DNA from: a virus
Taxonomy: Duplodnaviria > Heunggongvirae > Uroviricota > Caudoviricetes
Direction: 5' to 3' (one strand)
Length of the DNA stretch: 38,662 nucleotides
Virus record (IMG/VR): IMGVR_UViG_2541047816_000001
The position numbers and the translations under genes were made by a program. The notes beneath the pieces are model-generated. The model made no database searches and was not told the origin of the DNA. It was given only the letters and a program-made list of their open reading frames with translations. Positions 1-38,662 of the stretch are shown here, piece after piece; positions within the stretch are counted from its first letter, which is position 1, and the number at the start of each line of letters is the position of its first letter.

Positions 1-1053
1 TTACGGGGTAATGCCAACCGCTGCCGCCACTTTGTCGCCACTTGGCAGCGTTGCCAGAGGATTGAAACGGAGCGCCGTTTCTAGATGATCCGGTGCCAGA
101 TGTGCGTAACGCATAGTCATTTTTATATCGTGGTGTCCGAGAATTTTTTGTAAGGCCAGAATGTTTCCACCCGACATCATGAAGTGCGCCGCAAACGTAT
201 GGCGCAGAACGTGTGTGAGTTGACCGCGAGGGAGCACGATAGACGTTTTTTCCATCACGGATAAAAATTGAAAATAGCAGTCTGTGAAGAAATTGAACCC
301 ATCAAGCGCCATGATCTCTTCATAAAGCTCTTTACTGATAGGGATGCTTCTGTTTTTCTTCCCCTTCGTTCTTACAAAGGTAATTCGGTATTTAGTCACC
401 TGTGATCGGGTAAGATTTATTGCTTCTCGCCAGCGTGCGCCTGTGCTTAAGCATATCTTGACTACCAGTGCCAGAATTGGGTCCTGACGTTTGCAATCAG
501 CCAGCAGTTCAACAATCTGCTCATGGGTAAGCCATGCCATCTCTTTTTCTGCGATGGTGAATTTTCGCATGTTCTCCAGTGGGTTTGGATACGACCATTC
601 GCCCAGGCGGGATAGTTCGCTAAAAACACTACTTAGATAGCTTTGCTCCAGGTTAATGGTGACCGGGCTGGCTCCTTTCTTCCATTTCTCGCTGAAGTAG
701 ATCTCACCTGTCAGGCGTTTATCTCGATAGTGGGCAAACATTTTAGAGGTGAGATTGGTTGCAAGAGGATTGCCTAGAGCGTCAACCATCAGCAGCAATT
801 TGTCATAGACATGCTGTCCAGCAGTCAGAGATTTACCATGTAATTTGAACCATAGCTCAACCACGTCTTTCAGGGTTCGACGATCCACTGATTCGCCCAG
901 CCAGGGCTTTGATTCGGTTTCTTCCATCGTGTGACGCTCAAAAGCCAGAGCTTCGCCTTTGGTGGCGAATTGTTTACGCACACGACGCCCACTTCGTCCG
1001 GCGGGGTAACATTCGCAAAGCCATTTCCCTGTGGTGAGTTTTCGTACTGCCAT
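1..1053 (-). CDS. int: Tyrosine site-specific integrase (P2 Int-like)
   Basis: 350-aa ORF; C-terminal catalytic region HVLRHTFAAHFMMSGG...LGHHDIKMTMRYAHL with conserved R, H-x-x-R and Tyr; position at prophage edge next to the repressor region. Confidence 0.9.
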   Translation of the reverse strand: MAVRKLTTGKWLCECYPAGRSGRRVRKQFATKGEALAFERHTMEETESKPWLGESVDRRTLKDVVELWFKLHGKSLTAGQHVYDKLLLMVDALGNPLATNLTSKMFAHYRDKRLTGEIYFSEKWKKGASPVTINLEQSYLSSVFSELSRLGEWSYPNPLENMRKFTIAEKEMAWLTHEQIVELLADCKRQDPILALVVKICLSTGARWREAINLTRSQVTKYRITFVRTKGKKNRSIPISKELYEEIMALDGFNFFTDCYFQFLSVMEKTSIVLPRGQLTHVLRHTFAAHFMMSGGNILALQKILGHHDIKMTMRYAHLAPDHLETALRFNPLATLPSGDKVAAAVGITP

Positions 1054-1082
1054 AAAAAATGCCCTCCAGTGGAGAGCATTTA

Positions 1083-1102
1083 TACTGTTTTTTTATACAG
1101 TG
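1083..1102. promoter_or_regulatory. LexA-box-like motif TACTGTTTTTTTATACAGTG (CTGT-N8-ACAG) in the int upstream region
   Basis: Seen directly: matches SOS box consensus TACTGT-(AT-rich N8)-ACAGT; lies 30-50 nt upstream of the int start codon on the minus strand. Confidence 0.4.
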
Positions 1103-1143
1103 TCAATGTATGATGATTGGATAACTATACATATGTTATGTGT

Positions 1144-1824
1144 TTAATGCATTTTAGTTACATCTATGTTTTTATTGATTGTCTCTTTGTTACTGGAAAG
1201 TCTTTGTTCTTTTCTTTTAATGTATAACTCCCAACGAATATTATTCATTATGATAGCGTAGATATTAAAAATAAATGTCTTTACTACTAACACTAAGTAA
1301 ATAAGGCTAGTCCCTATAACACAGTATCCAAATTTAATAATTAATTCTTTTATCGATTTTGAATATGGAAATAAATCAATTATATTGCCAATTATTCCAT
1401 CTTTTTGACAAAAGAGAATTATTATTAGATAAATGAAAGTAAACGTAATAAATGAGATGAAAACTTTCATAAATGCCATAAAGTTATATTTTAACGTGGG
1501 CATCTGTGTTTTTTTATGTTGTATTGACATCATCTGAAGAAACATCTCGGGTTTGGATAGTGTTGCAAATATTGTGAAACCAGCAATGAGAAAACCTAAG
1601 GTTGTCACTGCAAAGTTAAAACCAATCAAAGCCCAGTTTCTAATGTCAGATACTAAATGAGACATATCCTTCTCAATAAAAAAAGAGTTTGTTAATAAAA
1701 AAATAGATGCTGTGAGCAAAATGCAAATATGGAATGTACTAATAGTAATCCGTTTGCAGAGCAAGTAAACATCCCAAAGGTTTTTCTCTTTGGTTATTTC
1801 TTTAGCATCTATTTTATTTATCAT
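1144..1824 (-). CDS. Hypothetical integral membrane protein, about 4 predicted TM helices, part of AT-rich moron cassette
   Basis: 226-aa ORF; four long hydrophobic stretches; very low GC (about 30%) versus prophage backbone; start overlaps upstream gene stop by 4 nt. Confidence 0.6.
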   Translation of the reverse strand: MINKIDAKEITKEKNLWDVYLLCKRITISTFHICILLTASIFLLTNSFFIEKDMSHLVSDIRNWALIGFNFAVTTLGFLIAGFTIFATLSKPEMFLQMMSIQHKKTQMPTLKYNFMAFMKVFISFITFTFIYLIIILFCQKDGIIGNIIDLFPYSKSIKELIIKFGYCVIGTSLIYLVLVVKTFIFNIYAIIMNNIRWELYIKRKEQRLSSNKETINKNIDVTKMH

Positions 1825-2849
1825 CGACCAAACCTTTCATATATATTGCTAATAATTCTAATCGTCTTTTGTGAAAGAGAACGGGGTAGAGATATCTTAC
1901 CTTCTTCTACAAGATTTTCATACCGCTCATAACTTTCATTTGCAGCTACTACCGTATCCTTTGATAATTCATTCATCTCACTTAACAAAACAAAGTCATC
2001 ATTGCTACCTTTGATTATATCACCATTGTCATCATATCCTTTAATATTTATTCCTGAATTAGCCAATCTGGTTGCTGATGTGAGTTGTTCTAAAACAGCA
2101 CCATGATTCAAGCCTGAATCGGTGTTTGAAAAGCGAATAGATGTAGAAATACTTCCCATTTCGTCTCCGGCACTTTCAAGTGACTCCCAAAATTCGTCGT
2201 TATCAATTTCTTCTTGATTTGTAGGGAGAAGTTTTACTGAGACATTTTGGATTTTATTAAAATTATCAATAAATTGCTCTAGGCTTTGTTTGTCAGTTAA
2301 CGGCGTTATTCTTAGCTTCGGGCGTTTGATTTCGTTCCGTAAGCTTTTTTTAGTGACTCGAGGTAAGTCAGGGTTTTCTTTGCGTTCTTCTTGTGCGGTT
2401 TCGTATAAATGAGATATGTATTTTTCATATTCTATGTTTAAGAAACACTGACTTGTTGACTGAAAGTTTTGAATTGTGGGAGCACCACTAACTTCCTTGC
2501 AAAGAATTAATCTGTGAGTGTTTAATATTAGAAGAAAGAAAGAGCTCGGGGCTGTTTCAAGCTCTTGATGATCTTCAACCAAATCAGCACCATCAAATAC
2601 TTGTTCTCTGGTTAATAATGTATTCTTAATAATCCGACCTTTAATTCCGAGTACTGGGGGTGTTGCTTCTTCGTCAAGTATGACGCATTCAGTATCAATG
2701 AAAAAGAACTCTGATTTGTCAGATATTCTGCGGATGTTTGCCATCTCCAAAAAAGAGGGGAAAACAATTTCATCATAATAGTCTAGCAAAACATCATCAC
2801 CAAAACGGAGAGTATAATTTCCAAATTCGAGTTTTTTTATAAAATCCAT
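1821..2849 (-). CDS. Hypothetical soluble protein, 342 aa, first gene of AT-rich cassette downstream of the repressor
   Basis: Long ORF with acidic stretches and no motif I recognise; 15 nt downstream of the repressor stop, co-oriented, translationally coupled to the membrane protein gene. Confidence 0.6.
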   Translation of the reverse strand: MDFIKKLEFGNYTLRFGDDVLLDYYDEIVFPSFLEMANIRRISDKSEFFFIDTECVILDEEATPPVLGIKGRIIKNTLLTREQVFDGADLVEDHQELETAPSSFFLLILNTHRLILCKEVSGAPTIQNFQSTSQCFLNIEYEKYISHLYETAQEERKENPDLPRVTKKSLRNEIKRPKLRITPLTDKQSLEQFIDNFNKIQNVSVKLLPTNQEEIDNDEFWESLESAGDEMGSISTSIRFSNTDSGLNHGAVLEQLTSATRLANSGINIKGYDDNGDIIKGSNDDFVLLSEMNELSKDTVVAANESYERYENLVEEGKISLPRSLSQKTIRIISNIYERFGR

Positions 2850-2864
2850 TACTATGCCTCAAGA

Positions 2865-3743
2865 TTAAATAGTACGGTACTGTGAGAAAATTTTGGCAAC
2901 TAATTTTATATCTTCTTTTTCACAATCAAATGTTAAATCATCGTCTGTTACTCGAAGATTGCCTCCAGGTAATAGAAAAATTTGTTTTAACTTGAAATTA
3001 TTTTGGTATTGAACAATCCATCTTCCGTCTTCAACATTAGCTTTATTCATGTGTGCAATATTTATGCAATGTTCGTCTTCAATTGCGAGTAAATCATTAA
3101 AATGAGGAAGCAGGGACTTATCTATCAATAAATGACCAGCATCGAAAATTTGATTGTCAATAAGTTTTACTTTAGGAATTTCTAAAGCTTCACTTTCTTC
3201 GCTTCCAAGTTTTTGCCCGCGCCCAGTTGCTAACCATAAAAGAGAAGTTCTTGTTTCCAACGAGCATCTTATGATCCAGTCAGCTGGGAATGTGTCTCGC
3301 AAGTATCTATTCGCCATTGTGCTTTTAGACACATTCAAATGGTCGGCAAGTTCTTGTCTTGTTTTAAAGCCATACGCTTCCATTAGCCTGTTTATCGCAT
3401 TACGTCCACCTGAATCCAGATTTGGATGGTTCACAATTGGGTTCTCGTTGGTGGTGGCTTTGGGAACATATTGAACCAATGATGCTGGTTCCTCTAATTT
3501 AGCGGGAACTTCGGTATTCTTAGGAAATGGCACGCCTTTTCCGAATGAGAGCCACTCTATAGATGCTCCTGTTTCAATTGCACACTGAATTACCCAGTCA
3601 GCAGGAAATGCGTCACGCATCCAGCGCGTTCCCATAGTACTTGCAGATACATTGAACTGTTCACATAGGGCTTGCCGCGTCTTGAATCCATACGCTTCAA
3701 GCATGCGCGTTATGACTGCCTGTCCTCCGTTTTTGAAATTCAT
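2865..3743 (-). CDS. Immunity repressor, phage 186 CI-like, with tandemly duplicated N-terminal HTH domain
   Basis: Two homologous segments (..RMLEAYGFKTRQALCEQFNVSASTMGTRWMRDAFPADWVIQCAIETGASIEWL.. and ..RLMEAYGFKTRQELADHLNVSKSTMANRYLRDTFPADWIIRCSLETRTSLLWL..) resembling the 186 CI N-terminal domain as I recall it, plus a C-terminal domain; position between int and the Apl/Cox-like gene, transcribed divergently from it. Confidence 0.7.
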   Translation of the reverse strand: MNFKNGGQAVITRMLEAYGFKTRQALCEQFNVSASTMGTRWMRDAFPADWVIQCAIETGASIEWLSFGKGVPFPKNTEVPAKLEEPASLVQYVPKATTNENPIVNHPNLDSGGRNAINRLMEAYGFKTRQELADHLNVSKSTMANRYLRDTFPADWIIRCSLETRTSLLWLATGRGQKLGSEESEALEIPKVKLIDNQIFDAGHLLIDKSLLPHFNDLLAIEDEHCINIAHMNKANVEDGRWIVQYQNNFKLKQIFLLPGGNLRVTDDDLTFDCEKEDIKLVAKIFSQYRTI

Positions 3744-3868
3744 CTAGTACGCCTTTGAGTAATATTGAGTTGACACTTCTCAAATGAAGAATTAATGTGT
3801 GCAAAAGTGAACTTGACGGTGTTAATCACCAGTTACCACGCATCATGTTAATCGAGGAATCTTGCATC
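3744..3868. promoter_or_regulatory. Lysis-lysogeny switch intergenic region (divergent repressor and early promoters/operators)
   Basis: 125-nt gap between divergently transcribed repressor and Apl/Cox-like genes; inferred from 186/P2 architecture; individual promoter elements not mapped. Confidence 0.4.
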
Positions 3869-4090
3869 ATGACTCCACATATTTCAATCACCTTAGCTGT
3901 TCCATCTGTTTCTATTGAGAAATACAGCGAACTGACTGGCTTATCTATCGACACCATCAATGACATGCTGGCTGATGGACGTCTTATTCGCCATCGTCTC
4001 CGTAAGGATAAAAAGCGAGAAAAGGTGATGATCAATATCGCAGCAATGACTGTTGATGCACTCGCTGAATGCAATTTGAGCATTAACTAG
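3869..4090 (+). CDS. Apl/Cox-like small DNA-binding regulator/excisionase
   Basis: 73-aa ORF from ATG 3869 with GAGGA RBS 10 nt upstream; first early gene divergent from the repressor; basic C-terminus; assignment by position. Confidence 0.5.
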   Translation: MTPHISITLAVPSVSIEKYSELTGLSIDTINDMLADGRLIRHRLRKDKKREKVMINIAAMTVDALAECNLSIN

Positions 4091-4104
4091 TTCCATTTTG
4101 GGTT

Positions 4105-4632
4105 ATGTCAGAGATGTCGAATATGTTTGATTACCAAGTTTCCAAACATCCACATTTTGATGAAGCCTGTCGTGCATTCGCATTGCGCCACAACCTGGTG
4201 CAACTGGCAGAACGTGCTGGCATGAATGTGCAGATTCTGCGGAACAAGCTGAACCCAGCTCAACCTCATTTATTAACCGCACCAGAAATCTGGCTGCTTA
4301 CCGATCTGACTGAAGATTCAACGCTGGTAGATGGTTTTCTGGCACAGATTCATTGTCTGCCATGTGTACCGATTAATGAGGTGGCAAAAGAGAAACTGCC
4401 ACATTACGTCATGAGTGCAACCGCAGAGATCGGGCGTGTTGCTGCAGGTGCGGTATCTGGCGATGTAAAAACCAGTGCCGGTCGTCGTGATGCCATCAGC
4501 AGCATTAATTCTGTAACACGACTGATGGCGCTGGCGGCTGTTTCATTGCAGGCCCGTTTACAGGCTAATCCTGCGATGGCGAGTGCAGTTGATACCGTGA
4601 CTGGCCTCGGTGCTTCATTCGGTTTGCTGTGA
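4105..4632 (+). CDS. CII-like regulatory protein (186 CII/CP76 family)
   Basis: 175-aa ORF; N-terminal [23 protein letters not shown]... resembles 186 CII as I recall it; position after apl/cox. Confidence 0.55.
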
Positions 4633-4806
4633 GGTGCTTATGCTGACGAAAGAACCATCATTTGCATCGCTGCTGGTAAAACAAAGCCCGGCAATGCACT
4701 ACGGTCACGGCTGGATCATGGGTGAGGATGGTAAACGCTGGCATCCGTGCCGTTCACAAGATGAATTGCTGTCTGAATTGACCACGGGGAAACGGAGAAA
4801 GTCAAA

Positions 4807-5031
4807 ATGTATGCAGCGGAAAGTGAAGTGGTTTATCAGTTTCGTTACAGAGGGGAGAGTTATTCAGTACCTGAAGATGATTTGCTCTGTTGTTATCCGT
4901 CGTTGTCGGGCGATGGCAGTTACTTTTTCACGCTAAAGGATGGGACGTTTTTACGGGGAGAGCAGGTTAAAGAGACGATACGAAAAAATGTATCTCCTCT
5001 TGAACGTTACCGTAAGAACAAAGAACGATAG
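4807..5031 (+). CDS. Hypothetical early protein
   Basis: 74-aa ORF with GGAGAAA RBS before ATG 4807; overlaps a competing 4640-4936 ORF in another frame. Confidence 0.45.
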   Translation: MYAAESEVVYQFRYRGESYSVPEDDLLCCYPSLSGDGSYFFTLKDGTFLRGEQVKETIRKNVSPLERYRKNKER

Positions 5032-5053
5032 TTGCGTTTTGGGGATATGAATT

Positions 5054-5395
5054 ATGGCAATTAATGGCGCTGCGGCGACTGTTCCATTAAGCCCCGGTGA
5101 ACGCCTGAATGGACTTAATCACATTGCGGAGTTAAGGGCGAAAGTTTTTGGCCTGAATATTGAGTCAGAGCTTGAGCGGTTTATTAAAGATATGCGTGAT
5201 CCACGGGATATCAATAGCGAACAAAATAAACGGGCACTGGCTGCCATATTCTTTATGGCAAAAATTCCAGCTGAACGTCATAGCATCAGCATTAATGAGC
5301 TGACCACTGACGAAAAGCGGGAGTTGATTAAAGCAATGAATCATTTTCGTGCAGTGGTGAGCTTATTTCCCAGACGGCTAACCATGCCGAATTAA
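5054..5395 (+). CDS. Hypothetical early protein
   Basis: 113-aa ORF, ATG preceded by GGGGA; within early operon. Confidence 0.5.
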   Translation: MAINGAAATVPLSPGERLNGLNHIAELRAKVFGLNIESELERFIKDMRDPRDINSEQNKRALAAIFFMAKIPAERHSISINELTTDEKRELIKAMNHFRAVVSLFPRRLTMPN

Positions 5396-5462
5396 CCAGC
5401 TAATGAAATTAATGGCGTAAACCCGCCGGGCATCCCTTTATCTAAATTCAGGAGAATTGATT

Positions 5463-5696
5463 ATGCGTAATATTGAAACCCTCACGACTAAAACCGGACC
5501 GGATGACGCAGGGCTTAATATTTTACTGACAGAGGCTCGTCTGGAAGAACGCCGGGCAAGGGCTGAAGCAATGGCTGCCAGCCTTGATAGTCTTGCGTGT
5601 CATATCACATCCCGCCAGCTAAACCACGTCGAAGCGGCAGAACTGCTGCGTGTGACCGCTGAAGCAATCCAGAACGAAGCGCAGGAGATCCACTAA
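5463..5696 (+). CDS. Hypothetical early protein
   Basis: ATG 5463 preceded by AGGAGAA RBS; 77 aa; stop overlaps next gene start. Confidence 0.5.
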   Translation: MRNIETLTTKTGPDDAGLNILLTEARLEERRARAEAMAASLDSLACHITSRQLNHVEAAELLRVTAEAIQNEAQEIH

Positions 5697-5923
5697 TGGC
5701 TGATGCAATGGATCTCGTACAGCAGCGCGTTGAAGAAGAACGCCAGCGCCATATCCGTGCTGCCCGTGCCAAAACACCGGGCGTGTCTCGCGTGCTTTGC
5801 ATTGAATGTGAAGCGCCAATTCCGCCAGCACGCCGCCGCGCCATTCCAGGAGCGCAGCTTTGCATTACCTGTCAGGAAATCGCAGAGCTGAAAGGCAAAC
5901 ATTACAACGGAGGTGCTGTATGA
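5696..5923 (+). CDS. TraR/DksA-family C4 zinc-finger protein
   Basis: 75 aa with C-x2-C ... C-x2-C pattern (CIECEAP...CITCQE); ATG overlaps previous stop (TAATG). Confidence 0.6.
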
Positions 5924-6222
5924 CAGGGGCTGTGCGTATCCATCAATTAAAAATTGCACCTAAGTATTTCAACGCTGTGGTTGCAGGTCAAAAGACGGCT
6001 GAACTTCGTAAAGACGATCGTGGCTATAAAGTTGGTGATGTTCTTTCTCTTTGCGAATGGAAGCATGGCGTATTTACGGGTAGGGAATGGGCCGCGGTTA
6101 TCTCTCATGTGCTTCCGGTTAATGACGTCATGGCAGTTTCAGAACAATGGGTGATGCTATCAATTCGCTCATTAACCCCATTAGAAGCTTTAGGATATGT
6201 TATTGCAGGAGGTGCTGTATGA
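5920..6222 (+). CDS. Small PUA/ASCH-like domain protein
   Basis: 100-aa ORF from ATG 5920 (ATGA overlap with previous stop, GGAGGTG RBS); sequence pattern ..[28 protein letters not shown].. resembles ASCH/DUF-type domains common in P2-like early regions (family assignment tentative). Confidence 0.45.
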
Positions 6223-7085
6223 GCACCATCCTGAAATGGGCGGGAAATAAAACCGCAATTATGTCCGAACTGAAAAAACACCTTCCTGCTGGCCCGCGAC
6301 TGGTTGAACCTTTCGCGGGTTCCTGTGCTGTGATGATGGAGACGGATTATCCAAGCTATCTGGTTGCGGATATTAATCCTGATTTAATCAACCTCTATAA
6401 AAAGGTTGCCGCTGATTGTGAATCGTTTATATCTCGCGCCAGAGTTTTATTTAAGGAAGCAAACAGGGAGGTGGCTTATTACAACATAAGGCAGGAGTTT
6501 AATTACTCAAATGAAATTACTGATTTCATGAAAGCGGTATATTTCCTGTATCTCAATCGTCACGGTTACCGTGGTTTATGTCGCTATAACAAGAGCGGGC
6601 ATTTCAACATTCCCTACGGTAATTATAAAAATCCGTATTTCCCAGAAAAAGAAATTCGCGCATTTGCAGAAAAAGCCCAGCGGGCAACGTTTATCTGCGC
6701 CAGCTTTGATGAAACGCTGGCGATGTTGAAGGCGGGGGATGTGGTGTATTGCGATCCGCCGTATGACGGCACGTTTTCCGGTTATCACACTGACGGCTTC
6801 ACTGAAGATGACCAGTATCACCTGGCATCCGTTCTTGAACATCGGTCATCAGAAGGACATCCGGTCATTGTTTCTAACAGTGACACATCCCTGATCCGTT
6901 CGCTGTATCGCAATTTTACTCACCACTACATCAAGGCAAAACGCAGCATCGGCGTAGCAGCTGGTGAGAGTAAATCTGCAACAGAAATCATCGCTGTTTC
7001 TGGGCGCGCTGCTGGGTGGGATTTGAGCCTTCGCGTGGCGTGGATAGTTCTGCCGTGTACGGAGTGCGTGCATGAGCCATGCTGA
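6219..7085 (+). CDS. DNA N6-adenine methyltransferase, Dam family
   Basis: N-terminal LKWAGNK, FAGSCAV SAM-binding region and catalytic DPPY motif (CDPPYDGTF); ATG 6219 overlaps previous stop. Confidence 0.8.
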
Positions 7086-9486
7086 TATGAACAACTGCAG
7101 CGGCTTTAACGAGGCCGCCGCAGCATTCTCATGGAACAGCCCGAAAAAGGCTATTAACCCTTATCTGGACCCGGCGGAAGTTGCGCCGGTTTCTGCGCTT
7201 TCAAACCTGATCACTCTGTACGCTGCCGATAACGAGCAGGAACAACTGCGCCGCGAGGCACTGAGTGATCAGGTCTGGGAGCGTTATTTCTTTAATGAAT
7301 CCCGTGATCCTGTCCAACGCGAAATGGAGCAGGATAAGCTCATTAGCCGGGCAAAGCTGGCGCATGAGCAGCAGCGTTTTAATCCAGATATGGTCATTCT
7401 GGCGGACGTCAATGCCCAGCCTTCCCATATCAGCAAGCCGCTGTTGCAACGTATTGAATACTTCAGCAGCCTAGGCAGGCCAAAGGCTTATTCCCGCTAT
7501 TTGCGTGAGACGATTAAGCCATGTCTGGAACGACTGGAGCATGTACGCGACAGTCAGCTATCCACTTCTTTTCGCTTTATGGCAAGCCATGAAGGGCTGG
7601 ACGGCCTGCTGATCCTGCCTGAAATGAGTCAGGATCAGGTGAAACGCTTGTCTACCCTTGTCGCTGCGCATATGAGCATGTGCCTTGATGCAGCTTGTGG
7701 CGATTTGTATGTCACCGATGACGTTAAGCCAGAAGAAATCCGCAAGACATGGGAAAAGGTGGCAGCGGAAACCCTGCGTCTGGATGTCATCCCGCCTGCG
7801 TTTGATCAACTCCGCCGGAAAAGAAACCGCCGTAAACCCGTGCCCTATGAACTCATTCCGGGTTCGCTGGCGCGTATGTTGTGCGCCGACTGGTGGTACC
7901 GGAAATTATGGAAGATGCGTTGCGAATGGCGGGAAGAGCAGTTGCGTGCTGTTTGCCTGGTCAGCAAAAAAGCATCTCCCTATGTCAGCTATGAAGCCGT
8001 GATGCATAAACGTGAGCAGCGCCGTAAGTCGCTGGAGTTTTTTCGTTCTCATGAACTGGTGAACGAAGACGGCGACACGCTGGACATGGAGGATGTGGTA
8101 AACGCCAGCAGCAGCAACCCTGCGCATCGCCGCAATGAGATGATGGCCTGTGTTAAAGGCCTGGAGCTTATCGCGGAAATGCGCGGTGACTGCGCCGTTT
8201 TCTACACCATCACCTGTCCGTCACGTTTCCATTCCACGCTAAATAACGGCAGGCCCAACCCAACCTGGACAAATGCGACGGTAAGACAAAGTAGTGATTA
8301 TCTGGTCGGCATGTTTGCTGCATTTCGTAAGGCGATGCACAAAGCCGGATTGCGCTGGTATGGCGTGCGGGTGGCTGAGCCGCATCATGACGGTACAGTT
8401 CACTGGCACCTGTTGTGTTTTATGCGCAAAAAAGACCGCCGCGCCATCACTGCATTACTGCGTAAGTTTGCCATCCGTGAAGACCGCGAGGAGCTGGGCA
8501 ATAACACTGGGCCGCGCTTTAAGTCTGAGTTGATTAACCCGCGCAAAGGTACGCCAACAAGCTACATCGCGAAATACATCAGTAAGAACATGGACGGGCG
8601 TGGTCTGGCTGGCGAGATCAGCAAGGAAACGGGGAAATCCCTGCGTGATAATGCTGAATACGTTAATGCTTGGGCGTCTCTGCATCGTGTTCAGCAATTC
8701 CGCTTCTTTGGCATTCCGGGGCGTCAGGCTTACCGTGAACTGCGATTGCTGGCTGGTCAGGCGGCAAGGCAACAGGGGGACAAAAAAGCAGGTGCGCCGG
8801 TACTGGATAACCCGCGCCTTGATGCAATCCTGGCTGCTGCTGATGCTGGTTGTTTTGCCACCTACATTATGAAGCAGGGCGGCGTACTGGTTCCCCGCAA
8901 ATATCACCTTATCAGAACAGCTTATGAAATTAACGAAGAGCCGACCGCCTATGGCGATCACGGTATTCGTATTTATGGCATCTGGTCACCCATTGCAGAG
9001 GGCAAGATTTGTACTCATGCAGTGAAGTGGAAAATGGTTCGTAAGGCCGTTGACGTTCAGGAGGCGGCAGCCGACCAGGGCGCTTGCGCCCCTTGGACTC
9101 GTGGCAATAACTGTCCCCTTGCTGAAAATTTGAACCAACAGGAGAAAGATAAATCAACAGATGGGGATACCAGAACTGACATTACCTGTATGGATGACAA
9201 GGAGTTGCACGATTACCTGCATAGTATGAGCAAAAAAGAGCGCCAGGAACTGGCAGCAAGATTACGCCTGGTGAAACCGAAACGGCGTAAAGACTACAAA
9301 CAGCGAATTACAGAGTATCAGCGTCAGCAGCTCGTCTATGAACTGAAGTCAAGAGGATTTGATGGCAGCGAGAAAGAGGTCGATTTACTCCTTCGCGGTG
9401 GCAGTATTCCGTCAGGAGCAGGCCTGCGTATCTTCTATCGGAACCAGCGTTTGCAGGAAGATGATAAGTGGCGGAACCTGTATTAA
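7072..9486 (+). CDS. A: Rolling-circle replication initiation endonuclease (P2 gpA-like)
   Basis: 804-aa ORF; HUH-type motif (GTVHWHLL) followed by paired-tyrosine motif (YIAKYISK); position after early genes. Confidence 0.85.
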
Positions 9487-9577
9487 TCACGTGGGTTAAC
9501 AATTCGTGCTCTTAATAATACCAGGCATATCAGGCTGATGAACGTAAAAAACGTTTTACATCAGTAAGATTATTATA

Positions 9578-9597
9578 TACTGTAAATATAAACAGTG
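9578..9597. promoter_or_regulatory. LexA-box-like motif TACTGTAAATATAAACAGTG
   Basis: Seen directly: CTGT-N8-ACAG with TACTGT/ACAGT flanks and AT-rich spacer, in AT-rich intergenic region about 40 nt upstream of a small ORF with strong RBS. Confidence 0.5.
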
Positions 9598-9638
9598 GTT
9601 GTGCATACAGTATTGCTTGTGGTGTCATAGGAGGAAAG

Positions 9639-9809
9639 ATGCAGGACTATTTTTTGGAGTCTTTGAAGCTCCAGCGCATTGATTTTTTTCTTAAGCTTGT
9701 AGCGGCTAGTGAGTGTAGTGATGAAGAGAAGGGGCTGGCTCTGCAGTGGGTTTCTGAGTTGACTGATGAGCTGATGGCGAGAATTCGCGCTCATGAATAC
9801 AACCACTAG
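9639..9809 (+). CDS. Small hypothetical protein (56 aa), possible SOS-controlled antirepressor-type gene
   Basis: ATG preceded by TAGGAGGAAAG RBS; below the 60-aa threshold of the ORF track; function inferred only from position downstream of the LexA-like box. Confidence 0.35.
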   Translation: MQDYFLESLKLQRIDFFLKLVAASECSDEEKGLALQWVSELTDELMARIRAHEYNH

Positions 9810-9973
9810 ATGGATCTTCCCAGTAGTTTTTCGAAACTGAAAACAACCGAGTGAAAGTTACGACACTTGAGCTTTTCACTTGGGTTATAATCAGAATACT
9901 TGTTTTCGTCCACAAATGTACATGCCATGCATTAATGTGGTGATAGCTTTCAATTTTTACTAAATGGTTTCAA

Positions 9974-10528
9974 TTGCTTCTTATGAATCATGTAATGTTA
10001 GATATAGAAACATTGGATGTTGAAAAAACAGCTTATATCCTTTCAGTTGGTGCGGCTTTTTTCGTGCCGGAGACTGGCGAGATTGGTCCGGGTTTCTATC
10101 AAGTTATTTCGCTTGATCATGAACAAGCAGGCAGAACCATTGCCCCCTCTACTGTAAAGTGGTGGATGAATCAAAGTACTGAAGCTAAAAACGAAAATTT
10201 TGATGGCACTAAGGACCTTTTAGAGGTTCTGAATGAATTTGTGGCATTTATTCTTCATAATCGTACTGGCCGAGTAAAAGTGTGGGGAAACGGGAAAGAG
10301 TTTGACTGCACGATCATGCATCATGCCCTGTTACAGGCGGGTCTGGATTGCCCATGGTCATTCAGAGATACTCTTGACGTTAGAACCATCTTAGCACTTG
10401 GTGAAAGCAAAGGAATTTTTTCTCATGCTGATAAAAATTTCACTGGCATTAGGCACACAGCATTCGATGATGTTTTATTTCAGATCGCACAGGTTTCTCA
10501 CATCTATATGAATTTAAATAAAAAATAA
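9974..10528 (+). CDS. DEDDh-family (DnaQ-like) 3'-5' exonuclease domain protein
   Basis: Motifs in order: DIETLD (Exo I), VWGNGKEFD (Exo II region), HTAFDD (Exo III His/Asp). True start probably ATG 9983 or 9995 rather than TTG 9974. Confidence 0.6.
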   Translation: MLLMNHVMLDIETLDVEKTAYILSVGAAFFVPETGEIGPGFYQVISLDHEQAGRTIAPSTVKWWMNQSTEAKNENFDGTKDLLEVLNEFVAFILHNRTGRVKVWGNGKEFDCTIMHHALLQAGLDCPWSFRDTLDVRTILALGESKGIFSHADKNFTGIRHTAFDDVLFQIAQVSHIYMNLNKK

Positions 10529-10543
10529 ATATAGGACTTAGCT

Positions 10544-11455
10544 ATGGATTGCTTAGATGTAACCTATTGGACTGAGCTAGATGTTTTCGCACAGTATCCT
10601 GTTGGTGCTCGCTCTAAGGCATTGGTTATTTCCCCTGATGTTGCCCCCCATGGTATCAAAGCATCGTGGCCGTATCTTTTTAAGAGAAGTATTAAAAAAT
10701 ACCCAGATCAATTTTGGTGTGAGATCGTTGCCTACAGGATTGGATTGCAGCTTGGTTTTAATGTCCCCAAAGCAGTTCCTTCGTTAAAGACTAATGATTT
10801 GGGGCATACGTTTTGCGGGGCCCTCATTGAGTGGTTTCATCATAAAGATTATGAGAAATTTGCTCCCGCTGGTGATTACTTTGTTCGAAGAGATCCAAAT
10901 TTTGATCGTGAGAAAGGAGCTAAGCATTCCATTGAAGGGCTGAGGATTATCGCGAAAGCTCTTAAAGTTGACTATGTTGAGTGGTTGGAGAATATGGCTC
11001 TCTTTGACGCAGTAATAGGTAATACAGATAGACATCAAGAAAACTGGGGGTTTATCTTCTCCCCTTTAACCAGCGAGTGTCAGCTTGCACCATTTTTCGA
11101 TAATGGTACGAGCTTATGCTACGAACGCTTTCCGGAACATGTTGCTGATTGGACCGATCATAGACTCAGGGAGCATGTTAGCCGGGGAAAGCATCATTTG
11201 CGTAAAACTCTGGGCAAAGATGAGTATCAGAGATTAGGTCATTTAGAGTTAATCAAAGAACTTTGTGATAAAAAAGAAGAATTAAAACAGCGGGTAGCTG
11301 AAAGACTGGCTCGTTTGAACCATGACTTTTGGGACTCAACTTTTGCGGAGTTGACGGAAATAAACTGCCCTGTTCCGCTGACTAGAGAACGTGCTGCATG
11401 GATTGTTCGTGTAACAAACATGCGTATTGAACTGATTAAAGGTGTTACTTCATGA
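10544..11455 (+). CDS. HipA-family Ser/Thr kinase core lacking the HipA N-subdomain (HipT-like)
   Basis: Three HipA kinase motifs in correct order and spacing: G21-ARSK (cf. HipA GAQEK), IGNTDRHQEN at 158-167 (catalytic loop, cf. HipA GATDGHAKN), FFDNGTS at 184-190 (Mg-binding, cf. HipA FYDI); 303 aa. Confidence 0.6.
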   Translation: MDCLDVTYWTELDVFAQYPVGARSKALVISPDVAPHGIKASWPYLFKRSIKKYPDQFWCEIVAYRIGLQLGFNVPKAVPSLKTNDLGHTFCGALIEWFHHKDYEKFAPAGDYFVRRDPNFDREKGAKHSIEGLRIIAKALKVDYVEWLENMALFDAVIGNTDRHQENWGFIFSPLTSECQLAPFFDNGTSLCYERFPEHVADWTDHRLREHVSRGKHHLRKTLGKDEYQRLGHLELIKELCDKKEELKQRVAERLARLNHDFWDSTFAELTEINCPVPLTRERAAWIVRVTNMRIELIKGVTS

Positions 11456-12156
11456 CTATCTTAATAGAAAAAATTCCCATGCCAAGTAGGCTCTTACTGA
11501 CATGGCAACCGACCGACGGCGGCTCTCGCTATGTCGTTGGTGAACTTCTTCAAGATGAGTCTGAAGGCTACGAGTTTAATTATCTTACGGATAGCAAAGA
11601 TTTTGCTAAAGCTGGGGATAAAGGCTTTCACGGTTTTCCTGCTTTTGACATAAAAGTTACGACTCATCGCAAAGACGTTATGCAAACCTTTTCAAGAAGG
11701 TTACCCTCCAGGAAAAGAGAAGATTTTGCCGATTACTTGCTGACGTTTCGTCTTCCTGCTGATTTTAGAGAGAATGACTTCGTTTTGCTCGCTTGTACTG
11801 GCGGAAAAGTGGCTAGTGATGGTTTTTATTTTGTCCCAGACTTGTCTTCTATTCGGCCACCTTTTGATTATGTCATGGAGGTCGCCGGAACGAGACACAT
11901 GATTAAGGAAGGGCGTCTAGCTCTTGACGAGATATCAATTGGTGATGAAGTCATATTGCGCAATGAAGATACCAATACTGTTGATCCGCTGGCCATATTA
12001 GTAACGAAAAACGACAATCATCTAGGGTATGTCAACAAGGCATTGTGCGCCGCATTACGAGATCTTAGTAAAAACCATGATATCAGTGGAGTGGTCGTAC
12101 GTAAAAATGGCTCTTCGGATAGGCCTTTGATTTATGCAAAAGTATCTGTTAGATGA
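11452..12156 (+). CDS. HipS-like N-domain fused to C-terminal HIRAN domain
   Basis: N-terminus LLTW...VGEL...F.Y pattern parallels the HipA N-subdomain (LVTW..VGEL..FKY); C-terminus GDEVILRNEDTNTVDPLAILVTKNDNHLGYVNKALCAALRDL fits the HIRAN signature; start overlaps kinase stop by 4 nt (ATGA). Confidence 0.5.
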   Translation: MTILIEKIPMPSRLLLTWQPTDGGSRYVVGELLQDESEGYEFNYLTDSKDFAKAGDKGFHGFPAFDIKVTTHRKDVMQTFSRRLPSRKREDFADYLLTFRLPADFRENDFVLLACTGGKVASDGFYFVPDLSSIRPPFDYVMEVAGTRHMIKEGRLALDEISIGDEVILRNEDTNTVDPLAILVTKNDNHLGYVNKALCAALRDLSKNHDISGVVVRKNGSSDRPLIYAKVSVR

Positions 12157-12466
12157 TGCATGTTTATTCATGCTTGCTAGTGATGCTGCATTCATAGAGT
12201 CTGTCAACTATGGAGATTTTTTCGTCTCATGCAACTACATTAAATTACCATTAAGTGGGTTGACGTTGCGGGGGAAGCATTACACGTCAGTATTGGTGCG
12301 TCTGAAGTGTCATGCCGAAAAGGTATGAAAAAGCCGCTTGGTAACATAACTATTCGCAATGATGTTGTAGGAAGCGAACTGGAAATGATAGCAATGGATG
12401 CTGTTGATGTAGTGTATGTATATGCTGCATGAGTTTGCATGAACGTTTGAGGCTCGTTTTTGTTAA

Positions 12467-12492
12467 GGCCCGCCAGAACTGGCGGGCTTTTG
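12467..12492 (+). terminator. Rho-independent terminator candidate downstream of the accessory operon
   Basis: GC stem GCCCGCC-loop-GGCGGGC followed by TTTTG. Confidence 0.45.
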
Positions 12493-12536
12493 CTCATGTC
12501 ATGCAGGTGCATGAAAACCACTACATAAAGCGGGCA

Positions 12537-12560
12537 GGCGTGGCGGGGATACGAGCGCAC
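12537..12560. other. Candidate cos site region (cohesive end)
   Basis: GGCGTGGCGGGGA... resembles the start of the P2/186 19-nt cohesive-end sequence as I recall it; expected location between the accessory region and Q. Confidence 0.3.
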
Positions 12561-12827
12561 GCCGCGGGTTGAAATAGTAAAATTCACTTAGCCTCAGGCC
12601 CGCTGATGGTTTTCTTCTGAAAGGGAGGGCGCGTTTTTGTGCAATCTTGTTTGAAGGGATTTAAATAAATGTTGAATGTGTTCCGGAGTTGGCTGTAGAT
12701 TTAGTGTTCTGTCACAAGTTGCAGTGATAGGTAGCAAACCTTTAAAAGGTTCTGCTATTGTTTCATTAAAGATTTATAGTCTTTGTCCGAAAATGACATT
12801 AAAGTAGTCGCCTTTAATGTCGTAAGC

Positions 12828-13382
12828 ATGAAGGACAGAGAATTGAACTTAGAGCAGATTGCCAGTCAAAGTATAAGTAACCTTCAGTTTCTCCTCGATA
12901 CTTTGAAGATGCCGTTGGCTGTTGGTCCAATCAGTGATGAAGACTATGTGATCCTGACCACAGGATACGCTCAGCTAGAATGGGATTATGGTTTTTCTCG
13001 GTTTGGCAATCGAAGTGATAAGTTTGAATTTTGTTTGAAGCTCCTTGCGGGGCCACTTAGGCATATCCCTTCTGGCGCAGCTATGTGCACCTTTGACGAG
13101 GACGCTGGAGTCATAGAGATCCATTTTGTGGAATCTTTTGTGAAAGATGATGACGTAGAGCACCCTCTTTACGGCAACATGTTCATGGTTACATTGTGGG
13201 CGGTATATCTTTTTGGTAGCGCGGTTGGGTGTCAAGAGATTCGGATCCCTGAAGCCCTGAATCAAAAAGTTGCTGACCACTATAAAAAATTTGGTTTTAA
13301 AGGTGATATAAGCTTGCTTTCGGCACCTTTTGCTACAATAACTGATGTAGTAAGACGCTACATTACTTCTAAGAAACAGTAG
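12828..13382 (+). CDS. Hypothetical cargo protein, weak GNAT-like C-terminal pattern
   Basis: ORF open from 12783 (TTG) with first ATG at 12828; C-terminal ..NQKVADHYKKFGFKG.. weakly resembles GNAT motif B; assignment tentative. Confidence 0.4.
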   Translation: MKDRELNLEQIASQSISNLQFLLDTLKMPLAVGPISDEDYVILTTGYAQLEWDYGFSRFGNRSDKFEFCLKLLAGPLRHIPSGAAMCTFDEDAGVIEIHFVESFVKDDDVEHPLYGNMFMVTLWAVYLFGSAVGCQEIRIPEALNQKVADHYKKFGFKGDISLLSAPFATITDVVRRYITSKKQ

Positions 13383-13461
13383 ATAAATTTTTGCGCAGTG
13401 CTACAATGCTGCGCCAAACATCCACTACCGGATGATGAGGCTTGACCTCTAAGAGGAAATC

Positions 13462-13641
13462 ATGACTATGACGCATAGTGACAAGAAAGCTCAGAAGCAT
13501 TACTCAGTATCTGATGTTTTCAGCCGTATGGGCGTCGCGATGGAAGAACTACTTCAAGCGGCCCCACATATGATGCAGGACTGCAAATTTGAAGGAAATG
13601 AGCTGCATGGTAAGCTCAAAGAAAAGCAGAAAGCTGCTTAA
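13462..13641 (+). CDS. Small hypothetical protein (59 aa)
   Basis: ATG preceded by AAGAGGAAAT RBS; followed by a strong terminator; below the ORF-track threshold. Confidence 0.35.
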   Translation: MTMTHSDKKAQKHYSVSDVFSRMGVAMEELLQAAPHMMQDCKFEGNELHGKLKEKQKAA

Positions 13642-13665
13642 TTCCATGAAATGCGTTTTGCATGA

Positions 13666-13690
13666 AGCCCGGTAATACCGGGCTTTTTTA
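13666..13690 (+). terminator. Rho-independent terminator
   Basis: AGCCCGGTA/TACCGGGCT hairpin followed by TTTTTT; sits between convergent small ORF and Q. Confidence 0.6.
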
Positions 13691-13696
13691 TGCTTG

Positions 13697-14734
13697 CTAG
13701 TCAGTATTAAGCTCATATGGATTGAATCGGACTACCTCTTCACCAAGCCATTCATTTAGCTCCAGCAATCGCTTTTGTAACGGTACTATTTCGTTTCTTG
13801 TGAAGACGCGACTGGCCTTTTCCACATCCCCAAAACCGCCGGTATTGTTGGGAATGATACCCATCATTTGCGGCGGCACACGATGCGCCGCCATCATGTC
13901 GTCCCGGCTCACGTTCTTGATATTCAGGAACTCATCCTTCGCCGCCACTTCTGACAACGGGATAATCTGAAGCCCATCCTTTTTGCCGTTAGGCGAGTAC
14001 ATAAACAGGTTACGGAAGTTACCAGGACCTTTGGCACTTTTCATTGCGTTGCGGAGGTTGTTCACATCCTCCTGGTTCTGCGCGGCGTCGGTCATGTACA
14101 TGATGAAGCCCGCATGGCTGCCGTTAATGTAATACTTCCGGCGGAACAGCGTGGCGGACTCGTTGAGCAGGGCTGACGGAATGGCAGAAAGATAACCGGG
14201 CAGGCCGTAGATCTCCTGGTTGATGTCCGGCTCCATCAGATGAAAAATGCTGCCTTTCGTGAACTGATACGGCTGGGTTGTCATACCGTATTGCACAAAC
14301 CAGTAGGTATCCAGGTCTAACCCGCGTCGGGTGTATTTTGCCAGAGCAGGCTCAAGGGCTATAACTTCACCGAAGCGGTTCGTGCGTTTCTCCAGGTAGG
14401 CGTTACCAAAAACCAGAAAGTCCTGTACAAAACGCGAAAAAGCCTGCTGGCTGAGCAGCGGGTGAGGGATGTAGGTGCTGGTCAGAATGTTGCACTTCAC
14501 TGCAATCGGTGAGCTATGATGTATGGCGGCGCGGAAGGTTCGCGCCAGTCCGTCGAAACTCACTGGTGGCTCATACCAGCGATCCATCTGTACGCATTCC
14601 ACATAGTCCAGCAGTTCGCGGCGGTCCAGAACAGGAACGGGATCACCGAAGCTGAATGCTTCGGCTGAAGTCTGGCTTTTATGCTGGATCTGTTTCGTCG
14701 ACGCAGCGCGGTTCTTCTTACTCTTTCCCATCAA
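13697..14734 (-). CDS. Q: Portal protein (P2 gpQ-like)
   Basis: 345 aa; size and position upstream of terminase ATPase; P2 late-gene synteny. Confidence 0.8.
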   Translation of the reverse strand: MMGKSKKNRAASTKQIQHKSQTSAEAFSFGDPVPVLDRRELLDYVECVQMDRWYEPPVSFDGLARTFRAAIHHSSPIAVKCNILTSTYIPHPLLSQQAFSRFVQDFLVFGNAYLEKRTNRFGEVIALEPALAKYTRRGLDLDTYWFVQYGMTTQPYQFTKGSIFHLMEPDINQEIYGLPGYLSAIPSALLNESATLFRRKYYINGSHAGFIMYMTDAAQNQEDVNNLRNAMKSAKGPGNFRNLFMYSPNGKKDGLQIIPLSEVAAKDEFLNIKNVSRDDMMAAHRVPPQMMGIIPNNTGGFGDVEKASRVFTRNEIVPLQKRLLELNEWLGEEVVRFNPYELNTD

Positions 14735-16497
14735 AAAATCTCCACAATATTGCTGGTATTGGCGGACTCGCCCTGCAGCGGTTCGTTAAACAGTGCGTGC
14801 ATTGTTGCCCAGGCCAGATCGGCATGGCTGGCTTCTTCGCTGCGGCTGGCTTCATAGGTCGGGCGGTTGCCACTGGCAGTGGTAGCGCGACGGATTGCCA
14901 TAAATGACTGCGCAATGTCGGTGTGCCCGGCGTCAAACTCCAGGCGGCGGTGGCTGATAATGTCGTAGGCCTTGAGTACCAGGGCGTTTTTAACGTTGGG
15001 GTTGTAGACAAACTCCCGGACGGCAGGAAAAAACGCTTTCACGTTCTCGTAAACCCCGTGACCGACGCCGGTCGAGTCGATGCCGATATAGGTCACGTTA
15101 TACTGTTCGGTCAGTTTTTTGATGGCGTCAGCCTGGGCGCGAAAGTCCATTCCGCGCCACTGGTGACGCTCAAGAATGCGGAACTTGCCGCCCGGCACGG
15201 CTGGCGGAGCCACCACCACGCATCCGGCGCTGTCGCCGTTTTGCGTACCTTTTGCCGGGTCATAACCGATCCACACTTCGCGCCAGCCAAACGGGCGCAG
15301 CGCCAGTGCATGAAAGTCGGTCCAGACTTCCCAGCTGTCCACCATGCACGCCTGCAGCTCGCTGAGCGGGAACACGGACGCGAGATCGTCCACGAACTCA
15401 CACATCAGCAGGTTCTGGTATTCGTCCGGGCTGTACTCCATGCGCAACTGGTCGAGGTCGAACAGGTTACAGCCGCCGCGCACCGCATCTTCCACAGTGA
15501 CTATCTGGCGGTACTGCCCGTCTGCGCACAGCAGGCCGGGGGCCAGATTGCTGTGGGACAGGTCGATGTCCACCTTATCGGCTTTGTTGCGCCCTCGGTT
15601 GAACAGCGCACCGGACCAGAACGGATAAGCACTGTGTGTCAGGCTGGATGGCGTGGAAAAATAGGTTTGTCGCCATTTTTTGTGAATAGCCATACCGGAA
15701 GCCACTTTGCGCAGCTCCTGGAATTTCGGTATCCAGAAATATTCATCCAGATACAGGTTGCCGTGGTAACTCTGGGCCGTGCGGGCATTGGTGCCGAGGA
15801 AGTACAGCGTGGCCCCGTTAGGAAGCACCATCGGATCGCCTTTCAGCTCCACCTCCACTTCTTTGGCGAAGTCGATGATGTACTGCTTGAAGACGTGGGC
15901 CTGAGCCTTGCTGGCGGAAAGGAAAATCTGGTTACGCCCGGTTAGCAGGGCGTCAATCAGGGCTTCACGGGCAAAATAGAAGGTCGCGCCGATCTGGCGT
16001 GACTTCAGCAGGTTGCGGATGCGGTTGGTTTTTCCGGCTTCCCACCAGTGGCGCTGGTAGTTGAACATGGAGGAATGGAAGATTTCTTCCAGCTTCTCAA
16101 TCTGTTCATCGGTGAAAACGTTCTTTTCCGGCTGACGGCGCGGGCCTTTGTTGCGGTTGGCGACGTTAGGGTTTAAGTCGGCTTCGTTGCCGCCATTGTT
16201 AAACTTGCCGATCCGCGCATGGCGCTCCGACTGGCGCGCCAGCAGGTCAATCTCTTTGAAATCTTTCCCTTCTTTGTGCTCCTTCATAATGAGCTGGCAG
16301 TAGCGTGCGGCGGTGGTGAGCTGCATCTGATCCAGCGGCCCATAGTCACCCCACTTGTCGCGTTTTTTCCAGCTGTGAACGGTTGCAACTTTCTCGCCCA
16401 GCATTTCAGCAATGCGGGCTACACGGTATCCCTGAAAGTACAGCAGCATGGCCTGCCGACGGGGATCGAGATCTGCGGGTGTCAGTGTGGTGTTCAT
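14731..16497 (-). CDS. P: Terminase large subunit, ATPase (P2 gpP-like)
   Basis: 588 aa; overlaps Q start; divergent from the O-N-M-L operon as in P2. Confidence 0.8.
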   Translation of the reverse strand: MNTTLTPADLDPRRQAMLLYFQGYRVARIAEMLGEKVATVHSWKKRDKWGDYGPLDQMQLTTAARYCQLIMKEHKEGKDFKEIDLLARQSERHARIGKFNNGGNEADLNPNVANRNKGPRRQPEKNVFTDEQIEKLEEIFHSSMFNYQRHWWEAGKTNRIRNLLKSRQIGATFYFAREALIDALLTGRNQIFLSASKAQAHVFKQYIIDFAKEVEVELKGDPMVLPNGATLYFLGTNARTAQSYHGNLYLDEYFWIPKFQELRKVASGMAIHKKWRQTYFSTPSSLTHSAYPFWSGALFNRGRNKADKVDIDLSHSNLAPGLLCADGQYRQIVTVEDAVRGGCNLFDLDQLRMEYSPDEYQNLLMCEFVDDLASVFPLSELQACMVDSWEVWTDFHALALRPFGWREVWIGYDPAKGTQNGDSAGCVVVAPPAVPGGKFRILERHQWRGMDFRAQADAIKKLTEQYNVTYIGIDSTGVGHGVYENVKAFFPAVREFVYNPNVKNALVLKAYDIISHRRLEFDAGHTDIAQSFMAIRRATTASGNRPTYEASRSEEASHADLAWATMHALFNEPLQGESANTSNIVEIF

Positions 16498-16543
16498 GGC
16501 ACAAACCTACAGCCTTGAATGAAGGCTTTCCCCGCCTGCGGTT

Positions 16544-16561
16544 TGTGTGGTTGTCGGTACA
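16544..16561. promoter_or_regulatory. Ogr-type late activator box TGT-N12-ACA in divergent P/O late promoter region
   Basis: TGTgtggttgtcggtACA seen between divergently transcribed P and O genes. Confidence 0.45.
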
Positions 16562-16639
16562 AATACCGCGCATTGTTTCACTGCCCCCATCACCGCAACC
16601 ATAAGGCTCCAGTAAGTTTTTTCTAACGGAGCACGGCTC

Positions 16640-17473
16640 ATGACAGTGAAAGCAAAGCGTTTTCGCATCGGGGTGGAAGGTGCCACCACCGACGGACGCG
16701 AAATCCAGCGTGAATGGCTGGAACAGATGGCAGCCAGCTACAACCCGGCGGTGTATACCGCTCTGATTAACCTTGAGCACATCAAGTCTTATCTGCCGGA
16801 CAGCACCTTTAACCGCTACGGCAAGGTGACGGCGCTGTTTGCTGAAGAAATCACGGAAGGTCCGCTGGCGGGCAAGATGGCGCTGTATGCCGACGTTGAG
16901 CCAACGGAATCCCTGGTGGAGCTGGTGAAAAAAGGCCAGAAATTATTCACCTCTATGGAAGTCAGCCCGAAGTTTGCTGATACGGGCAAAGCCTACCTGG
17001 TCGGCCTGGCTGCCACTGATGACCCTGCCAGTCTGGGCACTGAAATGCTGACATTCAGCGCCAGTGCGGCCCATAACCCGCTGGCAAACCGCAAGCAGAA
17101 TCCTGCCAATCTCTTTACCGCTGCAGAGGAAACGGTGATCGAACTGGAAGAAATCCAGGATGACAAACCGTCCCTGTTTGCCCGTGTCACGGCGCTGTTC
17201 ACCAAAAAAGAGCAGTCCGATGACGCCCGATTCTCTGATGTGCATAAGGCCGTGGAGCTGGTCGCCACTGAGCAGCAGAACCTGAGCGCACGCACCGAAA
17301 AATCCCTGTCTGAGCAGGAAGAACGCCTGTCTGAGCTGGAGATTGCTCTGCAGGCACAGCAGACCGCCTTTAACGAACTGGTGGACAAGCTGAGCCATGA
17401 AGACAGCCGCCAGGACTACCGCCAGCGTGCAACAGGCGGTAACGCCCCCGCTGACACTCTGACCAATTGCTGA
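16640..17473 (+). CDS. O: Capsid scaffolding protein (P2 gpO-like)
   Basis: 277 aa, acidic and coiled-coil-rich, precedes major capsid gene. Confidence 0.75.
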   Translation: MTVKAKRFRIGVEGATTDGREIQREWLEQMAASYNPAVYTALINLEHIKSYLPDSTFNRYGKVTALFAEEITEGPLAGKMALYADVEPTESLVELVKKGQKLFTSMEVSPKFADTGKAYLVGLAATDDPASLGTEMLTFSASAAHNPLANRKQNPANLFTAAEETVIELEEIQDDKPSLFARVTALFTKKEQSDDARFSDVHKAVELVATEQQNLSARTEKSLSEQEERLSELEIALQAQQTAFNELVDKLSHEDSRQDYRQRATGGNAPADTLTNC

Positions 17474-17489
17474 TGGAGCACAAAACCTG

Positions 17490-18545
17490 ATGAAGAAGAA
17501 TACCCGCTTTGCTTTTAACGCTTACCTGCAGCAGCTGGCGCGTCTGAACGGTGTGGCAGTTGAAGAACTGTCCAGCAAGTTTACTGTAGAGCCGTCTGTG
17601 CAGCAGACGCTGGAAGACCAGATCCAGCAGTCCGCCGCATTCCTGACGCTGATTAACGTCACGCCAGTGACTGAGCAGTCTGGTCAGTTGCTGGGGCTGG
17701 GTGTTGGCAGCACCATTGCCGGAACCACTGATACCACCGCAAAAGAGCGTGAGCCTGTCGATCCGACGCTGATGGTCGATGTGGAATATAAATGCGAGCA
17801 GACCAACTTTGACACGGTGCTGACCTACGCGAAGCTGGACCTGTGGGCGAAGTTTCAGGATTTCCAGGTGCGTATCCGTGACGCCATCGTGAAACGTCAG
17901 GCACTGGACCGCATCATGATCGGCTTTAACGGCGTGAAGCGTGCGAAAACCTCCAACCGCAGCGAAAACCCGCTGCTGCAGGATGTGAATAAAGGCTGGC
18001 TACAGAAAATCCGTGAGGATGCACCGGATCACGTCATGGGCAGCACCACCACGGGCGGTGAAACCACACCGGGCGCGGTGAAAGTCGGTAAAGGTGGCGA
18101 ATATGCCAACCTGGACGCCGTGGTGATGGATGCGGTCAATGAGCTTATCGACGTGGTCTACCAGGACGATGACGATCTGGTGGTGATTTGCGGTCGTGAA
18201 CTGTTGTCTGATAAGTATTTCCCGCTGGTCAACAAAGAGCAGGAAAACAGTGAAAAACTGGCTGCCGATATGATCATCAGCCAGAAACGCATGGGTGGCC
18301 TGCAGGCCGTGCGTGCGCCGTTCTTCCCGCCGAATGCGCTGCTGATCACCCGTCTGGATAACCTGTCCATCTACTGGCAGGAAGACACCCGCCGCCGTTC
18401 AGTTATCGACAACCCGAAACGTGACCGGATTGAAAACTTTGAATCCGTTAACGAAGCCTATGTGGTTGAGGACTACCGCTGCGCAGCACTGGTGGAAAAC
18501 ATCCAGATTGGCGACTTCAGCGTCGCCGTAGAAGCCGGAGCATAA
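17490..18545 (+). CDS. N: Major capsid protein (P2 gpN-like)
   Basis: 351 aa, position and size as P2 N. Confidence 0.8.
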   Translation: MKKNTRFAFNAYLQQLARLNGVAVEELSSKFTVEPSVQQTLEDQIQQSAAFLTLINVTPVTEQSGQLLGLGVGSTIAGTTDTTAKEREPVDPTLMVDVEYKCEQTNFDTVLTYAKLDLWAKFQDFQVRIRDAIVKRQALDRIMIGFNGVKRAKTSNRSENPLLQDVNKGWLQKIREDAPDHVMGSTTTGGETTPGAVKVGKGGEYANLDAVVMDAVNELIDVVYQDDDDLVVICGRELLSDKYFPLVNKEQENSEKLAADMIISQKRMGGLQAVRAPFFPPNALLITRLDNLSIYWQEDTRRRSVIDNPKRDRIENFESVNEAYVVEDYRCAALVENIQIGDFSVAVEAGA

Positions 18546-18548
18546 ACC

Positions 18549-19199
18549 ATGAGCCTGAGTCCCGCACGGCAGCATCGCCTGCGCGTTCAGGCTGAACAGG
18601 CCGCCCGTGAGGGCGGCAGTGTTCGCCACGCGTCGGGCTATGACCTGATGCTGCTGCAACTGGCGGAAGACCGCCGCCGTCTCAAGGGCGTTCAGTCCAC
18701 GGTGAAAAAAGCGGAAATCAAGGTGGAGCTGCTGCCGAAATATGCCGCCTGGGCGGAGGGCGTCCTGGCTGCCGGAGGCGCTCAACAGGATGACGTGCTG
18801 ATGTACGTGATGCTGTGGCGCATTGATGCCGGAGATTATGCCGGGGCGCTGGAGATTGGGCGTCATGCCCTGCGTCATGGCTGGGTGATGCCGCTGGGTA
18901 ACCGCAACGTGCAGACCGTGCTGGCAGAGGAAATGGCAGATGCAGCGCAGAGCGCAATGCTTGCCGCCACCGGCTTTGATGCCGATCTGTTGCTGCAGAC
19001 GCTGGAGCTGACAGACGGTCTGGATATGCCGGACCAGTCACGGGCGCGTCTGCATAAAGCGATTGGCGCTGTCCTGAGTGAAAGCAATCCGGCTTCCGCC
19101 CTTAATCATCTCAACCATGCGTTACAGCTCGATCCCCGCTGTGGCGTGAAAAAAGACAAACAGCAGCTGGAGCGCAGACTGCGCAATGACAGCCGCTGA
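18549..19199 (+). CDS. M: Terminase small subunit (P2 gpM-like)
   Basis: 216 aa following the capsid gene, P2 order O-N-M. Confidence 0.75.
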   Translation: MSLSPARQHRLRVQAEQAAREGGSVRHASGYDLMLLQLAEDRRRLKGVQSTVKKAEIKVELLPKYAAWAEGVLAAGGAQQDDVLMYVMLWRIDAGDYAGALEIGRHALRHGWVMPLGNRNVQTVLAEEMADAAQSAMLAATGFDADLLLQTLELTDGLDMPDQSRARLHKAIGAVLSESNPASALNHLNHALQLDPRCGVKKDKQQLERRLRNDSR

Positions 19200-19294
19200 C
19201 AGAACGTGCCCCCGCGCACGGGCGGCACGGGGTGGCGAAAGGCACAGCCACATCAAAACCCCGTCCACCGCCCTTTATTTCAGGAGAAAGCAGC

Positions 19295-19759
19295 ATGAAG
19301 TTTGTTGCGCCAGAACAGGCATCGGAACAGGCGGAAATCATCAGAAATACGCCGTTCTGGCCTGATGTGGACTTGTCGGAGTTTCGCAGTGTCATGCGCA
19401 CTGACGGCACGGTGACGCAGCCGCGTTTAAAGCAGGTTGCGCTGTCGGCAATTTCGGAGGTCAACGCAGAGCTGTATGAGTTTCGCAGACGTCAGCAGAT
19501 GCTGGGGTATGCGTCGCTGGCTGAGGTTCCGGCGGAACAGCTGGACGGCAAAAGTGAGCGCATTCATCACTATTTCAACGCGGTTTACTGCTGGGCACGC
19601 GCCATGCTCAATGAGCGTTATCAGGACTATGACGCCACGGCGTCCGGTGTGAAGCGGGGCGAGGAACAGGCGGAAGCAAGCGGTGATTTGTGGCGTGACG
19701 CCCGCTGGGCCATCAGCCGGGTACAGGATGCGCCGCACTGCACAGTGGAGCTTATCTGA
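19295..19759 (+). CDS. L: Head completion/stabilisation protein (P2 gpL-like)
   Basis: ATG 19295 preceded by CAGGAGAAAG; 154 aa; P2 order. Confidence 0.7.
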   Translation: MKFVAPEQASEQAEIIRNTPFWPDVDLSEFRSVMRTDGTVTQPRLKQVALSAISEVNAELYEFRRRQQMLGYASLAEVPAEQLDGKSERIHHYFNAVYCWARAMLNERYQDYDATASGVKRGEEQAEASGDLWRDARWAISRVQDAPHCTVELI

Positions 19760-19962
19760 TGAAAGTGCGTGCGCATCAGTATGACACGGTGGACGCGCTT
19801 TGCTGGCGTCATTACGGGCGCACGCAGGGTGTCACGGAGCAGGTACTGAAGGCAAATCCGGGGCTTGCCGAATACGGCCCCTTTTTACCTCACGGGCTGC
19901 AGGTGGAGCTGCCGGACATTCCGACAACCACCACCGTGCAGACCGTCCAGCTATGGGACTGA
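19759..19962 (+). CDS. X: Tail protein X-like
   Basis: 67 aa; position between L and the lysis genes as in P2. Confidence 0.6.
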   Translation: MKVRAHQYDTVDALCWRHYGRTQGVTEQVLKANPGLAEYGPFLPHGLQVELPDIPTTTTVQTVQLWD

Positions 19963-19965
19963 ATT

Positions 19966-20181
19966 ATGACGCTTGAGCGAATCAGCGCCTTTATCACGTA
20001 TTGCATCGCCGTCGTGCTGGCCTGGCTGGGCGATTTGTCCATCAAGGATGCCTCAACGCTGGGCGGCCTGATGATTGGTGTGCTGATGCTGGCTATCAAC
20101 TGGTACTACAAACACAAAGCCTACCAGCTTCTGCGCGACGGGCAGATCTCGCGGGAGGACTATGAATCCATCAGTCGTTAA
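19966..20181 (+). CDS. Holin (small, with hydrophobic helices)
   Basis: 71 aa with hydrophobic segments and charged C-terminus, immediately upstream of the endolysin. Confidence 0.6.
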   Translation: MTLERISAFITYCIAVVLAWLGDLSIKDASTLGGLMIGVLMLAINWYYKHKAYQLLRDGQISREDYESISR

Positions 20182-20674
20182 ACGCTGCCTTGTCGGGGTC
20201 GTGCTGGCTATTGCTGCCACGCTGCCGGGTTTTCAGCAGCTTCACACCTCCGTGGAGGGACTGAAACTGATTGCCGATTACGAAGGCTGTCGTCTGCAGC
20301 CGTATCAGTGCAGCGCGGGTGTCTGGACCGACGGCATTGGTAATACATCGGGCGTCATTCCCGGCAAAACAATCACGGAACGACAGGCAGCAGAAGGGCT
20401 GATCTCCAACGTGCTGCGTGTGGAGCGGGCACTGGAAAGGTGTGTGAAGCAACAGCCACCACAGAAGGTGTATGACGCTACGGTGTCGTTTGCCTTCAAC
20501 GTGGGGACGGGCAATGCCTGTAGTTCCACGCTGGTGAAATTGCTCAATCAGCGGCGCTGGGCGGATGGGTGCCGACAGTTGCCGCGCTGGGTTTATGTAA
20601 AAGGTGTGTTTAATCAGGGGCTGGATAACCGCCGTGCGCGGGAGATGGCCTGGTGTTTACAGGGAGCAAACTGA
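20162..20674 (+). CDS. Endolysin, T4-lysozyme-like muramidase with N-terminal signal-anchor-release (SAR) type hydrophobic segment
   Basis: Catalytic E-x8-D-x5-T pattern (EGLKLIADYEGCRLQPYQCSAGVWTDGIGNT); N-terminal CLVGVVLAIAATLPGF hydrophobic stretch. Confidence 0.8.
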   Translation: MNPSVVKRCLVGVVLAIAATLPGFQQLHTSVEGLKLIADYEGCRLQPYQCSAGVWTDGIGNTSGVIPGKTITERQAAEGLISNVLRVERALERCVKQQPPQKVYDATVSFAFNVGTGNACSSTLVKLLNQRRWADGCRQLPRWVYVKGVFNQGLDNRRAREMAWCLQGAN

Positions 20675-20675
20675 A

Positions 20676-21053
20676 ATGAAAAAGAAATTAATCAGCGGAC
20701 TGTTTCTGATGTTATGGATGGCGCTGTTAATCGCAGCAATGGTGTATCCGCAGGGGATCTTTCCGGTACTGGCAGCGTCCGGCGTTTGGGTAGCCTGTTT
20801 GCTGACATGGGCGGTAATTCCGGTAGCACTGGCTGCGTTAATTCAGAATGGCCCGCTCTGGCAGGAGTTAAGGGCATCTTTGCTGAAGACAATTACCCGA
20901 AAAGAAAACGTATTTATCAGTTGGGTGATGCGATTGCTGATTGTTGTAAGTCTCGCATGGACGGGGTGGGCTATTACCCTGGTCTTTTATCTACTGACCG
21001 TTATTGCCTTCTGGATCACCCGTAATCAGATGGCGCAACAGGTAGCAGCATGA
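20676..21053 (+). CDS. LysA-like membrane protein of lysis cassette
   Basis: 125 aa from ATG 20676 (GGGAG RBS), multiple hydrophobic helices; position as P2 lysA. Confidence 0.5.
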   Translation: MKKKLISGLFLMLWMALLIAAMVYPQGIFPVLAASGVWVACLLTWAVIPVALAALIQNGPLWQELRASLLKTITRKENVFISWVMRLLIVVSLAWTGWAITLVFYLLTVIAFWITRNQMAQQVAA

Positions 21054-21478
21054 ACCGGTTGCTGCTGGTTGTGCTGGCGTTATTACTGGCGGCGCTGGGC
21101 TGGCAGACGTGGCGGCTGGCTGATGCCAGCCAGACCATCAGCACGCAGGCAAACGAGCTGCAGAGCAAAAGCCAGGCACTGGCAAAGAGCAACAGCCAGC
21201 TTATCAGCCTGTCCATTCTGAATGAAACCAATAACCGGGAGCAGGCGCGGCTCTATGCCGAAGCAGAACAGACCAGCGCACAGCTGAGACAACGACAACG
21301 CCGGATCGAGGAACTGAAACGTGAGAACGAGGATTTACGCCACTGGGCTGATACTCCTTTGCCTGCTGACATTATCCGGCTGCGGGAACGTCCGGTACTC
21401 ACCGGAGGTGCAGCTTACCGTCAGTGGTTGTCCGAGAGTGACGCCGTGTCGGCTGGAGCAGGCAGCACCGCGCACTAA
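21050..21478 (+). CDS. LysB-like i-spanin (Rz-like)
   Basis: N-terminal TM segment followed by Gln/Ala-rich coiled coil; position as P2 lysB. Confidence 0.6.
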   Translation: MNRLLLVVLALLLAALGWQTWRLADASQTISTQANELQSKSQALAKSNSQLISLSILNETNNREQARLYAEAEQTSAQLRQRQRRIEELKRENEDLRHWADTPLPADIIRLRERPVLTGGAAYRQWLSESDAVSAGAGSTAH

Positions 21479-21611
21479 CGGTGATCTGAATGCGTTGCTG
21501 GATGAAACGGAGGCCGCCTGGGCGATCTGTGCAGACAAAGTGGACATGATTATTGCGTGTCAGGAGCGAAACAGTGAACAAACCACAATCCCTGCGCTAC
21601 GCCCTCAATAA
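21321..21611 (+). CDS. LysC-like o-spanin lipoprotein (Rz1-like), starting inside lysB in another frame
   Basis: GTG start; signal peptide with lipobox LTLSGC; overlaps the lysB 3' end as in P2. Confidence 0.5.
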   Translation: MRTRIYATGLILLCLLTLSGCGNVRYSPEVQLTVSGCPRVTPCRLEQAAPRTNGDLNALLDETEAAWAICADKVDMIIACQERNSEQTTIPALRPQ

Positions 21612-22005
21612 AGCGGTGCCTTATGTCCGAAATAACCCGGACAAACTGCATCTGTTTGTGGATAACGGTTCGCTGGTTGCCACGGGGGCCAGCTCCATGT
21701 CATGGGAGTACCGCTACACCCTGAACGTGGTGATTGAGGATTTCAGCGGCGACCAGAATCTGCTGATGGCCCCGGTTTTGCTGTGGCTGCGTGATAACCA
21801 GCCCGATGCCATCAATAACCCGGCGTTACGGGAAAAGCTATTCACCTTTGAGGTGGATATTCTGCGCAACGATGTCTGTGATATCAGCCTCAACCTGCAA
21901 CTGACGGAGCGTGTGCTGGTCAGCACTGACGGCAGTGTGTCGAGCGTTGAAGCTATAGCGGAACCTGATGAACCTGAAGAAATGTGGACGGTGAAACGTG
22001 GCTGA
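21574..22005 (+). CDS. R: Tail completion protein (P2 gpR-like)
   Basis: GTG 21574 with AGGAG RBS 7 nt upstream; about 143 aa; P2 order. Confidence 0.65.
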   Translation: MNKPQSLRYALNKAVPYVRNNPDKLHLFVDNGSLVATGASSMSWEYRYTLNVVIEDFSGDQNLLMAPVLLWLRDNQPDAINNPALREKLFTFEVDILRNDVCDISLNLQLTERVLVSTDGSVSSVEAIAEPDEPEEMWTVKRG

Positions 22006-22444
22006 ACTGCAGAAAGTGGACGACTGGCTGAGTGCCTTGCTGGCGAATCTGGAGCCAGCCGCAAGAAGCCGCATGATGCGCCAGCTGGCGCAGGAACTAC
22101 GCCGGACACAGCAGCAAAATATCAGAATGCAGCGCAATCCAGATGGCAGCAGTTATGAACCGCGACGGGTAACAGCACGCAGTAAAAAAGGCCGTATCAA
22201 ACGTCAGATGTTTGCAAAGCTGCGCACCACAAAATACCTGAAAACTTCCGCCAGCGCCGACTCTGCCAGCGTGCAGTTTGAAGGCAAGGTACAGCGCATT
22301 GCCCGTGTTCATCACTACGGCTTACGTGATCGCGTCAGCCGCAAAGGACCGGAGGTCCGTTACGCAGAGCGTCGCCTTCTGGGTGTAAATGATGATGTTG
22401 AGGCAATGACCCGCGACATGATTCTGCAATGGCTGGCGGGGTGA
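21998..22444 (+). CDS. S: Tail completion protein (P2 gpS-like)
   Basis: 148 aa; GTG start overlapping R stop; P2 order. Confidence 0.65.
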   Translation: MAELQKVDDWLSALLANLEPAARSRMMRQLAQELRRTQQQNIRMQRNPDGSSYEPRRVTARSKKGRIKRQMFAKLRTTKYLKTSASADSASVQFEGKVQRIARVHHYGLRDRVSRKGPEVRYAERRLLGVNDDVEAMTRDMILQWLAG

Positions 22445-22448
22445 TTTT

Positions 22449-22466
22449 TGTATCAGCACTGATACA
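22449..22466 (+). promoter_or_regulatory. Ogr-type late activator box TGT-N12-ACA upstream of V
   Basis: TGTatcagcactgatACA about 45 nt upstream of the V start. Confidence 0.45.
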
Positions 22467-22512
22467 AGTTGCAGCACTGCCGCCTTTCTTCCCCTGATGG
22501 CAACCTTTCCCT

Positions 22513-23091
22513 ATGAACGCACAATTAACCGAAATCATGCGCCTTATCACCAACCTGATCCGCACTGGGGTAGTCACCGAAGTGGACAGGACAAACTGGC
22601 TTTGCCGGGTGAAAACGGGCGACCTTGAAACCAACTGGATCAGCTGGCTGACGCTGCGTGCCGGGAATGCCCGGACATGGTGGCGACCATCGGAAGGTGA
22701 GCAGGTGGTGCTGCTGAGTATGGGCGGTAATCTGGAAACAGCTTTTGCGCTGCCCGCCATCTATTCGAATCAGTTCGCACCACCGTCGACGTCGGCGGAC
22801 GCCTGCGTGACAGAACATCCTGACGGTGGCTGGTTTGAATACGAACCTGCCACCGGGCGCTGGTATGTCAGGGGCATCAAATCCATGGTCATTGAGGCTG
22901 CCGATAACATCACCCTGAAAACCAGTGAGTTTGTGCTGGAGGCTGAGTGCACGCGTATTAACAGCGAAGTGGTGATCAATGGTGGCGTTACTCAGGGCGG
23001 CGGAGCGATGAGTTCTAACGGGATCGTGGTTGATGCGCATCAGCATACTGGCGTCCTGAAAGGCGGCGATACAACCGGAGGCCCGGTATGA
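22513..23091 (+). CDS. V: Baseplate spike/assembly protein (P2 gpV-like)
   Basis: 192 aa; first gene of V-W-J-I-H cluster. Confidence 0.75.
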   Translation: MNAQLTEIMRLITNLIRTGVVTEVDRTNWLCRVKTGDLETNWISWLTLRAGNARTWWRPSEGEQVVLLSMGGNLETAFALPAIYSNQFAPPSTSADACVTEHPDGGWFEYEPATGRWYVRGIKSMVIEAADNITLKTSEFVLEAECTRINSEVVINGGVTQGGGAMSSNGIVVDAHQHTGVLKGGDTTGGPV

Positions 23092-23447
23092 CGCTTTATA
23101 GCGGGATGAACAATACCAGCGGTAAAGCCATTACTGATATTGACCATCTGCGCCAGTCGGTGCGGGACATTTTGCTGACGCCGCAGGGTAGCCGCATTGC
23201 CCGTCGGGAATATGGTTCCCTGCTGTCGGCACTGATAGACCAGCCACAAAATCCGGCATTACGCCTGCAGGTCATGTCGGCAGTGTATGTGGCGCTGAGT
23301 CGCTGGGAGCCACGGCTGACGCTGGATTCCATCACCATTAACAGCAATTTTGACGGTTCAATGGTGGTGGAGCTGACCGGGCGGCGTAATAACGGTGTGC
23401 CTGTTTCCCTTTCCGTATCAACAGGAGCAGAGAATGGCAGTGATTGA
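23088..23447 (+). CDS. W: Baseplate wedge protein (P2 gpW-like, gp25-like)
   Basis: 119 aa; P2 order. Confidence 0.7.
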   Translation: MTLYSGMNNTSGKAITDIDHLRQSVRDILLTPQGSRIARREYGSLLSALIDQPQNPALRLQVMSAVYVALSRWEPRLTLDSITINSNFDGSMVVELTGRRNNGVPVSLSVSTGAENGSD

Positions 23448-24342
23448 CCTTTCGCAGTTGCCTGCGCCGCAGATTGTGGATGTGCCGGACTTTGAGACGC
23501 TGATTGCCGAACGCAAGGCCGAATTTGTTGCGCTTCATCCGAAAGATGAGCAGGAAGCAGTGATCCGCACGCTGGAACTGGAATCTGAACCCGTCACCAA
23601 ATTGCTTCAGGAGAACGCTTACCGTGAGTTGCTTCTGCGCCAGCGCATTAACGAAGCCGCGCATGCTGTGATGGTGGCTTACGCGATGGGCGGCGATCTT
23701 GACCAGCTCGCTGCCAACTACAACGTGAAACGCCTGACGGTGACGCCTGCTGATAATGACGCTGTGCCACCCGTTGCGGCTGTGATGGAAAGCGATGAAG
23801 CGTTACGCCTGCGTGTGCCTGCAGCCTTTGAAGGGCTTTCTGTTGCGGGGCCAACTGCAGCTTATGAATTTCATGCCCGAAGCGCCGACGGTCGGGTGGC
23901 GGATGCCAGTGCAACCAGCCCGGCGCCTGCAGAGGTGGTGCTGACTGTCCTTAGCCGCGAAGGCGATGGAACTGCAGAAAAAGACCTGCTGGACGTGGTG
24001 GAAAAAGCTCTGAACAGTGAGAACGTCCGCCCGGTGGCTGACCGTCTGACGGTTCGCAGCGCAGAAATCATCCCGTATCGCGTGGAAGCCACCATTTTTC
24101 TCTATCCGGGACCGGAAGCAGAGCCGGTAATGGCAGCGGCAAAAGCCAGCCTGCAGAAGTACATCGCCAGTCAGACGCGTCTTGGTCGGGATATTCGCCG
24201 TAGCGCCATCTTTGCCGCCCTGCATGTTGAGGGTGTGCAGCGTGTGGAGCTGGCTTCTCCTCTGGCGGATGTGGTCCTGAACAAAACACAGGCGGCATCA
24301 TGTACGCAGTGGAGCGTAACCAACGGAGGAACGGATGAATAG
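23434..24342 (+). CDS. J: Baseplate protein (P2 gpJ-like)
   Basis: ATG 23434 preceded by CAGGAGCAGAGA; about 302 aa as P2 J. Confidence 0.75.
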   Translation: MAVIDLSQLPAPQIVDVPDFETLIAERKAEFVALHPKDEQEAVIRTLELESEPVTKLLQENAYRELLLRQRINEAAHAVMVAYAMGGDLDQLAANYNVKRLTVTPADNDAVPPVAAVMESDEALRLRVPAAFEGLSVAGPTAAYEFHARSADGRVADASATSPAPAEVVLTVLSREGDGTAEKDLLDVVEKALNSENVRPVADRLTVRSAEIIPYRVEATIFLYPGPEAEPVMAAAKASLQKYIASQTRLGRDIRRSAIFAALHVEGVQRVELASPLADVVLNKTQAASCTQWSVTNGGTDE

Positions 24343-24940
24343 TCTGCTGCCACCGGGTTCAACACCACTGGAGCGCCGACTGGCGCAAACCTGCAGCGGG
24401 ATTTCTGATCTGCAGGTGCCGCTTCGTGACTTGTGGAATCCGGCAACCTGTCCGGTCAGTTTCCTGCCTTATCTCGCCTGGGCGTTCTCTGTGGATCGCT
24501 GGGACGAGGGCTGGACAGAAAGCGTCAAGCGCCAGGTGGTGAAGGATGCTTTTTATATTCATCAGCATAAAGGGACCACCAGTGCCGTGCGGCGGGTGGT
24601 GGAGCCGTTCGGCTTTCTGATCCGCATTATTGAGTGGTGGCAAACCGGAGAGGCACCGGGCACGTTTCGCCTGGATATCGGCGTGCAGGACCAGGGCATC
24701 ACTGAAGATACCTATCTGGAACTTGAGCGACTGATAAGCGATGCCAAACCATGTAGCCGCCACATGATCGGCATGTCCATCAATCTGCAGACCAGCGGCC
24801 CGCATTGGGTGGGAGCCGCCAGCTATCTTGGCGAAGAAATCACGATCTATCCGTATATCAACGAAACGATTATTTCCGGTGGCACCGCGCATGAAGGCGG
24901 GGCGGTCCATGTTATTGACACAATGAGAGTGAATCCATGA
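24335..24940 (+). CDS. I: Baseplate protein (P2 gpI-like)
   Basis: 201 aa; GGAGGAACGG RBS; P2 order. Confidence 0.7.
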   Translation: MNSLLPPGSTPLERRLAQTCSGISDLQVPLRDLWNPATCPVSFLPYLAWAFSVDRWDEGWTESVKRQVVKDAFYIHQHKGTTSAVRRVVEPFGFLIRIIEWWQTGEAPGTFRLDIGVQDQGITEDTYLELERLISDAKPCSRHMIGMSINLQTSGPHWVGAASYLGEEITIYPYINETIISGGTAHEGGAVHVIDTMRVNP

Positions 24941-26361
24941 GCACAAAATTTTATACCCTGCTGACGGATATTGGCGCGGCGAAACTTGCCAGCGCCGCCG
25001 CGCTCGGTGTGCCGCTAAAAATTACCCATATGGCGGTGGGCGATGGCGGCGGAGCATTGCCGACGCCGGACGCAAAGCAGACGGCACTGGTAAATGAGAA
25101 ACGCCGGGCTGCGCTGAATATGCTCTATATCGACCCGCAGAACAGCAGCCAGATTATTGCTGAACAGGTGATCCCTGAAAACGAGGGCGGTTGGTGGATA
25201 CGTGAAGTGGGCCTGTTTGATGAGTCAGGGGCATTGATTGCCGTGGGGAACTGCCCGGAAAGCTATAAACCGCAACTGGCTGAAGGCAGCGGGCGTACCC
25301 AGACCGTGCGCATGGTGCTGATTACCAGCAGCACGGACAATATCACCCTGAAAATCGACCCTGCCGTAGTGCTGGCAACCCGCAAGTATGTGGATGACAA
25401 GGTACTGGAGCTGAAGGTGTACGTGGATGATCAGATGGCAAAACATCTTGCCGCACCGGACCCGCATTCACAGTATGCACCCAAAGAAAGTCCGACGTTT
25501 ACCGGGACACCAAAAGCGCCAACGCCAGCGGCAGGGAATAACACCACGCAGGTTGCGACCACCGCGTTTGTTCAGGCGGCACTGACGGCCCTGATTAATG
25601 GTGCGCCAGCCACGCTGGACACGCTGAAAGAATTAGCCGCAGCCATTAACAATGATCCGAAATTCAGTACCACCATTAACAATGCGCTGGCACTGAAAGC
25701 GCCGCTGTCAAGTCCGGAACTCACCGGAACGCCAACAGCCCCCACTGCCGCACAGTCGGTTAACAATACACAGATTGCCACCACGGCTTTTGTGAAATCG
25801 GCGATTGCGGCAATGGTGGGTTCTGCACCTGCGGCACTGGATACACTGAACGAACTGGCGGCGGCGCTGGGGAATGACCCGAACTTTGCCACGACAATGC
25901 TTAATGCGCTGGCAGGTAAACAACCGCTGGACAATACGCTGACTAATTTGAGTGGAAAGGATGTCGCTGGTCTTCTCACATACCTTGGTTTAGGAGAAGC
26001 GGCGAAAACGATTGGCGTTCCGTTAGTTTGTCCGTCCGCTGCAATGGGAGCTTTCGTTACCGATACGGGATGGGGTATGGTGTCAGTGGGGTACAATGTC
26101 CAGTTTGTCACTGCCTCTGATAACCCGGTCCGCTCGATCGTGTTACCGGTGCTTATATTACCCCCCAATCAGCCGGTTGTTTTACGTATTTGGAAGTATG
26201 AGCCCGTGAAGTCTGTCGGATGGAACCCACTCACGCGGGTATTACCCATAAATTTTGATCATACAAACAATATAGCGTGGTGTGCGGGAGCCGGGGATAC
26301 CTCACAAAGTGCCAGGGACAGTTTTATCCCAGGAGGACGGTATACATACAGTGATGGGTGA
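24937..26361 (+). CDS. H: Tail fibre protein (P2 gpH-like) with invertible C-terminal segment
   Basis: 474 aa; internal repeats (TQVATTAFV / TQIATTAFV; LDTLKELAAAINNDPKF / LDTLNELAAALGNDPNF); C-terminal part after a hix-like site is paralogous to the inverted ORF at 27429-27923. Confidence 0.8.
   Translation: MSTKFYTLLTDIGAAKLASAAALGVPLKITHMAVGDGGGALPTPDAKQTALVNEKRRAALNMLYIDPQNSSQIIAEQVIPENEGGWWIREVGLFDESGALIAVGNCPESYKPQLAEGSGRTQTVRMVLITSSTDNITLKIDPAVVLATRKYVDDKVLELKVYVDDQMAKHLAAPDPHSQYAPKESPTFTGTPKAPTPAAGNNTTQVATTAFVQAALTALINGAPATLDTLKELAAAINNDPKFSTTINNALALKAPLSSPELTGTPTAPTAAQSVNNTQIATTAFVKSAIAAMVGSAPAALDTLNELAAALGNDPNFATTMLNALAGKQPLDNTLTNLSGKDVAGLLTYLGLGEAAKTIGVPLVCPSAAMGAFVTDTGWGMVSVGYNVQFVTASDNPVRSIVLPVLILPPNQPVVLRIWKYEPVKSVGWNPLTRVLPINFDHTNNIAWCAGAGDTSQSARDSFIPGGRYTYSDG
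25973..25998. repeat. 26-bp hix/gix-like recombination site (left inverted repeat of invertible segment), inside H
   Basis: TTCTCACATACCTTGGTTTAGGAGAA; pseudo-palindromic, related to the right-hand site; encodes the ..GLGE.. junction. Confidence 0.55.
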
Positions 26362-27428
26362 TCAGTGCCGATAAAAGTGCGTTTTCCTATGGTGCGCTTA
26401 TAATTGCGTATTATTAACTCGGCTAGTGTCCAACGGATTGAAGAAATTTGTGCGACAGTATTGCCGGAGAACTGATGACGGAATCTCGAGTAGGACTATA
26501 CGGAGATGGCATCGACGTGAAGCCTGCTTGGAATGAAATTGGACCGCCAACAGAGGCGGGAGAAATTCCCTCAGCCTATCATAAAGCGGTACCGTATGTT
26601 AATCAGGTCTACTCATATATATACATTAATCAATGGCCTGGTATACCCGCCTGTGCTCGCCGTATTGATGCGGGACAAGAGATACCTAGAATATGGGCAG
26701 TTTTTCCGGGTGCGCTATAGCTGGTCGATACAGCCGATCCCCCTGAGATCGTTTGGCCTACGCAAACTGGCGTACCGGTCAGAGTGCATTAGACCCGTTC
26801 CTCGAATGACTTTCCGTTCCCGCTTTCATCTATAACGCCACACGATTAAGTGGAGTGTTTTAAAGCGGTGACAGCTTCCGAGCCGCAGGATATTGCAGCT
26901 GTATAAGACGGATAAGCGCCGTGCCAGCCTCTGTTTGCTACTGCAGTGGCGTTCATCCCTCTGCTACAGCGGCGATTTGAGGCCCGTCGGAAGCCGTCGC
27001 CCACATCTAACCCCCGAATTTACCCTATGCCGTTTAATATGGAAGCGTTGCCGACACGTGATAGGAGGCCCGGGCATAATGTCATGTAGCATGTGCGCCA
27101 GGTTGCGTTGGGCATACAGTATCTTTGCGATCGTCAGTTTCAACGCGCTACCCTTTATCCAGATAAACTGCCCCTTATTTCTAAATCGTTTGGTCCGGGT
27201 CATTCAGACTGGCAAACGCGGCCATACTAGCTCATGTCTTAATGTATTCGTATTCGTTGCCCGGATATTCAAACTTTTGTTCATCCTGTTAGGCTGCACC
27301 CATTTGTCCCGGAAGAGTAGCCGGCGCAATTTCATTACAAGCAGGTATCCTTTCTAAGCCATCACCATATATTCCTTTGCGATATTTCTTCATAAGTTTT
27401 GCGTCACTACTGTTCCCCTATTCGCTCC

Positions 27429-27923
27429 CTAACGCTTGCCATTCGCAGGGCTCATGACACGCGATGTGAAAGGCACCAGGAGACCGCGTATGTTTATCTG
27501 AACTATACCCATGTTACTGCATGTAGCCCGTCTTCCTGAAATTACTCTGAACCGGTCTCTTCGTGAGGCATCACTGGTTCCCACACGCCACTCTGAATTG
27601 TTGGCATGATCAATAATTATGGACGATTCCCCTGTGAGTGGATTACACCCGTCTGCCATCACGGCCCCGGCCTTCCCGCTGACTGAGAAAACACGCCGTG
27701 CGTGGGGTGATGCCAGGACGGGACCACTTATCGCGCGCATAGTGTTACCTGAAACAGTGCATTTCTGAACAATATATTTCAATGATAGCCTGCAGCACCA
27801 GGTATCAAAAGCGAATGCTCCCATATCCGCTGTCTGACTAACTAATGGACCGCCAACAGTTGGAGCTCCTTCTCCCAAACCAACGTTTAAGAAAATGCAG
27901 CGATTACGACTAACTGGCATCAT
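27429..27923 (-). CDS. Alternative tail-fibre C-terminal segment in inverted orientation (promoterless until inversion)
   Basis: Minus-strand ORF paralogous to the H C-terminus (..GAPTVGGPLVSQTADMGAFAFDT.. vs ..AKTIGVPLVCPSAAMGAFVTDT..; ..IIIDHANNSEWRVGTSDASRRDRF.. vs ..INFDHTNNIAWCAGAGDTSQSARDSF..). Confidence 0.6.
   Translation of the reverse strand: MMPVSRNRCIFLNVGLGEGAPTVGGPLVSQTADMGAFAFDTWCCRLSLKYIVQKCTVSGNTMRAISGPVLASPHARRVFSVSGKAGAVMADGCNPLTGESSIIIDHANNSEWRVGTSDASRRDRFRVISGRRATCSNMGIVQINIRGLLVPFTSRVMSPANGKR
27870..27895. repeat. 26-bp hix/gix-like recombination site (right inverted repeat of invertible segment)
   Basis: TTCTCCCAAACCAACGTTTAAGAAAA; resembles hixL as I recall it; right half matches the reverse complement of the 25973-25998 site. 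Confidence 0.55.
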
Positions 27924-27950
27924 CCCCGGTTTTTATTCAGGGGATTGATC

Positions 27951-28517
27951 ATGCTTATTGGCTATGTACGCGTGTCAACAAATGACCAGAACACAGATTT
28001 GCAACGTAATGCACTGAACTGCGCGGGATGTGAGCGGATTTTTGAGGACAAAATCAGTGGCACTAAGCCCGACAGACCGGGGCTTAAAAAACTGCTCAGG
28101 ACACTATCGGTTGGAGACACTCTGGTTGTCTGGAAGCTGGACAGGTTGGGGCGCAGTATGCGGCATCTTGTTACGCTGATAGAAGAGTTGCGTCAGCGTG
28201 GCGTGAATTTCCGAAGCCTGACTGACAGTATTGATACCAGCACCCCAATGGGCCGTTTCTTTTTTCATGTCATGGGGGCCCTGGCTGAAATGGAACGCGA
28301 ACTGATAGTTGAACGTACCAGGGCGGGGCTGGCTGCAGCTCGTGATAAAGGCAGAGTAGGTGGACGCCGTCCTAAGTTGACCACCGAACAGTGGGCACAG
28401 ATTGGACGCTTACTCGAGGCCGGAGAATCAAGACAGCGTATTGCACTGATTTTTGATGTGGGTGTTTCCACAATTTATAGAAAATTTCCGGCAAATAAGA
28501 GTAATGAATCCCCCTGA
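27951..28517 (+). CDS. Serine DNA invertase (Hin/Gin/Pin/Cin family)
   Basis: N-terminal MLIGYVRVSTNDQ with catalytic Ser, resolvase domain, C-terminal HTH; adjacent to the invertible tail-fibre segment. Confidence 0.85.
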   Translation: MLIGYVRVSTNDQNTDLQRNALNCAGCERIFEDKISGTKPDRPGLKKLLRTLSVGDTLVVWKLDRLGRSMRHLVTLIEELRQRGVNFRSLTDSIDTSTPMGRFFFHVMGALAEMERELIVERTRAGLAAARDKGRVGGRRPKLTTEQWAQIGRLLEAGESRQRIALIFDVGVSTIYRKFPANKSNESP

Positions 28518-28565
28518 ATCAGCATTATTTTGATTATCCCTGCAAGCAGACAAATACCGTCATTT

Positions 28566-28583
28566 TGTGTGAATAACGGTACA
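28566..28583 (+). promoter_or_regulatory. Ogr-type late activator box TGT-N12-ACA upstream of FI
   Basis: TGTgtgaataacggtACA about 80 nt upstream of the FI start. Confidence 0.45.
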
Positions 28584-28659
28584 ACTGCGCTTAGCTGTTT
28601 GTCAGGCACAATCACTTCAACATAGGGCGAAGCCTAATCCAATCAGGAGGTTCGCCACT

Positions 28660-29832
28660 ATGGCTCAGGATTACCACCACGGGGTGCGCGTTGTTGAAGT
28701 CAACGAAGGTACCCGATCCATTACCACGGTGAGCACCGCCATCGTGGGCATGGTCTGCACGGGCGATGATGCCGATGCAAAAATGTTTCCTCTTAATAAA
28801 CCCGTGCTGATCACTGATGTGCTGACTGCCAGCGGTAAAGCGGGTGAGTCCGGCACGCTGGCCCGTTCGCTGGATGCCATCGCTGACCAGGCAAAACCCG
28901 TGACCGTTGTTGTGCGTGTGCCGCAGGGTGAAACGGAAGAAGAAACCACGACCAATATCATCGGCGCAGTGACTGCTGAAGGTAAAAAAACAGGCATGAA
29001 AGCCCTGTTATCTGCCCAGACACAGCTCGGCGTTAAACCGCGCATTCTCGGCGTGCCAGGTCACGATAACAAAGCCGTTGCGACTGAGTTGCTGAGTGTG
29101 GCGCAAAGCCTGCGTGGGTTTGCCTACCTGTCAGCGTATGGCTGCAAGACGGTACAGGAGGCGATCACTTACCGTGAAAACTTCAGCCAGCGCGAAGGAA
29201 TGCTGATCTGGCCCGACTTTACTGGCTGGGACACGGTGCTGAATGCCGAAGCAACGGCATATGCCACCGCCCGTGCGCTTGGTCTGCGTGCCAAAATTGA
29301 TGAGCAGACTGGGTGGCACAAAAGCCTGTCCAACGTGGGCGTGAACGGTGTCACCGGAATTTCTGCAGATGTGTTCTGGGATCTGCAGGACCCGGCAACC
29401 GATGCAGGTCTGCTGAACCAGAACGACGTCACCACGCTTGTGCGTAAAGACGGTTTACGCTTTTGGGGTTCCCGCTGCCTGAGTGATGACCCGCTCTTTG
29501 CTTTCGAAAACTACACCCGCACGGCGCAGGTGCTGACGGACACAATGGCAGAAGCGCACATGTGGGCAGTGGACAAACCGCTGAACCCGTCGCTGGCGCG
29601 CGACATTATCGAGGGCATCCGCGCCAAAATGCGCAGCCTGGTCAGTCAGGGGTATCTCATTGGTGGTGATTGCTGGCTGGACGAGTCGGTGAACGACAAA
29701 GACACTCTGAAAGCCGGAAAACTCACCATCGACTACGACTACACGCCAGTGCCGCCACTTGAAAATCTGATGTTGCGTCAGCGCATCACCGATCAGTACC
29801 TGGTGAATTTCGCCAGCCAGGTCAGCGCGTAA
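28660..29832 (+). CDS. FI: Tail sheath protein (P2 gpFI-like)
   Basis: 390 aa; position before tube and tape-measure genes. Confidence 0.85.
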
Positions 29833-29841
29833 GGGGACAAC

Positions 29842-30357
29842 ATGGCTTTACCACGCAAATTAAAACACCTGAACCTGTTTAACGACGGGAACAACTGGCA
29901 GGGGAGCGTTGAGTCGCTGACGCTGCCGAAATTCACCCGCAAATATGAGAAGTATCGCGGCGGCGGAATGCCGGGTGCAGTGGATGTGGATCTGGGGCTT
30001 GATGACAGTGCTCTGGACACAGAATTTTCCATTGGTGGTACTGAACTGCTGCTGTTTAAACAGATGGGCAAAGCCACGGTGGATGGCATCCAGTTGCGCT
30101 TTACCGGCTCTATCCAGCGTGATGATACCGGGGAAGTGCAGGCCGTGGAGCTTGTGGTGCGTGGACGTCACAAAGAAGTGGATTCCGGCGAGTGGAAGAC
30201 GGGCGAAAGCAACACCACCAAAGTGACCAGTACCAACAGCTACGCGAAGCTGACCATCAATGGTGAGGTGCTCTATGAAGTGGACCTTATCAACATGGTG
30301 GAAATTGTGAACGGTGTGGACCTGATGGAAGCGCACCGCAACGCCCTCGGCCTCTGA
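29842..30357 (+). CDS. FII: Tail tube protein (P2 gpFII-like)
   Basis: 171 aa; follows sheath gene. Confidence 0.8.
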   Translation: MALPRKLKHLNLFNDGNNWQGSVESLTLPKFTRKYEKYRGGGMPGAVDVDLGLDDSALDTEFSIGGTELLLFKQMGKATVDGIQLRFTGSIQRDDTGEVQAVELVVRGRHKEVDSGEWKTGESNTTKVTSTNSYAKLTINGEVLYEVDLINMVEIVNGVDLMEAHRNALGL

Positions 30358-30411
30358 TGTATCTGAACGGCGCGGGATTCCGCGCCAGAACCCAATTTAC
30401 AGGACAACAAA

Positions 30412-30714
30412 ATGAGCGATAAGCAGACTGAAAAGACCATTCAACTGGATACCCCCATCAAGCGCGGTAAAACAGAAATCACCGAAATTGTGCTGCGTAA
30501 ACCGCAGTCCGGTGCGCTGCGCGGTACACGCCTGCAGGCCATTATGGATATGGATGTAAACGCGATGATGACCGTGATCCCCCGCATCTCCAGTCCGGCA
30601 CTGACTGCACAGGAAATTGCAGAGATGGACCCGGCAGATCTCACTGCCATGTCGGTTGAGGTTGTCACTTTTTTGTTGAGGAAGTCGGTGCTTGCCGGTT
30701 TACCGACAGCCTGA
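30412..30714 (+). CDS. E: Tail assembly chaperone (P2 gpE-like)
   Basis: 100 aa; slippery TTTTTTG near its 3' end; precedes tape measure. Confidence 0.7.
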   Translation: MSDKQTEKTIQLDTPIKRGKTEITEIVLRKPQSGALRGTRLQAIMDMDVNAMMTVIPRISSPALTAQEIAEMDPADLTAMSVEVVTFLLRKSVLAGLPTA

Positions 30715-30848
30715 CGGTTGACGATCTGGTGGCAGATATCGCCACCATTTTTCACTGGCCGCCATCCGTTACTGACGTTATGCCGCTGACCGAAGTGCTG
30801 GAATGGCGGTATAAAGCGATTCAGAGAAGCGGGGCCAACGATGAGTGA
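30412..30848 (+). CDS. E+E' extended product via programmed -1 ribosomal frameshift
   Basis: Slippery heptamer TTTTTTG at 30669-30675; the -1 frame is open from there to a TGA at 30846-30848 overlapping the T start. Confidence 0.55.
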
Positions 30849-33800
30849 TAACAACCTGCGTCTGCAGGTCATTCTTAATGCGGTTGACAAGCTCACCCGC
30901 CCATTTCGATCTGCGCAGGCCAGTTCAAGAGAACTGGCTGCTGCTGTCAAAAAATCCCGCGATGCAATAAAGCAGCTTGATCAGGCCGGGAGCAGTCTGG
31001 ACAGCTTCCGAAAGCTGCAGGCAGAAAATCAGAAATTAGGCGACAGGCTGAACTATGCCCGCCAGCGTGCAAATTTGCTCAGTCAGGAACTGGGAGCGAT
31101 GGGGCCGCCTTCGCAACGTCAGGTTGTTGCTCTGGGCCGTCAACGGCTGGCTGTTCAGCGCCTGGAAGAACGCCAGAAAAAGCTGCAGCAGCAGACGGCG
31201 CTTGTGCGCGCTGAACTGTACCGGGCGGGAATTTCTGCGAAAGACGATGCGGGAGCAACTGCCCGTTTAGCCCGTGAAACATCACGTTATAACCAGGAAC
31301 TTTCGAAACAGGAGGCGCGGCTGAAGCGACTGGGGGAAGCTCAGCGCAGGATGAATGCAGCGCGTGCCAGTTATGCCCGTTCGCTGGAGGTGCGTGATCG
31401 TATTGCAGGTGCCGGAGCCACCACCACGGCTGCAGGGCTGGCAATGGGTGCGCCAGTGATGGCGGCAGTAAAAAGCTATACCAGCATGGAAGATGCCATG
31501 AAAGGTGTGGCAAAGCAGGTCAATGGTCTGCGTGACGATAATGGCAACCGCACTGCACGTTTTTATGAAATGCAGGATGCCATCAAGGCTGCCAGCGAAC
31601 AGTTGCCGATGGAAAACGGTGCGGTGGACTTCGCTGCACTGGTTGAAGGTGGTGCGCGCATGAACGTCGCAAACCCTGACGACAGCTGGGAAGATCAGAA
31701 ACGTGACCTGCTGGCCTTCGCCAGTACGGCAGCAAAGGCGGCAACAGCCTTTGAGCTGCCAGCGGATGAACTGTCAGAAAGTCTGGGGAAAATCGCCCAG
31801 CTCTACAAAATCCCCACCCGCAATATTGAACAGCTCGGTGATGCGCTGAACTATCTGGATGATAACGCCATGTCGAAAGGGGCAGACATCATTGATGTGA
31901 TGCAACGTCTGGGCGGTGTGGCTGACCGTCTGGATTATCGTAAAGCGGCGGCGCTGGGTTCCACCTTCCTGACACTGGGCGCTGCGCCAGAGGTTGCAGC
32001 CAGTGCAGCAAACGCGATGGTGCGTGAATTGTCCATTGCCACCATGCAAAGCAAGAGTTTCTTTGAAGGGATGAATCTGCTGAAACTCAATCCTGAAGTG
32101 ATTGAAAAGCAGATGACGAAGGATGCGATGGGAACCATCCAGCGCGTGCTGGAGAAGGTAAACGCGCTGCCGCAGGACAAGCGCCTGTCTGCCATGACTA
32201 TGTTGTTTGGTAAAGAGTTTGGCGATGACGCGGCGAAACTGGCAAACAACCTGCCGGAACTGCAGCGTCAGTTAAAACTGACAGCGGGCAATGATGCGCT
32301 CGGCTCCATGCAGAAAGAATCCGACATTAACAAGGATTCACTTTCTGCGCAGTGGTTGCTGGTCAAAACCGGAGCGCAGAACACCTTCAGCAGCCTGGGC
32401 GAAACGCTGCGCCAGCCGCTGATGGATATTCTGTACACGGTGAAAAGCGTCACGGGGGCGTTGCGTCGCTGGGTGGAAGCTAACCCGGAACTGACAGGCA
32501 CACTGATGAAAGCATCGGCTGTTGTGGCTGCGGTTACCGTCGGCCTCGGCACCTTAGCGGTGGCGCTGGCTGCAGTGCTGGGGCCGCTGGCAGTGATCCG
32601 TCTGGGATTCTCTGTGTTGGGTATCAAAACGTTATCTTCCGTTACGGCAGCAGTAACTCGAACCAGCAGCGCGTTGTCCTGGCTGGCTGGCGCACCACTG
32701 GCACTGCTGCGACGCGGGCTTGCTTCATCGGGCAACGCCGCAGGTTTACTTACTGCGCCGTTGTCGTCTTTGCGCCGCACGGCATCACTGACGGGAAATG
32801 TCCTGAAAACTGTAGCAGGTGCGCCGGTTGCACTTTTGCTGTCTGGATTATCCGGTTTACGTGCTGTTGCTGTGATGTTTATGAATCCTCTGGCGGTACT
32901 GCGCGGTGGACTGGCCGCCGCAGGCACGGTGCTGCGAGTACTGGCATCTGGTCCACTGGCGATGCTGCGCGTTGCCCTGTATGCCATATCTGGTCTGTTA
33001 GGTGCTCTGCTCAGTCCGATAGGTCTTGTGGTTACTGCACTGGCGGGCGTGGCGCTGGTTGTCTGGAAATACTGGCAACCCATCACCGCATTTCTCGGTG
33101 GCGTGGTGGAAGGATTCAAAGCGGCGGCAGGTCCCATCAGTGCAGCGTTCGAACCGCTTAAGCCCGTGTTCCAGTGGATTGGCGACAAAGTGCAGGCGCT
33201 GTGGGGCTGGTTTACTGATCTGCTGACGCCCGTTAAGTCGACCTCTGCCGAACTGCAGAGCGCAGCGGCAATGGGGCGGCGATTCGGGGAGGCACTGGCG
33301 GAAGGGCTGAATATGGTCATGCATCCGCTGGACTCCCTGAAATCCGGCGTTTCCTGGTTGCTGGAGAAGCTCGGCATTGTCAGTAAAGAGGCCGCAAAGG
33401 CAAAACTGCCGGAAAGCGTGACGCGTCAGCAACCTGCGACGGTGAATGCAGACGGTAAAGTGATGATGCCATCGGGTGGTTTTCCATCATGGGGATATGG
33501 CTTTGCGGGGATGTATGACAGCGGCGGGTATATCCCGCGCGGGCAGTTTGGCATCGTCGGTGAAAACGGGCCGGAAATTGTTAACGGCCCGGCAAATGTG
33601 ACCAGCCGGAGAAATACAGCTGCACTGGCTGCCGTTGTTGCCGGAATGATGGGCGTTGCTGCCGCGCCAGCAGAGCTTCCACCGTTGCACCCTTTGGCAC
33701 TTCCCGCGAAAGGTGGAGAAGCAATTGTGAGTCGCGCAGCCACTGTGCCGCTCGTTCAACGGATTGAGGCACCGACGCAGATCATCATTCAGACGCAGCC

Positions 33801-33918
33801 AGGACAAAGTGCGCAGGATATTGCGCGGGAGGTGGCACGCCAGCTTGATGAACGTGAACGCAGGCTGAAGGCAAAAGCCAGGAGTAACTACAGCGATCAG
33901 GGGGGATACGACGCATGA
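30841..33918 (+). CDS. T: Tail tape measure protein (P2 gpT-like)
   Basis: 1025 aa; Ala/Leu-rich coiled-coil N-terminus; position after E/E'. Confidence 0.85.
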   Translation: MSDNNLRLQVILNAVDKLTRPFRSAQASSRELAAAVKKSRDAIKQLDQAGSSLDSFRKLQAENQKLGDRLNYARQRANLLSQELGAMGPPSQRQVVALGRQRLAVQRLEERQKKLQQQTALVRAELYRAGISAKDDAGATARLARETSRYNQELSKQEARLKRLGEAQRRMNAARASYARSLEVRDRIAGAGATTTAAGLAMGAPVMAAVKSYTSMEDAMKGVAKQVNGLRDDNGNRTARFYEMQDAIKAASEQLPMENGAVDFAALVEGGARMNVANPDDSWEDQKRDLLAFASTAAKAATAFELPADELSESLGKIAQLYKIPTRNIEQLGDALNYLDDNAMSKGADIIDVMQRLGGVADRLDYRKAAALGSTFLTLGAAPEVAASAANAMVRELSIATMQSKSFFEGMNLLKLNPEVIEKQMTKDAMGTIQRVLEKVNALPQDKRLSAMTMLFGKEFGDDAAKLANNLPELQRQLKLTAGNDALGSMQKESDINKDSLSAQWLLVKTGAQNTFSSLGETLRQPLMDILYTVKSVTGALRRWVEANPELTGTLMKASAVVAAVTVGLGTLAVALAAVLGPLAVIRLGFSVLGIKTLSSVTAAVTRTSSALSWLAGAPLALLRRGLASSGNAAGLLTAPLSSLRRTASLTGNVLKTVAGAPVALLLSGLSGLRAVAVMFMNPLAVLRGGLAAAGTVLRVLASGPLAMLRVALYAISGLLGALLSPIGLVVTALAGVALVVWKYWQPITAFLGGVVEGFKAAAGPISAAFEPLKPVFQWIGDKVQALWGWFTDLLTPVKSTSAELQSAAAMGRRFGEALAEGLNMVMHPLDSLKSGVSWLLEKLGIVSKEAAKAKLPESVTRQQPATVNADGKVMMPSGGFPSWGYGFAGMYDSGGYIPRGQFGIVGENGPEIVNGPANVTSRRNTAALAAVVAGMMGVAAAPAELPPLHPLALPAKGGEAIVSRAATVPLVQRIEAPTQIIIQTQPGQSAQDIAREVARQLDERERRLKAKARSNYSDQGGYDA

Positions 33919-34400
33919 TGATGGTGCTGGGATTGTACGTGTTTATGCTGCGCACCGTTCCGTATCAGGAACTGCAGTATCAACGCAGCTGGCGACATGC
34001 GGCAAACAGTCGGGTAAACCGACGTCCGTCCACGCAGTTTCTGGGACCGGAAAACGACATGCTGACGCTTTCCGGTGTTCTTATGCCGGAAATAACAGGC
34101 GGCAGGCTGTCGTTGCTGGCACTGGAGCAGATGGCAGAACAGGGGAAAGCATGGCCCCTGATTGAAGGCAGCGGCACGATTTACGGCATGTATGTGATTG
34201 AGGGACTGAATCAGACTAAAACGGAGTTTTTCCGCGACGGTATGCCGCGCCGGATTGAGTTCACCCTGTCGCTCAAACGAGTGGATGAATCCCTGTCCGA
34301 TATGTTCGGTGATCTCAGTGCGCAACTGAATAATCTGCAGGACACGGCAACGTCTGCCTTAAGCGATATCAGTAAAACGGTGGGAGGGCTGCTGTCGTGA
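33915..34400 (+). CDS. U: Tail protein (P2 gpU-like)
   Basis: 161 aa; overlaps T stop; P2 order. Confidence 0.7.
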   Translation: MMMVLGLYVFMLRTVPYQELQYQRSWRHAANSRVNRRPSTQFLGPENDMLTLSGVLMPEITGGRLSLLALEQMAEQGKAWPLIEGSGTIYGMYVIEGLNQTKTEFFRDGMPRRIEFTLSLKRVDESLSDMFGDLSAQLNNLQDTATSALSDISKTVGGLLS

Positions 34401-35497
34401 ATTTCAGCTCTGAACTGCTTAACAAAGGCAACAAAACTCCCGCATTCAGCATCAGTATTGAGGGCAGGGATATCACCACTGTGCTGGATAACCGCCTGAT
34501 GAGTTTGACGCTGACGGATAACCGGGGCTTTGAAGCGGACCAGCTTGATCTGGAGCTGGATGACGCTGACGGAAAAATCGTGCTGCCGCGCCGTGGTGCG
34601 GTTATTACGCTGGCGCTGGGCTGGAAGGGGCAGCCGCTTTTCCCGAAAGGGGCATTCACAGTGGACGAGATTGAACACACTGGCGCACCGGACCGCCTGA
34701 CTATCCGGGCGCGAAGTGCTGATTTTCGGGAAACGCTGAATACCCGCCGTGAAAAATCGTGGCATAAGACCACCGTTGGGGAAGTGGTGAAGGAAATAGC
34801 CGCGCGGCACAAGCTGAAGATGGCACTGGGTAAAGACCTGTCGGATAAGCCCGTGGAGCATATAGACCAGACTAATGAGAGTGACGGCAGTTTTCTGATG
34901 CGGCTGGCGCGACAGTACGGTGCCATCGCGTCGGTGAAAAATGGCAATCTGTTATTCATCCGGCAGGGGCAGGGCAAAAGCGCCACTGGTAAACCTCTGC
35001 CAGTGATCACTATCACACGCAAGGACGGCGACAGTCACCGATTTACCCTGGCAGATCGCGGAGCCTACACGGGCGTAATTGCCAGCTGGTTGCATACCCG
35101 CGAACCTGCGAAGAAAGAAAGCACCACGGTGAAGCGTAAGCGCAGAACTAAGAAGCAGAAGAAAGAGCCAGAAGCGAAGCAGGGCGATTACCTGGTGGGT
35201 ACGGATGAAAACGTGCTGGTACTTAATCGCACTTATGCCAACCGGAGCAACGCCGAACGAGCGGCGAAAATGCAGTGGGAACGCCTGCAACGCGGCGTTG
35301 CGTCATTTTCGCTACAACTGGCAGAAGGGCGGGCAGATCTCTACACGGAAATGCCTGTGAAGGTCAGTGGTTTTAAACAGCCGATAGATGATGCGGAATG
35401 GACCATTACGACTCTGACGCATACCGTCAGCCCGGATAACGGTTTTACGACCAGTTTGGAGCTTGAAGTGAGGATTGATGATTTCGAAATGGAATGA
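34397..35497 (+). CDS. D: Tail protein / late control protein (P2 gpD-like)
   Basis: 366 aa; last late structural gene before ogr. Confidence 0.75.
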   Translation: MNFSSELLNKGNKTPAFSISIEGRDITTVLDNRLMSLTLTDNRGFEADQLDLELDDADGKIVLPRRGAVITLALGWKGQPLFPKGAFTVDEIEHTGAPDRLTIRARSADFRETLNTRREKSWHKTTVGEVVKEIAARHKLKMALGKDLSDKPVEHIDQTNESDGSFLMRLARQYGAIASVKNGNLLFIRQGQGKSATGKPLPVITITRKDGDSHRFTLADRGAYTGVIASWLHTREPAKKESTTVKRKRRTKKQKKEPEAKQGDYLVGTDENVLVLNRTYANRSNAERAAKMQWERLQRGVASFSLQLAEGRADLYTEMPVKVSGFKQPIDDAEWTITTLTHTVSPDNGFTTSLELEVRIDDFEME

Positions 35498-35587
35498 TTC
35501 TTCGCAATGGAGAACTTTTAAGTTTGCAAAATGGAATAATGCGGTATCATTATTGTGAATTTAGCAAAAATGGGGAGAACTCGAAAA

Positions 35588-35806
35588 ATGATGATTTGCC
35601 CACTGTGTGGAAGTGCCGCCCATACTCGCAGCAGTTTTCAGGTATCTTCATTGACCAAAGAGCGTTACAACCAGTGCCAGAATATTAACTGCAGCCATAC
35701 TTTTGTAACCCATGAAACTTTTGTTCGTTCGATTGCAACGCCAAAAGAGTCAAATCCGGTTCAGCCGCATCCAATGAAATCAGGACAGGTGGCGCTCTCT
35801 CTTTGA
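35588..35806 (+). CDS. ogr: Late gene transcriptional activator, Ogr-type zinc finger
   Basis: 72 aa MMICPLCGSAAHTRSS...CQNINCSHTF with Cys4 pattern, similar to P2 Ogr as I recall it; ATG 35588 with GGGGAGA RBS. Confidence 0.8.
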   Translation: MMICPLCGSAAHTRSSFQVSSLTKERYNQCQNINCSHTFVTHETFVRSIATPKESNPVQPHPMKSGQVALSL

Positions 35807-35882
35807 CGCTGCCGCCATTTTGTCGCCATCGTTAAAAAACAGTGCTTCTAACGTCATGATTTTAATCGGCATAAATTTCAGA

Positions 35883-35929
35883 CAACAAAAAACCCATCAA
35901 CCTTGAACCGAAATGGTGGGGTTGATGGG
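35883..35929 (-). terminator. Rho-independent terminator of ybjL (minus strand)
   Basis: CCCATCAACC/GGTTGATGGG hairpin followed on the minus strand by a T-run (TTTTTTGTTG). Confidence 0.55.
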
Positions 35930-36042
35930 CTCCACAAAATGGGGACATCAAAGAAAAGCAGTGGCACTAATTAAGACTGATGCCCTGCGGAAAAGTTCTG
36001 CGGTTGTGCAAAAAAAATTTCATTTTCAGGGCAACTTCAGTT

Positions 36043-37728
36043 TTATCCTAATCCTGGCCATACCATGACGATGATTGTCCCTGCCAGCGTCAGCAGGACG
36101 TTGGCGATTGCATAGGTGCCCGCATAGCCCAGCGCCGGGATGTTACTGCGAGCTGTATCACTGATGATCTCCATTGCCGGCGCGCAGGTGCGTGCGCCCA
36201 TCATTGCGCCGAATAACAGTGCGCGGTTCATTCGCAATACATAAGCACCGAACAAGAAACAGATAACCACTGGCACAAGACTGACAATCAATCCGGCAAT
36301 CAACATCTGACCGCCAATCGCGCCCAGGCCGTTATTAATACCGCTACCGGCGCTCAGACCAACGCCTGCCATAAACACCATTAAGCCGAACTCTTTCACC
36401 ATGCTTAATGCACCCTGCGGAATGTAACCGAAGGTCGGGTGGTTAGCGCGCATAAAGCCCAGCATAATTCCGGCGAATAACAACCCGGCAGCGTTCCCCA
36501 TGCCGAAACTGAATGTGCTGAACTGGAAGGTGATCATCCCGATCATCAGCCCAATAACAAAGAAGGCGCAGAATGCCAGCAAGTCAGTGACCTGGCTGTG
36601 AATCGAGATAAAGCCGATGCGATCGGCGATGGTTTTTACGCGACGGGCATCGCCGCTGACTTGTAAAACGTCACCTTTGTTAAGCACGACGTTGTCATCT
36701 ATCGGCATCTCAATCTGGCTACGAATGACGCGGTTAAGGAAGCAACCGTGATCGGTCAACTTCAGTTGTGCGAGACGTTTGCCCACGGCGTTATGGTTTT
36801 TAACGACCACTTCTTCAGTGACGATACGCATGTCGAGAAGGTCACGATCGAAAACTTCTTTGCCGTTACGGAAGCTGGGATCGAGTCGTGCGTGGGCGTC
36901 GGGATAGCCTACCAACGCTATTTCATCGCCCATTTGTAGCACAGCATCACCGTCTGGATTCGCCAGAATCCCGTTACGTCGAATACGTTCAATGTAGCAG
37001 CCAGTTTGTCGATAAATACCCAGTTCACGCAGATTTTTGCCGTCGGTCCAGGCCACCAGCTCCGGGCCGACGCGGTAGGCGCGGATCACCGGTAAATAAA
37101 CCTTACGGTTGGCATCAGTGTCCAGGCCACGTTCGCGGGCGATTTGCTGGGCGCTGGTCTGTAAGTCCTGATGCTGCAATTTCGGCAAGTAACGCGCACC
37201 AACAATCAAACTCACCAGACCGATTAAATAGGTTAAGGCATACCCGAGGCTCAGATTATCCAGTGCCAGTGAGAGTTGCCTGCTTTCCATGCCGGAATGA
37301 CGCAGTGTATCGCCAGCACCGACCAGAACCGGTGTCGACGTCATAGAGCCAGCTAACATACCGGCCGTCAGGCCAATATCCCAGCCAAACAGCTTACCTA
37401 ACCCTAAGGCGATCACCAGCGCACTGCCAACCATCACCAGTGCTAACATTAGGTAATTTTTCCCATCGCGAAAAAAAATGGAAAAAAAGTTCGGTCCGGC
37501 TTCGACCCCGACGCAGAAAATAAACAGCATAAAGCCAAGATTAAGCGCGTCGGTGTTAATGCTGAAATGTTGTTGGCCTAATAACAGCGATACGACTAAA
37601 ACGCCAATGGAATTACCCAGTTGGATCGAACCAAGTCGTAATTTCCCGAGACATAGCCCAAGCGCGAGGACCACAAATAATAACAGAATGTAATTCCCAT
37701 TTAACAATTCGGCGACGTTTATATTCAC
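36043..37728 (-). CDS. ybjL: Putative transport protein YbjL (two membrane domains flanking cytoplasmic regulatory domains)
   Basis: 561-aa ORF recognised as E. coli YbjL from sequence ([33 protein letters not shown]...); GC and codon usage typical of chromosome. Confidence 0.85.
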
Positions 37729-37997
37729 GGAGGCTAACTTCTTGTTTACTAGTAAGCTGTTGAAAGAAATGGTAATTTACGATAATGTTTTTTACCAGAA
37801 TTCAGGGCGCAGATTCATTCAGCGCACCTAAACGATAGTAAAGTAACAATATATTTTACTAGTGTAATCACATTAGGTATCAACGGCTATATGAATTGCG
37901 TTGGCCTATATTAGCATGGAATGCGAAGCGGCTTTATCTTACTGAACGCCACACTGGCGAAAAATGTGTTCGATAGACGCAGTGTCAGGAGGAACGA

Positions 37998-38375
37998 GTG
38001 AAACATAAACAACGTTGGGCGGGGGCAATCTGCTGTTTTGTCCTCTTCATTGTGGTGTGTCTTTTTCTGGCGACGCACATGAAAGGCGCTTTTCGGGCTG
38101 CCGGGCATCCTGAAATCGGTTTGCTATTTTTCATTCTTCCTGGTGCAGTTGCCAGCTTCTTTTCACATCGTAGAGAAGTCCTGAAACCTCTGTTTGGCGC
38201 AATGCTGGCGGCACCCTGTTCGATGCTCATTATGCGGCTGTTTTTTTCACCGACGCGCTCATTCTGGCAAGAGCTGGCATGGTTATTAAGTGCGGTGTTC
38301 TGGTGTGCGCTGGGGGCATTGTGTTTCTTATTTATCAGTAGTTTGTTTAAACCACAGCACAGAAAAAATCAATAA
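37998..38375 (+). CDS. ybjM: Inner membrane protein YbjM
   Basis: 125-aa hydrophobic protein; conserved neighbour between ybjL and grxA in E. coli. Confidence 0.75.
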   Translation: MKHKQRWAGAICCFVLFIVVCLFLATHMKGAFRAAGHPEIGLLFFILPGAVASFFSHRREVLKPLFGAMLAAPCSMLIMRLFFSPTRSFWQELAWLLSAVFWCALGALCFLFISSLFKPQHRKNQ

Positions 38376-38394
38376 AGCCCTCAACGCGAGGGCT
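38376..38394. terminator. Hairpin between convergent ybjM and grxA (possible bidirectional terminator)
   Basis: AGCCCTC-AACGC-GAGGGCT stem-loop right after the ybjM stop; flanking T-runs weak. Confidence 0.35.
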
Positions 38395-38404
38395 TGTCAG
38401 ACGG

Positions 38405-38662
38405 TCAGGCGTCCAGATTCTCTTTCGCCCATGCAGCAAAATCGGTATAGCCGCCGATATGTTGCTGATCGACAAAAATCTGCGGCACGGTTTCTACGGG
38501 TTTACCTGCCTTTTGTTGTAGATCTTCTTTAGTGATCCCTTCCGCACGAATATCTACATACTGATACTGGAAATCATCGCGTTCATTGCTCAATTTCTCA
38601 GCCAGATCTTTTGCACGCACACAGTAAGGGCAACCCGGACGACCAAAAATAACGGTTTGCAT
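38405..38662 (-). CDS. grxA: Glutaredoxin 1
   Basis: 85 aa with CPYC active site (MQTVIFGRPGCPYCVRAKDL...); start codon at the window edge. Confidence 0.9.
   Translation of the reverse strand: MQTVIFGRPGCPYCVRAKDLAEKLSNERDDFQYQYVDIRAEGITKEDLQQKAGKPVETVPQIFVDQQHIGGYTDFAAWAKENLDA

What the first reader, a model, noticed from the sequence alone, without database searches (positions are those of the whole stretch)
1054..1110. LexA-box-like motif and SD-sequestering hairpin directly upstream of int
Seen: TACTGTTTTTTTATACAGTG at 1083-1102 fits CTGT-N8-ACAG with the usual TACTGT/ACAGT flanks. On the minus strand a short GC stem (CTCC-ACT-GGAG, extendable) contains the only Shine-Dalgarno-like GGAGG and is followed by T7 and then the int ATG. 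Inference: int may be separated transcriptionally from the upstream cassette and placed under SOS and/or translational control. A perfect match to the 11 fixed positions is unlikely by chance in 38 kb (roughly 0.01 expected).
Basis: partly seen in the sequence, partly recalled or inferred. Interest (0 to 1): 0.35.

Follow-up and report, generated by a model that had tools for sequence, protein, structure and literature searches.

The report
SOS-controlled, insulated promoter for prophage integrase
Just upstream of the integrase gene of this E. coli P2/186-like prophage lies a compact, widely conserved control module: a promoter carrying a binding site for the DNA-damage repressor LexA, plus an RNA hairpin that hides the ribosome-binding site. 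It probably makes integrase inducible by DNA damage and shields it from transcription of the neighbouring cargo genes.

Summary
TACTGTTTTTTTATACAGTG (1083-1102) scores 23.7 bits on a LexA matrix. It is one of two outliers in the window; the other is the expected SOS promoter at 9578-9597. On the int strand it fills the spacer of a promoter: TTGACA, 16 nt, TATAAA. An 11-bp hairpin follows. Its 3' arm holds the GGAGG, then come T6 (not T7) and the int ATG.

In 44 related prophage loci from about 15 enterobacterial genera (Int identity down to 55%), CTG-N10-CAG and the -35 are invariant. The hairpin persists with at least nine different stem sequences. Its 5' arm always ends 13-16 nt after the box, which is the predicted transcription start. 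Int genes that directly abut cI, as in phage 186, have neither feature.

Best reading: int has its own LexA-repressed promoter, and its transcript starts past the anti-SD arm. Read-through from the cI-cargo operon is terminated or translationally masked.

A further inverted repeat (1106-1132) matches the 186 CII site in sequence, spacing and position, suggesting CII activation as at lambda pI.

The module occurs in about 17-20% of complete E. coli genomes, including BL21. I found no published description. No LexA binding, transcription start or expression was measured.

The parts
1..1053 (-). int, a 350-aa tyrosine integrase. Start codon ATG at 1053..1051.
   Evidence: ORF list. PHROG integrase families at E = 1e-74. 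56% identical to phage 186 Int. RefSeq calls it 'phage integrase'.
1054..1059 (-). Run of six T (U6) between the hairpin/SD and the ATG. It would be the terminator tail for read-through transcripts and the SD-to-AUG spacer for int mRNA.
   Evidence: Sequence. Kept in the Escherichia/Klebsiella/Citrobacter clades. Absent in Rahnella, Yersinia, Serratia and Pantoea.
1057..1081 (-). Hairpin. The 5' (anti-SD) arm is 1081..1071, the loop 1070..1068 and the 3' arm 1067..1057. The 3' arm contains the SD GGAGG (1067..1063).
   Evidence: - RNA fold: dG -14.4, z = -5.9.
- At least nine different stem sequences occur in relatives.
- L136 shows a double compensatory change.
- The 5' arm ends 13-16 nt after the box in all clades.
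- Probability that the SD is unpaired: 0.00 in read-through RNA, 0.2-0.8 in RNA starting at 1071.
1079..1084 (-). Predicted -10 hexamer TATAAA, with a 16-nt spacer (alternative: ATAAAT at 1083..1078 with a 17-nt spacer). Predicted start of transcription is about 1072..1070.
   Evidence: Read from the sequence. Relatives carry TAAAAT, TAAATT, TAGAAT or TAATAT at the same place. The consensus scanner did not list it because it demands T at hexamer position 6. The start site is not mapped.
1083..1102 (.). LexA (SOS) box. It reads TACTGTTTTTTTATACAGTG on the + strand and CACTGTATAAAAAAACAGTA on the int strand. It fills the promoter spacer, at about -32..-13.
   Evidence: - for match and chance.
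- 44 related loci carry a site of 15-27 bits starting 47-54 nt before the ATG, against below 7 bits in 30 other int loci.
- CTG and CAGT are invariant columns in the alignment.
1101..1106 (-). Predicted -35 hexamer TTGACA.
   Evidence: Sequence. 'ACATTGA' is (nearly) invariant in 32 aligned relatives.
1106..1132 (.). Inverted repeat ATGTATA-N13-CATACAT on the int strand, 27 bp long. The half-site centres (1129 and 1109) fall at about -58 and -38 of the predicted promoter. It is a candidate binding site for the phage CII activator.
   Evidence: - It is one of only two matches to ATGTWT-N8..24-AWACAT in the window; 0.22 are expected.
- The other match is the pE-type site at the cII start.
- The 186 record annotates ATGTTTG-N13-CAAACAT as the CII site.
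- In 186 the half sites lie at -38 and -58 (PMC6593788).
- The repeat is kept in 41 of 44 loci, with a spacing of 12 or 13 nt.
1144..2849 (-). Two-gene AT-rich cargo cassette (226 aa and 342 aa). It starts 15 nt after cI and ends 62 nt before the hairpin. It is the likely source of read-through towards int.
   Evidence: ORFs. 27-37% GC. No Pfam, PHROG or PADLOC match. Other strains carry other genes in this slot.
2865..3743 (-). [quoted passage not shown]
   Evidence: Pfam Phage_CI_repr (two copies) plus Phage_CI_C. RefSeq annotation.
4123..4149 (.). pE-type CII binding site ATGTTTG-N13-CAAACAT at the start codon of cII. It serves as the internal reference for the repeat at 1106-1132.
   Evidence: Same position and sequence as the annotated 186 site. 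The window's CII is 69% identical to 186 CII, with a near-identical helix-turn-helix stretch.
9578..9612 (+). Second SOS operator of the prophage: two overlapping LexA boxes upstream of a 56-aa ORF (9639..9809). It occupies the position of the 186 p95/tum promoter.
   Evidence: PWM scores of 24.3 and 12.8 bits. Sequence. 186 annotates p95 with its LexA site after gene A.

Best explanation
The segment 1054-1132 is a self-contained control module for int. It has four proposed elements, listed here with what is shown and what is inferred.

**1. A sigma-70 promoter on the int strand.** The hexamers are TTGACA and TATAAA, 16 nt apart, and transcription should start near 1071. This is inferred from sequence and conservation.

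**2. A LexA operator in the promoter spacer.** A high-affinity-type LexA box fills the spacer, so host LexA should keep int off in the lysogen. DNA damage should turn it on, together with the prophage's other LexA-controlled promoter at 9578. The motif and its conservation are shown. Binding is inferred.

**3. An anti-SD hairpin that discriminates between transcripts.** The stretch between the -10 and the start site encodes an anti-SD sequence. Any transcript arriving from upstream (cI plus cargo genes) contains both arms.
- It folds into an 11-bp hairpin followed by U6, which should terminate it.
- If it reads through, its Shine-Dalgarno sequence is buried.
- The promoter's own transcript starts at the loop, lacks the 5' arm and should be translatable.

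The geometry is shown. The start site is inferred.

**4. A CII-like inverted repeat at about -58/-38.** It resembles the phage 186 CII site. It probably lets CII fire this promoter during establishment of lysogeny, as lambda CII does at pI. This is the least secure part.
For: **LexA box**
- It scores 23.7 bits and is one of two outliers in the window.
- The other outlier sits where 186 has its LexA-controlled p95.
- 44 related loci from Escherichia, Klebsiella, Raoultella, Citrobacter, Enterobacter, Kluyvera, Serratia, Yersinia, Rahnella, Ewingella, Pantoea, Mixta, Winslowiella, Brenneria, Acerihabitans and Pectobacterium carry a 15-27 bit site starting 47-54 nt before the ATG. In 30 other int loci the best site scores below 7 bits.
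- In the alignment, CTG, CAGT and the -35 region are invariant, while the box spacer varies.
- Box-positive loci form a deep clade in the Int tree.

**Hairpin**
- Median dG is -13.3 and median z is -4.8 in box loci, against -3.1 and 0.4 in box-less loci (p = 4e-10).
- There are at least nine unrelated stem sequences, and all place the SD in the 3' arm.
- Changes are C-to-U opposite G, plus one C-G to U-A double change. This fits pairing in RNA of the int sense.
- The 5' arm ends 13-16 nt after the G of CAG in every clade. That equals the -10 hexamer plus 7 nt.
- The 186 pE geometry gives the same start site, 38 nt from the proximal half-site centre.
- SD accessibility is 0.00 in read-through RNA against 0.2-0.8 in RNA starting at 1071.
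- Pantoea and Mixta loci have a separate GC-rich terminator upstream of the promoter and still keep the SD hairpin.
- Rahnella loci keep the module although int lies after D-ogr, not after cI.

**CII-like repeat**

**Contrast with the textbook case**
- In 186, cI and int overlap by 1 nt, and no box is present.
Against: - **Nothing was measured.** There is no transcription start, LexA binding or expression data.
- **The -10 is imperfect.** TATAAA lacks the usual T at its last position.
- **A tight LexA operator raises a question.** How is Int made after infection of an undamaged cell?
- **SD release is context dependent.** With some 3' contexts the short transcript still pairs its SD to downstream coding sequence (probability unpaired 0.2).
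- **Rahnella-type leaders may keep a stem.** Part of the 5' arm could remain in the transcript.
- **The U run is not conserved outside the Escherichia-like clades.** Termination is therefore not the universal role.
- **CII site spacing differs.** It is 12 nt in about half of the loci, whereas all pE sites have 13. I recall, unverified, that 186 CII is sensitive to 1-bp changes in spacing.
- **Half-site sequences do not track each phage's own pE site.** The window has ATGTATA/CATACAT at int and ATGTTTG/CAAACAT at pE.
- **The promoter has a consensus -35.** That is unlike activator-dependent pE.
Confidence: 0.7

Rival explanations
1. The LexA-controlled promoter is real, but its transcript starts upstream of the 5' arm. 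The hairpin is then part of the int mRNA itself. It would act as a built-in attenuator/terminator, translational damper or 5' stabiliser that keeps Int low even when LexA is gone.
For: The start site is only predicted. In Rahnella-type leaders the 5' arm reaches 16 nt past the box, so a start at the usual distance would leave a 5-6 bp stem. The short transcript is still partly paired in some contexts. Integrases are typically made in small amounts (general knowledge).
Against: The 5' arm begins inside or 1-2 nt after the -10 hexamer in most clades and ends at 13-16 nt. A start upstream of the arm would therefore need to lie within 0-3 nt of the -10, which is not how sigma-70 promoters fire. 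Two independent rulers give a start at 1070-1072: -10 plus 7 nt, and the 186 pE geometry.
Confidence: 0.17
2. The hairpin plus T6 is simply the intrinsic terminator of the cI-cargo operon. Inclusion of the SD is incidental. The palindrome is a chance or relic sequence with no regulatory role.
For: The hairpin has a canonical terminator shape in the window. It lies 62 nt after the last cargo gene.
Against: CTG-N10-CAG and the -35 are invariant across genera while neighbouring bases vary. The hairpin persists without a U run in Rahnella, Yersinia, Serratia and Pantoea. It also persists where a separate terminator already precedes the promoter. Hairpin and box co-occur strictly. The chance expectation for the box is about 0.01.
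Confidence: 0.04
3. The 16-bp palindrome is the operator of a phage-encoded regulator rather than of host LexA.
For: Palindromes in promoter spacers are typical operators for many repressors. No binding data exist.
Against: The conserved positions are exactly those LexA reads (CTG and CAG, 10 apart, with an A/T-rich spacer). The site scores above the median of recalled E. coli sites. The same motif guards the p95-like promoter in this phage and in 186. The motif is kept although the CI repressors of the relatives differ: 292, 218 and about 190 aa types. A Vibrio P2-like phage has a perfect LexA box before int in another layout.
Confidence: 0.04
4. This rival concerns the sub-claim only. The upstream inverted repeat (1106-1132) is not a CII site. 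It could be a site for another protein, or a sequence kept because cargo cassettes are exchanged by recombination at this border.
For: Spacing is 12 nt in about half of the loci, whereas every pE site has 13. The half sites differ from the phage's own pE site. The promoter already has a consensus -35. The homology breakpoints between cassette variants fall in or next to the repeat.
Against: The repeat is one of only two matches in the window, and the other is the bona fide pE position. It has the same 27-bp span in the window and the same distance to the -10 as in 186 pE, namely 21 nt. The left half site is retained even where everything between and beyond it has been replaced. ATGTATG occurs in natural pE-type sites of Pectobacterium, Brenneria and Rahnella phages.
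Confidence: 0.45

Closest known systems
Integron integrase promoters (PintI) repressed by LexA (Guerin et al. 2009, from my own knowledge; Cambray et al. 2011, PMC3108266)
   Same: A tyrosine recombinase gene has a CTGT-N8-ACAG box overlapping its own promoter, so recombination is licensed by the SOS response. The box is conserved across many hosts.
   Different: The element is a prophage integrase of the P2/186 lineage, not an integron. The box lies in the spacer of a promoter that also carries an anti-SD hairpin and a CII-like repeat. The Int proteins are not close relatives of IntI.
Coliphage 186 SOS promoter p95 (tum) and establishment promoter pE
   Same: Same phage lineage: CII is 69% and Int 56% identical. 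The same LexA motif sits at the p95-like position. The same CII half-site motif, spacing and -38/-58 placement apply.
   Different: In 186, int has no promoter of its own. It overlaps cI by 1 nt and is read from pL/pE. Here int is cut off from cI and carries LexA and CII-like sites itself. The LexA-controlled gene at 9639 is not a Tum homologue.
Lambda pI, the CII-activated int promoter (textbook; cited in PMC7708051)
   Same: A dedicated int promoter appears to be activated by the lysogeny-establishment factor. This would separate Int supply for integration from the repressor operon.
   Different: 186-type CII is unrelated to lambda CII. Lambda pI has no LexA box. Lambda limits Int from read-through by sib retroregulation at the 3' end, not by a 5' anti-SD hairpin.
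IS10/Tn10 'fold-back inhibition' and similar devices in other IS elements that block activation by outside transcription (Davis, Simons and Kleckner 1985, from my own knowledge)
   Same: The element's own promoter fires inside a potential hairpin. Only transcripts coming from outside carry the 5' arm that buries the ribosome-binding site of the recombinase gene.
   Different: This is a transposase of an insertion sequence, not a phage integrase. There is no LexA box in IS10 (Tn5 transposase does have one, from my own knowledge). Here the hairpin doubles as an intrinsic terminator in the E. coli clade.
KplE1 intS, an integrase gene with its own tightly regulated promoter (Panis et al. 2010, PMC2951348)
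   Same: Integrase transcription is uncoupled from both the repressor and the excisionase, with a dedicated regulated promoter.
   Different: intS is controlled by IntS and TorI binding at attL, not by LexA. The phage family is different.
[quoted passage not shown] 2014, PMC3998124)
   Same: It is a precedent that some phage integrase promoters carry LexA sites that LexA binds in vitro.
   Different: It has the Firmicutes-type LexA motif and was tested with B. subtilis LexA. It is a single site, with no conserved module, hairpin or second regulator described.

Membership tests
Gammaproteobacterial LexA (SOS) box | 16-bp palindrome CTGT-N8-ACAG with an A/T-rich centre and TA/CA flanks | tested here: met
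   TACTGTTTTTTTATACAGTG at 1083-1102.
Gammaproteobacterial LexA (SOS) box | Matrix score within the range of proven E. coli sites and above the genomic background | tested here: met
   23.7 bits, against a training median of 20.5 and minimum of 12.7. The maximum in 100 shuffles is 22.0. The training list was recalled from memory.
Gammaproteobacterial LexA (SOS) box | Overlaps the core promoter of the regulated gene | tested here: inconclusive
   It lies between a perfect -35 and a 5/6 -10 on the int strand. The promoter is predicted, not mapped.
Gammaproteobacterial LexA (SOS) box | Conserved at the orthologous position in other hosts that use the same LexA motif | tested here: met
   44 loci score 15-27 bits at a site starting 47-54 nt before the ATG. 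CTG and CAGT are invariant.
Gammaproteobacterial LexA (SOS) box | Bound by LexA, with the gene induced by DNA damage in a lexA- and recA-dependent way | not testable with these tools
   Needs EMSA or footprinting and expression assays.
Intrinsic (rho-independent) terminator | G+C-rich stem, short loop, followed directly by a run of U | tested here: met
   11-bp stem, 3-nt loop and U6 in the window. The scanner missed it because the stem extends into the T run.
Intrinsic (rho-independent) terminator | The U run is conserved with the hairpin in relatives | tested here: not met
   It is kept in the Escherichia/Klebsiella/Citrobacter clades. It is absent in Rahnella, Yersinia, Serratia, Pantoea and Brenneria, which keep the hairpin.
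RBS-masking hairpin that blocks read-through activation (IS10-type fold-back inhibition) | The 3' arm covers the Shine-Dalgarno sequence of the recombinase gene | tested here: met
   GGAGG, GAGGG or AGGGGG lies in the 3' arm in all hairpin classes. Probability unpaired is 0.00 in read-through RNA.
RBS-masking hairpin that blocks read-through activation (IS10-type fold-back inhibition) | The gene's own promoter starts transcription downstream of the 5' arm | tested here: inconclusive
   The 5' arm ends 13-16 nt after the box in all clades, which is the predicted +1. No start site has been mapped.
186-type CII-activated promoter (pE-like) | Two inverted 7-bp half sites (ATGTTTG type), 20 bp centre to centre | tested here: inconclusive
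   The window has ATGTATA-N13-CATACAT with correct spacing. About half of the relatives have N12, whereas all pE sites have N13.
186-type CII-activated promoter (pE-like) | Half sites centred at -38 and -58 of the start site | tested here: inconclusive
   The centres 1109 and 1129 give +1 = 1071, which agrees with the -10 rule. The distance from the half site to the -10 is 21 nt, as in 186 pE. The start site is predicted only.
186-type CII-activated promoter (pE-like) | Negligible basal activity, with a poor -35 that needs the activator | tested here: not met
   P_int has a consensus TTGACA. 186 pE has no such hexamer.

The most novel reading that the evidence does not exclude
The int gene of a large branch of P2/186-like prophages is run by a three-input module packed into about 80 bp.

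- CII switches it on for integration.
- LexA holds it off in the lysogen and releases it for excision.
- An anti-SD sequence placed between the -10 and +1 makes Int synthesis blind to any transcription entering from upstream.

That insulation would be what allows the cI-int junction to serve as a freely exchangeable slot for cargo and defence genes expressed with cI. The module occurs in about a fifth of E. coli genomes, including BL21.
Probability: 0.35. Interest if true: 0.7.

Novelty: new variant of a known kind. Interest (0 to 1): 0.55.

Why it matters
**It departs from the accepted picture.** For P2 and 186, int is thought to ride on the repressor transcript (PMC2951348). Here a large, widespread branch of the same phage group has rewired int to its own SOS-controlled promoter.

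**Consequences if true:**
- Int supply would be timed with induction, so it need not be made continuously in the lysogen.
- It would be a second clear case, after integrons, of LexA licensing a tyrosine recombinase.
- It would explain how foreign cargo or defence genes can sit between cI and int without disturbing Int levels.

**It is easy to test.** The module is present in laboratory E. coli B strains (BL21), so start-site mapping, LexA binding and CII activation can be checked directly.

**A possible general design.** Placing the anti-SD between the -10 and +1 may be a compact way to make a gene respond only to its own promoter.

Tried and rejected
- **Consensus scanner.** It listed neither the promoter nor the hairpin. 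Its rules demand T at -10 position 6, and it counts the tail after the fully extended stem. Both features were therefore read and folded directly.
- **Rfam.** There were only two sub-threshold hits, Phe_leader and STnc100. These look like chance, so no known RNA family is involved.
- **Chance palindrome.** Rejected on the shuffles and on conservation.
- **Module as a by-product of cassette insertion.** Rejected. L005 and BL21 have only a tiny ORF between cI and the module. Rahnella has int after ogr and still keeps the module.
- **Upstream repeat as an RNA hairpin or terminator.** Rejected. The 12-13 nt between the arms are not complementary in most alleles, and the stem is A/T only.
- **IHF, 186 Int arm-type (YAYCGCCAYTY) or Ogr-type (TGT-N12-ACA) sites for the repeat.** They do not fit by eye.
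- **Co-variation between each phage's pE site and its P_int repeat.** No clean signal was seen by inspecting the sites.
- **The 56-aa ORF after the second LexA box as a Tum homologue.** No similarity was found.
- **Cargo genes as known defence proteins.** There was no PADLOC, PHROG or Pfam hit.
- **Literature.** Seven searches and six papers read found no description of a LexA box or own promoter for P2/186-type int. The library lacks most subscription journals.
- **Formal covariation counting on one alignment.** Not attempted, because the hairpins differ in length and loop size. Per-sequence folds against shuffles were used instead.
Full report
**Context.** The window is a P2/186-like prophage of E. 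coli. Its first 4.2 kb are 100% identical to strain GmF052, and it is inserted next to rcdA/ybjJ. On the minus strand the gene order is cI (2865..3743), two AT-rich genes of unknown function (1821..2849 and 1144..1824), then int (1..1053). On the plus strand come a Cox/Apl-like gene, cII (69% identical to 186 CII), replication genes and the late genes. Int is 56% identical to 186 Int.

**Checking the observation.** The motif is there as described: TACTGTTTTTTTATACAGTG at 1083-1102.
- CTGT-N8-ACAG occurs only twice in the window, against 0.47 expected.
- The longer TACTGT-N8-ACAGT matches exactly only at the same two places.
- I built a LexA weight matrix from 27 E. coli sites recalled from memory. 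It gives 24.3 bits at 9578-9597 and 23.7 bits at 1083-1102. The third best in the window is 12.8 bits, the training median is 20.5, and no shuffle of 100 exceeds 22.0.
- The 9578 site precedes a small ORF right after the replication gene. That is where phage 186 has its annotated LexA-controlled promoter p95, so it serves as an internal positive control.

The hairpin is also real and larger than described. It reads AAAUGCUCUCC-ACU-GGAGGGCAUUU, with 11 pairs, dG -14.4 and z = -5.9. GGAGG lies in the 3' arm, followed by six T (not seven) and the ATG.

Read on the int strand, the region is:

ATGTATA-N13-CATACAT-TGACA-CTGTATAAAAAAACAG-TATAAA-TGCTCTCC-ACT-GGAGGGCATTTTTT-ATG

- The LexA box fills the 16-nt spacer between a perfect -35 (TTGACA, 1106..1101) and a 5/6 -10 (TATAAA, 1084..1079).
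- The consensus scanner skipped this promoter because it insists on T at the last -10 position. It skipped the hairpin because the stem runs into the T tract.

**Comparative evidence for the box and promoter.**
- I fetched 77 int loci from species-representative genomes, plus E. coli, Klebsiella phage, BL21 and 80 viral-contig loci.
- Scores split cleanly into two groups. Forty-four related loci have a site of 15-27 bits starting 47-54 nt before the int ATG. Thirty loci have nothing above 7 bits.
- The positive loci span Escherichia, Klebsiella, Raoultella, Citrobacter, Enterobacter, Kluyvera, Serratia, Yersinia, Rahnella, Ewingella, Pantoea, Mixta, Winslowiella, Brenneria, Acerihabitans and one Pectobacterium. 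Int identity goes down to about 55%.
- In a 32-sequence alignment the invariant columns are A.AC.TT.A (the -35 region), CTG, CAGT and the ATG. The ten bases between CTG and CAG vary freely. That is the footprint expected of a LexA operator inside a promoter.
- Box-positive loci form a deep clade in the Int tree, with a few box-less sub-branches.
- Box-negative loci include the 186 arrangement, where the C-terminus of cI runs straight into int. [quoted passage not shown]
- A Vibrio P2-like phage (ValB1MD-2) has a perfect TACTGTATATAAAAACAGTA 15-34 nt before its int in a different layout. LexA control of int may therefore have arisen more than once in this phage family.

**Comparative evidence for the hairpin.**
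- Hairpin and box co-occur. For the last 34 nt before the ATG, box loci have median dG -13.3 and z -4.8, with 30 of 38 unique leaders at z < -3. Box-less loci have -3.1 and 0.4, with 0 of 28 (Mann-Whitney p = 4e-10).
- The stems are unrelated in sequence between clades. Examples are GCTCTCC/GGAGGGC, AGCCCTC/GAGGGCT, CTCTCCTAA/TTAGGAGAG, TGTAGCCC/GGGCTACA, ACCCCCTT/AAGGGGGT, CACATTCTC/GAGAATGTG, TCCTCCATT/AATGGAGGA, CCCCTT/AAGGGG and ACAGTCCTC/GGGGGCTGT. All place the purine-rich SD in the 3' arm.
- Within clades the changes are C-to-T opposite G. One allele, AGTCCTC/GAGGACT, carries a double compensatory change. This fits pairing in RNA of the int sense.
- The U run is present only in the Escherichia-like clades. 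Pantoea and Mixta loci have a separate GC-rich terminator upstream of the promoter and still keep the SD hairpin. Termination therefore cannot be the common function, whereas SD masking can.

**Geometry.**
- In every clade the last base of the 5' arm lies 13-16 nt after the G of CAG, whatever the stem sequence. With the -10 hexamer starting right after CAG, the usual start (the seventh base after the hexamer) falls at 13-14.
- The anti-SD arm therefore occupies the stretch between the -10 and +1, and the loop begins at about +1. In the window this puts the start at 1072-1070.
- A transcript starting there lacks the 5' arm. A transcript entering from cI and the cargo genes has both arms.
- Folding bears this out in relative terms. 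The probability that GGAGG is unpaired is 0.00 in read-through RNA with every 3' end tried. It is 0.2-0.8 in RNA starting at 1071, depending on how much coding sequence is included.
- The closest analogy I know is the protection of IS10 transposase against outside transcription (from my own knowledge).

**A third element.**
- The alignment shows a conserved ATGTWTG about 20 bp upstream of a conserved CAWACAT that abuts the -35.
- ATGTWT-N8..24-AWACAT matches only twice in the window, against 0.22 expected. One match is here (1106-1132). The other is at 4123-4149, the first codons of cII. Both have the same 27-bp span.
- The 186 GenBank record annotates exactly that second position as the CII binding site that activates pE. 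Its sequence there is ATGTTTG-N13-CAAACAT.
- CII half sites are centred at -38 and -58 of pE (PMC6593788). Applying that ruler to the int repeat (centres 1109 and 1129) gives a start at 1071, the same as the -10 rule. The distance from the proximal half site to the -10 is 21 nt in both promoters.
- The left half site is retained in E. coli alleles in which everything between and beyond it has been replaced.
- ATGTATG occurs in natural pE-type sites of Pectobacterium, Brenneria and Rahnella phages.
- Against this reading:
  - About half of the int repeats have 12 rather than 13 nt between half sites, while all pE sites have 13.
  - The half sites do not track each phage's own pE.
  - The int promoter has a consensus -35, unlike pE.
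- I rate CII binding as somewhat better than even.

**Proposed mechanism.**
- *Shown:* the motifs, their significance, their conservation, and the fixed geometry of box, hexamers and hairpin.
- *Inferred:*
  1. In the lysogen LexA occupies the spacer and silences P_int. Transcripts of the cI-cargo operon end at the hairpin-U6 or, if they pass, cannot be translated into Int.
  2. On DNA damage LexA is cleaved. The promoter at 9578 and P_int then fire together. P_int RNA starts at the loop and has a free SD 9 nt before the AUG. Int joins the Cox/Apl-like excisionase made from the derepressed lytic promoter.
  3. After infection, CII made from the early transcript may boost P_int to supply Int for integration, as lambda CII does at pI.
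- *Open question:* how much P_int can fire in the presence of LexA after infection of an undamaged cell.

**Distribution.**
- A 116-bp query covering the module finds 1121 of 5426 complete E. coli genomes, 913 of them over at least 80% of its length.
- These include BL21 and other B strains, where the sequence is ATGTATG-N12-CATACATTGACACTGGTTATACATACAGTAAAAATGCTCTCTACTGGAGGGCATTTTTTATG.
- The slot between cI and the module holds different genes in different strains. Examples are this cassette, an AAA ATPase with a DUF4276 protein, other pairs, or a 63-aa ORF.

**Novelty.**
- LexA-controlled recombinase promoters are known for integrons (PMC3108266).
- A LexA-bound site before one Firmicutes-type phage integrase has been reported (PMC3998124).
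- Seven searches and six papers gave no description of this module for P2/186-type phages. The library misses most subscription journals.
- I class it as a new variant of a known kind.

Noticed in passing
window 1144-2849 (- strand): A two-gene cassette (226-aa membrane-like protein and 342-aa protein) sits between cI and the int promoter. It is 27-37% GC, against about 47% in int. It has no Pfam, PHROG or PADLOC match. Other E. coli carry different gene pairs in the same slot, for example an AAA ATPase with a DUF4276 protein. It looks like a cargo or defence hotspot holding an uncharacterised system.
   Followed up: partly
window 9578-9612 and 9639-9809 (+ strand): Two overlapping LexA boxes (24.3 and 12.8 bits) precede a 56-aa ORF (PHROG 698, unknown function). 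The ORF lies right after the replication gene, where 186 has p95/tum, but it shows no similarity to Tum. It may be a non-homologous SOS-controlled antirepressor.
   Followed up: partly
window 2865-3743 (- strand): The CI repressor is 292 aa. It carries two tandem copies of the Phage_CI_repr helix-turn-helix domain before the CI C-terminal domain. Related prophages have 218-aa or about 190-aa CI proteins at the same place.
   Followed up: no
window 4123-4149: ATGTTTG-N13-CAAACAT lies exactly at the cII start codon. It is equivalent to the annotated CII site of 186 pE. Wherever cII lies within the fetched flank, a pE-type site was found and it always has N13; a few loci gave no match.
   Followed up: yes
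L034 3570-4001 (Rahnella rivi) and other Rahnella/Ewingella loci: Here int lies downstream of tail gene D and an ogr-like zinc-finger gene rather than downstream of cI, yet it keeps the whole module. A second repeat, ATGTATG-N13-CATACAA, sits just upstream of ogr. This hints that the same factor may also act near the late-gene activator.
   Followed up: partly
L165 300-362 (Vibrio phage ValB1MD-2, Peduoviridae): A perfect TACTGTATATAAAAACAGTA lies 15-34 nt before the int ATG, in a layout different from the enterobacterial module. LexA control of int may be more general among P2-like phages.
   Followed up: no
L071 about 3880-4000 (Kosakonia arachidis); L018 (Dryocola): These are decayed versions of the module. 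The left half of the LexA box is lost or altered and the hairpin is shortened. They look like prophages in decay.
   Followed up: no
L083 (E. coli BL21-Gold(DE3)) 3480-3563: The defective P2-like prophage of E. coli B strains carries an intact copy of the module next to rcdA/ybjJ. This gives a convenient laboratory strain for testing it.
   Followed up: partly

What the first reader, a model, noticed from the sequence alone, without database searches (positions are those of the whole stretch)
1144..2849. AT-rich two-gene cassette co-transcribed with the repressor: RexAB-like arrangement (soluble 342-aa protein plus 4-TM membrane protein)
Seen: two tightly coupled minus-strand genes (4-nt overlap) start 15 nt after the CI-like repressor stop and end just before int. 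GC content is about 30%, far below the prophage backbone, marking a horizontally acquired moron. The distal product has about four transmembrane helices. Established knowledge: lambda cI is co-transcribed in lysogens with rexA and rexB, where a soluble sensor and a four-helix membrane channel cause abortive infection; P2 itself has int directly adjacent to C. Inference: a lysogen-expressed exclusion or abortive-infection pair analogous in layout to Rex. I see no sequence homology to RexA or RexB, so this may be a distinct family.
Basis: partly seen in the sequence, partly recalled or inferred. Interest (0 to 1): 0.75.

Follow-up and report, generated by a model that had tools for sequence, protein, structure and literature searches.

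The report
RexAB-type phage-exclusion pair behind repressor
Two tightly coupled genes placed right after the repressor of a 186-like E. coli prophage encode a protein with the fold of phage lambda RexA and a four-helix membrane partner. This is most likely an uncharacterised relative of the classic RexAB system, by which a resident prophage blocks other phages.

Summary
Minus-strand genes A (1821-2849, 342 aa, soluble) and B (1144-1824, 226 aa, four TM helices) overlap by 4 nt. A starts 15 nt after the stop of a 186-type cI, and B ends 90 nt before int. GC is 0.35 and 0.28 against 0.52 for the backbone.

B has the RexB-like N-in/C-in 4-TM topology but no detectable homology to RexB.

A and B are adjacent in 27 of 27 loci. 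The A family has about 690 clusters at 50% identity. The pair recurs as cI-A-B-int in Escherichia, Kosakonia, Serratia and Klebsiella phage 4LV2017, and lies beside Druantia and GmrSD elsewhere.

In other E. coli strains the same cI-int slot holds PD-Lambda-1 or the PADLOC candidates PDC-S20 and PDC-M11.

Verdict: an untested new member of the RexAB-type two-component exclusion systems. Moderate interest.

The parts
2865..3743 (-). 186-type CI immunity repressor (292 aa, with a duplicated N-terminal HTH domain). It is the first gene of the presumed lysogenic operon that continues into A and B.
   Evidence: Pfam Phage_CI_repr x2 (E 4e-59) and Phage_CI_C (E 2e-16). RefSeq annotates the identical locus as 'phage repressor protein CI'. 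The two N-terminal repeats are 43% identical.
2850..2864 (-). 15-nt spacer between the cI stop and the A start (TCTTGAGGCATAGTA), containing a GAGG ribosome-binding site. It is too short for a promoter or terminator.
   Evidence: Sequence read. Comparable short spacers occur in Kosakonia (15 nt), Serratia (14 nt) and Klebsiella phage 4LV2017 (2 nt).
1821..2849 (-). Gene A: soluble 342-aa protein (39.2 kDa, pI 4.7) with a RexA/RdgC-like fold. Proposed infection sensor and activator.
1144..1824 (-). Gene B: 226-aa basic (pI 9.5) inner-membrane protein with four TM helices, predicted N-in/C-in. Proposed membrane effector.
   Evidence: Hydropathy and K/R counts: 18 K/R in the N-terminus, central loop and C-terminus against 5 in loops 1 and 3. 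AlphaFold2 model pLDDT 82 with four long helices. TM2 is the most conserved segment, with 82% mean identity. B directly follows A in 27 of 27 loci.
1054..1143 (-). Conserved int-proximal boundary of the cargo slot. It contains a sigma-70-like promoter (-35 TTGACA 1106-1101, -10 TATAAA 1084-1079) whose 16-nt spacer is a LexA-box-like palindrome (CTGT-N8-ACAG, 1100-1085). A hairpin follows at 1077-1061, then T6 (1059-1054) directly before the int ATG.
   Evidence: Sequence read. Hairpin dG is -14.4 kcal/mol. TTGA, ACTG and CAGT are invariant and the stem shows compensatory changes across 8 prophage variants. The function is inferred, not tested.
1..1053 (-). P2/186-type tyrosine integrase, the downstream boundary of the slot.
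   Evidence: RefSeq annotation 'phage integrase' next to rcdA.

Best explanation
A and B form a RexAB-type two-component phage-exclusion (abortive-infection) module. It is carried as cargo in the cI-int slot of a 186-like prophage.

Inferred mechanism:
1. In the lysogen the pair is transcribed together with cI, as the distal part of the repressor operon.
2. A is a cytoplasmic protein with the RexA/RdgC fold. By analogy it is a dimer that binds DNA or a phage protein-DNA intermediate. It senses a superinfecting phage.
3. A then engages the conserved cytoplasmic face of B (N-terminal TxEKxLW motif, central loop, C-terminal RW motif).
4. B is a four-helix inner-membrane protein that compromises membrane integrity or potential. 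This stops growth and aborts the infection, protecting the lysogen population and the prophage.

What is shown: the gene anatomy, the RexA-like fold of A, the topology of B, the obligate pairing, and the defence-type genomic contexts.

What is inferred from characterised RexAB-type systems: co-transcription with cI, the A-B interaction, the trigger, and the membrane effect.

For: 2. Secondary-structure order. In A, an N-terminal beta-sheet region, a central alpha/beta domain and C-terminal helices match RexA's split globular domain with an inserted dimerisation domain.

3. Membrane partner. B has four TM helices with an N-in/C-in charge bias, as published for RexB, Sbash gp31, CarolAnn gp43 and P. 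putida RexBpp.

4. Gene order. Repressor, then soluble protein, then membrane protein, with a 15-nt and a 4-nt junction. This mirrors lambda cI-rexA-rexB and CarolAnn 45-44-43.

5. Obligate pair. B follows A in 27 of 27 loci, with junctions ranging from a 4-nt overlap to a few nt apart.

6. Defence context.
- The same slot in other E. coli prophages holds PD-Lambda-1, PDC-S20 (a KAP NTPase) or PDC-M11.
- In Vibrio harveyi the pair abuts a Druantia locus (DruA).
- In Cobetia it sits between an Eco57I-type methylase plus DEAD/MZB helicase and GmrSD.
- In one P2-like metagenomic phage it lies near ogr and portal.

7. Precedent. RexAB-type pairs with only fold-level similarity to lambda RexA have been shown experimentally to defend: Sbash, CarolAnn and P. 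putida RexABpp.
Against: - There is no experimental datum for this pair: no expression, interaction or phenotype.
- Sequence-level homology to RexA is not significant (hhalign prob about 1%). The DUF4747 link is marginal: 3 of 44 and 1 of 52 family members, best E 1.7e-4, below the Pfam threshold.
- B shows no detectable relation to RexB. The hhalign score of 16.7 was reached by 30 of 200 column shuffles, and no RexB-like hit appeared in BFVD. B is also about 80 residues longer.
- Global TM-scores to 8TWQ are low (0.29 and 0.34). This is expected if the inter-domain angle differs, but it means the match is domain-wise.
- This A is acidic (pI 4.7 against 8.6 for RexA), so DNA binding is not assured.
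- The mechanism of lambda Rex itself is unsettled, and RexA has a second role in the lysis-lysogeny switch (PMC11077077).
- In phage Butters the roles of the two proteins are reversed.
Confidence: 0.7

Rival explanations
1. A, with or without B, mainly tunes the prophage's own lysis-lysogeny switch, as lambda RexA does by binding DNA and CI to stabilise the lytic state. Any exclusion would be a by-product.
For: RexA has this documented second function and RexA homologues sit beside CI-like repressors (PMC11077077). In all 15 enterobacterial loci examined the pair directly follows a 186-type cI. The low-GC tract extends into the 3' end of cI.
Against: The pair occurs intact with no cI or int nearby in Vibrio, Pseudomonas, Pseudoalteromonas, Cobetia and Aeromonas chromosomes, some of them in defence islands. 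In a P2-like phage it lies away from the immunity region. Most related 186-like prophages lack it and carry other cargo in the slot. The associated cI proteins are only 44-51% identical, so there is no fixed partner repressor.
Confidence: 0.1
2. The pair acts at the envelope without abortive infection, with A as a regulator. For example, B could act as a superinfection-exclusion protein that blocks DNA entry, as Sie or Imm proteins do. Alternatively the pair could be a membrane-toxin addiction module that stabilises the prophage.
For: B is a small polytopic inner-membrane protein expressed from a prophage, and many Sie proteins are of this kind. The pair is AT-rich mobile cargo found next to toxin-antitoxin genes in two loci: HigB and HipA.
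Against: The strictly conserved partnership with a 340-aa RexA-fold cytoplasmic protein (27 of 27 loci) is not a feature of known Sie proteins. The conserved residues of B cluster on the predicted cytoplasmic side and in TM2 rather than on the periplasmic loops. Characterised RexAB-type systems allow injection and early gene expression.
Confidence: 0.1
3. A is an RdgC-like, DNA-binding modulator of recombination or replication that serves the prophage or its host. B is an unrelated membrane protein that happens to be co-inherited.
Against: RexA scores higher than RdgC by both methods. A is never found without B in the 27 informative loci, and the junctions are overlapping or only a few nt apart. 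This argues for a two-protein unit.
Confidence: 0.05

Closest known systems
Phage lambda RexA/RexB (Pfam PF15969/PF15968; RexA structure PDB 8TWQ)
   Same: - Gene order: repressor, then soluble protein, then 4-TM membrane protein, on the lysogenic strand.
- B has a RexB-like N-in/C-in four-helix topology.
- Both are prophage cargo with GC below the backbone.
   Different: - No significant sequence similarity for either protein.
- A is 63 residues longer and acidic.
- B is 82 residues longer, with a conserved N-terminal cytoplasmic motif that RexB lacks.
- The host phage is a P2/186-type myovirus, not a lambdoid.
- The pair also occurs outside prophages.
Pseudomonas putida prophage P1 RexABpp (PP_5643/PP_5644; Rosendahl et al. 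2026, PMC12894663)
   Same: - A RexA-like protein of about 37 kDa plus a membrane protein with four predicted TM helices and at least 181 residues, downstream of a CI-like repressor.
- Protein sizes are close to the A and B families here.
- Shown experimentally to defend and to damage membranes.
   Different: - I could not obtain the PP_5643 and PP_5644 sequences, so membership of the same sequence family is untested.
- In P. putida two extra genes separate the pair from the repressor.
Actinobacteriophage Rex-like systems: CarolAnn gp44/gp43, Sbash gp30/gp31, Butters gp30/gp31 (the 'DUF4747/CarolAnn' system)
   Same: - A soluble protein of about 370 aa plus a 4-TM partner, expressed in the lysogen.
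- CarolAnn's pair is co-transcribed with its repressor.
- A weak DUF4747 signal appears in a few A-family members.
   Different: - No detectable sequence similarity of the A family to gp44 or of the B family to gp43.
- Neither A nor CarolAnn gp44 reaches the Pfam DUF4747 threshold.
- The host phyla differ.
RdgC (recombination-associated DNA-binding protein, PDB 2OWL)
   Different: RdgC is a housekeeping, stand-alone protein without a membrane partner. A matches RexA better.
cI-int defence hotspot of P2-related phages (Rousset et al. 2022, PMC9122126)
   Same: [quoted passage not shown] Here the slot holds PD-Lambda-1, PDC-S20, PDC-M11 or this pair.
   Different: It was described for K139-like phages of Vibrionaceae. 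Here it is seen in rcdA-integrated 186-like prophages of E. coli and in Serratia, Kosakonia and Klebsiella.

Membership tests
Lambda RexAB | Soluble component matches the RexA sequence family (Pfam PF15969) | tested here: not met
   No RexA hit at E<=1, whereas lambda RexA scores 1e-97. hhalign of A1 or A4 against RexA gives prob about 1%.
Lambda RexAB | Soluble component has the RexA fold (split globular domain plus inserted dimerisation domain, RdgC-like) | tested here: met
Lambda RexAB | Membrane component matches the RexB family (Pfam PF15968) | tested here: not met
   No Pfam hit. Profile-profile score 16.7, no better than column shuffles (30 of 200 reached it). No significant match and no RexB among the listed hits in BFVD (best E 0.56).
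Lambda RexAB | Four-TM inner-membrane partner, both termini cytoplasmic, encoded immediately downstream of the soluble gene | tested here: met
   Hydropathy, K/R distribution of 18 against 5, and AlphaFold helices. 4-nt overlap. Adjacent in 27 of 27 loci.
Lambda RexAB | Co-transcription with the immunity repressor in the lysogen | tested here: inconclusive
   15-nt spacer with an RBS and no terminator-like site between cI and A. The tight junction is conserved in four genera. No transcript data are available.
Lambda RexAB | Both proteins required to exclude a superinfecting phage, with membrane depolarisation or damage | not testable with these tools
   Needs phage challenge and membrane-potential assays.
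Lambda RexAB | Soluble component dimerises and binds DNA non-specifically | not testable with these tools
   Only monomer prediction was available. This A is acidic (pI 4.7), though family pI spans 4.6-9.9.
DUF4747/CarolAnn-type system | Soluble component matches Pfam DUF4747 (PF15931) at or above the gathering score | tested here: not met
   A gives no hit. 3 of 44 and 1 of 52 homologues hit below threshold (best E 1.7e-4, 21.5 bits against a cut-off of 27).
DUF4747/CarolAnn-type system | Sequence similarity to CarolAnn gp44 and gp43 | tested here: not met
   hhalign prob 0.2% and 0.05%.
P. putida RexABpp | Sequence homology to PP_5643/PP_5644 | not tested
   The sequences are not in any collection I could query. 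The sizes are compatible.
Known or candidate defence families in PADLOC-DB v2 (including Kiwa KwaA/KwaB, another 4-TM plus soluble pair) | HMM match to any PADLOC model | tested here: not met
   No families at E<=1 for A or B. Only two weak hits (E 0.003-0.01) for one homologue.
RdgC | RdgC-like fold and stand-alone housekeeping gene | tested here: not met

The most novel reading that the evidence does not exclude
RexA-fold sensors may be modular parts that pair with unrelated membrane effectors. Under this reading the A/B family is a widespread, stand-alone defence system of Gammaproteobacteria, not a prophage speciality. It has about 690 clusters at 50% identity, is absent from Pfam, PADLOC, PHROGs and NCBIfam, and is found in defence islands as well as prophages. 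Its effector B would be evolutionarily distinct from RexB: about 200-226 aa, with a conserved cytoplasmic TxEKxLW motif, a TM2 motif and a C-terminal RW motif, and sometimes fused to an HTH_73 domain. If so, comparing A/B with lambda RexAB would separate what belongs to the sensor from what belongs to the effector. It would also provide an E. coli-native handle on the 70-year-old question of how Rex is triggered.
Probability: 0.25. Interest if true: 0.65.

Novelty: new member of a known kind. Interest (0 to 1): 0.5.

Why it matters
RexAB was the first abortive-infection system ever observed, yet its trigger and effector mechanism remain unsettled. A 2026 paper counts only five described RexAB-like systems.

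This pair is an uncharacterised lineage carried by natural E. coli prophages (13 of 5,426 complete genomes) and by a sequenced Klebsiella phage. It belongs to a large family with hundreds of diverged members and invariant residues. Current defence-annotation libraries miss it.

Because it lives in E. coli, it can be tested directly against standard phage panels. Its conserved motifs give ready targets for mutagenesis.

It also shows that the cI-int junction of 186-like prophages in Enterobacterales is a defence hotspot.

Tried and rejected
- Library scans (Pfam, PADLOC, PHROGs, NCBIfam) of A and B gave nothing at E<=1 beyond noise. This also disposes of Kiwa and the other PADLOC families.
- A profile search of the A family against PDB sequences found nothing; the best hit was E 2.2, a polygalacturonase.
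- hhalign of A1 and A4 against single-sequence RexA was not significant. Both runs picked the same segment, A 262-307 against RexA 211-256, which includes a shared D-x-x-G-D hairpin. I treat this as suggestive only.
- hhalign of the B family against a 15-member RexB family aligned the TM2 motifs (NFAVTTLGFLIAGFTIF against SYAGTMIAILIAALTFL). A column-shuffle control showed the score is ordinary, with 30 of 200 shuffles reaching it. I therefore rejected it as evidence of homology.
- Foldseek of the B model against BFVD gave no hit below E 0.5.
- CarolAnn gp44 and gp43 showed no similarity to the A and B families.
- DUF4747 membership was rejected as sub-threshold and rare in the family.
- A virion function suggested by the weak Phage_connect_1 hit (E 0.13) was rejected as noise.
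- The promoter scan found no enrichment of promoter-like sites in the region: 8 against 11.2 expected.
- The search for related loci with the diverse alignment A4 failed for lack of a conserved stretch. I did not run the costly genome contigs or metagenome scans because contexts were already sufficient.
- I could not retrieve P. putida PP_5643 and PP_5644 to test family identity.
Full report
OBSERVATION

The window begins with a P2/186-type integrase (1..1053, minus strand). Upstream of it on the same strand lie ORF B (1144..1824, 226 aa), ORF A (1821..2849, 342 aa) and a repressor gene (2865..3743, 292 aa).

- The repressor is a 186-type CI. It carries two Phage_CI_repr helix-turn-helix domains and one Phage_CI_C domain.
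- A and B overlap by ATGA. The A start codon lies 15 nt after the cI stop, behind a GAGG motif.
- GC is 0.28 for B and 0.35 for A, against 0.48 for int and 0.52 for the rest of the window. The low-GC tract continues into the 3' part of cI.
- A has no hydrophobic segment. B has four.

WHAT THE LIBRARIES SAY

Neither protein matches anything in Pfam, PADLOC-DB, PHROGs or NCBIfam at E<=1, apart from noise. RefSeq annotates both as hypothetical proteins.

Both are nevertheless real, conserved genes.

- A has 167 homologous clusters and B has 280 in the 90%-identity protein collection. They come from Kosakonia, Enterobacter, Serratia, Yersinia, Pectobacterium, Dickeya, Vibrio, Aeromonas, Shewanella, Pseudoalteromonas, Pseudomonas and others.
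- An exhaustive profile search with the A family finds 693 clusters at 50% identity with E<=1e-3, of which 353 have E<=1e-30.
- A few homologues give sub-threshold hits to Pfam DUF4747 (best E 1.7e-4; 3 of 44 and 1 of 52 members).
- That lead pointed to the literature on prophage 'Rex-like' systems. In those papers DUF4747 is the weak motif linking lambda RexA, Sbash gp30, CarolAnn gp44 and Butters gp30.

STRUCTURE

An AlphaFold2 model of A built on 44 homologues is confident (pLDDT 86, pTM 0.83).

- Foldseek against the PDB returns lambda RexA (8TWQ chains B and A) as the only significant hits (E 2.2e-6 and 1.5e-5, probability 1.00, alignment over the full length). The next hit has E 0.076.
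- This is the same neighbour list that Adams et al. reported for RexA itself (PMC11077077).
- The order of secondary-structure elements in A is an N-terminal sheet, a central alpha/beta domain and C-terminal helices. This agrees with RexA's split globular domain interrupted by a dimerisation domain.
- The global TM-scores are low (0.29 and 0.34). This fits a two-domain protein with a flexible hinge, but it means the similarity is domain-wise.
- At the sequence level hhalign is not significant.

So A is a fold-level homologue of RexA that sequence methods available here cannot see.

The model of B (pLDDT 82) has four long helices. The charge distribution is 18 K/R in the N-terminus, central loop and C-terminus against 5 in the other two loops. 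This predicts both termini in the cytoplasm, the topology published for RexB and its analogues.

Conservation in B is highest in TM2 (82% mean identity). It is also high in an N-terminal TxEKxLW motif, the central loop and a membrane-proximal RW motif just after TM4. That amounts to a conserved cytoplasmic face.

I found no evidence that B is related to RexB.

- There is no Pfam RexB hit.
- There is no BFVD structural hit below E 0.5.
- A profile-profile alignment to a 15-member RexB family aligns the two TM2 motifs, but its score was reached by 30 of 200 column-shuffled controls.
- CarolAnn gp43 and gp44 are likewise not detectably similar to the B and A families.

GENOMIC CONTEXT

The cassette is present at 99.7% DNA identity or higher in 13 of 5,426 complete E. 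coli genomes. In the one locus inspected (H1) the prophage lies next to rcdA.

About 1,100 genomes carry a related int 5' region. In those I inspected, the slot between cI and int holds other cargo:

- a KAP NTPase matching PADLOC candidate PDC-S20 (E 2e-171);
- PDC-M11A and PDC-M11B plus a DUF3644-like protein;
- a DUF4041 protein matching PD-Lambda-1 (E 2e-120);
- a 329-aa protein with no PADLOC match;
- or only a 63-aa ORF.

The slot is thus a defence hotspot. Rousset et al. described the same kind of hotspot between cI and int of P2-related Vibrio phages.

The A/B pair occupies this same slot, as cI-A-B-int, in several other genomes:

- Kosakonia sacchari, 80% identity;
- Serratia, 59% identity;
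- 11 of 13 IMG/VR viral contigs;
- Klebsiella phage 4LV2017 (Peduoviridae), where A is 42% identical and B is a 201-aa ORF that the record does not annotate.

More distant pairs (about 50% identity) are not tied to a repressor.

- In Vibrio harveyi the pair abuts a Druantia locus and an AlpA gene.
- In Cobetia it lies between an Eco57I-type methylase plus DEAD/MZB helicase and GmrSD.
- In Pseudomonas, Pseudoalteromonas and Aeromonas it stands alone.
- In one P2-like metagenomic phage it lies near ogr and portal.
- In one metagenomic locus B is fused to an HTH_73 domain, next to HipA-type toxin-antitoxin genes.

B follows A in all 27 loci where downstream sequence exists. The pair keeps GC 0.32-0.40 whatever the flanking GC, which ranges from 0.39 to 0.62.

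MECHANISM

The best-supported reading is a RexAB-type two-component exclusion module. Steps 1-3 are inferred; step 4 summarises what was shown experimentally in other systems.

1. The 15-nt cI-A junction, conserved as a tight junction in four genera, leaves no room for independent signals. A and B are therefore most likely the distal genes of the lysogenic cI operon.
2. Between B and int there is a hairpin followed by T6 (1077-1054, dG -14.4 kcal/mol). It could terminate that transcript.
3. By analogy with lambda RexA, RexApp, Sbash gp30 and CarolAnn gp44, A would sense an infection cue and then activate B. The cue could be a protein or a protein-DNA intermediate.
4. In lambda, Sbash, CarolAnn and P. 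putida, activation of the membrane partner leads to loss of membrane integrity or potential and to growth arrest.

What is shown here is the anatomy, the fold, the topology, the pairing and the context. The trigger, the A-B contact and the membrane effect are inferred.

RIVALS

- Role in the prophage's own switch, which is RexA's second function. The repressor adjacency fits, but the pair's frequent life outside prophages and the diversity of associated cI proteins (44-51% identity) argue against it.
- Injection-blocking Sie protein or an addiction module. This does not explain the obligate RexA-fold partner or the cytoplasmic conservation of B.
- Stand-alone RdgC-like role for A. The strict pairing contradicts it.

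NOVELTY

RexAB-type systems are a known kind. A 2026 paper counts five described examples. The cI-int hotspot is also known in principle.

What is new is this lineage. It is a large family invisible to current annotation libraries, resident in E. coli, with a membrane partner unrelated in sequence to RexB.

I could not test whether P. putida RexABpp belongs to the same sequence family. The protein sizes are compatible. If it does, the family already has one experimentally characterised member.

I rate the finding as a new member of a known kind, with moderate interest.

SIDE OBSERVATION

The conserved 90 nt before int contain a near-consensus promoter whose spacer is a LexA-box-like palindrome, followed by the hairpin that includes the int ribosome-binding site.

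The only other CTGT-N8-ACAG box in the window lies just after the replication gene A, ahead of a 56-aa ORF. From memory, that is where phage 186 has its SOS-controlled tum promoter; I did not verify this.

This suggests that int is insulated from lysogenic read-through and switched on by SOS. I did not test that.

Noticed in passing
window 1054-1106 (minus strand): Near-consensus sigma-70 promoter (TTGACA 1106-1101, 16-nt spacer, TATAAA 1084-1079) whose spacer is a LexA-box-like palindrome (CTGTATAAAAAAACAG, 1100-1085). A hairpin (1077-1061, dG -14.4) plus T6 follows; it contains the int RBS and ends at the int ATG. TTGA, ACTG and CAGT are invariant and the stem covaries in 8 prophage variants from three genera. 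This may be an SOS-controlled int promoter combined with a terminator or attenuator for the cI-cargo operon.
   Followed up: partly
window 9580-9595 and ORF 9639-9809 (+): The only other CTGT-N8-ACAG box in the 38.6-kb window lies just downstream of the replication gene A (7072-9486), ahead of a 56-aa ORF. From memory, phage 186 has its LexA-controlled tum antirepressor promoter at this position. The ORF is much shorter than Tum.
   Followed up: no
window 2865-3743 (-): The cI repressor is 292 aa with a tandem duplication of the N-terminal HTH domain; the repeats are 43% identical. Single-domain cI proteins in sister prophages are 189-198 aa. Double-domain versions also occur with other cargos (299 and 312 aa) and in Klebsiella phage 4LV2017 (313 aa).
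   Followed up: partly
L022 4681-5670; L019 6095-6877; L020 4783-4974; L002 7425-7607: The same cI-int slot in other E. coli strains also holds genes with no strong PADLOC match or none. These are a 329-aa hypothetical protein (no match), a 260-aa protein with only a weak DUF3644 hit, and small 60-63-aa ORFs directly after cI. They are candidate defence or accessory genes.
   Followed up: partly
L037 (NC_047818, Klebsiella phage 4LV2017) 1244-1849; L017 9029-9640: The B-family membrane gene is missing from the public annotation of phage 4LV2017, and it was not called in an Aeromonas caviae assembly. In both cases an intact 201-203-aa ORF directly follows the A homologue.
   Followed up: yes
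L015 9028-9885 (protein P0180): In one metagenomic locus the B homologue is 285 aa, with a C-terminal HTH_73 domain (E 2.7e-11) fused to the four-helix membrane part. It lies next to HipA-type toxin-antitoxin genes.
   Followed up: no
window 2700-3150: The low-GC tract (about 0.31) does not stop at the cI stop codon. It extends some 300-400 bp into the C-terminal domain of cI. This suggests the recombination boundary of the imported module lies inside cI.
   Followed up: no
L001 9587-9742 and 11166-12022 (about window 4640-4795 and 6219-7075): In the E. coli genome that matches the cassette at 100%, RefSeq marks the Fil-family gene as truncated and the Dam-type methylase as frameshifted. The prophage may be partly decayed. 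I did not check this in the window itself.
   Followed up: no

What the first reader, a model, noticed from the sequence alone, without database searches (positions are those of the whole stretch)
2865..3743. Immunity repressor with a tandem duplication of the 186-CI-type DNA-binding domain
Seen: residues about 12-72 and about 115-178 are clear paralogues (EAYGFKTRQ.L...NVS.STM..R..RD.FPADW.I.C..ET...). I recall 186 CI as about 192 aa with a single N-terminal domain. A covalently doubled HTH could change operator spacing requirements or cooperativity, and would be expected to alter immunity specificity.
Basis: partly seen in the sequence, partly recalled or inferred. Interest (0 to 1): 0.4.

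Follow-up and report, generated by a model that had tools for sequence, protein, structure and literature searches.

The report
Two-headed 186-type prophage immunity repressor
The gene encodes a prophage immunity repressor with two DNA-reading heads instead of one; it arose by fusing the head of one repressor lineage onto a complete repressor of another, and this widespread but unstudied design may let one protein read two sets of control sites.

Summary
ORF 2865-3743 (-) encodes a 292-aa 186-type CI repressor with two PF07022 helix-turn-helix domains (residues 3-70 and 109-176; 55% identical, E 2e-31). A disordered linker of about 38 aa joins them, and a 186-CI oligomerisation domain (PF16452) follows.

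It is not an artefact. The same ORF occurs in 13 complete E. coli genomes. Both heads are under strong purifying selection (dN/dS 0.00-0.10, against 0.33-0.59 for the linker).

It is not a recent internal duplication. Head 1 is 75-90% identical to the heads of 204-208-aa single-head CIs. Head 2 plus the C-terminal domain, and the two downstream cargo genes, match 195-200-aa single-head CI prophages (85% DNA identity). A 409-bp cassette (3446-3854: head 1, linker and the pR operators) appears to have been grafted onto codon ~5 of a complete repressor gene.

The architecture is common: about 38% of the closest homologue clusters and roughly 4% of complete E. coli genomes. I found no paper that describes it.

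An operator of head 2's ancestral type survives inside the linker-coding DNA (3429-3444). It lies about 300 nt from the cI start, where phage 186 has its FL site.

My working model is inferred, not shown: head 1 represses pR, and head 2 reads the flanking sites and possibly the operators of a second immunity group.

The parts
2865..3743 (-). cI: 292-aa immunity repressor with the layout head 1 - linker - head 2 - oligomerisation domain
   Evidence: ORF; PF07022 x2 plus PF16452; annotated 'phage repressor protein CI' WP_001009712.1 in identical prophages
3534..3737 (-). Head 1 (D1, residues 3-70), an HTH with recognition-helix region SASTMGTRWMRD; 'C-type'
   Evidence: Pfam/HMM domain; 75-90% identical to the heads of 204-208-aa single-domain CIs; dN/dS 0.02-0.07
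3420..3533 (-). Inter-head linker (residues 71-108), predicted disordered and fast-evolving
   Evidence: pLDDT <50 for residues 75-109; dN/dS 0.33-0.59; hypervariable in alignment A1
3216..3419 (-). Head 2 (D2, residues 109-176), an HTH with recognition-helix region SKSTMANRYLRD; 'B-type'. It occupies the position of the single head of 186 CI.
   Evidence: 2FJR aligns to residues 115-290; 69-79% identical to the heads of 195-201-aa single CIs; dN/dS 0.00-0.10
2874..3182 (-). C-terminal domain (residues 188-290) with the 186 CI dimerisation/oligomerisation fold
   Evidence: PF16452 E 2.2e-16; model versus 2FKD TM 0.90, rmsd 1.4 A
3446..3854 (.). Grafted cassette: head 1, the linker and the pR promoter/operator region. 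It has no counterpart in the single-domain relative L006.
   Evidence: BLAST boundaries: window 1-3445 is 85% identical to L006 starting at codon ~5 of its cI; window 3855 onward matches L002 (92%) and L006 (73%); window 3535-4198 is 70% identical to the 206-aa-CI prophage L004
3429..3444 (.). Operator-like inverted repeat GTTCAC-AATT-GGGTTC inside the linker-coding DNA (codons N-P-I-V-N). It descends from the promoter-proximal operator 'Oa' of single-domain B-type cI genes and lies 299-314 nt from the cI start codon.
   Evidence: 2 mismatches to GTTCCCAATTGGGTAC. It is the best hit in the 38.6-kb window (16.5 bits) to a matrix trained only on single-domain operators. The same position holds the best locus-wide hit in 27 (+3) of 55 distinct tandem genes. 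Codon-position entropy there is reversed. 186 FL lies 269-285 nt into its cI.
3746..3763 (.). O1': AGTACGC-CTTT-GAGTAAT, a candidate CI operator just upstream of the pR -35
   Evidence: Positional and sequence homologue of O1 of the 206-aa-CI phages; third-best window hit of the C-type matrix, 13.4 bits
3775..3792 (.). O2': ACTTCTC-AAAT-GAAGAAT, a candidate CI operator that fills the pR spacer
   Evidence: Homologue of O2 (ACTTYNC-AAAT-GNRAAGT) of the 206-aa-CI phages; best window hit of the C-type matrix, 14.9 bits; conserved in all window-type loci
3770..3798 (+). pR, the early lytic promoter: TTGACA (3770-3775), 17 nt, TAATGT (3793-3798)
   Evidence: Read from the sequence. The same layout (TTGACx-17-TAnnnT) occurs in related phages. 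The generic scan did not call it because the -10 matches only 3 of 6 positions.
3869..4090 (+). apl-like Cox-type excisionase/repressor, first gene of the pR operon
   Evidence: phrog_575 E 1.6e-28
4090..4105 (.). GTTCCATTTTGGGTTA, a weak B-type-like element between the apl stop and the cII start, at the position of 186 FR
   Evidence: 8.3 bits with the B-type matrix; 186 FR is annotated between the apl stop and the cII start; the element varies with CI type across loci. Tentative.
4123..4632 (+). cII (PF06892)
   Evidence: Pfam E 3.6e-42; conserved start MFDY
1144..2849 (-). Two cargo genes (342 aa and 226 aa) of unknown function, co-inherited with head 2 and the C-terminal domain
   Evidence: The same gene pair follows the 197-aa single-domain cI in L006, L007 and L008; no Pfam, PHROG or PADLOC match
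1..1053 (-). Integrase, end of the lysogenic operon
   Evidence: ORF; annotated as phage integrase next to rcdA/ybjJ

Best explanation
The gene encodes the working immunity repressor of a 186-like (Peduoviridae) E. coli prophage. The protein is a natural chimera. It is a complete 'B-type' CI (head 2 plus the 186-type oligomerisation domain) that carries an extra 'C-type' DNA-binding head at its N-terminus, held on a disordered tether of about 38 residues.

The head came in as a cassette together with its own lytic promoter and operators (3446-3854). That cassette replaced the B-type pR operators. One ancestral B-type operator was left stranded inside the linker-coding DNA (3429-3444).

Proposed mechanism:
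- The C-terminal domains build dimers and a higher-order 186-like assembly.
- Head 1 binds the two imperfect inverted repeats O1' and O2' and shuts off pR.
- Head 2 binds the embedded site about 320-350 bp to the left, and perhaps the apl-cII element about 310 bp to the right. These are the positions of FL and FR in phage 186. This would give bridging or looping and extra cooperativity.
- Head 2 plus the C-terminal domain is essentially a whole B-type repressor, so the lysogen may also be immune to B-type phages.

Shown: the architecture, integrity, mosaic origin, purifying selection on both heads, and the presence, position and conservation of the sites. Inferred: which head reads which site, the oligomeric state, looping, and dual immunity.
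For: Architecture and fold.

Integrity: the locus is identical in 13 complete genomes, and the head1-linker-head2 DNA occurs in 31 of 5426 genomes.

Selection: dN/dS is 0.02-0.07 for head 1, 0.00-0.10 for head 2 and 0.33-0.59 for the linker.

Chimeric origin: the domain tree and identity table. DNA mosaic boundaries lie at 3445 and 3855. The same cargo genes follow the single-domain cI in L006 and L008. Head 1 and head 2 share 33% identity at third codon positions.

Head 1 and pR: O1' and O2' sit at the same places relative to the -35 and -10 as O1 and O2 of the 206-aa single-head phages, and resemble them. No B-type matrix hit of 8 bits or more lies in 3744-3868.

Head 2 and the embedded site: a matrix trained only on operators of single-head B-type phages finds its best hit of the whole window at 3429-3444. 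It also finds the homologous junction in every tandem gene whose head 2 carries the ANRY helix. Tandems with the ATRY helix carry a different junction site that resembles their own pR operator. The encoded peptide varies (NPIVN, NPIGN, SPIGN, FPIET, YPNEI) while the DNA pattern xxC-CCA-AxT-GxG-AxC is kept. Codon-position entropy at the site is 0.62/1.21/0.93, against 0.45/0.20/1.36 in head 2.

Geometry: 186 has three CI sites at pR next to the cI start, FL 269-285 nt inside cI, and FR between apl and cII. The 186 wheel of seven dimers and its flanking sites are described in bioRxiv 10.1101/2021.10.29.466366.
Against: - No binding data exist.
- Window-wide, the matrix scores are not significant on their own. 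The 16.5-bit hit is reached in 21 of 200 shuffles. The 13-15-bit O1'/O2' hits are at the median of the shuffle maxima. The argument therefore rests on position and conservation.
- Half-sites of the different head types are similar (TCNC-A...), so assigning sites to heads is not clean.
- Phage 186 CI reads two different site types with a single head, so one head could do everything here too.
- Retention of the embedded site could partly reflect descent.
- The covariation between helix type and junction site involves only two subclades, so few independent events.
- The FR-like element scores only 8.3 bits and lies close to the cII ribosome-binding site.
- The AlphaFold model gives no information on inter-domain or oligomer geometry (pTM 0.40).
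Confidence: 0.5

Rival explanations
1. Head 2, which sits where the single head of 186 CI sits, reads all operators, just as 186 CI reads two site classes with one head. Head 1 is an accessory. It might add non-specific or weak DNA avidity, or serve as the target or a decoy for an SOS-induced antirepressor.
For: 2FJR aligns with head 2 plus the C-terminal domain. In the large tandem clade, head 1's helix is invariant while the middle pR operator and the junction site change together with head 2's helix. The left half of O2' (TTCTC-A) also resembles B-type half-sites. 186 has pR-type and FL/FR-type sites read by one head. A LexA box followed by a small ORF sits where 186 has tum.
Against: Head 1 was co-transferred with the pR operator region. 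O1' and O2' are positional homologues of operators used by phages whose only head is C-type. The recognition-helix region of head 1 is itself under strong purifying selection (dN/dS 0.02-0.07). No B-type matrix hit lies at pR.
Confidence: 0.22
2. The protein acts as a single-chain pseudo-dimer. Head 1 and head 2 of one chain bind the two unlike halves of each asymmetric operator. The fusion would then create a new composite specificity and new spacing rules.
For: O1' and O2' are imperfect palindromes (about 5 of 7-8 positions). The left half resembles B-type sites (TCTC-A) and the right half resembles C-type sites (GAAGAAT versus GAGAAGT). Operators of the large tandem clade look like three non-palindromic units YCCG-WWW-TGTGAW.
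Against: Single-head relatives also have imperfect palindromes at the homologous positions. The linker is 35-40 residues, disordered and hypervariable in length, and no inter-head packing is predicted. The C-terminal domain should already pair two chains.
Confidence: 0.15
3. This is a recent in-gene tandem duplication of the HTH domain.
For: Two paralogous domains lie in one ORF. The large 307-330-aa tandem clade might have started this way, because both of its heads are preceded by related N-terminal segments.
Against: For this allele, the heads share 54% amino-acid and 58.5% nucleotide identity, and 33% at third codon positions. Head 1 nests within the heads of 204-208-aa CIs and head 2 within those of 195-201-aa CIs. 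The DNA is a mosaic.
Confidence: 0.03
4. An assembly or frameshift artefact, or a decaying pseudogene, has joined two genes.
For: Rare loci do show two cI genes in a row (L122), or a heads-only ORF overlapping a full cI (L124). Some truncated versions exist (L010 at 229 aa, L123 at 237 aa).
Against: The ORF is identical in 13 complete genomes and in IMG/VR contigs. The architecture is conserved in about 45 clusters at 38-62% identity. Both heads are under purifying selection.
Confidence: 0.01

Closest known systems
Coliphage 186 CI repressor (PDB 2FJR, 2FKD)
   Same: It has the same HTH family (PF07022) and the same C-terminal oligomerisation fold (PF16452; model TM 0.90 to 2FKD). It holds the same gene position: first gene of the leftward operon before int, facing pR-apl-cII. 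Operators lie directly next to the cI start, and there is a CI-type site about 300 nt inside cI.
   Different: 186 CI is 192 aa with one head. This protein has a second, diverged head on a disordered tether. The site inside the gene lies in head-head linker DNA and is of the pR-like (TCNC-AATT-GGG) kind, not the TTCAC-N5-GTGAA kind of 186 FL/FR. Identity to 186 CI is low (about 28-40% over residues 115-290).
Single-head CIs of 195-200 aa (e.g. P0004, P0007, P0009; prophages L006, L008)
   Same: They are 75-81% identical to residues ~100-292. They are followed by the same two cargo genes. An operator is embedded in the codons just upstream of the head.
   Different: They have no head 1. Their pR -35 overlaps the start codon, and three B-type operators flank it.
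Single-head CIs of 204-208 aa (e.g. P0054, P0056, P0077; prophage L004 at the same rcdA/ybjJ attachment site)
   Same: Their head is 75-90% identical to head 1. The pR/O1/O2 layout is homologous.
   Different: They have an unrelated linker and C-terminal domain allele, and no second head.
Other natural tandem-head CIs (Klebsiella phage 4LV2017 CI, 313 aa; E. coli WP_053902324.1, 297 aa; clusters P0006-P0047)
   Same: They have the same three-domain architecture and the same conserved operator-like site at the linker/head-2 junction.
   Different: In the large clade, head 1 is a separate lineage with an 18-residue N-terminal extension (SQSTMANRYARD helix). Those phages keep a B-type-like pR region. 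They are 38-62% identical to this protein.
Engineered lambda-186 hybrid repressor (PDB 7JVT) and engineered single-chain 434 or Arc repressors (the latter from my own knowledge)
   Same: They show that heads can be exchanged on the 186 C-terminal domain, and that covalently linked HTH units can work (one search lists 7JVT).
   Different: They are laboratory constructs. Here nature added a head rather than swapping one.
Two-HTH XRE-type lysogeny regulator of C. difficile phage phiCDKH01 (PMC11172241)
   Same: It is a phage lysogeny regulator reported to contain two HTH domains.
   Different: It belongs to a different HTH family (cd00093 XRE), lacks the 186-type C-terminal domain, and is from an unrelated phage.

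Membership tests
186-type CI immunity repressor | N-terminal PF07022 (Phage_CI_repr) HTH domain | tested here: met
   Two copies; whole-protein E 4.1e-59
186-type CI immunity repressor | C-terminal PF16452 (Phage_CI_C) domain with the 186 CI fold | tested here: met
   E 2.2e-16; 2FJR E 1.3e-23; model versus 2FKD TM 0.90, rmsd 1.4 A
186-type CI immunity repressor | [quoted passage not shown] | tested here: met
   The layout is int (1-1053), cargo genes, cI (2865-3743), apl (3869-4090, phrog_575) and cII (PF06892). The 186 layout is.
186-type CI immunity repressor | One DNA-binding head per subunit (192-aa architecture) | tested here: not met
   There are two heads per subunit. This is the point of difference.
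186-type CI immunity repressor | Inverted-repeat operators over pR, next to the cI start | tested here: inconclusive
   O1' and O2' are positional homologues of operators in single-head relatives, but their scores are not significant window-wide, and a third site is unclear
186-type CI immunity repressor | Flanking sites (FL inside cI, FR between apl and cII) about 300 bp from pR | tested here: inconclusive
   A conserved operator-like site lies 299-314 nt into cI, and a weak element lies at 4090-4105. Their sequence type differs from 186 FL/FR.
186-type CI immunity repressor | Assembly into a wheel of seven dimers | not testable with these tools
   Only a monomer model was possible. The wheel is described for 186 CI.
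186-type CI immunity repressor | No RecA-type autocleavage; induction through an SOS-controlled antirepressor (Tum) | tested here: inconclusive
   No Peptidase_S24 match appears in Pfam. A LexA-box-like site at 9578-9596 is followed by a 56-aa ORF of unknown function, where 186 has p95-tum.
Lambda/LexA-type (S24) repressors | S24 peptidase catalytic C-terminal domain | tested here: not met
   There is no PF00717 hit. Only distant fold similarity to LexA and lambda C-terminal domains was found (E 1e-6 to 1e-3).
P2 C-type repressors | A small (~99 aa) repressor that binds direct repeats | tested here: not met
   The size and domain families are different.

The most novel reading that the evidence does not exclude
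The protein is a natural bispecific repressor with a division of labour. Head 1 silences the phage's own lytic promoter. Head 2 has kept the specificity of a second immunity group. It uses that specificity to bind an operator hidden in the repressor's own linker-coding DNA, and the apl-cII element, which gives FL/FR-like looping. It also represses superinfecting phages of that second group. A single fusion event would therefore create a new immunity type and widen superinfection exclusion at once. Recurrent fusions and losses of heads would be a general route by which 186-like phages generate new immunities.
Probability: 0.3. Interest if true: 0.7.

Novelty: new variant of a known kind. Interest (0 to 1): 0.45.

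Why it matters
The 186 switch is one of the best-quantified alternatives to lambda, and its logic depends on a multi-dimer wheel that contacts pR and distant flanking sites. A natural version with two different heads per subunit would show three things:
- How immunity specificity evolves by domain grafting rather than by point mutation.
- How operators can be carried inside coding DNA. Here the N-terminal codons of these cI genes double as the pR -35 and as operators.
- Whether one repressor can police two operator sets. That bears on prophage competition, on superinfection exclusion in E. coli, Klebsiella and Salmonella, and on the design of orthogonal or bispecific repressors.

The architecture occurs in a few per cent of E. 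coli genomes and in deposited Klebsiella phages, so material for testing is easy to obtain.

Tried and rejected
1. Window-wide statistics for the candidate operators. The B-type matrix hit (16.5 bits) is reached in 21 of 200 shuffles. The C-type hits (13-15 bits) equal the median shuffle maximum. I therefore do not claim significance from score alone.

2. A strong C-type-like site just upstream of the late activator gene ogr/B (35499-35516, 14.8 bits) looked like a 186 pB-type CI site. The same sequence, one base different, is present in Klebsiella phage 4LV2017, whose CI is only ~42% identical. It does not track the repressor, so I dropped it as evidence.

3. The generic promoter scan did not call pR because its -10 (TAATGT) matches only 3 of 6 positions. 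I assigned pR by comparison with relatives.

4. Generic repeat finding in 3400-4300 gave only short, chance-level repeats.

5. Exact or near-exact copies of O2' elsewhere in the window: none.

6. AlphaFold2 gave no usable inter-domain geometry (pTM 0.40), so the single-chain pseudo-dimer idea could not be tested structurally.

7. The one-genome-per-species collection gave only 2 tandem genes among 80 loci, so it was not useful for operator comparison. IMG/VR loci were used instead.

8. Four literature searches and a reading of the P2-like regulatory-gene survey PMC3448106 found no description of two-head 186-type CIs. Absence from this library is not proof of absence.

9. No FL/FR-like B-type matrix hits were found at +/-300 bp in single-head B-type phages. 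The 'FL-like' status of the embedded site is therefore by position only.
Full report
**1. What is at 2865-3743.** The minus-strand ORF 2865-3743 is intact and encodes 292 aa. Pfam reports PF07022 (bacteriophage CI repressor HTH) in two stretches (whole-protein E 4.1e-59) and PF16452 (CI repressor C-terminal domain) at residues 188-285 (E 2.2e-16). PHROGs files it under transcriptional repressor. BLASTP of the first 99 residues against the rest aligns residues 2-70 with 108-176 without gaps: 38/69 identical, E 2e-31. The solved 186 CI (2FJR) aligns only with residues 115-290 (E 1.3e-23), so the N-terminal head is the additional one. An AlphaFold2 model built on 44 tandem homologues gives two five-helix bundles and a beta-rich C-terminal domain. 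Residues 75-109 are at pLDDT <50 and pTM is 0.40, meaning three beads on a flexible string.

**2. Context.** The window is a P2/186-like prophage of E. coli. From the left it carries:
- int (1-1053);
- two unknown cargo genes (1144-2849);
- cI;
- an apl/cox-like gene (3869-4090; phrog_575, E 1.6e-28);
- cII (PF06892; true start 4123);
- the replication gene A (7072-9486), and at the far right tail gene D and an ogr/B-like gene.

The same locus is 99.8-99.96% identical in complete E. coli genomes, where it sits next to rcdA/ybjJ and the gene is annotated 'phage repressor protein CI'. This is the layout of phage 186, whose RefSeq record annotates three CI sites at pR directly next to the cI start, FL inside cI, and FR between apl and cII.

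**3. Not an artefact and not rare.** The full 1.6-kb region occurs in 13 complete E. coli genomes. The head1-linker-head2 DNA occurs in 31 of 5426 genomes. Among the 120 best protein clusters, 46 carry two heads and 74 carry one. They come from E. coli, Klebsiella, Salmonella, Citrobacter, Enterobacter, Kosakonia and Edwardsiella, and from deposited phages such as Klebsiella phage 4LV2017 (313-aa CI). A probe from the largest tandem clade covers at least 80% of both heads in about 215 of 5426 complete E. coli genomes. That figure may include a few cases where both probe halves matched one head. In a library of 50%-identity representatives, about 33 of the best 150 matches to head 2 contain two or more such domains, and some contain 4-7. 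In a one-genome-per-species collection, only 2 of 80 loci were tandem. Four literature searches and a survey paper on P2-like regulatory genes did not mention the architecture.

**4. Both heads are kept by selection.** I compared the window gene with its two sister alleles (L093 and L001). dN/dS is 0.02-0.07 for head 1, 0.00-0.10 for head 2 and 0.33-0.59 for the linker, with dS of 0.17-0.53 in the heads. Across 44 tandem proteins, both heads are highly conserved while the linker is hypervariable in sequence and length.

**5. Origin: fusion, not internal duplication.**
- The two heads share 54% amino-acid and 58.5% nucleotide identity, and only 33% at third codon positions.
- Head 1 is 75-90% identical to the heads of 204-208-aa single-head CIs and nests among them in a neighbour-joining tree. 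Head 2 is 69-79% identical to the heads of 195-201-aa single-head CIs and to other second heads.
- At the DNA level, window 1-3445 is 85% identical to a Klebsiella aerogenes prophage (L006) whose cI is a 197-aa single-head gene. The match starts at codon ~5 of that gene and runs through the same two cargo genes and int.
- Window 3855-5200 is 92% identical to phage 4LV2017.
- The 409 bp in between (3446-3854: linker, head 1 and the intergenic region) has no counterpart in L006. It is most similar (70%) to a 206-aa-CI E. coli prophage at the same attachment site.
- A sister allele (L001, 297 aa) shares residues 1-174 but has another C-terminal domain and other cargo (DUF4276 plus AAA ATPase).

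So the gene is a complete 'B-type' cI onto which a 'C-type' head and its promoter/operator region were grafted. Heads, C-terminal domains and cargo are exchanged as modules. At least three or four unrelated first-head lineages exist. Loci with two cI genes in a row (L122), or a heads-only ORF overlapping a full cI (L124), look like intermediates.

**6. Operators.** Comparing about 280 related loci gave a consistent grammar.
- Single-head phages have three roughly 16-18-bp inverted repeats about 29-30 bp apart across pR.
- In the 195-200-aa B-type phages, the pR -35 (TTGACA) overlaps the start codon (M-S-T). One operator (GATCTC-ATTT-GGGTAC) lies inside codons 5-9. The other two are TATCTC-TTTT-GCGATC and GTTCCC-AWTT-GGGTAC.
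- In the 206-aa C-type phages, O1 (TTCCGC-CTCG-GGAAAGT) and O2 (ACTTYNC-AAAT-GNRAAGT) bracket and fill the pR spacer.
- In the window, pR is TTGACA (3770-3775), 17 nt, TAATGT (3793-3798). O1' (3746-3763, AGTACGC-CTTT-GAGTAAT) and O2' (3775-3792, ACTTCTC-AAAT-GAAGAAT) sit at the homologous places and are conserved in all window-type loci.

A matrix built from the C-type single-head operators ranks O2' first and O1' third in the whole 38.6-kb window. However, the scores (14.9 and 13.4 bits) are no better than shuffle maxima. This is positional homology, not statistical proof.

**7. An operator inside the linker-coding DNA.** A matrix trained only on operators of single-head B-type phages gives its best hit in the whole window at 3429-3444 (GTTCAC-AATT-GGGTTC, 16.5 bits). 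That is exactly at the mosaic junction, in the codons N-P-I-V-N just before head 2. Window-wide, the score alone is unremarkable: 21 of 200 shuffles reach it. The same junction, however, holds the best locus-wide hit in 27 of 55 distinct tandem genes, and in 3 more at a slightly shifted offset. That is every tandem gene whose head 2 has the ANRY helix. Tandem genes with the ATRY helix carry GTTTTC-ATTA-TCGAAC there, which resembles their own middle pR operator (ATTCTT-TATG-TGAACC).

The encoded peptide changes freely (NPIVN, NPIGN, SPIGN, FPIET, YPNEI, FDNEN; Glu/Val/Gly = GAG/GTG/GGG), while the DNA pattern xxC-CCA-AxT-GxG-AxC is kept. In 37 distinct tandem genes taken at a fixed offset, entropy at codon positions 1/2/3 of the five site codons is 0.62/1.21/0.93. 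The values are 1.29/1.04/1.41 in the next six codons and 0.45/0.20/1.36 in head 2. That reversal is what a DNA-level constraint would give.

The site lies 299-314 nt from the cI start. 186 FL lies 269-285 nt into its cI. A weak B-type-like element (GTTCCATTTTGGGTTA, 4090-4105, 8.3 bits) lies between the apl stop and the cII start, where 186 has FR. Variants of this element differ between CI types: TTCC in B-type backgrounds, TTCG or TCCG in C-type and 187-190-aa backgrounds. It is close to the cII ribosome-binding site, so I treat it as tentative.

**8. How it most likely works.** By homology with 186 CI, the C-terminal domains pair and assemble. [quoted passage not shown] Here each subunit offers two different heads.

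The best-supported reading is a division of labour. Head 1, which arrived together with pR/O1'/O2', represses pR. Head 2, which is under equally strong selection and sits in the canonical position, binds the retained B-type site inside cI and possibly the apl-cII element. This would give bridging and extra cooperativity. Because head 2 plus the C-terminal domain is a whole B-type repressor, the lysogen might also be immune to B-type phages. These steps are inferred.

Two live rivals remain. In the first, head 2 does all the specific binding, as 186 CI reads two site classes with one head, and head 1 is an accessory or an antirepressor target. In the second, the two heads of one chain read the unlike halves of asymmetric operators. 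The head types recognise similar cores (TCNC-A), so sequence alone cannot separate these readings.

**9. Comparison and novelty.** The protein meets the sequence, fold and gene-context criteria of a 186-type CI and fails only the criterion of one head per subunit. It is best called a new, uncharacterised but widespread variant of a known kind. The specific allele was already in databases as 'phage repressor protein CI'.

What I think is new:
- the demonstration that this allele is a graft of two immunity lineages;
- the finding that heads, C-terminal domains and cargo are shuffled as modules;
- the finding that a cognate operator of the second head persists, apparently under DNA-level constraint, inside the linker-coding DNA at an FL-like distance.

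Interest is moderate (0.45). It would be clearly higher if bispecific binding or dual immunity were shown.

Noticed in passing
window 1144-2849 (-): Two cargo genes lie between cI and int: a 342-aa soluble protein and a 226-aa protein with several hydrophobic segments. Neither has a Pfam, PHROG or PADLOC match. They always travel with the head-2/C-terminal part of cI (L006, L007, L008). The sister allele L001 carries DUF4276 plus an AAA ATPase at the same spot. This looks like a candidate novel defence or exclusion module in the cI-int hotspot.
   Followed up: partly
window 9578-9596 and 9639-9809 (+): A LexA-box-like palindrome (TACTGTAAATATAAACAGT) lies just after replication gene A. A 56-aa ORF of unknown function (phrog_698) follows it. 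This is where phage 186 has its SOS-controlled tum antirepressor operon, so the ORF is a candidate inducer of this two-headed repressor.
   Followed up: partly
window 1083-1102: A second LexA-box-like palindrome (TACTGTTTTTTTATACAGT) lies between int and the 226-aa cargo gene.
   Followed up: no
loci L136-L152 and L002, L009, L102 etc. (5' ends of cI): In many 186-type cI genes the first codons do double duty. M-S-T (ATGTCAAC) is the reverse complement of the pR -35 TTGACAT. Codons 5-9 (KYPNEI) or 7-10 (TFRH) encode an operator. This explains the otherwise odd conservation of these N-terminal extensions.
   Followed up: partly
window 4090-4105; all loci at the apl-cII junction: A palindrome-like element lies between the apl stop and the cII start, at the position of 186 FR and pE. 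Its sequence differs between CI types: GTTCCATTTTGRGA, GTTCGATATTGCG and ATTCGATTTTGAAAC.
   Followed up: partly
window 4105 vs 4123: The longest cII ORF starts at 4105. The conserved start (MFDY...) used in all relatives and in RefSeq is the ATG at 4123.
   Followed up: yes
L122:1312-2855; L124:1995-3151: L122 has a 189-aa single-head cI followed 51 bp later by a 307-aa two-head cI. L124 has a 198-aa ORF made of two heads only, overlapping (ATGA) a complete 187-aa cI. These may be intermediates of head gain or loss, or phages with three heads in total.
   Followed up: partly
proteins P0181, P0210, P0247, P0256, P0260: Proteins of 340-1426 aa carry 4-7 PF07022-like HTH stretches. Their biology is unknown.
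   Followed up: no
window 35499-35516: The operator-like sequence TCTTCGCAATGGAGAACT lies just after tail gene D and about 75 bp upstream of the ogr/B-like late activator gene. It is also present, with one base different (TTCAC instead of TTCGC), in Klebsiella phage 4LV2017, which has a different CI.
   Followed up: partly
L003 (E. coli FDAARGOS_1283) 6041-6196 and 7620-8476; window about 4640-4800 and 6147-7085: In the identical prophage, RefSeq marks fil as a truncated pseudogene and the DNA adenine methylase as frameshifted. The prophage may be partly decayed in accessory genes.
   Followed up: no
window 9974-12156 (+): Three further cargo-like ORFs (184, 303 and 234 aa) lie after the LexA-controlled ORF, in the second variable region of P2-like phages. 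I did not analyse them.
   Followed up: no

What the first reader, a model, noticed from the sequence alone, without database searches (positions are those of the whole stretch)
9578..9809. LexA-box-like motif upstream of a 56-aa ORF: candidate SOS-inducible antirepressor (Tum-like logic) at the head of the accessory region
Seen: TACTGTAAATATAAACAGTG (9578-9597) followed by a strong RBS (TAGGAGGAAAG) and a 56-aa ORF that is not in the supplied ORF track. Established knowledge: phage 186 is SOS-inducible through a LexA-controlled antirepressor gene (tum) located to the right of gene A; this prophage has a 186-type CI. Inference: the small ORF is an antirepressor candidate. Alternatively, the same promoter may drive the downstream exonuclease-kinase-HIRAN operon in an SOS-dependent manner.
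Basis: partly seen in the sequence, partly recalled or inferred. Interest (0 to 1): 0.5.

Follow-up and report, generated by a model that had tools for sequence, protein, structure and literature searches.

The report
SOS-controlled prophage antirepressor gene (tumA)

Summary

The ORF is a stand-alone homologue of the N-terminal antirepressor domain of phage 186 Tum, like PSP3 TumA and Fels-2 STM2728. It matches the 62-aa "tum" gene of the E. coli HS prophage DuoHS at 53 of 56 residues. Published Δtum and lexA(Ind-) mutants of that prophage no longer lyse after mitomycin C, and the deletion primers map onto the same RBS and start codon.

Across 41 species-level genomes:
- The ORF is under strong purifying selection.
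- 38 loci keep the LexA box.
- Nearly all keep a TTTACA -35 hexamer 17 nt upstream of TACTGT.

New details:
- The operator is a double, overlapping, colicin-type SOS box, unlike the single box of 186.
- This allele is six codons short because of a premature TAG.
- No DinI-like partner gene follows it.
- A second LexA box lies inside the integrase promoter.

Whether SOS transcripts continue into the downstream exonuclease/kinase/HIRAN cargo is open.

Novelty is low. The value lies in annotation.

The parts
9546..9551 (+). A-tract just upstream of the -35 hexamer; possible proximal UP-element subsite
   Evidence: An A5-7 run 3-4 nt before TTTACA recurs in most of the 41 related loci. Its role is inferred, not tested.
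9555..9560 (+). -35 hexamer TTTACA of the tum promoter (5 of 6 to TTGACA)
   Evidence: Of the 44 promoters scored, 28 have TTTACA and 7 TTCACA, and 37 place the hexamer exactly 17 nt before TACTGT. It corresponds to the annotated -35 TTCACA of 186 p95.
9578..9583 (+). -10 hexamer TACTGT, the first 6 nt of LexA box 1. TATACT at 9576-9581 is an alternative reading.
   Evidence: The same hexamer is annotated as the p95 -10 in the phage 186 record. TATACTGT is conserved in nearly all loci.
9578..9597 (+). LexA box 1, TACTGTAAATATAAACAGTG (core CTGT-N8-ACAG at 9580-9595)
   Evidence: It is unique in the window at 3 or fewer mismatches, present in 38 of 41 loci, and has an approximate HI of 4.6.
9593..9612 (+). 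LexA box 2, CAGTGGTTGTGCATACAGTA (core GTG-N10-CAG at 9595-9610). It overlaps the box 1 core by 1 nt, as in colicin operators.
   Evidence: It sits in the same register in Fels-2, E. coli HS and 20 of 41 loci. The Fels-2 version is about 90% identical over 42 nt to pesticin, klebicin and ColE1-like operators. It is the third-best distinct LexA-like site in the window, with an approximate HI of 10.1 or 13.3 depending on the strand read. The window allele differs from Fels-2 at 4 spacer positions.
9628..9638 (+). Ribosome-binding site TAGGAGGAAAG
   Evidence: (A/T)AGGAGG(G/A)AA is conserved before the ATG in nearly all loci. Window 9619-9641 is identical to the genome-matching part of primer NHR24, used to delete tum in E. 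coli HS.
9639..9809 (+). tumA: 56-aa stand-alone Tum-N-terminal-type antirepressor, predicted to be a helical hairpin
   Evidence: AF2 pLDDT 90, helices 2-23 and 28-55.
9807..9826 (+). Premature TAG stop followed by the relic of the ancestral C-terminal tail codons (ATGGATCTTCCCAG-TAG)
   Evidence: Alignment with L213 and L212, which read ...AACCGCTCAATGGATCTTCCCGGTTAG (NRSMDLPG*, 62 aa). The family norm is 62 aa.
9810..9973 (+). Spacer between tumA and the exonuclease gene, with no consensus promoter or intrinsic terminator on the + strand
   Evidence: hairpins without a U-tract; fold z-score -1.6; no Rfam family. It is about 90% conserved in L212 and L213.

Best explanation
Positions 9546-9809 are the SOS switch of a Fels-2/DuoHS-type P2-like prophage.

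**How it works**
1. In a healthy lysogen, LexA occupies box 1, which contains the -10 hexamer, and probably a second overlapping box 2. This colicin-type double operator keeps the promoter tightly shut.
2. DNA damage activates RecA, LexA cleaves itself, and the promoter fires.
3. The well-translated 56-aa helical-hairpin protein TumA is made.
4. Like the N-terminal half of phage 186 Tum, TumA binds the prophage's non-cleavable 186-family CI repressor (2865-3743, minus strand) and stops it binding its operators.
5. The early lytic promoter opens and the prophage excises and replicates.

**Shown here**
- The sequence anatomy and its conservation.
- Homology to Tum and TumA.
- Near-identity to a gene whose deletion abolishes induction.

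**Inferred**
- LexA binding to these particular boxes.
- Direct TumA-CI contact in this phage.
- Activity of the 56-aa truncated allele.
For: **Anatomy:**

**Position:** directly right of gene A (Phage_GPA, E 2e-127), exactly as tum lies in 186, tumA in PSP3 and STM2728 in Fels-2.

**Promoter:** the geometry equals that annotated for 186 p95, with the -10 TACTGT as the start of the LexA box.

**Homology:** reciprocal in-register PHROG profile hits; hhalign P = 8e-5 over residues 1-43 in register; bridging homologue L215.

**Function of the orthologue**
- PMC12055606 reports that Δtum and lexA(Ind-) abolish MMC lysis of E. coli HS prophage DuoHS.
- The primers define ECHS_RS04495 as the deleted gene. 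It is 53/56 identical to the window ORF, with the first 47 residues identical.
- PMC3121763 states that Fels-2 and PSP3 have tum split in two and that the upstream half is the antirepressor in PSP3.

**Selection:** dN/dS about 0.05-0.16.

**Repressor:** the CI is of the 186 family and no peptidase S24 domain was detected, so it needs an antirepressor.

**Double operator:**. On colicin operators, PMC2994835 says two LexA dimers bind, there is no basal expression, and untimely lethal expression is prevented.
Against: - No experiment exists on this allele.
- A premature TAG makes it 6 residues shorter than the 62-aa family norm.
- Its box 2 differs from the Fels-2/colicin version at 4 positions and scores poorly on its own.
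- Its CI is heteroimmune to that of DuoHS: 44% identity, with an extra HTH domain. Cognate recognition is therefore assumed, not shown.
- RefSeq flags a frameshifted dam gene and a partial fil gene in the identical prophage, so some decay is possible.
- Pairwise BLASTP between the ORF and 186 Tum or PSP3 TumA finds nothing. Homology rests on profiles and an intermediate sequence.
Confidence: 0.85

Rival explanations
1. The LexA-controlled promoter also, or mainly, serves as the promoter of an SOS operon that continues through the exonuclease (9974-10528), the HipA-like kinase (10544-11455) and the HIRAN protein (11452-12156). The cargo would then be switched on by DNA damage or during induction, as 186 p95 also transcribes orf97. 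This is not exclusive of the antirepressor role.
For: - No consensus + strand promoter or intrinsic terminator lies between tumA and the exonuclease gene, either in the window or in the distant relative L215.
- The order tumA, exonuclease, kinase, HIRAN is kept in P2-like contigs L215-L217 at only 30-45% protein identity; L218 keeps gpA, exonuclease, kinase and HIRAN, but no tumA hit was found there.
- In 186, the p95 transcript passes the partial terminator t95a into orf97.
- STM2726-STM2727-STM2728 is listed as one operon among those selected in the operon analysis of mutagen-treated Salmonella; the direction of change was not read.
Against: - The HipA-like and HIRAN pair matches the candidate defence system PDC-M03. 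Prophage defence genes are normally expressed in the uninduced lysogen, which needs a LexA-independent promoter.
- A perfect TATAAT at 9886-9891 with a poor -35 could be such a promoter.
- Two hairpins in the spacer could attenuate read-through.
- There are no transcript data.
Confidence: 0.35
2. The ORF is a decaying, non-functional allele. The premature stop and the loss of the DinI-like partner have disabled SOS induction, so the prophage is effectively locked in.
For: - A premature TAG replaces the last six codons.
- There is no DinI-like gene anywhere in the window, whereas 21 of 41 related loci have one about 10 nt after tumA.
- RefSeq flags a frameshifted dam gene and a partial fil gene in the identical prophage.
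Against: - The missing tail is the most variable part of the family (SMDVIN, SMDLPG, LMNQAE and others) and lies outside the region shared with 186 Tum (residues 1-44).
- Residues 1-47 are identical to the functional HS protein.
- An independent 56-aa allele exists (L034).
- 20 of 41 loci also lack DinI.
- In PSP3 the upstream gene alone is reported to carry antirepressor activity.
- The promoter, operator and RBS are intact.
- The identical allele is found in 5 complete E. coli genomes and 4 IMG/VR contigs.
Confidence: 0.1
3. The LexA-like motif and the small ORF are chance features of an AT-rich intergenic region, or the ORF on the opposite strand (9573-9806, 77 aa) is the real gene.
For: The ORF has no Pfam or NCBIfam family. 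A mechanical 77-aa ORF exists on the minus strand.
Against: - 0 of 100 shuffles give such a box.
- The box, the -35 hexamer and the RBS are conserved at fixed spacing across genera.
- Third-position variation and low dN/dS fit the + frame.
- 452 database homologues were found.
- The orthologue has a genetic phenotype.
Confidence: 0.01

Closest known systems
tum of E. coli HS prophage DuoHS (ECHS_RS04495, WP_001154431.1) and Fels-2 STM2728
   Same: The promoter, box 1, overlapping box 2 register, RBS and start codon are the same. The protein is 53/56 (HS) and 53/56 (Fels-2) identical, and the gene lies in the same place after gene A. Deleting the HS gene abolishes MMC induction.
   Different: - The window allele ends 6 codons early.
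- Its box 2 spacer differs (GTGGTTGTGCATACAG, against GTGGTTATACATACAG in HS and GTGGTTATATGTACAG in Fels-2).
- HS and Fels-2 have a DinI-like gene 10 nt downstream, while the window has the exonuclease/PDC-M03 cargo.
- The CI repressors are heteroimmune, at 44% identity.
Tum of coliphage 186 (146 aa; p95 SOS operon)
   Same: The logic and layout are the same: a LexA box whose first 6 nt are the -10 TACTGT, located right of gene A, with a 186-family CI as target. Residues 1-44 are homologous.
   Different: - In 186 the antirepressor domain is fused to a DinI-like C-terminal domain with internal starts. Here it stands alone.
- 186 has a single LexA box; here there is a double overlapping one.
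- Direct pairwise similarity is undetectable by BLASTP.
PSP3 TumA/TumB
   Same: tum is split into a small upstream antirepressor gene (60 aa) under a LexA box, right of gene A. Its CI also has a duplicated HTH.
   Different: It belongs to a different subfamily: phrog_1993 rather than phrog_698, with hhalign only P = 0.05 against the window family. It has a single LexA box, and TumB (DinI) is present.
Colicin, klebicin and pesticin double overlapping SOS operators
   Same: Two LexA cores overlap by one base and lie at or after the -10. The Fels-2 allele shares a 22-nt exact stretch (CAGTGGTTATATGTACAGTATT) and about 90% identity over 42 nt with these operators. Both govern an output that is lethal to the cell.
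   Different: They control a bacteriocin operon on plasmids, not a phage antirepressor. The window's box 2 has diverged at 4 spacer positions. Cooperative LexA binding here is untested.
LexA-controlled antirepressors of lambdoid and other prophages (Gifsy GfoA/GftA, N15 AntC)
   Same: The regulatory logic is the same: LexA represses a small antirepressor that inactivates a non-cleavable repressor by binding it.
   Different: No sequence relationship was detected or tested here. They differ in phage type, repressor family and gene order (in Gifsy the dinI gene comes first).

Membership tests
Tum / TumA antirepressor of 186-type P2-like phages | Sequence homology to the N-terminal (non-DinI) domain of 186 Tum | tested here: met
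   Reciprocal, in-register PHROG profile hits; hhalign P = 8e-5 over 1-43 against 1-43; the bridging protein L215 is 51% identical to Tum 1-43 and 32% to the window ORF. Direct BLASTP is negative.
Tum / TumA antirepressor of 186-type P2-like phages | The gene lies immediately right of replication gene A and is transcribed in the same direction, ahead of the variable region that ends at portal gene Q | tested here: met
   gpA is at 7072-9486, the ORF at 9639-9809 and the portal gene at 13697-14734 on the minus strand. The layout is the same in 186, PSP3, Fels-2 and HS.
Tum / TumA antirepressor of 186-type P2-like phages | The promoter is repressed by LexA through a box overlapping the -10 | tested here: inconclusive
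   The sequence criterion is met and conserved. LexA binding to this DNA cannot be tested here. The lexA(Ind-) phenotype exists for the HS orthologue.
Tum / TumA antirepressor of 186-type P2-like phages | The partner repressor is a 186-family CI without a RecA-dependent autocleavage domain | tested here: met
   The window CI has two Phage_CI_repr domains plus Phage_CI_C, with no peptidase S24 hit. It is 29% identical to 186 CI.
Tum / TumA antirepressor of 186-type P2-like phages | The protein binds CI and prevents operator binding, and is required for SOS induction | not testable with these tools
   There is only indirect support: Δtum of the 95%-identical HS orthologue abolishes MMC lysis, and the 186 record annotates full-length Tum as inhibiting CI DNA binding.
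Tum / TumA antirepressor of 186-type P2-like phages | A DinI-like domain is fused (186) or encoded immediately downstream (PSP3 TumB, Fels-2 STM2726.1) | tested here: not met
   tblastn finds no DinI-like sequence anywhere in the window. 20 of 41 related loci also lack it, so it is an accessory rather than a defining feature of the antirepressor.
Colicin-type double overlapping SOS operator | Two CTG-N10-CAG-type cores overlap by 1 nt, the second with a degenerate left half (GTG), located at or just after the -10 | tested here: met
   The cores are at 9580-9595 and 9595-9610. They align with pesticin, klebicin and ColE1-like operators.
Colicin-type double overlapping SOS operator | Cooperative binding of two LexA dimers, giving very tight repression | not testable with these tools
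   This is inferred from the colicin literature. The window's box 2 has 4 spacer changes and an approximate HI of 10-13.

The most novel reading that the evidence does not exclude
The prophage may carry a small LexA regulon of its own with three outputs:
- tumA behind a colicin-type double operator. This cassette is about 90% identical over 42 nt to bacteriocin operators, which suggests exchange of a ready-made 'lethal-output' SOS switch between Col plasmids and P2-like phages.
- A dedicated integrase promoter whose 16-nt spacer is itself a LexA box (1079-1106, minus strand).
- Read-through from the tum promoter into the exonuclease/HipA-like/HIRAN (PDC-M03) cargo. That would make this candidate defence module SOS-induced, and would explain why it stays next to tumA in phages only 30-45% identical.
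Probability: 0.3. Interest if true: 0.5.

Novelty: already known. Interest (0 to 1): 0.25.

Why it matters
**Biology.** This adds nothing new in kind. LexA-controlled Tum-type antirepressors are the established induction route of 186-like P2 phages, and the near-identical DuoHS gene has been knocked out.

**Annotation.**
- RefSeq calls this protein 'hypothetical' in about 1,100 of 5,426 complete E. coli genomes.
- PHROGs lists its family (phrog_698) as of unknown function.
- Pfam and NCBIfam have no model for it.
- Linking it firmly to Tum lets inducibility of Fels-2-type prophages be predicted from sequence.

**Testable leads.** The double colicin-type operator, the LexA box in the integrase promoter, and the possible SOS coupling of a candidate defence module are modest but testable.

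Tried and rejected
- **Pairwise BLASTP:** the ORF against 186 Tum and PSP3 TumA gave nothing. TumA against Tum also gave nothing, so BLASTP is uninformative at this length and divergence.
- **Family libraries:** Pfam, NCBIfam and PADLOC have no family for the ORF.
- **Solved structures:** no PDB sequence match.
- **Structure prediction:** AF2 gives a confident helical hairpin, but Foldseek against the PDB returns only generic helical hits, none with E at or below 0.001. The fold does not help.
- **Promoter and terminator scan:** nothing at 9400-10100. The tum promoter is missed because its -10 is weak, so the scan cannot settle whether the cargo has its own promoter. The same holds for L215.
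- **Rfam:** no family in 9300-10100.
- **Literature:** Bunny et al. 2002 (PMC151935), the primary paper on Fels-2 tum, is not in the held library. Its content is cited only through PMC3121763.
- **'Levan regulatory protein':** this label on some homologues was rejected as an unsupported carried-over name.
- **Recombination junction:** I first read the end of homology to Fels-2, near 9815, as a junction inside the ORF. Alignment with L213 shows a point-mutational premature stop in an SMDLPG-tail lineage instead.

Full report
**Context.** The window is a P2/186/Fels-2-like prophage.
- Integrase lies at 1-1053 (minus strand) and a 186-family CI at 2865-3743 (minus strand).
- CII lies at 4105-4632 and replication gene A at 7072-9486 (Phage_GPA, E 2e-127).
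- The portal gene lies at 13697-14734 (minus strand).
- The finding sits in the 152-nt gap right of gene A, at the start of the variable region between A and the portal gene.

**Observation.** The sequence is as described: TACTGTAAATATAAACAGTG at 9578-9597, TAGGAGGAAAG at 9628-9638, and ATG at 9639 through TAG at 9807-9809, giving 56 aa.
- The box is the only site in the window within 3 mismatches of the palindromic LexA consensus. None of 100 shuffles produced one.
- With an approximate heterology-index matrix that I built from E. coli LexA sites recalled from memory, it scores 4.6. That is in the range this matrix gives recA (4.8) and sulA (3.8), and it ranks second of all 20-mers in the window.
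- The consensus promoter scan is silent. The reason is that the -10 is TACTGT, the same weak hexamer annotated as the -10 of 186 p95.
- A TTTACA -35 lies 17 nt upstream (9555-9560), preceded by an A-tract.

**Conservation.** The segment 9489-9815 is about 93% identical to Fels-2 and to many Klebsiella and Salmonella P2-like phages. It occurs in 1,101 of 5,426 complete E. coli genomes. I also analysed 41 species-level loci from Escherichia, Citrobacter, Klebsiella, Enterobacter, Pantoea, Erwinia, Tatumella and others.
- The ORF is almost always 62 aa.
- It shows strong purifying selection. Mean pN/pS is 0.16, and against Fels-2 dN is 0.023 and dS 0.444. Entropy by codon position is 0.37, 0.19 and 0.99.
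- 38 loci have CTG-N10-CAG at the equivalent place.
- Of 44 promoters scored (these loci plus the window, Fels-2, 186, PSP3, L215 and L216), 37 place the best -35-like hexamer, mostly TTTACA or TTCACA, exactly 17 nt before TACTGT.
- The opposite-strand 77-aa ORF is therefore spurious, and the + strand gene is real.

**Identity of the protein.** Pfam, NCBIfam and PADLOC have no model for it, and PHROGs places it in phrog_698, 'unknown function'. Homology to Tum rests on three lines.
- In Fels-2 the orthologue STM2728 is followed by a DinI-family gene annotated as similar to PSP3 TumB. PSP3 has tumA (60 aa, 'similar to 5' end of 186 tum; UV induction of prophage') followed by tumB.
- Pairwise BLASTP fails, but profiles connect the proteins in register. 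The window ORF hits phrog_698, phrog_8554 and phrog_1993 at 1.6e-33, 2e-8 and 3e-3. 186 Tum residues 1-69 hit the same families at 6e-6, 3e-12 and 2e-23, both over residues 7-44. PSP3 TumA hits phrog_1993 at 3e-32. My own hhalign of family alignments gives P = 8e-5 over residues 1-43 against 1-43.
- A 54-aa protein from a distant P2-like contig (L215) bridges the two. It is 51% identical to 186 Tum 1-43 (E 2e-11) and 32% identical to the window ORF 1-50 (E 4e-10).

AF2 predicts a confident helical hairpin (pLDDT 90), with the conserved Cys26 in the turn.

**Functional evidence from the literature.**
- PMC3121763 states that Fels-2 and PSP3 have tum split by a stop codon, and that the upstream PSP3 gene encodes the antirepressor. 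It cites Bunny et al. 2002, which I could not read.
- PMC12055606 made an in-frame Δtum in the E. coli HS P2-like prophage DuoHS. Δtum and lexA(Ind-) both abolish mitomycin-C-induced lysis and virion foci.
- The deletion primers map exactly onto ECHS_RS04495 (WP_001154431.1, 62 aa, 'hypothetical protein') in NC_009800. The genome-matching 23 nt of primer NHR24 are identical to window 9619-9641.
- The HS protein matches the window ORF at 53 of 56 residues, and the first 47 are identical.

**Differences from 186: the operator is double.**
- A second core, GTG-N10-CAG (9595-9610; 20-mer 9593-9612), overlaps the first by one base.
- The same arrangement is present in Fels-2, E. coli HS and 20 of the 41 loci. 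The Pantoea/Erwinia clade, 186 and PSP3 have a single box.
- The Fels-2 version is about 90% identical over 42 nt to the operators of pesticin (pPCP1), a klebicin and ColE1-like plasmids, including a 22-nt exact stretch. In total 1,118 plasmid records match.
[quoted passage not shown] The same rationale fits a prophage induction switch.
- The window's box 2 differs from Fels-2 at four spacer positions. It is weak on its own (approximate HI 10-13) but is still the third-best distinct LexA-like site in the window.

**Differences from 186: this allele.**
- Alignment with 89%-identical relatives carrying the same cargo shows that the 56-aa length comes from a premature TAG. L213 reads NRSMDLPG*, while the window reads NH* followed by the relic ATGGATCTTCCCAG-TAG.
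- The lost tail is the most variable part of the family and lies outside the Tum-homologous region. An independent 56-aa allele also exists (L034). I judge the allele probably active, but this is untested.
- No DinI-like gene follows it or occurs anywhere in the window. That is also true of 20 of 41 loci.

**Repressor.**
- The CI belongs to the 186 family (Phage_CI_repr plus Phage_CI_C). It has two HTH domains, as PSP3 CI does.
- It is only 29% identical to 186 CI and 44% identical to HS CI.
- TumA, in contrast, is 82-96% identical across phages whose CIs are 34-46% identical to this one. It presumably reads a conserved CI surface, and this remains unexplained.

This question stays open.
- Downstream lie a Rv2179c-like 3'-5' exonuclease, a HipA-like kinase and a HIRAN protein. 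The last two match the PADLOC candidate defence system PDC-M03, at E 4e-36 each.
- No consensus + strand promoter, intrinsic terminator or Rfam element lies in the 164-nt spacer. The same is true of the distant relative L215.
- The order tumA, exonuclease, kinase, HIRAN persists in L215-L217 at 30-45% protein identity; L218 keeps the cargo after gpA, but no tumA hit was found there.
- The 186 p95 transcript is annotated as continuing into orf97.
- Against this, a defence module would be expected to be expressed in the uninduced lysogen, and a TATAAT at 9886-9891 might serve that purpose.
- I put co-transcription at about 0.35.

**Verdict.** The element is already known: a tumA-type LexA-controlled antirepressor and an orthologue of DuoHS tum and Fels-2 STM2728. 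Interest is low, and lies in fixing the 'hypothetical protein' annotation and in the side observations: the colicin-type double operator, the LexA box in the integrase promoter, and possible SOS coupling of the cargo.

Noticed in passing
window 1079-1106 (minus strand), upstream of int (1053..1): A near-consensus promoter whose 16-nt spacer is itself a LexA box: TTGACA-CTGTATAAAAAAACAG-TATAAA. The 20-mer CACTGTATAAAAAAACAGTA has the best LexA-like score in the window (approximate HI 3.0). It lies about 25 nt before the integrase start codon, which suggests an SOS-controlled int promoter. An equivalent site exists in E. coli HS (TTGACA-CTGGTTATACATACAG-TAAAAA). The region occurs in 913 E. coli genomes and in Klebsiella phage 4LV2017, and partly matches an annotated LexA site of phage phi80. 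It is absent from Fels-2 and 186, where int abuts cI.
   Followed up: partly
window 9974-12156; loci L209-L218: The cargo after tumA is a Rv2179c-like 3'-5' exonuclease, a HipA-like kinase and a HIRAN protein. The kinase and HIRAN proteins match the PADLOC candidate defence system PDC-M03 A/B, at E 4e-36 each. The exonuclease travels with them in P2-like phages that are only about 40% identical, so the unit may have three genes.
   Followed up: partly
window 2865-3743 (minus strand): The CI repressor is 291 aa with two tandem Phage_CI_repr HTH domains plus Phage_CI_C, like PSP3 CI and some Klebsiella P2-like phages. No CI in the phage collection is more than 48% identical, so this is a distinct immunity type.
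   Followed up: partly
window 9639-9809 compared with 2865-3743; phage hits: TumA is 82-96% identical across phages whose CI repressors are only 34-46% identical to this one. The first 47 residues are identical to the E. coli HS protein, although the two CIs are 44% identical. Either TumA reads a conserved CI surface, or the immunity module is swapped independently of tum.
   Followed up: no
window 1144-2849 (minus strand): Two ORFs of 342 aa and 226 aa (the latter hydrophobic) are inserted between cI and int. They have no Pfam or PADLOC match and are probably another accessory (moron or defence) island. The insertion coincides with int having its own promoter.
   Followed up: no
Fels-2 L001 4085-4126; plasmid loci L005-L007: The Fels-2 tum operator shares a 22-nt exact stretch (CAGTGGTTATATGTACAGTATT) and about 90% identity over 42 nt with colicin, klebicin and pesticin operators on 1,118 plasmid records. 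That is more than LexA-binding constraints alone would require, which raises the possibility of exchange of a regulatory cassette.
   Followed up: partly
window 6147-7085 and about 4640-4795: In the identical prophage of E. coli SF-173, RefSeq marks the DNA adenine methylase gene as frameshifted and the fil gene as partial. These hint at some decay in the early region.
   Followed up: no
window 12783-13382: A 199-aa ORF lies between the cargo and the portal gene. It belongs to phrog_4350 (unknown function, E 3e-77) and has no Pfam or PADLOC hit.
   Followed up: no
window 9535-9564: An imperfect inverted repeat, CTGATGAACGT-AAAAA-ACGTTTTACATCAG, spans the A-tract and the -35 hexamer of the tum promoter. 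It could be a weak terminator for the gene A transcript or a binding site. It is conserved in Fels-2 and HS but not in more distant loci.
   Followed up: no

What the first reader, a model, noticed from the sequence alone, without database searches (positions are those of the whole stretch)
9974..10528. DEDDh 3'-5' exonuclease gene immediately upstream of the kinase operon: third component or independent anti-defence gene?
Seen: Exo I, II and III motifs (DIETLD, VWGNGKEFD, HTAFDD); only 15 nt separate its stop from the kinase start, so co-transcription is likely. Inference: it could process DNA or RNA ends sensed by the HIRAN protein, or it could be a phage counter-defence nuclease (for example, degrading signalling nucleotides or RNA). 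Its start codon is ambiguous (TTG 9974, ATG 9983, ATG 9995).
Basis: partly seen in the sequence, partly recalled or inferred. Interest (0 to 1): 0.6.

Follow-up and report, generated by a model that had tools for sequence, protein, structure and literature searches.

The report
Exonuclease riding with a prophage kinase cassette
An intact DNA/RNA end-trimming enzyme (a relative of phage T4 DexA) is inherited as one three-gene block with a HipA-like kinase and a DNA-end-binding HIRAN protein in the defence-gene hotspot of P2-like prophages, which suggests that it tunes this suspected anti-phage switch rather than being an unrelated neighbour.

Summary
Window 9983-10528 (+) encodes a 181-aa DEDDh 3'-5' exonuclease (Pfam Rv2179c-like, E 5e-50). 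All five catalytic residues are present, and its closest solved relative is T4 DexA. It lies 15 nt upstream of a HipI-type kinase gene, which overlaps hipN (HipS-like + HIRAN). That pair is the PADLOC candidate defence system PDC-M03. The window is a 186/P2-like E. coli prophage.

Compared with sister prophages, exo+hipI+hipN is a single low-GC replacement block (9815-12407) between gene A and cos. Most HipI/HipN loci lack the exonuclease (77 of 80 genome loci), so it is not a core component. Every P2-like-phage-borne Hip module sampled has it (17/17 viral contigs, against 0/6 non-P2), always 2-19 nt upstream of the kinase gene. The three genes show matching dS, purifying selection and correlated divergence from 95% down to 40% identity. 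Hip-linked exonucleases share derived residues at DexA substrate-contact positions, including R128 in place of Trp.

Best reading: it is a lineage-specific, co-transcribed third component that acts on the 3' ends sensed by HIRAN. The linkage is shown; the mechanism is inferred. An anti-defence role has no positive support. This is a new variant of a known candidate system, of moderate interest.

The parts
9815..12407 (.). Replacement block (cassette) relative to sister 186/P2-like prophages. It contains a leader, exo, hipI, hipN and a 3' untranslated stretch. It takes the place of the DinI-like (tum-type) gene.
   Evidence: blastn homology to L094/L095 (95-96% identical flanks) stops at 9814/9815 and resumes at 12408-12412. 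GC is 0.38-0.44 here against about 0.53 in gene A and the portal gene.
9867..9891 (+). Conserved leader element: TTGAGC (9867-9872), 13 nt, then TATAAT (9886-9891). It may be the cassette's own promoter, but the spacing is non-canonical.
   Evidence: The block is almost invariant in cassettes whose coding regions are only 81-94% identical (alignment A4). It was not called by the sigma-70 consensus scan, so it is unverified.
9983..10528 (+). DEDDh 3'-5' exonuclease gene, 181 aa (alternative starts TTG 9974 and ATG 9995). It belongs to the Rv2179c-like / T4 DexA family.
   Evidence: Pfam PF16473 E 5e-50. PHROG 255. PDB profile hit to DexA 8kel, E 3e-16. Foldseek to 8kel, TM 0.8. Catalytic D7, E9, D108, H158 and D163 are conserved. 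dN/dS is 0.11-0.26.
10544..11455 (+). HipA-like Ser/Thr kinase (HipI type; PADLOC PDC-M03A), 303 aa.
   Evidence: Pfam HipA_C E 3.6e-10. PADLOC PDC-M03A E 4e-36. The kinase motif GNTDRHQEN and the DNG motif are visible in the translation.
11452..12156 (+). HipN-type partner (HipS-like N-terminal half + C-terminal HIRAN domain; PADLOC PDC-M03B), 234 aa. Its start overlaps the kinase stop by 4 nt.
   Evidence: Pfam HIRAN E 7e-8 at residues 140-219. PADLOC PDC-M03B E 4e-36. PDB profile hits to HLTF HIRAN domains. It is fused to the kinase in L013/L014.
12465..12493 (+). Strong hairpin followed by UUUUG. This is the probable terminator of the exo-hipI-hipN transcription unit.
   Evidence: RNA fold gives -21.5 kcal/mol, z -3.7 against shuffles. 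No terminator-like site lies between exo and hipN.
12537..12555 (.). Probable cos core (GGCGTGGCGGGGATACGAG), marking the right end of the A-to-cos cargo slot.
   Evidence: The sequence was read. The surrounding block 12499-12551 is conserved at DNA level even in distant P2-like loci L013/L014. Its resemblance to the P2/186 cos sequences is from my memory. A search with the P2 cos allowing up to 3 mismatches found nothing.

Best explanation
The gene encodes an active DEDDh 3'-5' exonuclease of the DexA/Rv2179c family. It is the first gene of a three-gene operon, exo-hipI-hipN, carried as one cargo cassette in the gene A-to-cos hotspot of a 186/P2-like prophage. It is a lineage-specific accessory component of the HipI kinase / HipN (HipS-like + HIRAN) module (PADLOC PDC-M03), not a core part of that module. 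The proposed mechanism is inferred. HipN holds the kinase inactive through its HipS-like half, and its HIRAN half senses free 3'-OH DNA ends produced during infection. The exonuclease attacks the same 3' ends or short oligonucleotides. It could set the threshold by removing background ends, including those made by the resident P2-type rolling-circle replication. Alternatively it could shape the ligand, or help degrade the invader once the kinase has been released to arrest translation. Shown here: gene integrity, operon-type spacing, block inheritance, shared evolutionary history, and near-restriction to phage-borne modules. Inferred: physical or functional coupling, the substrate, and the direction of the effect.
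For: (1) The three genes form one mosaic block. Homology to sister prophages breaks at 9815 and 12408, and the whole block has a uniform low GC. (2) The exo stop to kinase start gap is 2-19 nt in all 35 linked loci. No promoter or terminator was called inside it, and the first strong hairpin comes only after hipN. (3) In E. coli complete genomes the exo DNA occurs in 6 genomes, and all 6 also carry hipI (hipIN complete in 5; in EC101 the match is cut at the start of the record). About 1280 genomes carry the flanking prophage sequence without the cassette. (4) Relatives at 94, 84, 81 and 53% exo identity keep exo-hipI-hipN while the cargo beyond cos changes. (5) From the Hip side, 17/17 HipN loci in P2-like viral contigs have the exo and 0/6 non-P2 loci do. 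Among the 80 genome loci, the only two in P2-like prophages both have it. From the exo side, no locus with exo directly after gene A lacks Hip; L235 is cut at the contig end. (6) The trio also occurs outside a recognisable P2 context, next to an IS3 element and groESL in Shewanella (L012). (7) The genes share a history. Pairwise identities of exo, kinase and HipN correlate with Mantel r 0.97-0.98. dS is equal across the three genes, and dN/dS is 0.05-0.26. (8) Hip-linked exos share the derived residues V13, P55, R128 and K143. R128 is in 15/15 linked against 6/126 other exos and occupies the position of DexA W152, a substrate-contact residue (PMC12153337). (9) There is an independent parallel. 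An unrelated DEDD subfamily, the NrnC-like diDNases, lies next to HipA + HIRAN genes in about a third of cases in Actinomycetes/Clostridia (PMC11706625). (10) HIRAN domains bind 3' DNA ends (cited in PMC8262856), and these are the substrate of a 3'-5' exonuclease.
Against: Most HipI/HipN modules work, or at least persist, without this exonuclease: 77/80 genome loci lack it, and PADLOC defines the system with two genes. The exonuclease family is mostly unlinked to Hip: 78/80 viral and 71/80 metagenomic exo loci lack it. The family includes stand-alone chromosomal genes at 48% identity, genes in Erf/SSB recombination modules, and early-operon genes of other P2-like phages. Co-divergence and equal dS would also follow from long vertical residence in phage lineages without any functional coupling. 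The restriction to P2-like phages could reflect common descent rather than need. No expression, interaction or phenotype data exist. PDC-M03 itself is only a predicted defence system.
Confidence: 0.5

Rival explanations
1. This is an independent phage accessory exonuclease. It would be a DexA-like enzyme serving the phage itself (nucleotide scavenging, recombination or replication-end processing) that has merely stayed next to the kinase cassette through shared descent in P2-like lineages.
For: The family is common in phages without Hip genes: 605 phage records, 78/80 viral loci, and next to Erf and SSB. Other P2-like prophages carry a related exo in the early operon upstream of Dam and gene A (L092, L208). 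In the NJ tree these early-operon exos are the nearest relatives of the second Hip-linked clade. T4 DexA has phage-side roles (PMC12153337).
Against: Sister prophages with 95-98% identical backbones have no exo at all, so this phage lineage does not need one. The exo has the cargo's low GC and lies inside the cargo breakpoints. It is never seen after gene A without Hip, although this region turns over quickly. The trio also exists outside a P2 context. The linked exos share derived active-site-proximal residues.
Confidence: 0.2
2. This is an independent stand-alone defence nuclease of the HREX type, a bacterial or prophage DexA homologue that degrades modified (5hmC) phage DNA. It would be stacked beside a second defence system in the hotspot.
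For: An E. coli DexA homologue (EcD) was reported to digest T4 DNA and to protect against T4 (PMC12153337). The gene sits in a defence hotspot, and defence genes cluster. The residue equivalent to DexA D90, needed for tetramer formation, falls in a gap, as in the 'dimer-state' homologues.
Against: The Trp reported as required for 5hmC recognition (DexA W152) is Arg in this protein and in all 15 Hip-linked exos. By contrast 98 of 126 unlinked relatives have Trp or Tyr there. Independent defence genes in this hotspot are expected to reshuffle, but exo and hipI are never separated. PADLOC has no hit for the exo. I could not establish whether EcD belongs to this cluster.
Confidence: 0.12
3. This is a counter-defence nuclease. 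The prophage would use it to destroy a host immune signal or nucleic-acid trigger, such as signalling oligonucleotides or retron/CRISPR RNAs, independently of the kinase.
For: The enzyme is small and phage-borne, with an unknown substrate. Short deoxynucleotides can act as immune signals (ApeA preprint).
Against: There is no positive evidence. Anti-defence genes are rare in P2-like prophages: two types in 28 of 1511 elements (PMC13586616). The strict coupling to hipI/hipN, one operon and equal dS all argue against an unrelated role. Stand-alone relatives sit in ordinary chromosomal contexts.
Confidence: 0.08

Closest known systems
Bacteriophage T4 DexA (exonuclease A; PDB 8KEL/8KEN)
   Same: It has the same DEDDh fold and catalytic pentad. 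It is the best sequence-profile hit (E 3e-16) and the best fold hit (TM 0.8) among solved structures.
   Different: Identity is only about 20%. The window protein is shorter (181 against 227 aa) and lacks DexA's extra loops and the S87/D90 tetramer region. It has Arg where DexA has the substrate-contacting W152. It sits in a prophage cargo operon with a kinase, not in a lytic-phage nucleotide-metabolism context.
Rv2179c-like 3'-5' exoribonuclease family (Pfam PF16473; PHROG 255)
   Same: It gives a full-length, high-scoring match (E 5e-50) and so is a family member by sequence.
   Different: The family name rests on RNA activity of the mycobacterial protein (my recollection; it was not in the readable library). 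DexA, from the same family, is a DNase. The substrate cannot be read from membership.
hipIN / HipL kinase modules (Gerdes et al. 2021, PMC8262856) = PADLOC candidate system PDC-M03
   Same: The two downstream genes match: a short HipA-like kinase plus a HipS-like-HIRAN partner. Relatives L013/L014 have them fused, which is the HipL architecture.
   Different: Both descriptions cover two genes or one fused gene. No exonuclease is part of either definition, and 77/80 genomic loci lack one. Here, and in all sampled modules borne by P2-like phages, an exo gene precedes the kinase.
diDNase-HipA-HIRAN gene clusters of Actinomycetes/Clostridia (Mortensen et al. 2025, PMC11706625)
   Same: A DEDD-superfamily 3'-5' nuclease lies directly adjacent to HipA-domain and HIRAN-domain genes on mobile or defence-associated DNA. 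The authors left the functional link open.
   Different: diDNases are NrnC homologues specific for deoxydinucleotides. The window enzyme belongs to a different DEDD branch (DEDDh, DexA/Rv2179c-like; no NrnC-type Pfam hit). It occurs in Gammaproteobacteria and on P2-like phages.
HREX (E. coli DexA homologue EcD; Kang et al. 2025, PMC12153337)
   Same: It is a DexA-family exonuclease encoded in E. coli, and the D90 tetramerisation residue is absent.
   Different: The W152-equivalent is Arg, so a defining recognition residue is missing. The gene is operon-linked to a kinase module rather than stand-alone.
P2 old/tin-type lysogenic-conversion cargo in the gene A-to-cos hotspot (Rousset et al. 2022, PMC9122126)
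   Same: It occupies the same genomic slot, has a foreign base composition, and shows presence/absence polymorphism among otherwise syntenic prophages.
   Different: The content differs. Neither that paper nor the 2026 survey (PMC13586616) mentions HipA, HIRAN or this exonuclease in the main text.

Membership tests
DEDDh (DnaQ/RNase T-like) 3'-5' exonucleases | Five catalytic residues: D and E in Exo I, D in Exo II, H-x4-D in Exo III | tested here: met
   D7, E9, D108, H158 and D163 are present and invariant across 14 to 141 homologues.
DEDDh (DnaQ/RNase T-like) 3'-5' exonucleases | RNase H-like alpha/beta fold of RNase T / epsilon type | tested here: met
   The AlphaFold model has pLDDT 92.3. 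Foldseek finds DexA, then RNase T, ERI, Orn and Cap18 with probability 1.0.
Pfam PF16473 Rv2179c-like / PHROG 255 | Score above the curated threshold over the whole domain | tested here: met
   170 bits against a cut-off of 27, model positions 1-176 of 177. phrog_255 E 3e-60.
Pfam PF16473 Rv2179c-like / PHROG 255 | 3' exoribonuclease activity | not testable with these tools
   This needs an enzyme assay. The family also contains the DNase DexA.
HREX (DexA-type 5hmC-DNA-specific defence exonuclease) | Conserved Trp equivalent to DexA W152, required for cutting 5hmC DNA | tested here: not met
   The profile alignment places R128 at this position. It is R in 15/15 Hip-linked exos, and W or Y in 98/126 others. 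The feature is defined in PMC12153337.
HREX (DexA-type 5hmC-DNA-specific defence exonuclease) | Acidic residue equivalent to DexA D169 | tested here: inconclusive
   The region aligns with gaps. The nearest residues are E141, S142 and K143, and K143 is a Hip-linked signature.
HREX (DexA-type 5hmC-DNA-specific defence exonuclease) | Stand-alone protection against T4-like phages | not testable with these tools
   This needs a phage challenge.
PDC-M03 / hipIN (HipI kinase + HipN) | HipA-like kinase gene followed by a HipS-like-HIRAN gene | tested here: met
   PDC-M03A E 4e-36 and PDC-M03B E 4e-36. Kinase-then-HipN order holds in all 73 of the 80 loci where a kinase was detected; the other 7 gave no kinase hit, several being cut at a contig end.
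PDC-M03 / hipIN (HipI kinase + HipN) | The exonuclease as a defined or general component | tested here: not met
   There is no PADLOC model for it. It is present in 3/80 genome loci only. It is, however, present in 17/17 P2-like viral loci.
PDC-M03 / hipIN (HipI kinase + HipN) | Anti-phage activity | not testable with these tools
   It is a candidate system only. The papers read treat it as predicted.
diDNase (NrnC-like deoxydinucleotidase) | NrnC homology (DEDD, RNase D-like branch) | tested here: not met
   The only Pfam hits are Rv2179c-like and a weak RNase_T match. Exo III carries His (DEDDh).
CBASS Cap18 exonuclease | Encoded within a CBASS operon (CD-NTase + effector) | tested here: not met
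   The neighbours are gene A, hipI and hipN. Cap18 is only a distant fold match, rank 46.
P2-like prophage hotspot cargo | Lies between gene A and cos/portal and is variable among syntenic prophages | tested here: met
   Breakpoints are at 9815 and 12408. The DinI-like gene occupies the slot in sister prophages.

The most novel reading that the evidence does not exclude
HipA-family kinase switches with HIRAN sensors are nuclease-tuned detectors of free 3' DNA ends or short DNA fragments. Unrelated DEDD exonucleases have been recruited to them repeatedly: DexA-like enzymes, possibly twice, on P2-like phages, and NrnC-like diDNases in Actinomycetes. Their role would be to create, edit or erase the alarm ligand. 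On a phage that itself replicates by nicking and rolling circle, the exonuclease would be the safety catch that lets the prophage carry the switch without triggering it.
Probability: 0.25. Interest if true: 0.8.

Novelty: new variant of a known kind. Interest (0 to 1): 0.5.

Why it matters
HipI/HipN (PDC-M03) is a widespread predicted defence module. None of the papers I could search and read reports its trigger or an experimental test. A conserved partner whose substrate (3' ends) matches the predicted ligand of the HIRAN domain gives a concrete, testable handle on how the kinase is controlled. It also links two observations that were separate until now: the diDNase-HipA-HIRAN clusters of Gram-positive bacteria and a three-gene cassette on enterobacterial P2-like phages. 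Practically, annotation tools that call PDC-M03 as two genes miss a gene that always travels with it on phages.

Tried and rejected
- **Promoter scan.** The sigma-70 consensus scan found no promoter in the leader or in the exo-hipI gap. The conserved TTGAGC-13 nt-TATAAT element has non-canonical spacing, so I do not claim a promoter.
- **Rfam.** A search of 9300-13800 found no known RNA family.
- **cos.** An exact or near-exact search with the P2 cos sequence found nothing. The cos assignment rests on a weaker resemblance and on DNA conservation.
- **PADLOC.** There was no hit for the exonuclease or for the other cargo ORFs.
- **One or two recruitments of the exo.** NJ trees never recover all Hip-linked exos as one clade (0/200). 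They place the window clade with stand-alone Serratia/Gibbsiella genes (67%) and the second clade near early-operon exos of P2-like phages. The Hip tree likewise intersperses unlinked modules. However, the intermediate L262 (exo 53%, HipN 64%), the shared signature residues and the tight co-divergence fit a single old association with escapes. I leave this unresolved, because 180-aa NJ trees are weak.
- **Other nucleases upstream of hipI.** A Pfam scan of 58 upstream neighbours gave mainly hsdS, integrases and methylases. No other DEDD nuclease appeared among the 25 most frequent of the 62 families found; the rest were not shown.
- **Identity of the published EcD.** I could not determine whether EcD (HAK9828821.1) belongs to this protein cluster.
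- **R128 outside Hip loci.** The 'R128' exos in L236 and L249 are C-terminal domains of an 851-aa fusion protein and are not relevant.
- **EC101.** Its frameshifted exo was disregarded because that assembly is full of frameshifts.

Full report
**1. What is in the window**

The window matches E. coli chromosomes SF-173 and FDAARGOS_1283 at 100%. It is a 186/P2-like prophage carrying integrase, CI, CII, Fil, Dam, the replication endonuclease gene A (7072-9486), then portal (13697-14734, minus strand), terminase and the capsid genes. The finding lies in the short plus-strand stretch between gene A and the portal gene.

**2. The observation**

The ORF and the three motifs are exactly as described. 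Pfam assigns it to the Rv2179c-like 3'-5' exoribonuclease domain: E 5.1e-50, model positions 1-176 of 177, plus a weak RNase_T hit. PHROGs assigns it to phrog_255 'exonuclease'.

A profile of the protein and its relatives hits one group of solved structures, T4 DexA (8KEL/8KEN, E 3e-16). An AlphaFold model (pLDDT 92.3) superposes best on DexA (TM about 0.8), followed by RNase T and other DEDDh enzymes. D7, E9, D108, H158 and D163 are invariant.

For the start codon, homologues from 36 to 94% identity begin M-x-[HN]-[VLI]-M-[LI]-D, and the Pfam model begins at the residue after the 9983 Met. ATG 9983 is therefore the best start; PGAP uses 9995. The codon at 9974 reads TTG, ATG or GTG in relatives. 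That does not discriminate between the candidates.

**3. Neighbours**

The next gene (10544-11455) is a HipA_C kinase. The gene after it (11452-12156, with a 4-nt overlap) has a C-terminal HIRAN domain. PADLOC calls the two genes PDC-M03A and PDC-M03B, each at E 4e-36, and gives no hit for the exonuclease.

In the classification of Gerdes et al. (PMC8262856) this pair is hipIN. HipI is a short kinase. HipN consists of a HipS-like domain, proposed to neutralise the kinase, and a HIRAN domain, proposed to bind DNA ends. The fused form is HipL.

**4. Operon and cassette structure**

The gap between exo and kinase is 15 nt and contains TAGGA 7 nt before the ATG. The scan called no promoter or terminator there. 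The first strong hairpin (-21.5 kcal/mol, z -3.7) is at 12465-12490, after hipN. It is followed by a probable cos core at 12537-12555.

GC is 0.38-0.44 from 9400 to 13700, against about 0.53 in the phage backbone. Sister prophages with 95-96% identical flanks carry a DinI-like gene in place of this region. Their homology stops at 9814/9815 and resumes at 12408-12412. The exonuclease, kinase and HipN genes therefore make up one replacement block. Its leader (9824-9982) is conserved among cassettes and includes a TATAAT hexamer at 9886-9891 with a badly spaced -35-like element. Whether the cassette has its own promoter remains unproven.

**5. Is the exonuclease a general partner of the kinase module? 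No.**

A pattern scan of one genome per species returned 80 HipN loci across Proteobacteria and beyond. In 73 of them the kinase lies directly upstream of HipN. Only 3 have a family-related exonuclease (L012, L013, L014), and in each it sits immediately upstream of the kinase. Upstream neighbours elsewhere are mostly type I R-M specificity subunits, integrases and methylases.

**6. Is the kinase module a general partner of the exonuclease? No.**

- The family occurs in 605 phage records.
- Of the 80 best viral loci, 2 have Hip genes. Of the 80 best metagenomic loci, 9 do.
- Relatives at 48% identity are stand-alone chromosomal genes in Serratia and Gibbsiella.
- A 40% relative sits beside Erf and SSB in a lambdoid-type phage.
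- Other P2-like prophages carry a related exo in the early operon upstream of Dam and gene A, without Hip genes.

**7. On P2-like phages the linkage is complete in every sample I could draw**

- In E. coli complete genomes the exo DNA occurs in 6 genomes, and all 6 also carry hipI. hipIN is complete in 5 of them; in EC101 the match is cut at the start of the record.
- Close and intermediate relatives (94, 84, 81 and 53% exo identity) keep exo-hipI-hipN, while the cargo beyond cos varies: AAA_21+RloB, a 357-aa unknown, or the window's 199-aa ORF.
- Searching viral contigs from the HipN side gave 23 loci. The 17 with gene A upstream and/or a portal gene downstream all carry the exo. The 6 without P2 markers all lack it.
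- In the genome set, the only two loci in P2-like prophages are two of the three with the exo.
- Searching from the second exo type found it only together with HipL.
- Complete P2-like phage genomes in the phage collection (Escherichia phage 899, Yersinia phage GMG73) carry gene A, exo, fused HipL and portal in that order.
- The stop-to-start gap is 2-19 nt in all 35 linked loci.
- One lineage (L012/L227, Shewanella) has the trio next to an IS3 element and groESL with no P2 genes in view.

**8. Shared history**

Between window-clade cassettes, dS is the same for the three genes. For the window against L006 it is 0.93, 0.88 and 0.97. All three genes are under purifying selection: dN/dS is 0.11-0.26 for exo, 0.07-0.19 for hipI and 0.05-0.11 for hipN.

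Across 14 linked loci, pairwise identities track each other from 93/95/96% down to 39/40/46%. Mantel r is 0.97-0.98, as tight for exo-kinase as for kinase-HipN.

The trees are less tidy. NJ bootstraps never unite all Hip-linked exos (0/200). They put the window clade with the Serratia stand-alone genes (67%) and the second clade near early-operon exos of P2-like phages. The concatenated kinase+HipN tree intersperses four unlinked lineages between the two linked groups. Either the exo was recruited twice, or it is ancestral to this Hip subclade and has escaped or been lost several times. The data do not decide between these.

**9. A sequence signature**

Both linked groups share V13, P55, R128 and K143, each found in 2-12% of unlinked relatives. 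R128 is present in 15/15 linked exos and 6/126 others. One of those six, L235, sits after gene A at a contig end. Two others lie in an 851-aa fusion protein.

In the profile alignment R128 occupies the position of DexA W152, and K143 lies next to the position of D169. Kang et al. found those two residues necessary for cutting 5hmC-modified T4 DNA but not unmodified DNA (PMC12153337). The linked enzymes therefore have a changed, more basic substrate site. They fail a defining feature of the published 'HREX' stand-alone defence exonuclease.

**10. Literature parallel**

Mortensen et al. (PMC11706625) found that about a third of NrnC-like deoxydinucleotidase genes in Actinomycetes and Clostridia lie directly next to HipA-domain and HIRAN-domain genes. 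They left the functional link open. That enzyme belongs to a different DEDD branch from the one here. The association of a 3'-5' DEDD nuclease with this kinase module therefore recurs with non-orthologous enzymes. A 2026 preprint reports that 5'-phosphorylated deoxydinucleotides, which its authors consider likely to arise from host DNA breakdown, activate another defence protein, ApeA. This makes small DNA products plausible immune signals.

**11. Interpretation**

The shown facts are as follows:
- the enzyme is intact and under selection;
- the spacing is operon-type;
- the three genes are inherited as one block and share a history;
- the exo is restricted to phage-borne (mostly P2-like) versions of the module;
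- the linked enzymes share a derived substrate site.

From these I infer that the exonuclease is a lineage-specific accessory component of the hipIN/hipL module. I further infer that it works on the same chemical feature, a free 3' end, that HIRAN domains bind.

Why only on P2-like phages is open. These phages replicate from a nick made by the gene A protein (established knowledge of P2 biology). A resident 3'-end sensor might therefore need an end-trimming activity to avoid self-triggering. This is speculation. Common descent of all phage-borne cassettes explains the distribution equally well.

The rival that the gene is simply a phage exonuclease sitting next to cargo is weakened in three ways: sister prophages have no such gene, it lies inside the cargo breakpoints, and it is never seen at this position without Hip. 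The HREX-type rival fails on W152. The anti-defence rival has no positive evidence.

**12. Verdict**

This is a three-gene, phage-borne variant of a known candidate system. It is not a new kind of system, and the enzyme itself is an ordinary family member. Interest is moderate. The value lies in the testable link between a 3'-5' exonuclease and a HIRAN-controlled kinase, now seen in two distant bacterial groups.

Noticed in passing
window 9815-12407, compared with L094 3339-3572 and L095 4339-4572: The cassette replaces the DinI-like gene that sister prophages carry after gene A. In phage 186 that gene type is the SOS-inducible antirepressor Tum (my recollection). This prophage may therefore have lost SOS inducibility.
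   Followed up: partly
window 12465-12555: A strong hairpin (-21.5 kcal/mol) is followed by a probable cos core, GGCGTGGCGGGGATACGAG. The block 12499-12551 is conserved at DNA level (80-82%) even in distant P2-like loci from Serratia-type phages.
   Followed up: partly
window 12783-13382 and 13462-13641 (+): A second cargo slot lies between cos and the portal gene. It holds a 199-aa protein (phrog_4350) and a 59-aa protein (phrog_2741), neither with a Pfam or PADLOC match, ending at a strong terminator at 13664-13686. Relatives carry AAA_21+RloB or a 357-aa unknown there instead (L003, L004).
   Followed up: partly
window 1144-1824 (-) and 1821-2849 (-): Two overlapping genes of unknown function (226 and 342 aa) lie between the integrase and CI genes, with no Pfam or PADLOC hit. 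This may be another cargo position. The adjacent CI (2865-3743, minus strand, 292 aa) shows two CI-type HTH stretches.
   Followed up: partly
L013 7044-8687, L014 7038-8687, L119, L297 (Escherichia phage 899): In the second group of P2-like phages the kinase and the HipS-like-HIRAN partner are fused into one protein of about 548 aa (HipL architecture). This is direct fusion evidence that the two downstream genes of the window act together.
   Followed up: yes
L020, L021, L029, L038, L041 and others (upstream of hipI): In bacterial chromosomes hipIN often sits immediately after type I restriction-modification specificity genes (8 of 58 upstream neighbours) or next to integrases. This fits residence in defence islands.
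   Followed up: partly
window 6147-7085 (+): RefSeq marks the Dam methylase gene upstream of gene A as frameshifted. In the window the ORF reads through with an odd C-terminal tail that overlaps the start of gene A.
   Followed up: no
L092 7013-7588, L208 4001-4834: Other P2-like prophages carry a related Rv2179c-like exonuclease in the early operon between Fil and Dam, with no Hip genes. They have HEPN or other cargo after gene A. P2-like phages therefore have at least two distinct positions for this enzyme family.
   Followed up: partly

What the first reader, a model, noticed from the sequence alone, without database searches (positions are those of the whole stretch)
10544..12156. Split HipA-type kinase with a HipS-like::HIRAN fusion partner in the P2 gene A-cos hotspot: candidate DNA-end-sensing abortive-infection module
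Seen in sequence: the 303-aa protein has the HipA kinase-core motifs in the right order (GARSK loop, catalytic IGNTDRHQEN, Mg-binding FFDNG) but lacks the HipA N-subdomain. The next gene overlaps by 4 nt; its N-terminus carries the HipA N-subdomain pattern (LLTW..VGEL..F.Y) and its C-terminus a HIRAN-type pattern. Established knowledge: HipA and HipT are toxins that phosphorylate aminoacyl-tRNA synthetases (GltX and TrpS); in HipBST the N-subdomain is the separate protein HipS and acts as antitoxin; HIRAN domains bind 3'-OH DNA ends; the region between gene A and cos/Q in P2-like prophages is a known hotspot for anti-phage cargo (old, tin). Inference: a kinase toxin is held in check by a HipS-like domain tethered to a DNA-end sensor, so that phage replication intermediates or DNA damage release the kinase and arrest translation. 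I vaguely recall bioinformatic surveys listing HipA-like kinases with HIRAN-containing partners, but I know of no experimental characterisation, and none in a P2 hotspot.
Basis: partly seen in the sequence, partly recalled or inferred. Interest (0 to 1): 0.9.

Follow-up and report, generated by a model that had tools for sequence, protein, structure and literature searches.

The report
HipA-type kinase with HIRAN partner
A P2-type prophage of E. coli carries, in its known cargo hotspot, a three-gene cassette (small exonuclease, HipA-type kinase, and a partner that joins a kinase-inhibitor domain to a DNA-end-binding domain); it is real, but it is already catalogued and still functionally unproven.

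Summary

It is not new. The architecture is "hipIN" (Gerdes 2021), and that paper already proposed the same DNA-end-sensing abortive-infection idea. It is PADLOC candidate PDC-M03. Rousset 2022 lists this exact arrangement, with the same protein accessions, in the P2 hotspot. They also cloned a fused relative (pFR108, "Exonuclease + HipA") and list it among tested systems that were not validated on their eight-phage panel.

What I add:
- In P2-like phages the unit is a three-gene cassette with an upstream DEDDh exonuclease (26/27 P2-like viral loci).
- Split and fused forms coexist.
- The kinase was never found without HipN (59/59), while orphan HipN copies exist.
- 10/72 species-representative loci sit directly downstream of type I R-M hsdS.
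- A LexA box lies upstream.

Function remains untested. Interest is moderate.

The parts
9578..9596 (+). LexA (SOS) box TACTGTAAATATAAACAGT, overlapping the -10 of a promoter-like site (TTTACA at 9556) upstream of the small ORF at 9639-9809. It is a possible SOS-controlled entry point for transcription into the cassette.
   Evidence: Exact match to TACTGT-N8-ACAGT; 5 matches in the window at <=1 mismatch against 0.36 expected. CTGT-N8-ACAG lies between gene A and the exonuclease in 10 of 12 diverged cassette-bearing P2-like loci. Read-through into the cassette is inferred, not shown.
9639..9809 (+). 56-aa conserved backbone ORF (phrog_698, unknown function) that precedes the variable cargo. 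It is shared with prophages that carry DinI instead of the cassette.
   Evidence: The segment 9489-9814 is 93.6% identical in L002, which lacks the cassette.
9974..10528 (+). Rv2179c-like DEDDh 3'-5' exonuclease (RefSeq start at 9995), 15 nt upstream of the kinase. It is the first gene of the three-gene cassette in P2-like phages.
   Evidence: Pfam PF16473 E 5.1e-50; phrog_255 'exonuclease'. DEDDh residues are invariant in 10 cassettes at 37-52% identity. It lies directly upstream of the kinase in 26/27 P2-like viral loci and in 0 of about 30 non-P2 loci.
10544..11455 (+). HipI-type short HipA-superfamily Ser/Thr kinase (303 aa). Gly-rich loop at aa 21-25, catalytic D162, Mg-binding D186. Presumed toxin/effector.
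   Evidence: (PDC-M03A, E 4e-36).
11452..12156 (+). HipN (234 aa): HipS-like domain (about aa 1-130) fused to a HIRAN domain (about aa 135-234). Presumed neutraliser plus nucleic-acid 3'-end sensor.
   Evidence: (PDC-M03B, E 4e-36).
12465..12495 (+). GC-rich hairpin (AAGGCCCGCCAG-aa-CTGGCGGGCTTT) followed by TTTTG. It is terminator-like and lies in a segment conserved among P2-like phages just before cos.
   Evidence: The conserved block 12412-12562 is shared with loci carrying other cargo. The terminator scan did not flag it, so this is weak evidence.
12537..12554 (+). cos-like site (GGCGTGGCGGGGATACGA; my recollection of the 186 cos sequence is GGCGTGGCGGGGAAAGCA). It places the cassette between gene A and cos.
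   Evidence: 2 matches at 3 mismatches; 0.13 expected. The core 12499-12551 is conserved at 80-87% even in Yersinia and Serratia P2-like loci.

Best explanation
This is the P2-prophage-borne version of the hipIN module (PADLOC candidate PDC-M03), carried as a three-gene operon: DEDDh 3'-5' exonuclease, HipI kinase, HipN.

Most likely mechanism:
1. The kinase is a growth-arresting effector. By analogy with HipA and HipT it would phosphorylate an essential translation factor such as an aminoacyl-tRNA synthetase.
2. [quoted passage not shown]
3. The HIRAN domain, which keeps the 3'-OH-end pocket, acts as the input. Binding of free 3' DNA ends or short 3'-OH DNA fragments that appear during phage infection or DNA damage changes the HipN-kinase complex and frees kinase activity. 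The infected cell stops growing (abortive infection).
4. Sister phages carry kinase and HipN fused in one polypeptide. Control must therefore be conformational, not by degradation of a labile antitoxin.
5. The co-inherited exonuclease most plausibly trims or clears the 3'-end ligand and so sets the trigger threshold or prevents self-activation.

Shown here: domain identities, conserved catalytic and pocket residues, obligate pairing, fusion/fission, and defence-type genomic context.
Inferred: toxicity, neutralisation, the ligand, the target, the role of the exonuclease, and anti-phage activity.
For: Identity:
- Pfam HipA_C and HIRAN above their cut-offs; PDC-M03A and PDC-M03B at E 4e-36 each.

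Active enzymes:
- Kinase catalytic residues are invariant in 58 homologues.
- Exonuclease DEDDh residues are invariant in 10 diverged cassettes.
- The HLTF DNA-end pocket motifs align to conserved HipN residues: R148/H149, N175..D178..A181, G192-Y193.

Toxin/neutraliser logic:
- 59/59 kinases of >=25% identity have HipN immediately downstream.
- HipN occurs without a kinase, next to an 84-aa kinase remnant (L059) or an IS element (L072).
- HipS is the experimentally shown antitoxin of HipT, acting through a plug at the Gly-rich loop (PMC10627512).

Physical coupling:
- Kinase, HipS-like and HIRAN are fused in one 547-aa ORF in three diverged P2-like lineages, in phrog_26212, and in P0204 and P0240.

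Defence context:
- The P2 gpA-cos hotspot (PMC9122126).
- 10/72 species-representative loci lie 23-157 nt downstream of hsdS of type I R-M.
- A different HipA-like kinase pair (PDC-M66/DS-6/HipAD) is a validated kinase-dependent defence system (PMC13092281, PMC12548924).

Exonuclease link:
- 26/27 P2-like loci carry it.
- In Rousset's table DUF5051 appears with HIRAN or HipA_C+HIRAN in the entries displayed.
- An unrelated DEDD family (diDNase) is adjacent to HipA+HIRAN genes in Gram-positive bacteria (PMC11706625).
Against: - No experiment shows toxicity, neutralisation, DNA binding or phage defence for any hipIN system in the literature I could search.
- The only test found is of the fused relative with its exonuclease and native promoter (pFR108). 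It is listed among tested systems that were not validated on an eight-coliphage panel (PMC9122126, Table S2B and main text).
- The exonuclease is absent from 70/72 non-P2 loci, so it is not needed for the core function.
- The hsd-linked loci are partly one mobile island (hsd genes 76-87% identical), so they are not all independent events.
- The kinase is structurally closest to CtkA rather than to HipA or HipT, so an aminoacyl-tRNA synthetase target is only an analogy.
- A LexA box upstream suggests expression on DNA damage or prophage induction, which fits a phage-lifecycle role as well as defence.
- No kinase-HipN complex could be modelled here.
Confidence: 0.5

Rival explanations
1. HIRAN is a localiser, not a release switch. 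HipN tethers an active or partly active kinase to DNA 3' ends (replication forks, rolling-circle intermediates, recessed ends at cos). There the kinase phosphorylates DNA-bound proteins of a competing phage or of the host replisome, rather than a translation factor.
For: - The fused forms keep kinase and HIRAN permanently together.
- The HipN model is a compact two-domain unit (pTM 0.90).
- The kinase is closest to CtkA, not to the synthetase-targeting HipA and HipT.
- Eukaryotic HIRAN domains recruit enzymes to 3' ends (PMC8262856, discussion).
Against: - The HipS fold is the known inhibitory module of HipT.
- The strict dependence of the kinase on HipN, with orphan HipN tolerated, fits neutralisation better than targeting.
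Confidence: 0.15
2. It serves the prophage's own life cycle. It would be switched on by the SOS response at induction to shut down host translation or to process phage DNA ends. Alternatively it acts as an addiction module that stabilises the prophage. Either way it would not be a defence against other phages.
For: - The LexA box is conserved upstream in 10/12 cassette-bearing P2-like loci and lies directly before the exonuclease in L112.
- The cassette replaces the SOS gene dinI at the same position.
- The fused relative was not validated as a defence system.
- P2 hotspots also hold non-defence cargo such as partition systems (PMC9122126).
Against: - Most family members are chromosomal and not in P2 phages.
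- 10/72 are embedded directly after type I R-M hsdS.
- Fused forms cannot work by decay of a labile antitoxin, so classical addiction is unlikely.
- The LexA box belongs to the phage backbone and is also present with other cargo.
Confidence: 0.15
3. The exonuclease is an unrelated passenger. It was acquired once together with hipIN by an ancestral P2-like phage and kept by linkage only, so the functional system is the two-gene pair.
For: It is absent from 70/72 species-representative HipN loci and from all non-P2 viral loci. Rv2179c-like exonucleases are common stand-alone phage genes (605 phage records).
Against: - It is retained contiguous, with a gap of about 15-30 nt, while diverging to 37-52% identity in a hotspot with 1,650 arrangements (PMC9122126).
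- Its catalytic residues are invariant.
- It was not seen in P2 hotspots without a HIRAN gene among the displayed entries of the stored part of Table S5A.
- An unrelated DEDD nuclease family shows the same adjacency in Gram-positive bacteria.
Confidence: 0.3

Closest known systems
hipIN toxin-antitoxin-like module (HipI kinase + HipN), Gerdes, Baerentsen & Brodersen 2021, mBio (PMC8262856)
   Same: Short core-only HipA-family kinase (279-321 aa range) followed by a gene for an N-terminal HipS-like plus C-terminal HIRAN protein. Kinase-first bicistron. The same proposed DNA-end-sensing abortive-infection idea.
   Different: Here it is preceded by a conserved DEDDh exonuclease and sits in a P2 prophage hotspot. 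Placement of this kinase in the HipI subclade of their tree was not tested. The family itself is defined only bioinformatically.
HipL (kinase::HipS-like::HIRAN single polypeptide), same paper; and the P2-borne fused form (pFR108, phrog_26212)
   Same: The same three domains in the same order. The P2-borne fused form is 42% (kinase) and 51% (HipN) identical to the window proteins and occupies the same hotspot with the same upstream exonuclease.
   Different: The window has two ORFs overlapping by ATGA instead of one ORF.
HipBST of E. coli O127:H6 (HipT kinase, HipS antitoxin, HipB)
   Different: No HipB/HTH gene. The gene order is reversed. The HipS-like domain carries a 30-residue extension and a HIRAN domain. 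HipS similarity is undetectable by sequence. The TrpS target is unproven here.
PADLOC candidate PDC-M03
   Same: Both proteins match its A and B models (E 4e-36 each).
   Different: It is a candidate only. No experimental validation was found.
PDC-M66 / DS-6 / HipAD (HipA-like kinase + DUF3037 partner)
   Same: A short HipA-like kinase with a non-HipB partner. Experimentally it is a kinase-dependent anti-phage system in which the partner neutralises the kinase.
   Different: The partner is unrelated (DUF3037/DUF1829, not HipS-HIRAN). The window kinase matches PDC-M66A only weakly (E 0.006).
diDNase-HipA-HIRAN clusters of Actinomycetes and Clostridia (PMC11706625)
   Same: A small DEDD-superfamily 3'-5' exonuclease directly adjacent to a HipA-domain gene and a HIRAN-domain gene on mobile elements, often near type I R-M.
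   Different: diDNases are NrnC-type DEDDy dinucleases. The window enzyme is Rv2179c-like DEDDh (PF16473), and no sequence match to diDNase structures was found.
P2 old / tin and other gpA-cos hotspot cargo (Rousset 2022)
   Same: The same cargo slot next to cos in P2-like prophages.
   Different: Unrelated proteins. old and tin have shown exclusion activity, whereas this cassette has none shown.

Membership tests
HipA-superfamily Ser/Thr kinase (Pfam HipA_C, PF07804) | Profile match above the curated threshold | tested here: met
   40.3 bits against a cut-off of 30.5, E 3.6e-10
HipA-superfamily Ser/Thr kinase (Pfam HipA_C, PF07804) | Conserved Gly-rich loop, catalytic D-x-H-x-x-N loop and Mg-binding D-x-G | tested here: met
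   GARSK at 21-25, D162/H164/N167, D186/N187/G188. All are invariant in 58 homologues.
HipA-superfamily Ser/Thr kinase (Pfam HipA_C, PF07804) | HipA/CtkA kinase fold | tested here: met
   [not shown]
HipA-superfamily Ser/Thr kinase (Pfam HipA_C, PF07804) | Kinase activity, toxicity, and an aminoacyl-tRNA synthetase substrate | not testable with these tools
   Needs expression, in vitro kinase assays and phosphoproteomics
hipIN module (Gerdes 2021) | Short kinase without N-subdomain 1 (279-321 aa) | tested here: met
   303 aa, with the Gly-rich loop at residue 21
hipIN module (Gerdes 2021) | [quoted passage not shown] | tested here: met
   [not shown]
hipIN module (Gerdes 2021) | C-terminal HIRAN domain in the same protein | tested here: met
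   [not shown]
hipIN module (Gerdes 2021) | [quoted passage not shown] | not tested
PADLOC PDC-M03 | Adjacent genes matching the PDC-M03A and PDC-M03B models | tested here: met
   E 4.1e-36 and 3.9e-36
HipBST tripartite system | HipB (HTH) gene plus a separate small HipS upstream of the kinase | tested here: not met
   The upstream gene is an exonuclease, there is no HTH gene, and the HipS-like domain is downstream and fused to HIRAN
HIRAN domain (PF08797) | Conserved 3'-OH-end pocket residues as in HLTF | tested here: met
   The profile alignment to HLTF places R148/H149 on the R-Y of GLRYY, N175/D178/A181 on NPYDKNA, and G192-Y193 on G-H. These are conserved in 55 homologues. The HLTF residue numbers are from my own knowledge.
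HIRAN domain (PF08797) | Binding of 3'-OH DNA ends | not testable with these tools
   Needs EMSA or anisotropy with 3'-OH versus 3'-phosphate DNA
Type II-like toxin-antitoxin pair | The toxin never persists without its antitoxin, while the antitoxin may persist alone | tested here: met
   Kinase with HipN in 59/59 loci. Orphan HipN with a kinase remnant or IS insertion.
Type II-like toxin-antitoxin pair | A labile antitoxin degraded to release the toxin | tested here: inconclusive
   Natural fusions of kinase and HipN argue against this mode, but do not test it
Validated anti-phage defence system | Reduces plating of at least one phage when cloned | tested here: not met
   Not tested by me. 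In the literature the fused relative pFR108 is listed among additional tested systems, not the validated ones, on an eight-phage panel (PMC9122126). The split form of this window has not been tested.
P2 gpA-cos hotspot cargo (Rousset 2022) | [quoted passage not shown] | tested here: met
   The exact arrangement with the same accessions is in their Table S5A.

The most novel reading that the evidence does not exclude
The cassette is a three-part sensor for DNA breakdown or 3'-end products. The HIRAN domain of HipN would bind short 3'-OH DNA (free ends, oligonucleotides or even deoxydinucleotides) released when DNA is attacked during infection or restriction. The co-encoded DEDD exonuclease would continuously clear this ligand and so set the alarm threshold. 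When the ligand outruns the exonuclease, the kinase is released. The same logic would have been assembled twice from unrelated exonuclease families: Rv2179c-like in P2 phages and NrnC-like diDNase in Gram-positive bacteria. That would explain the frequent position directly after type I restriction genes and the SOS box.
Probability: 0.18. Interest if true: 0.8.

Novelty: already known. Interest (0 to 1): 0.4.

Why it matters
If the proposed mechanism holds, hipIN would be an immune switch in which a eukaryote-type DNA-end reader (HIRAN) controls a translation-arresting kinase. That would link DNA-damage sensing to growth arrest, and this cassette would be a tractable E. coli example.

The practical value of this re-examination is different:
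- It shows the finding is not a discovery, because the architecture, the hypothesis and even this locus are published.
- It flags that a close relative has already been tested and was not validated as a defence system.
- It identifies what a proper test must include: the exonuclease gene, both the split and fused forms, relief of possible LexA repression, and a wider phage panel.

Tried and rejected
- **The exonuclease as a diDNase homologue.** Rejected. diDNases are NrnC-type DEDDy enzymes, while the window enzyme is Rv2179c-like DEDDh, and it has no sequence match to diDNase or NrnC structures.
- **The exonuclease as a universal third component of hipIN.** Rejected. It is present in only 2/72 species-representative loci, both in the P2-borne subclade.
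- **pFR108 as a truncated kinase lacking the Gly-rich loop, as its annotated start suggests.** Rejected. The ORF extends upstream to an ATG and includes GARDKK.
- **Promoter/terminator consensus scan of the hotspot.** No enrichment of promoters (7 found against 9.2 expected), so it was uninformative.
- **Literature searches for experimental work on HipI, HipN, HipL or PDC-M03.** None found. Several apparent hits were the surname "Hirano".
- **A kinase-HipN complex model.** Not possible.
- **Low-GC gene pair next to the integrase.** No Pfam or PADLOC match, and not pursued.
Full report
**1. Observation**

The window carries two overlapping ORFs exactly as described: 10544-11455 (303 aa) and 11452-12156 (234 aa), sharing ATGA.

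The first is a HipA-superfamily kinase.
- Pfam HipA_C scores 40.3 bits against a gathering cut-off of 30.5.
- The motifs GARSK (aa 21-25), IGNTDRHQEN (158-167, D162) and FFDNG (184-188) are at the stated positions.
- The key residues G21, R23, K25, K47, D162, H164, N167, D186, N187 and G188 are invariant across 58 homologues of about 40% identity.
- With the Gly-rich loop at residue 21 and only 303 residues, the HipA N-subdomain 1 is absent.

The second protein has a HIRAN domain at aa 140-219 (32.6 bits against 24.7).
- Its model is very confident (pLDDT 94.8, pTM 0.90).
- Foldseek saw only the HIRAN half (HLTF, E 1.6e-5).
- The HipS-like identity cannot be seen by sequence. Pfam, NCBIfam and a family profile against PDB sequences all failed.

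**2. Context**

The window is an E. coli chromosome segment (100% identical to SF-173, FDAARGOS_1283 and GmF052). It holds a P2/186/Fels-2-type prophage integrated beside rcdA.

The pair lies between the replication endonuclease (gene A, 7072-9486) and the portal (Q, 13697-14734, minus strand). A 186-type cos-like sequence, GGCGTGGCGGGGA..., is at 12537-12554, inside a short block that is conserved even in Yersinia and Serratia P2-like phages. The cassette is therefore in the gene A-cos slot. Two further small ORFs of unknown function (12783-13382 and 13462-13641; phrog_4350 and phrog_2741) lie between cos and Q.

Comparison with other prophages shows a mosaic.
- The 2.6-kb block of about 9815-12411 is replaced by dinI plus a hypothetical gene in strain 504239.
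- The cos-Q slot holds an OLD-like ATP-dependent nuclease in strain N1420.

**3. It is a three-gene cassette in P2-like phages**

Directly upstream, separated by 15 nt, is an Rv2179c-like DEDDh 3'-5' exonuclease (PF16473, E 5e-50).

- In every P2-like locus I recovered, the order exonuclease-kinase-HipN is kept. This includes E. coli, Yersinia ruckeri, Serratia and many IMG/VR prophage contigs. All three proteins have diverged together (exonuclease 37-60%, kinase 39-52%, HipN 43-64% identity), while gene A may be only about 31% identical.
- Counting viral contigs, 26 of 27 P2-like loci have the exonuclease and none of about 30 non-P2 loci do.
- The exonuclease's DEDDh residues are invariant.
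- Outside P2 phages the unit is just the two genes. In a scan of species-representative genomes, 58 of 72 HipN loci have the kinase immediately upstream, and only 2 (Shewanella, Serratia) have the exonuclease.

**4. Split and fused forms**

In three diverged P2-like lineages (100%, 87% and 66% identical to one another), kinase, HipS-like domain and HIRAN form one continuous 547-aa ORF with an intact Gly-rich loop.

- PHROGs has this as phrog_26212. The window kinase matches positions 5-307 and HipN matches 320-546.
- Two further fused representatives appear in the 1.84-billion-protein library (P0204, P0240), among mostly split forms. In that search 239 clusters matched at E<=1e-30.
- The junction has no linker, so a one-base change at the ATGA overlap would convert one form into the other.
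- Among complete E. coli genomes the fused cassette is in 61 of 5,426 and the split one in 6.

This is Rosetta-stone evidence that kinase and HipN work as one complex. It also argues that control is conformational rather than by decay of a labile antitoxin.

**5. Toxin/neutraliser asymmetry**

Starting from the kinase, 59 of 59 viral loci with >=25% identity and room downstream have HipN next to it.

Starting from HipN, several loci lack the kinase:
- L059 keeps only an 84-aa C-terminal kinase remnant.
- L072 has an IS element in its place.
- L041, L071 and L093 have HipN directly after a type I R-M specificity-gene sequence.

This is the pattern expected if the kinase is harmful without HipN. 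HipS is the experimentally shown antitoxin of HipT, acting through Glu63 and Trp65 at the Gly-rich loop (PMC10627512). HipN has an invariant aromatic loop, G58-F59-x-G61-[F/Y]-P63-A64-F65, that could play this part. I could not align it to HipS, so this is only a lead.

**6. Defence-type neighbourhood**

I took 150 neighbouring ORFs from about 27 non-P2 loci.
- About 10 match type I methyltransferase models and at least 7 match type I specificity-subunit models.
- Across the 72 loci, 14 have hsdM within 10 kb.
- In 10 loci the module (or an orphan HipN) starts 23-157 nt after hsdS on the same strand. In L039 and L043 it lies between hsdS and hsdM.
- Many of these hsd sets are 76-87% identical and so represent one spreading island. 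Hoeflea (45-51%), L039/L043 (about 40%) and two Halomonas loci (about 30%, opposite strand) look independent.

**7. HIRAN pocket**

A family profile aligns to HLTF so that:
- R148/H149 fall on the R-Y of GLRYY;
- N175, D178 and A181 fall on N-P-Y-D-K-N-A;
- G192-Y193 fall on G-H.

These positions are conserved in 55 homologues. In HLTF these residues form the 3'-OH-end pocket (established knowledge; PMC8262856 discusses the same motifs). DNA binding itself is untested.

**8. Possible SOS control**

A perfect LexA box (TACTGTAAATATAAACAGT, 9578-9596) overlaps the -10 of a promoter-like site upstream of the 56-aa backbone ORF that precedes the cassette.
- CTGT-N8-ACAG occurs between gene A and the exonuclease in 10 of 12 diverged cassette-bearing loci.
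- In the pFR108-type locus a near-consensus box lies right after the gene A stop and about 140 nt before the exonuclease, with no ORF in between.
- The box belongs to the phage backbone, because it is also present where dinI is the cargo.

Read-through into the cassette is an inference.

**9. What is already known**

- Gerdes et al. 2021 (PMC8262856) defined hipIN (short HipI kinase plus HipN, which is HipS-like plus HIRAN) and HipL (all three fused). They wrote that the HIRAN domains might recognise DNA ends of invading phages or replication intermediates, activating the kinase and causing abortive infection.
- PADLOC lists the pair as candidate PDC-M03.
- Rousset et al. [quoted passage not shown] Five of these six accessions are the ones RefSeq assigns to this window's genes; the 199-aa ORF now carries a different accession.
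- They also cloned "Exonuclease + HipA" (pFR108, E. coli TA255), whose genes are 100% identical to my loci L015-L020, the fused form. It appears in Table S2B, "additional tested systems". The main text reports activity for only three of the eight additional P2 systems, and none of the three is this one.
- Their Table S6 also names a Vibrio "HIRAN-kinase" with Couple_hipA/HIRAN domains.
- A 2025 NAR paper (PMC11706625) found that about a third of diDNase genes (NrnC-type DEDDy deoxydinucleotide nucleases of Gram-positive bacteria) are directly adjacent to HipA-domain and HIRAN-domain genes, often near type I R-M. It states that the functional link remains to be investigated.
- A different HipA-like kinase pair (PDC-M66/DS-6/HipAD, with a DUF3037 partner) is an experimentally validated, kinase-dependent defence system whose partner neutralises the kinase (PMC13092281, PMC12548924).
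- I found no experimental study of hipIN itself. Subscription-only papers are outside the library.

**10. Mechanism**

I commit to an auto-inhibited kinase switch, as set out in the best explanation above: HipS-like inhibition of the kinase, HIRAN as the 3'-end input, conformational rather than proteolytic control, and an exonuclease that clears ligand in the P2-borne version.

Two unrelated DEDD exonuclease families have become linked to HipA+HIRAN genes: Rv2179c-like here and NrnC-like diDNase in Gram-positive bacteria. That makes a functional role for a small 3'-5' exonuclease more likely than chance linkage. However, its absence from most loci shows it is an accessory.

My rough confidences are:

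| Claim | Confidence |
|---|---|
| It is a hipIN/PDC-M03 module | about 0.97 |
| Kinase and HipN form a toxin/neutraliser pair | about 0.7 |
| The system defends against some phages | about 0.5 |
| 3'-end binding by HIRAN is the trigger | about 0.35 |
| The exonuclease tunes the trigger | about 0.25 |

The unvalidated pFR108 test weighs against broad activity, but it is weak evidence. It used eight phages and a native, possibly LexA-repressed, promoter in K-12, and only the fused form.

**11. Verdict**

The feature is real and correctly read. It is already described, already hypothesised about in the same terms, and already catalogued at this very locus, so it is not novel.

It remains functionally uncharacterised. 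The conserved exonuclease, the split/fused pair, the R-M embedding and the SOS box give a sharper experimental design than the literature offers. Interest is moderate (0.4).

Noticed in passing
window 9974-10528; loci L004, L009-L024, L105-L131, L144: An Rv2179c-like DEDDh exonuclease is a conserved first gene of the cassette in P2-like phages (26/27 loci) but is absent elsewhere. An unrelated DEDD nuclease family (diDNase) shows the same adjacency to HipA+HIRAN genes in Gram-positive bacteria (PMC11706625).
   Followed up: yes
L015-L024, L034, L112-L117, L121-L123, L126 (for example L112:5995-7638): Sister P2-like phages carry kinase, HipS-like and HIRAN as one 547-aa ORF (phrog_26212). It is ten times commoner in complete E. 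coli genomes (61 against 6) than the split form of this window. It is the form cloned as pFR108 by Rousset et al.
   Followed up: yes
L036, L038, L039, L041, L043, L044, L047, L057, L061, L071, L088, L099: hipI-hipN (or an orphan hipN) sits 23-157 nt downstream of hsdS of type I restriction-modification operons, and in L039/L043 between hsdS and hsdM. Many of these hsd sets are 76-87% identical, which suggests a mobile hsdRMS-hipIN island in Nitrosomonadales and Methylococcaceae.
   Followed up: partly
window 9578-9596 (also 1083-1101); L112:5273-5292: Perfect LexA boxes. One overlaps the promoter-like site before the small ORF that precedes the cassette. A near-consensus box lies directly between gene A and the exonuclease in the fused-form phage. 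A second box at window 1083-1101 lies between the integrase and the low-GC gene pair.
   Followed up: partly
window 12783-13382 and 13462-13641: Two ORFs of unknown function (phrog_4350, phrog_2741; no Pfam or PADLOC hit) occupy a second cargo slot between cos and the portal gene. In strain N1420 (L003) this slot holds a 561-aa OLD-like ATP-dependent nuclease instead.
   Followed up: partly
window 1144-1824 and 1821-2849 (minus strand): Two overlapping ORFs (226 and 342 aa) of very low GC (30-35%) lie between the integrase and the CI repressor. They have no Pfam or PADLOC match and may be another moron or defence cargo.
   Followed up: partly
window about 6219-7075 (L001 8733-9589): RefSeq annotates the prophage DNA adenine methylase upstream of gene A as frameshifted (a pseudogene) in FDAARGOS_1283.
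   Followed up: no
L059:9751-10005; L072:8809-9798: Decay states of the module. An 84-aa C-terminal kinase remnant lies before an intact HipN in Herbaspirillum, and an IS transposase replaces the kinase in Halomonas sp. Y3.
   Followed up: yes
window 12178-12398: About 220 nt after the HipN stop codon is absent from the 94%-identical cassette in L013. This is an indel of unknown content between the cassette and the conserved pre-cos block.
   Followed up: no
Rousset 2022 Table S5A (literature, not the window): Other P2 hotspot arrangements contain a stand-alone HIRAN protein (WP_000185757), in one case together with DarT and a Macro-domain gene. HIRAN therefore recurs as a partner of different toxins in this hotspot.
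   Followed up: no
[not shown]
   Followed up: no
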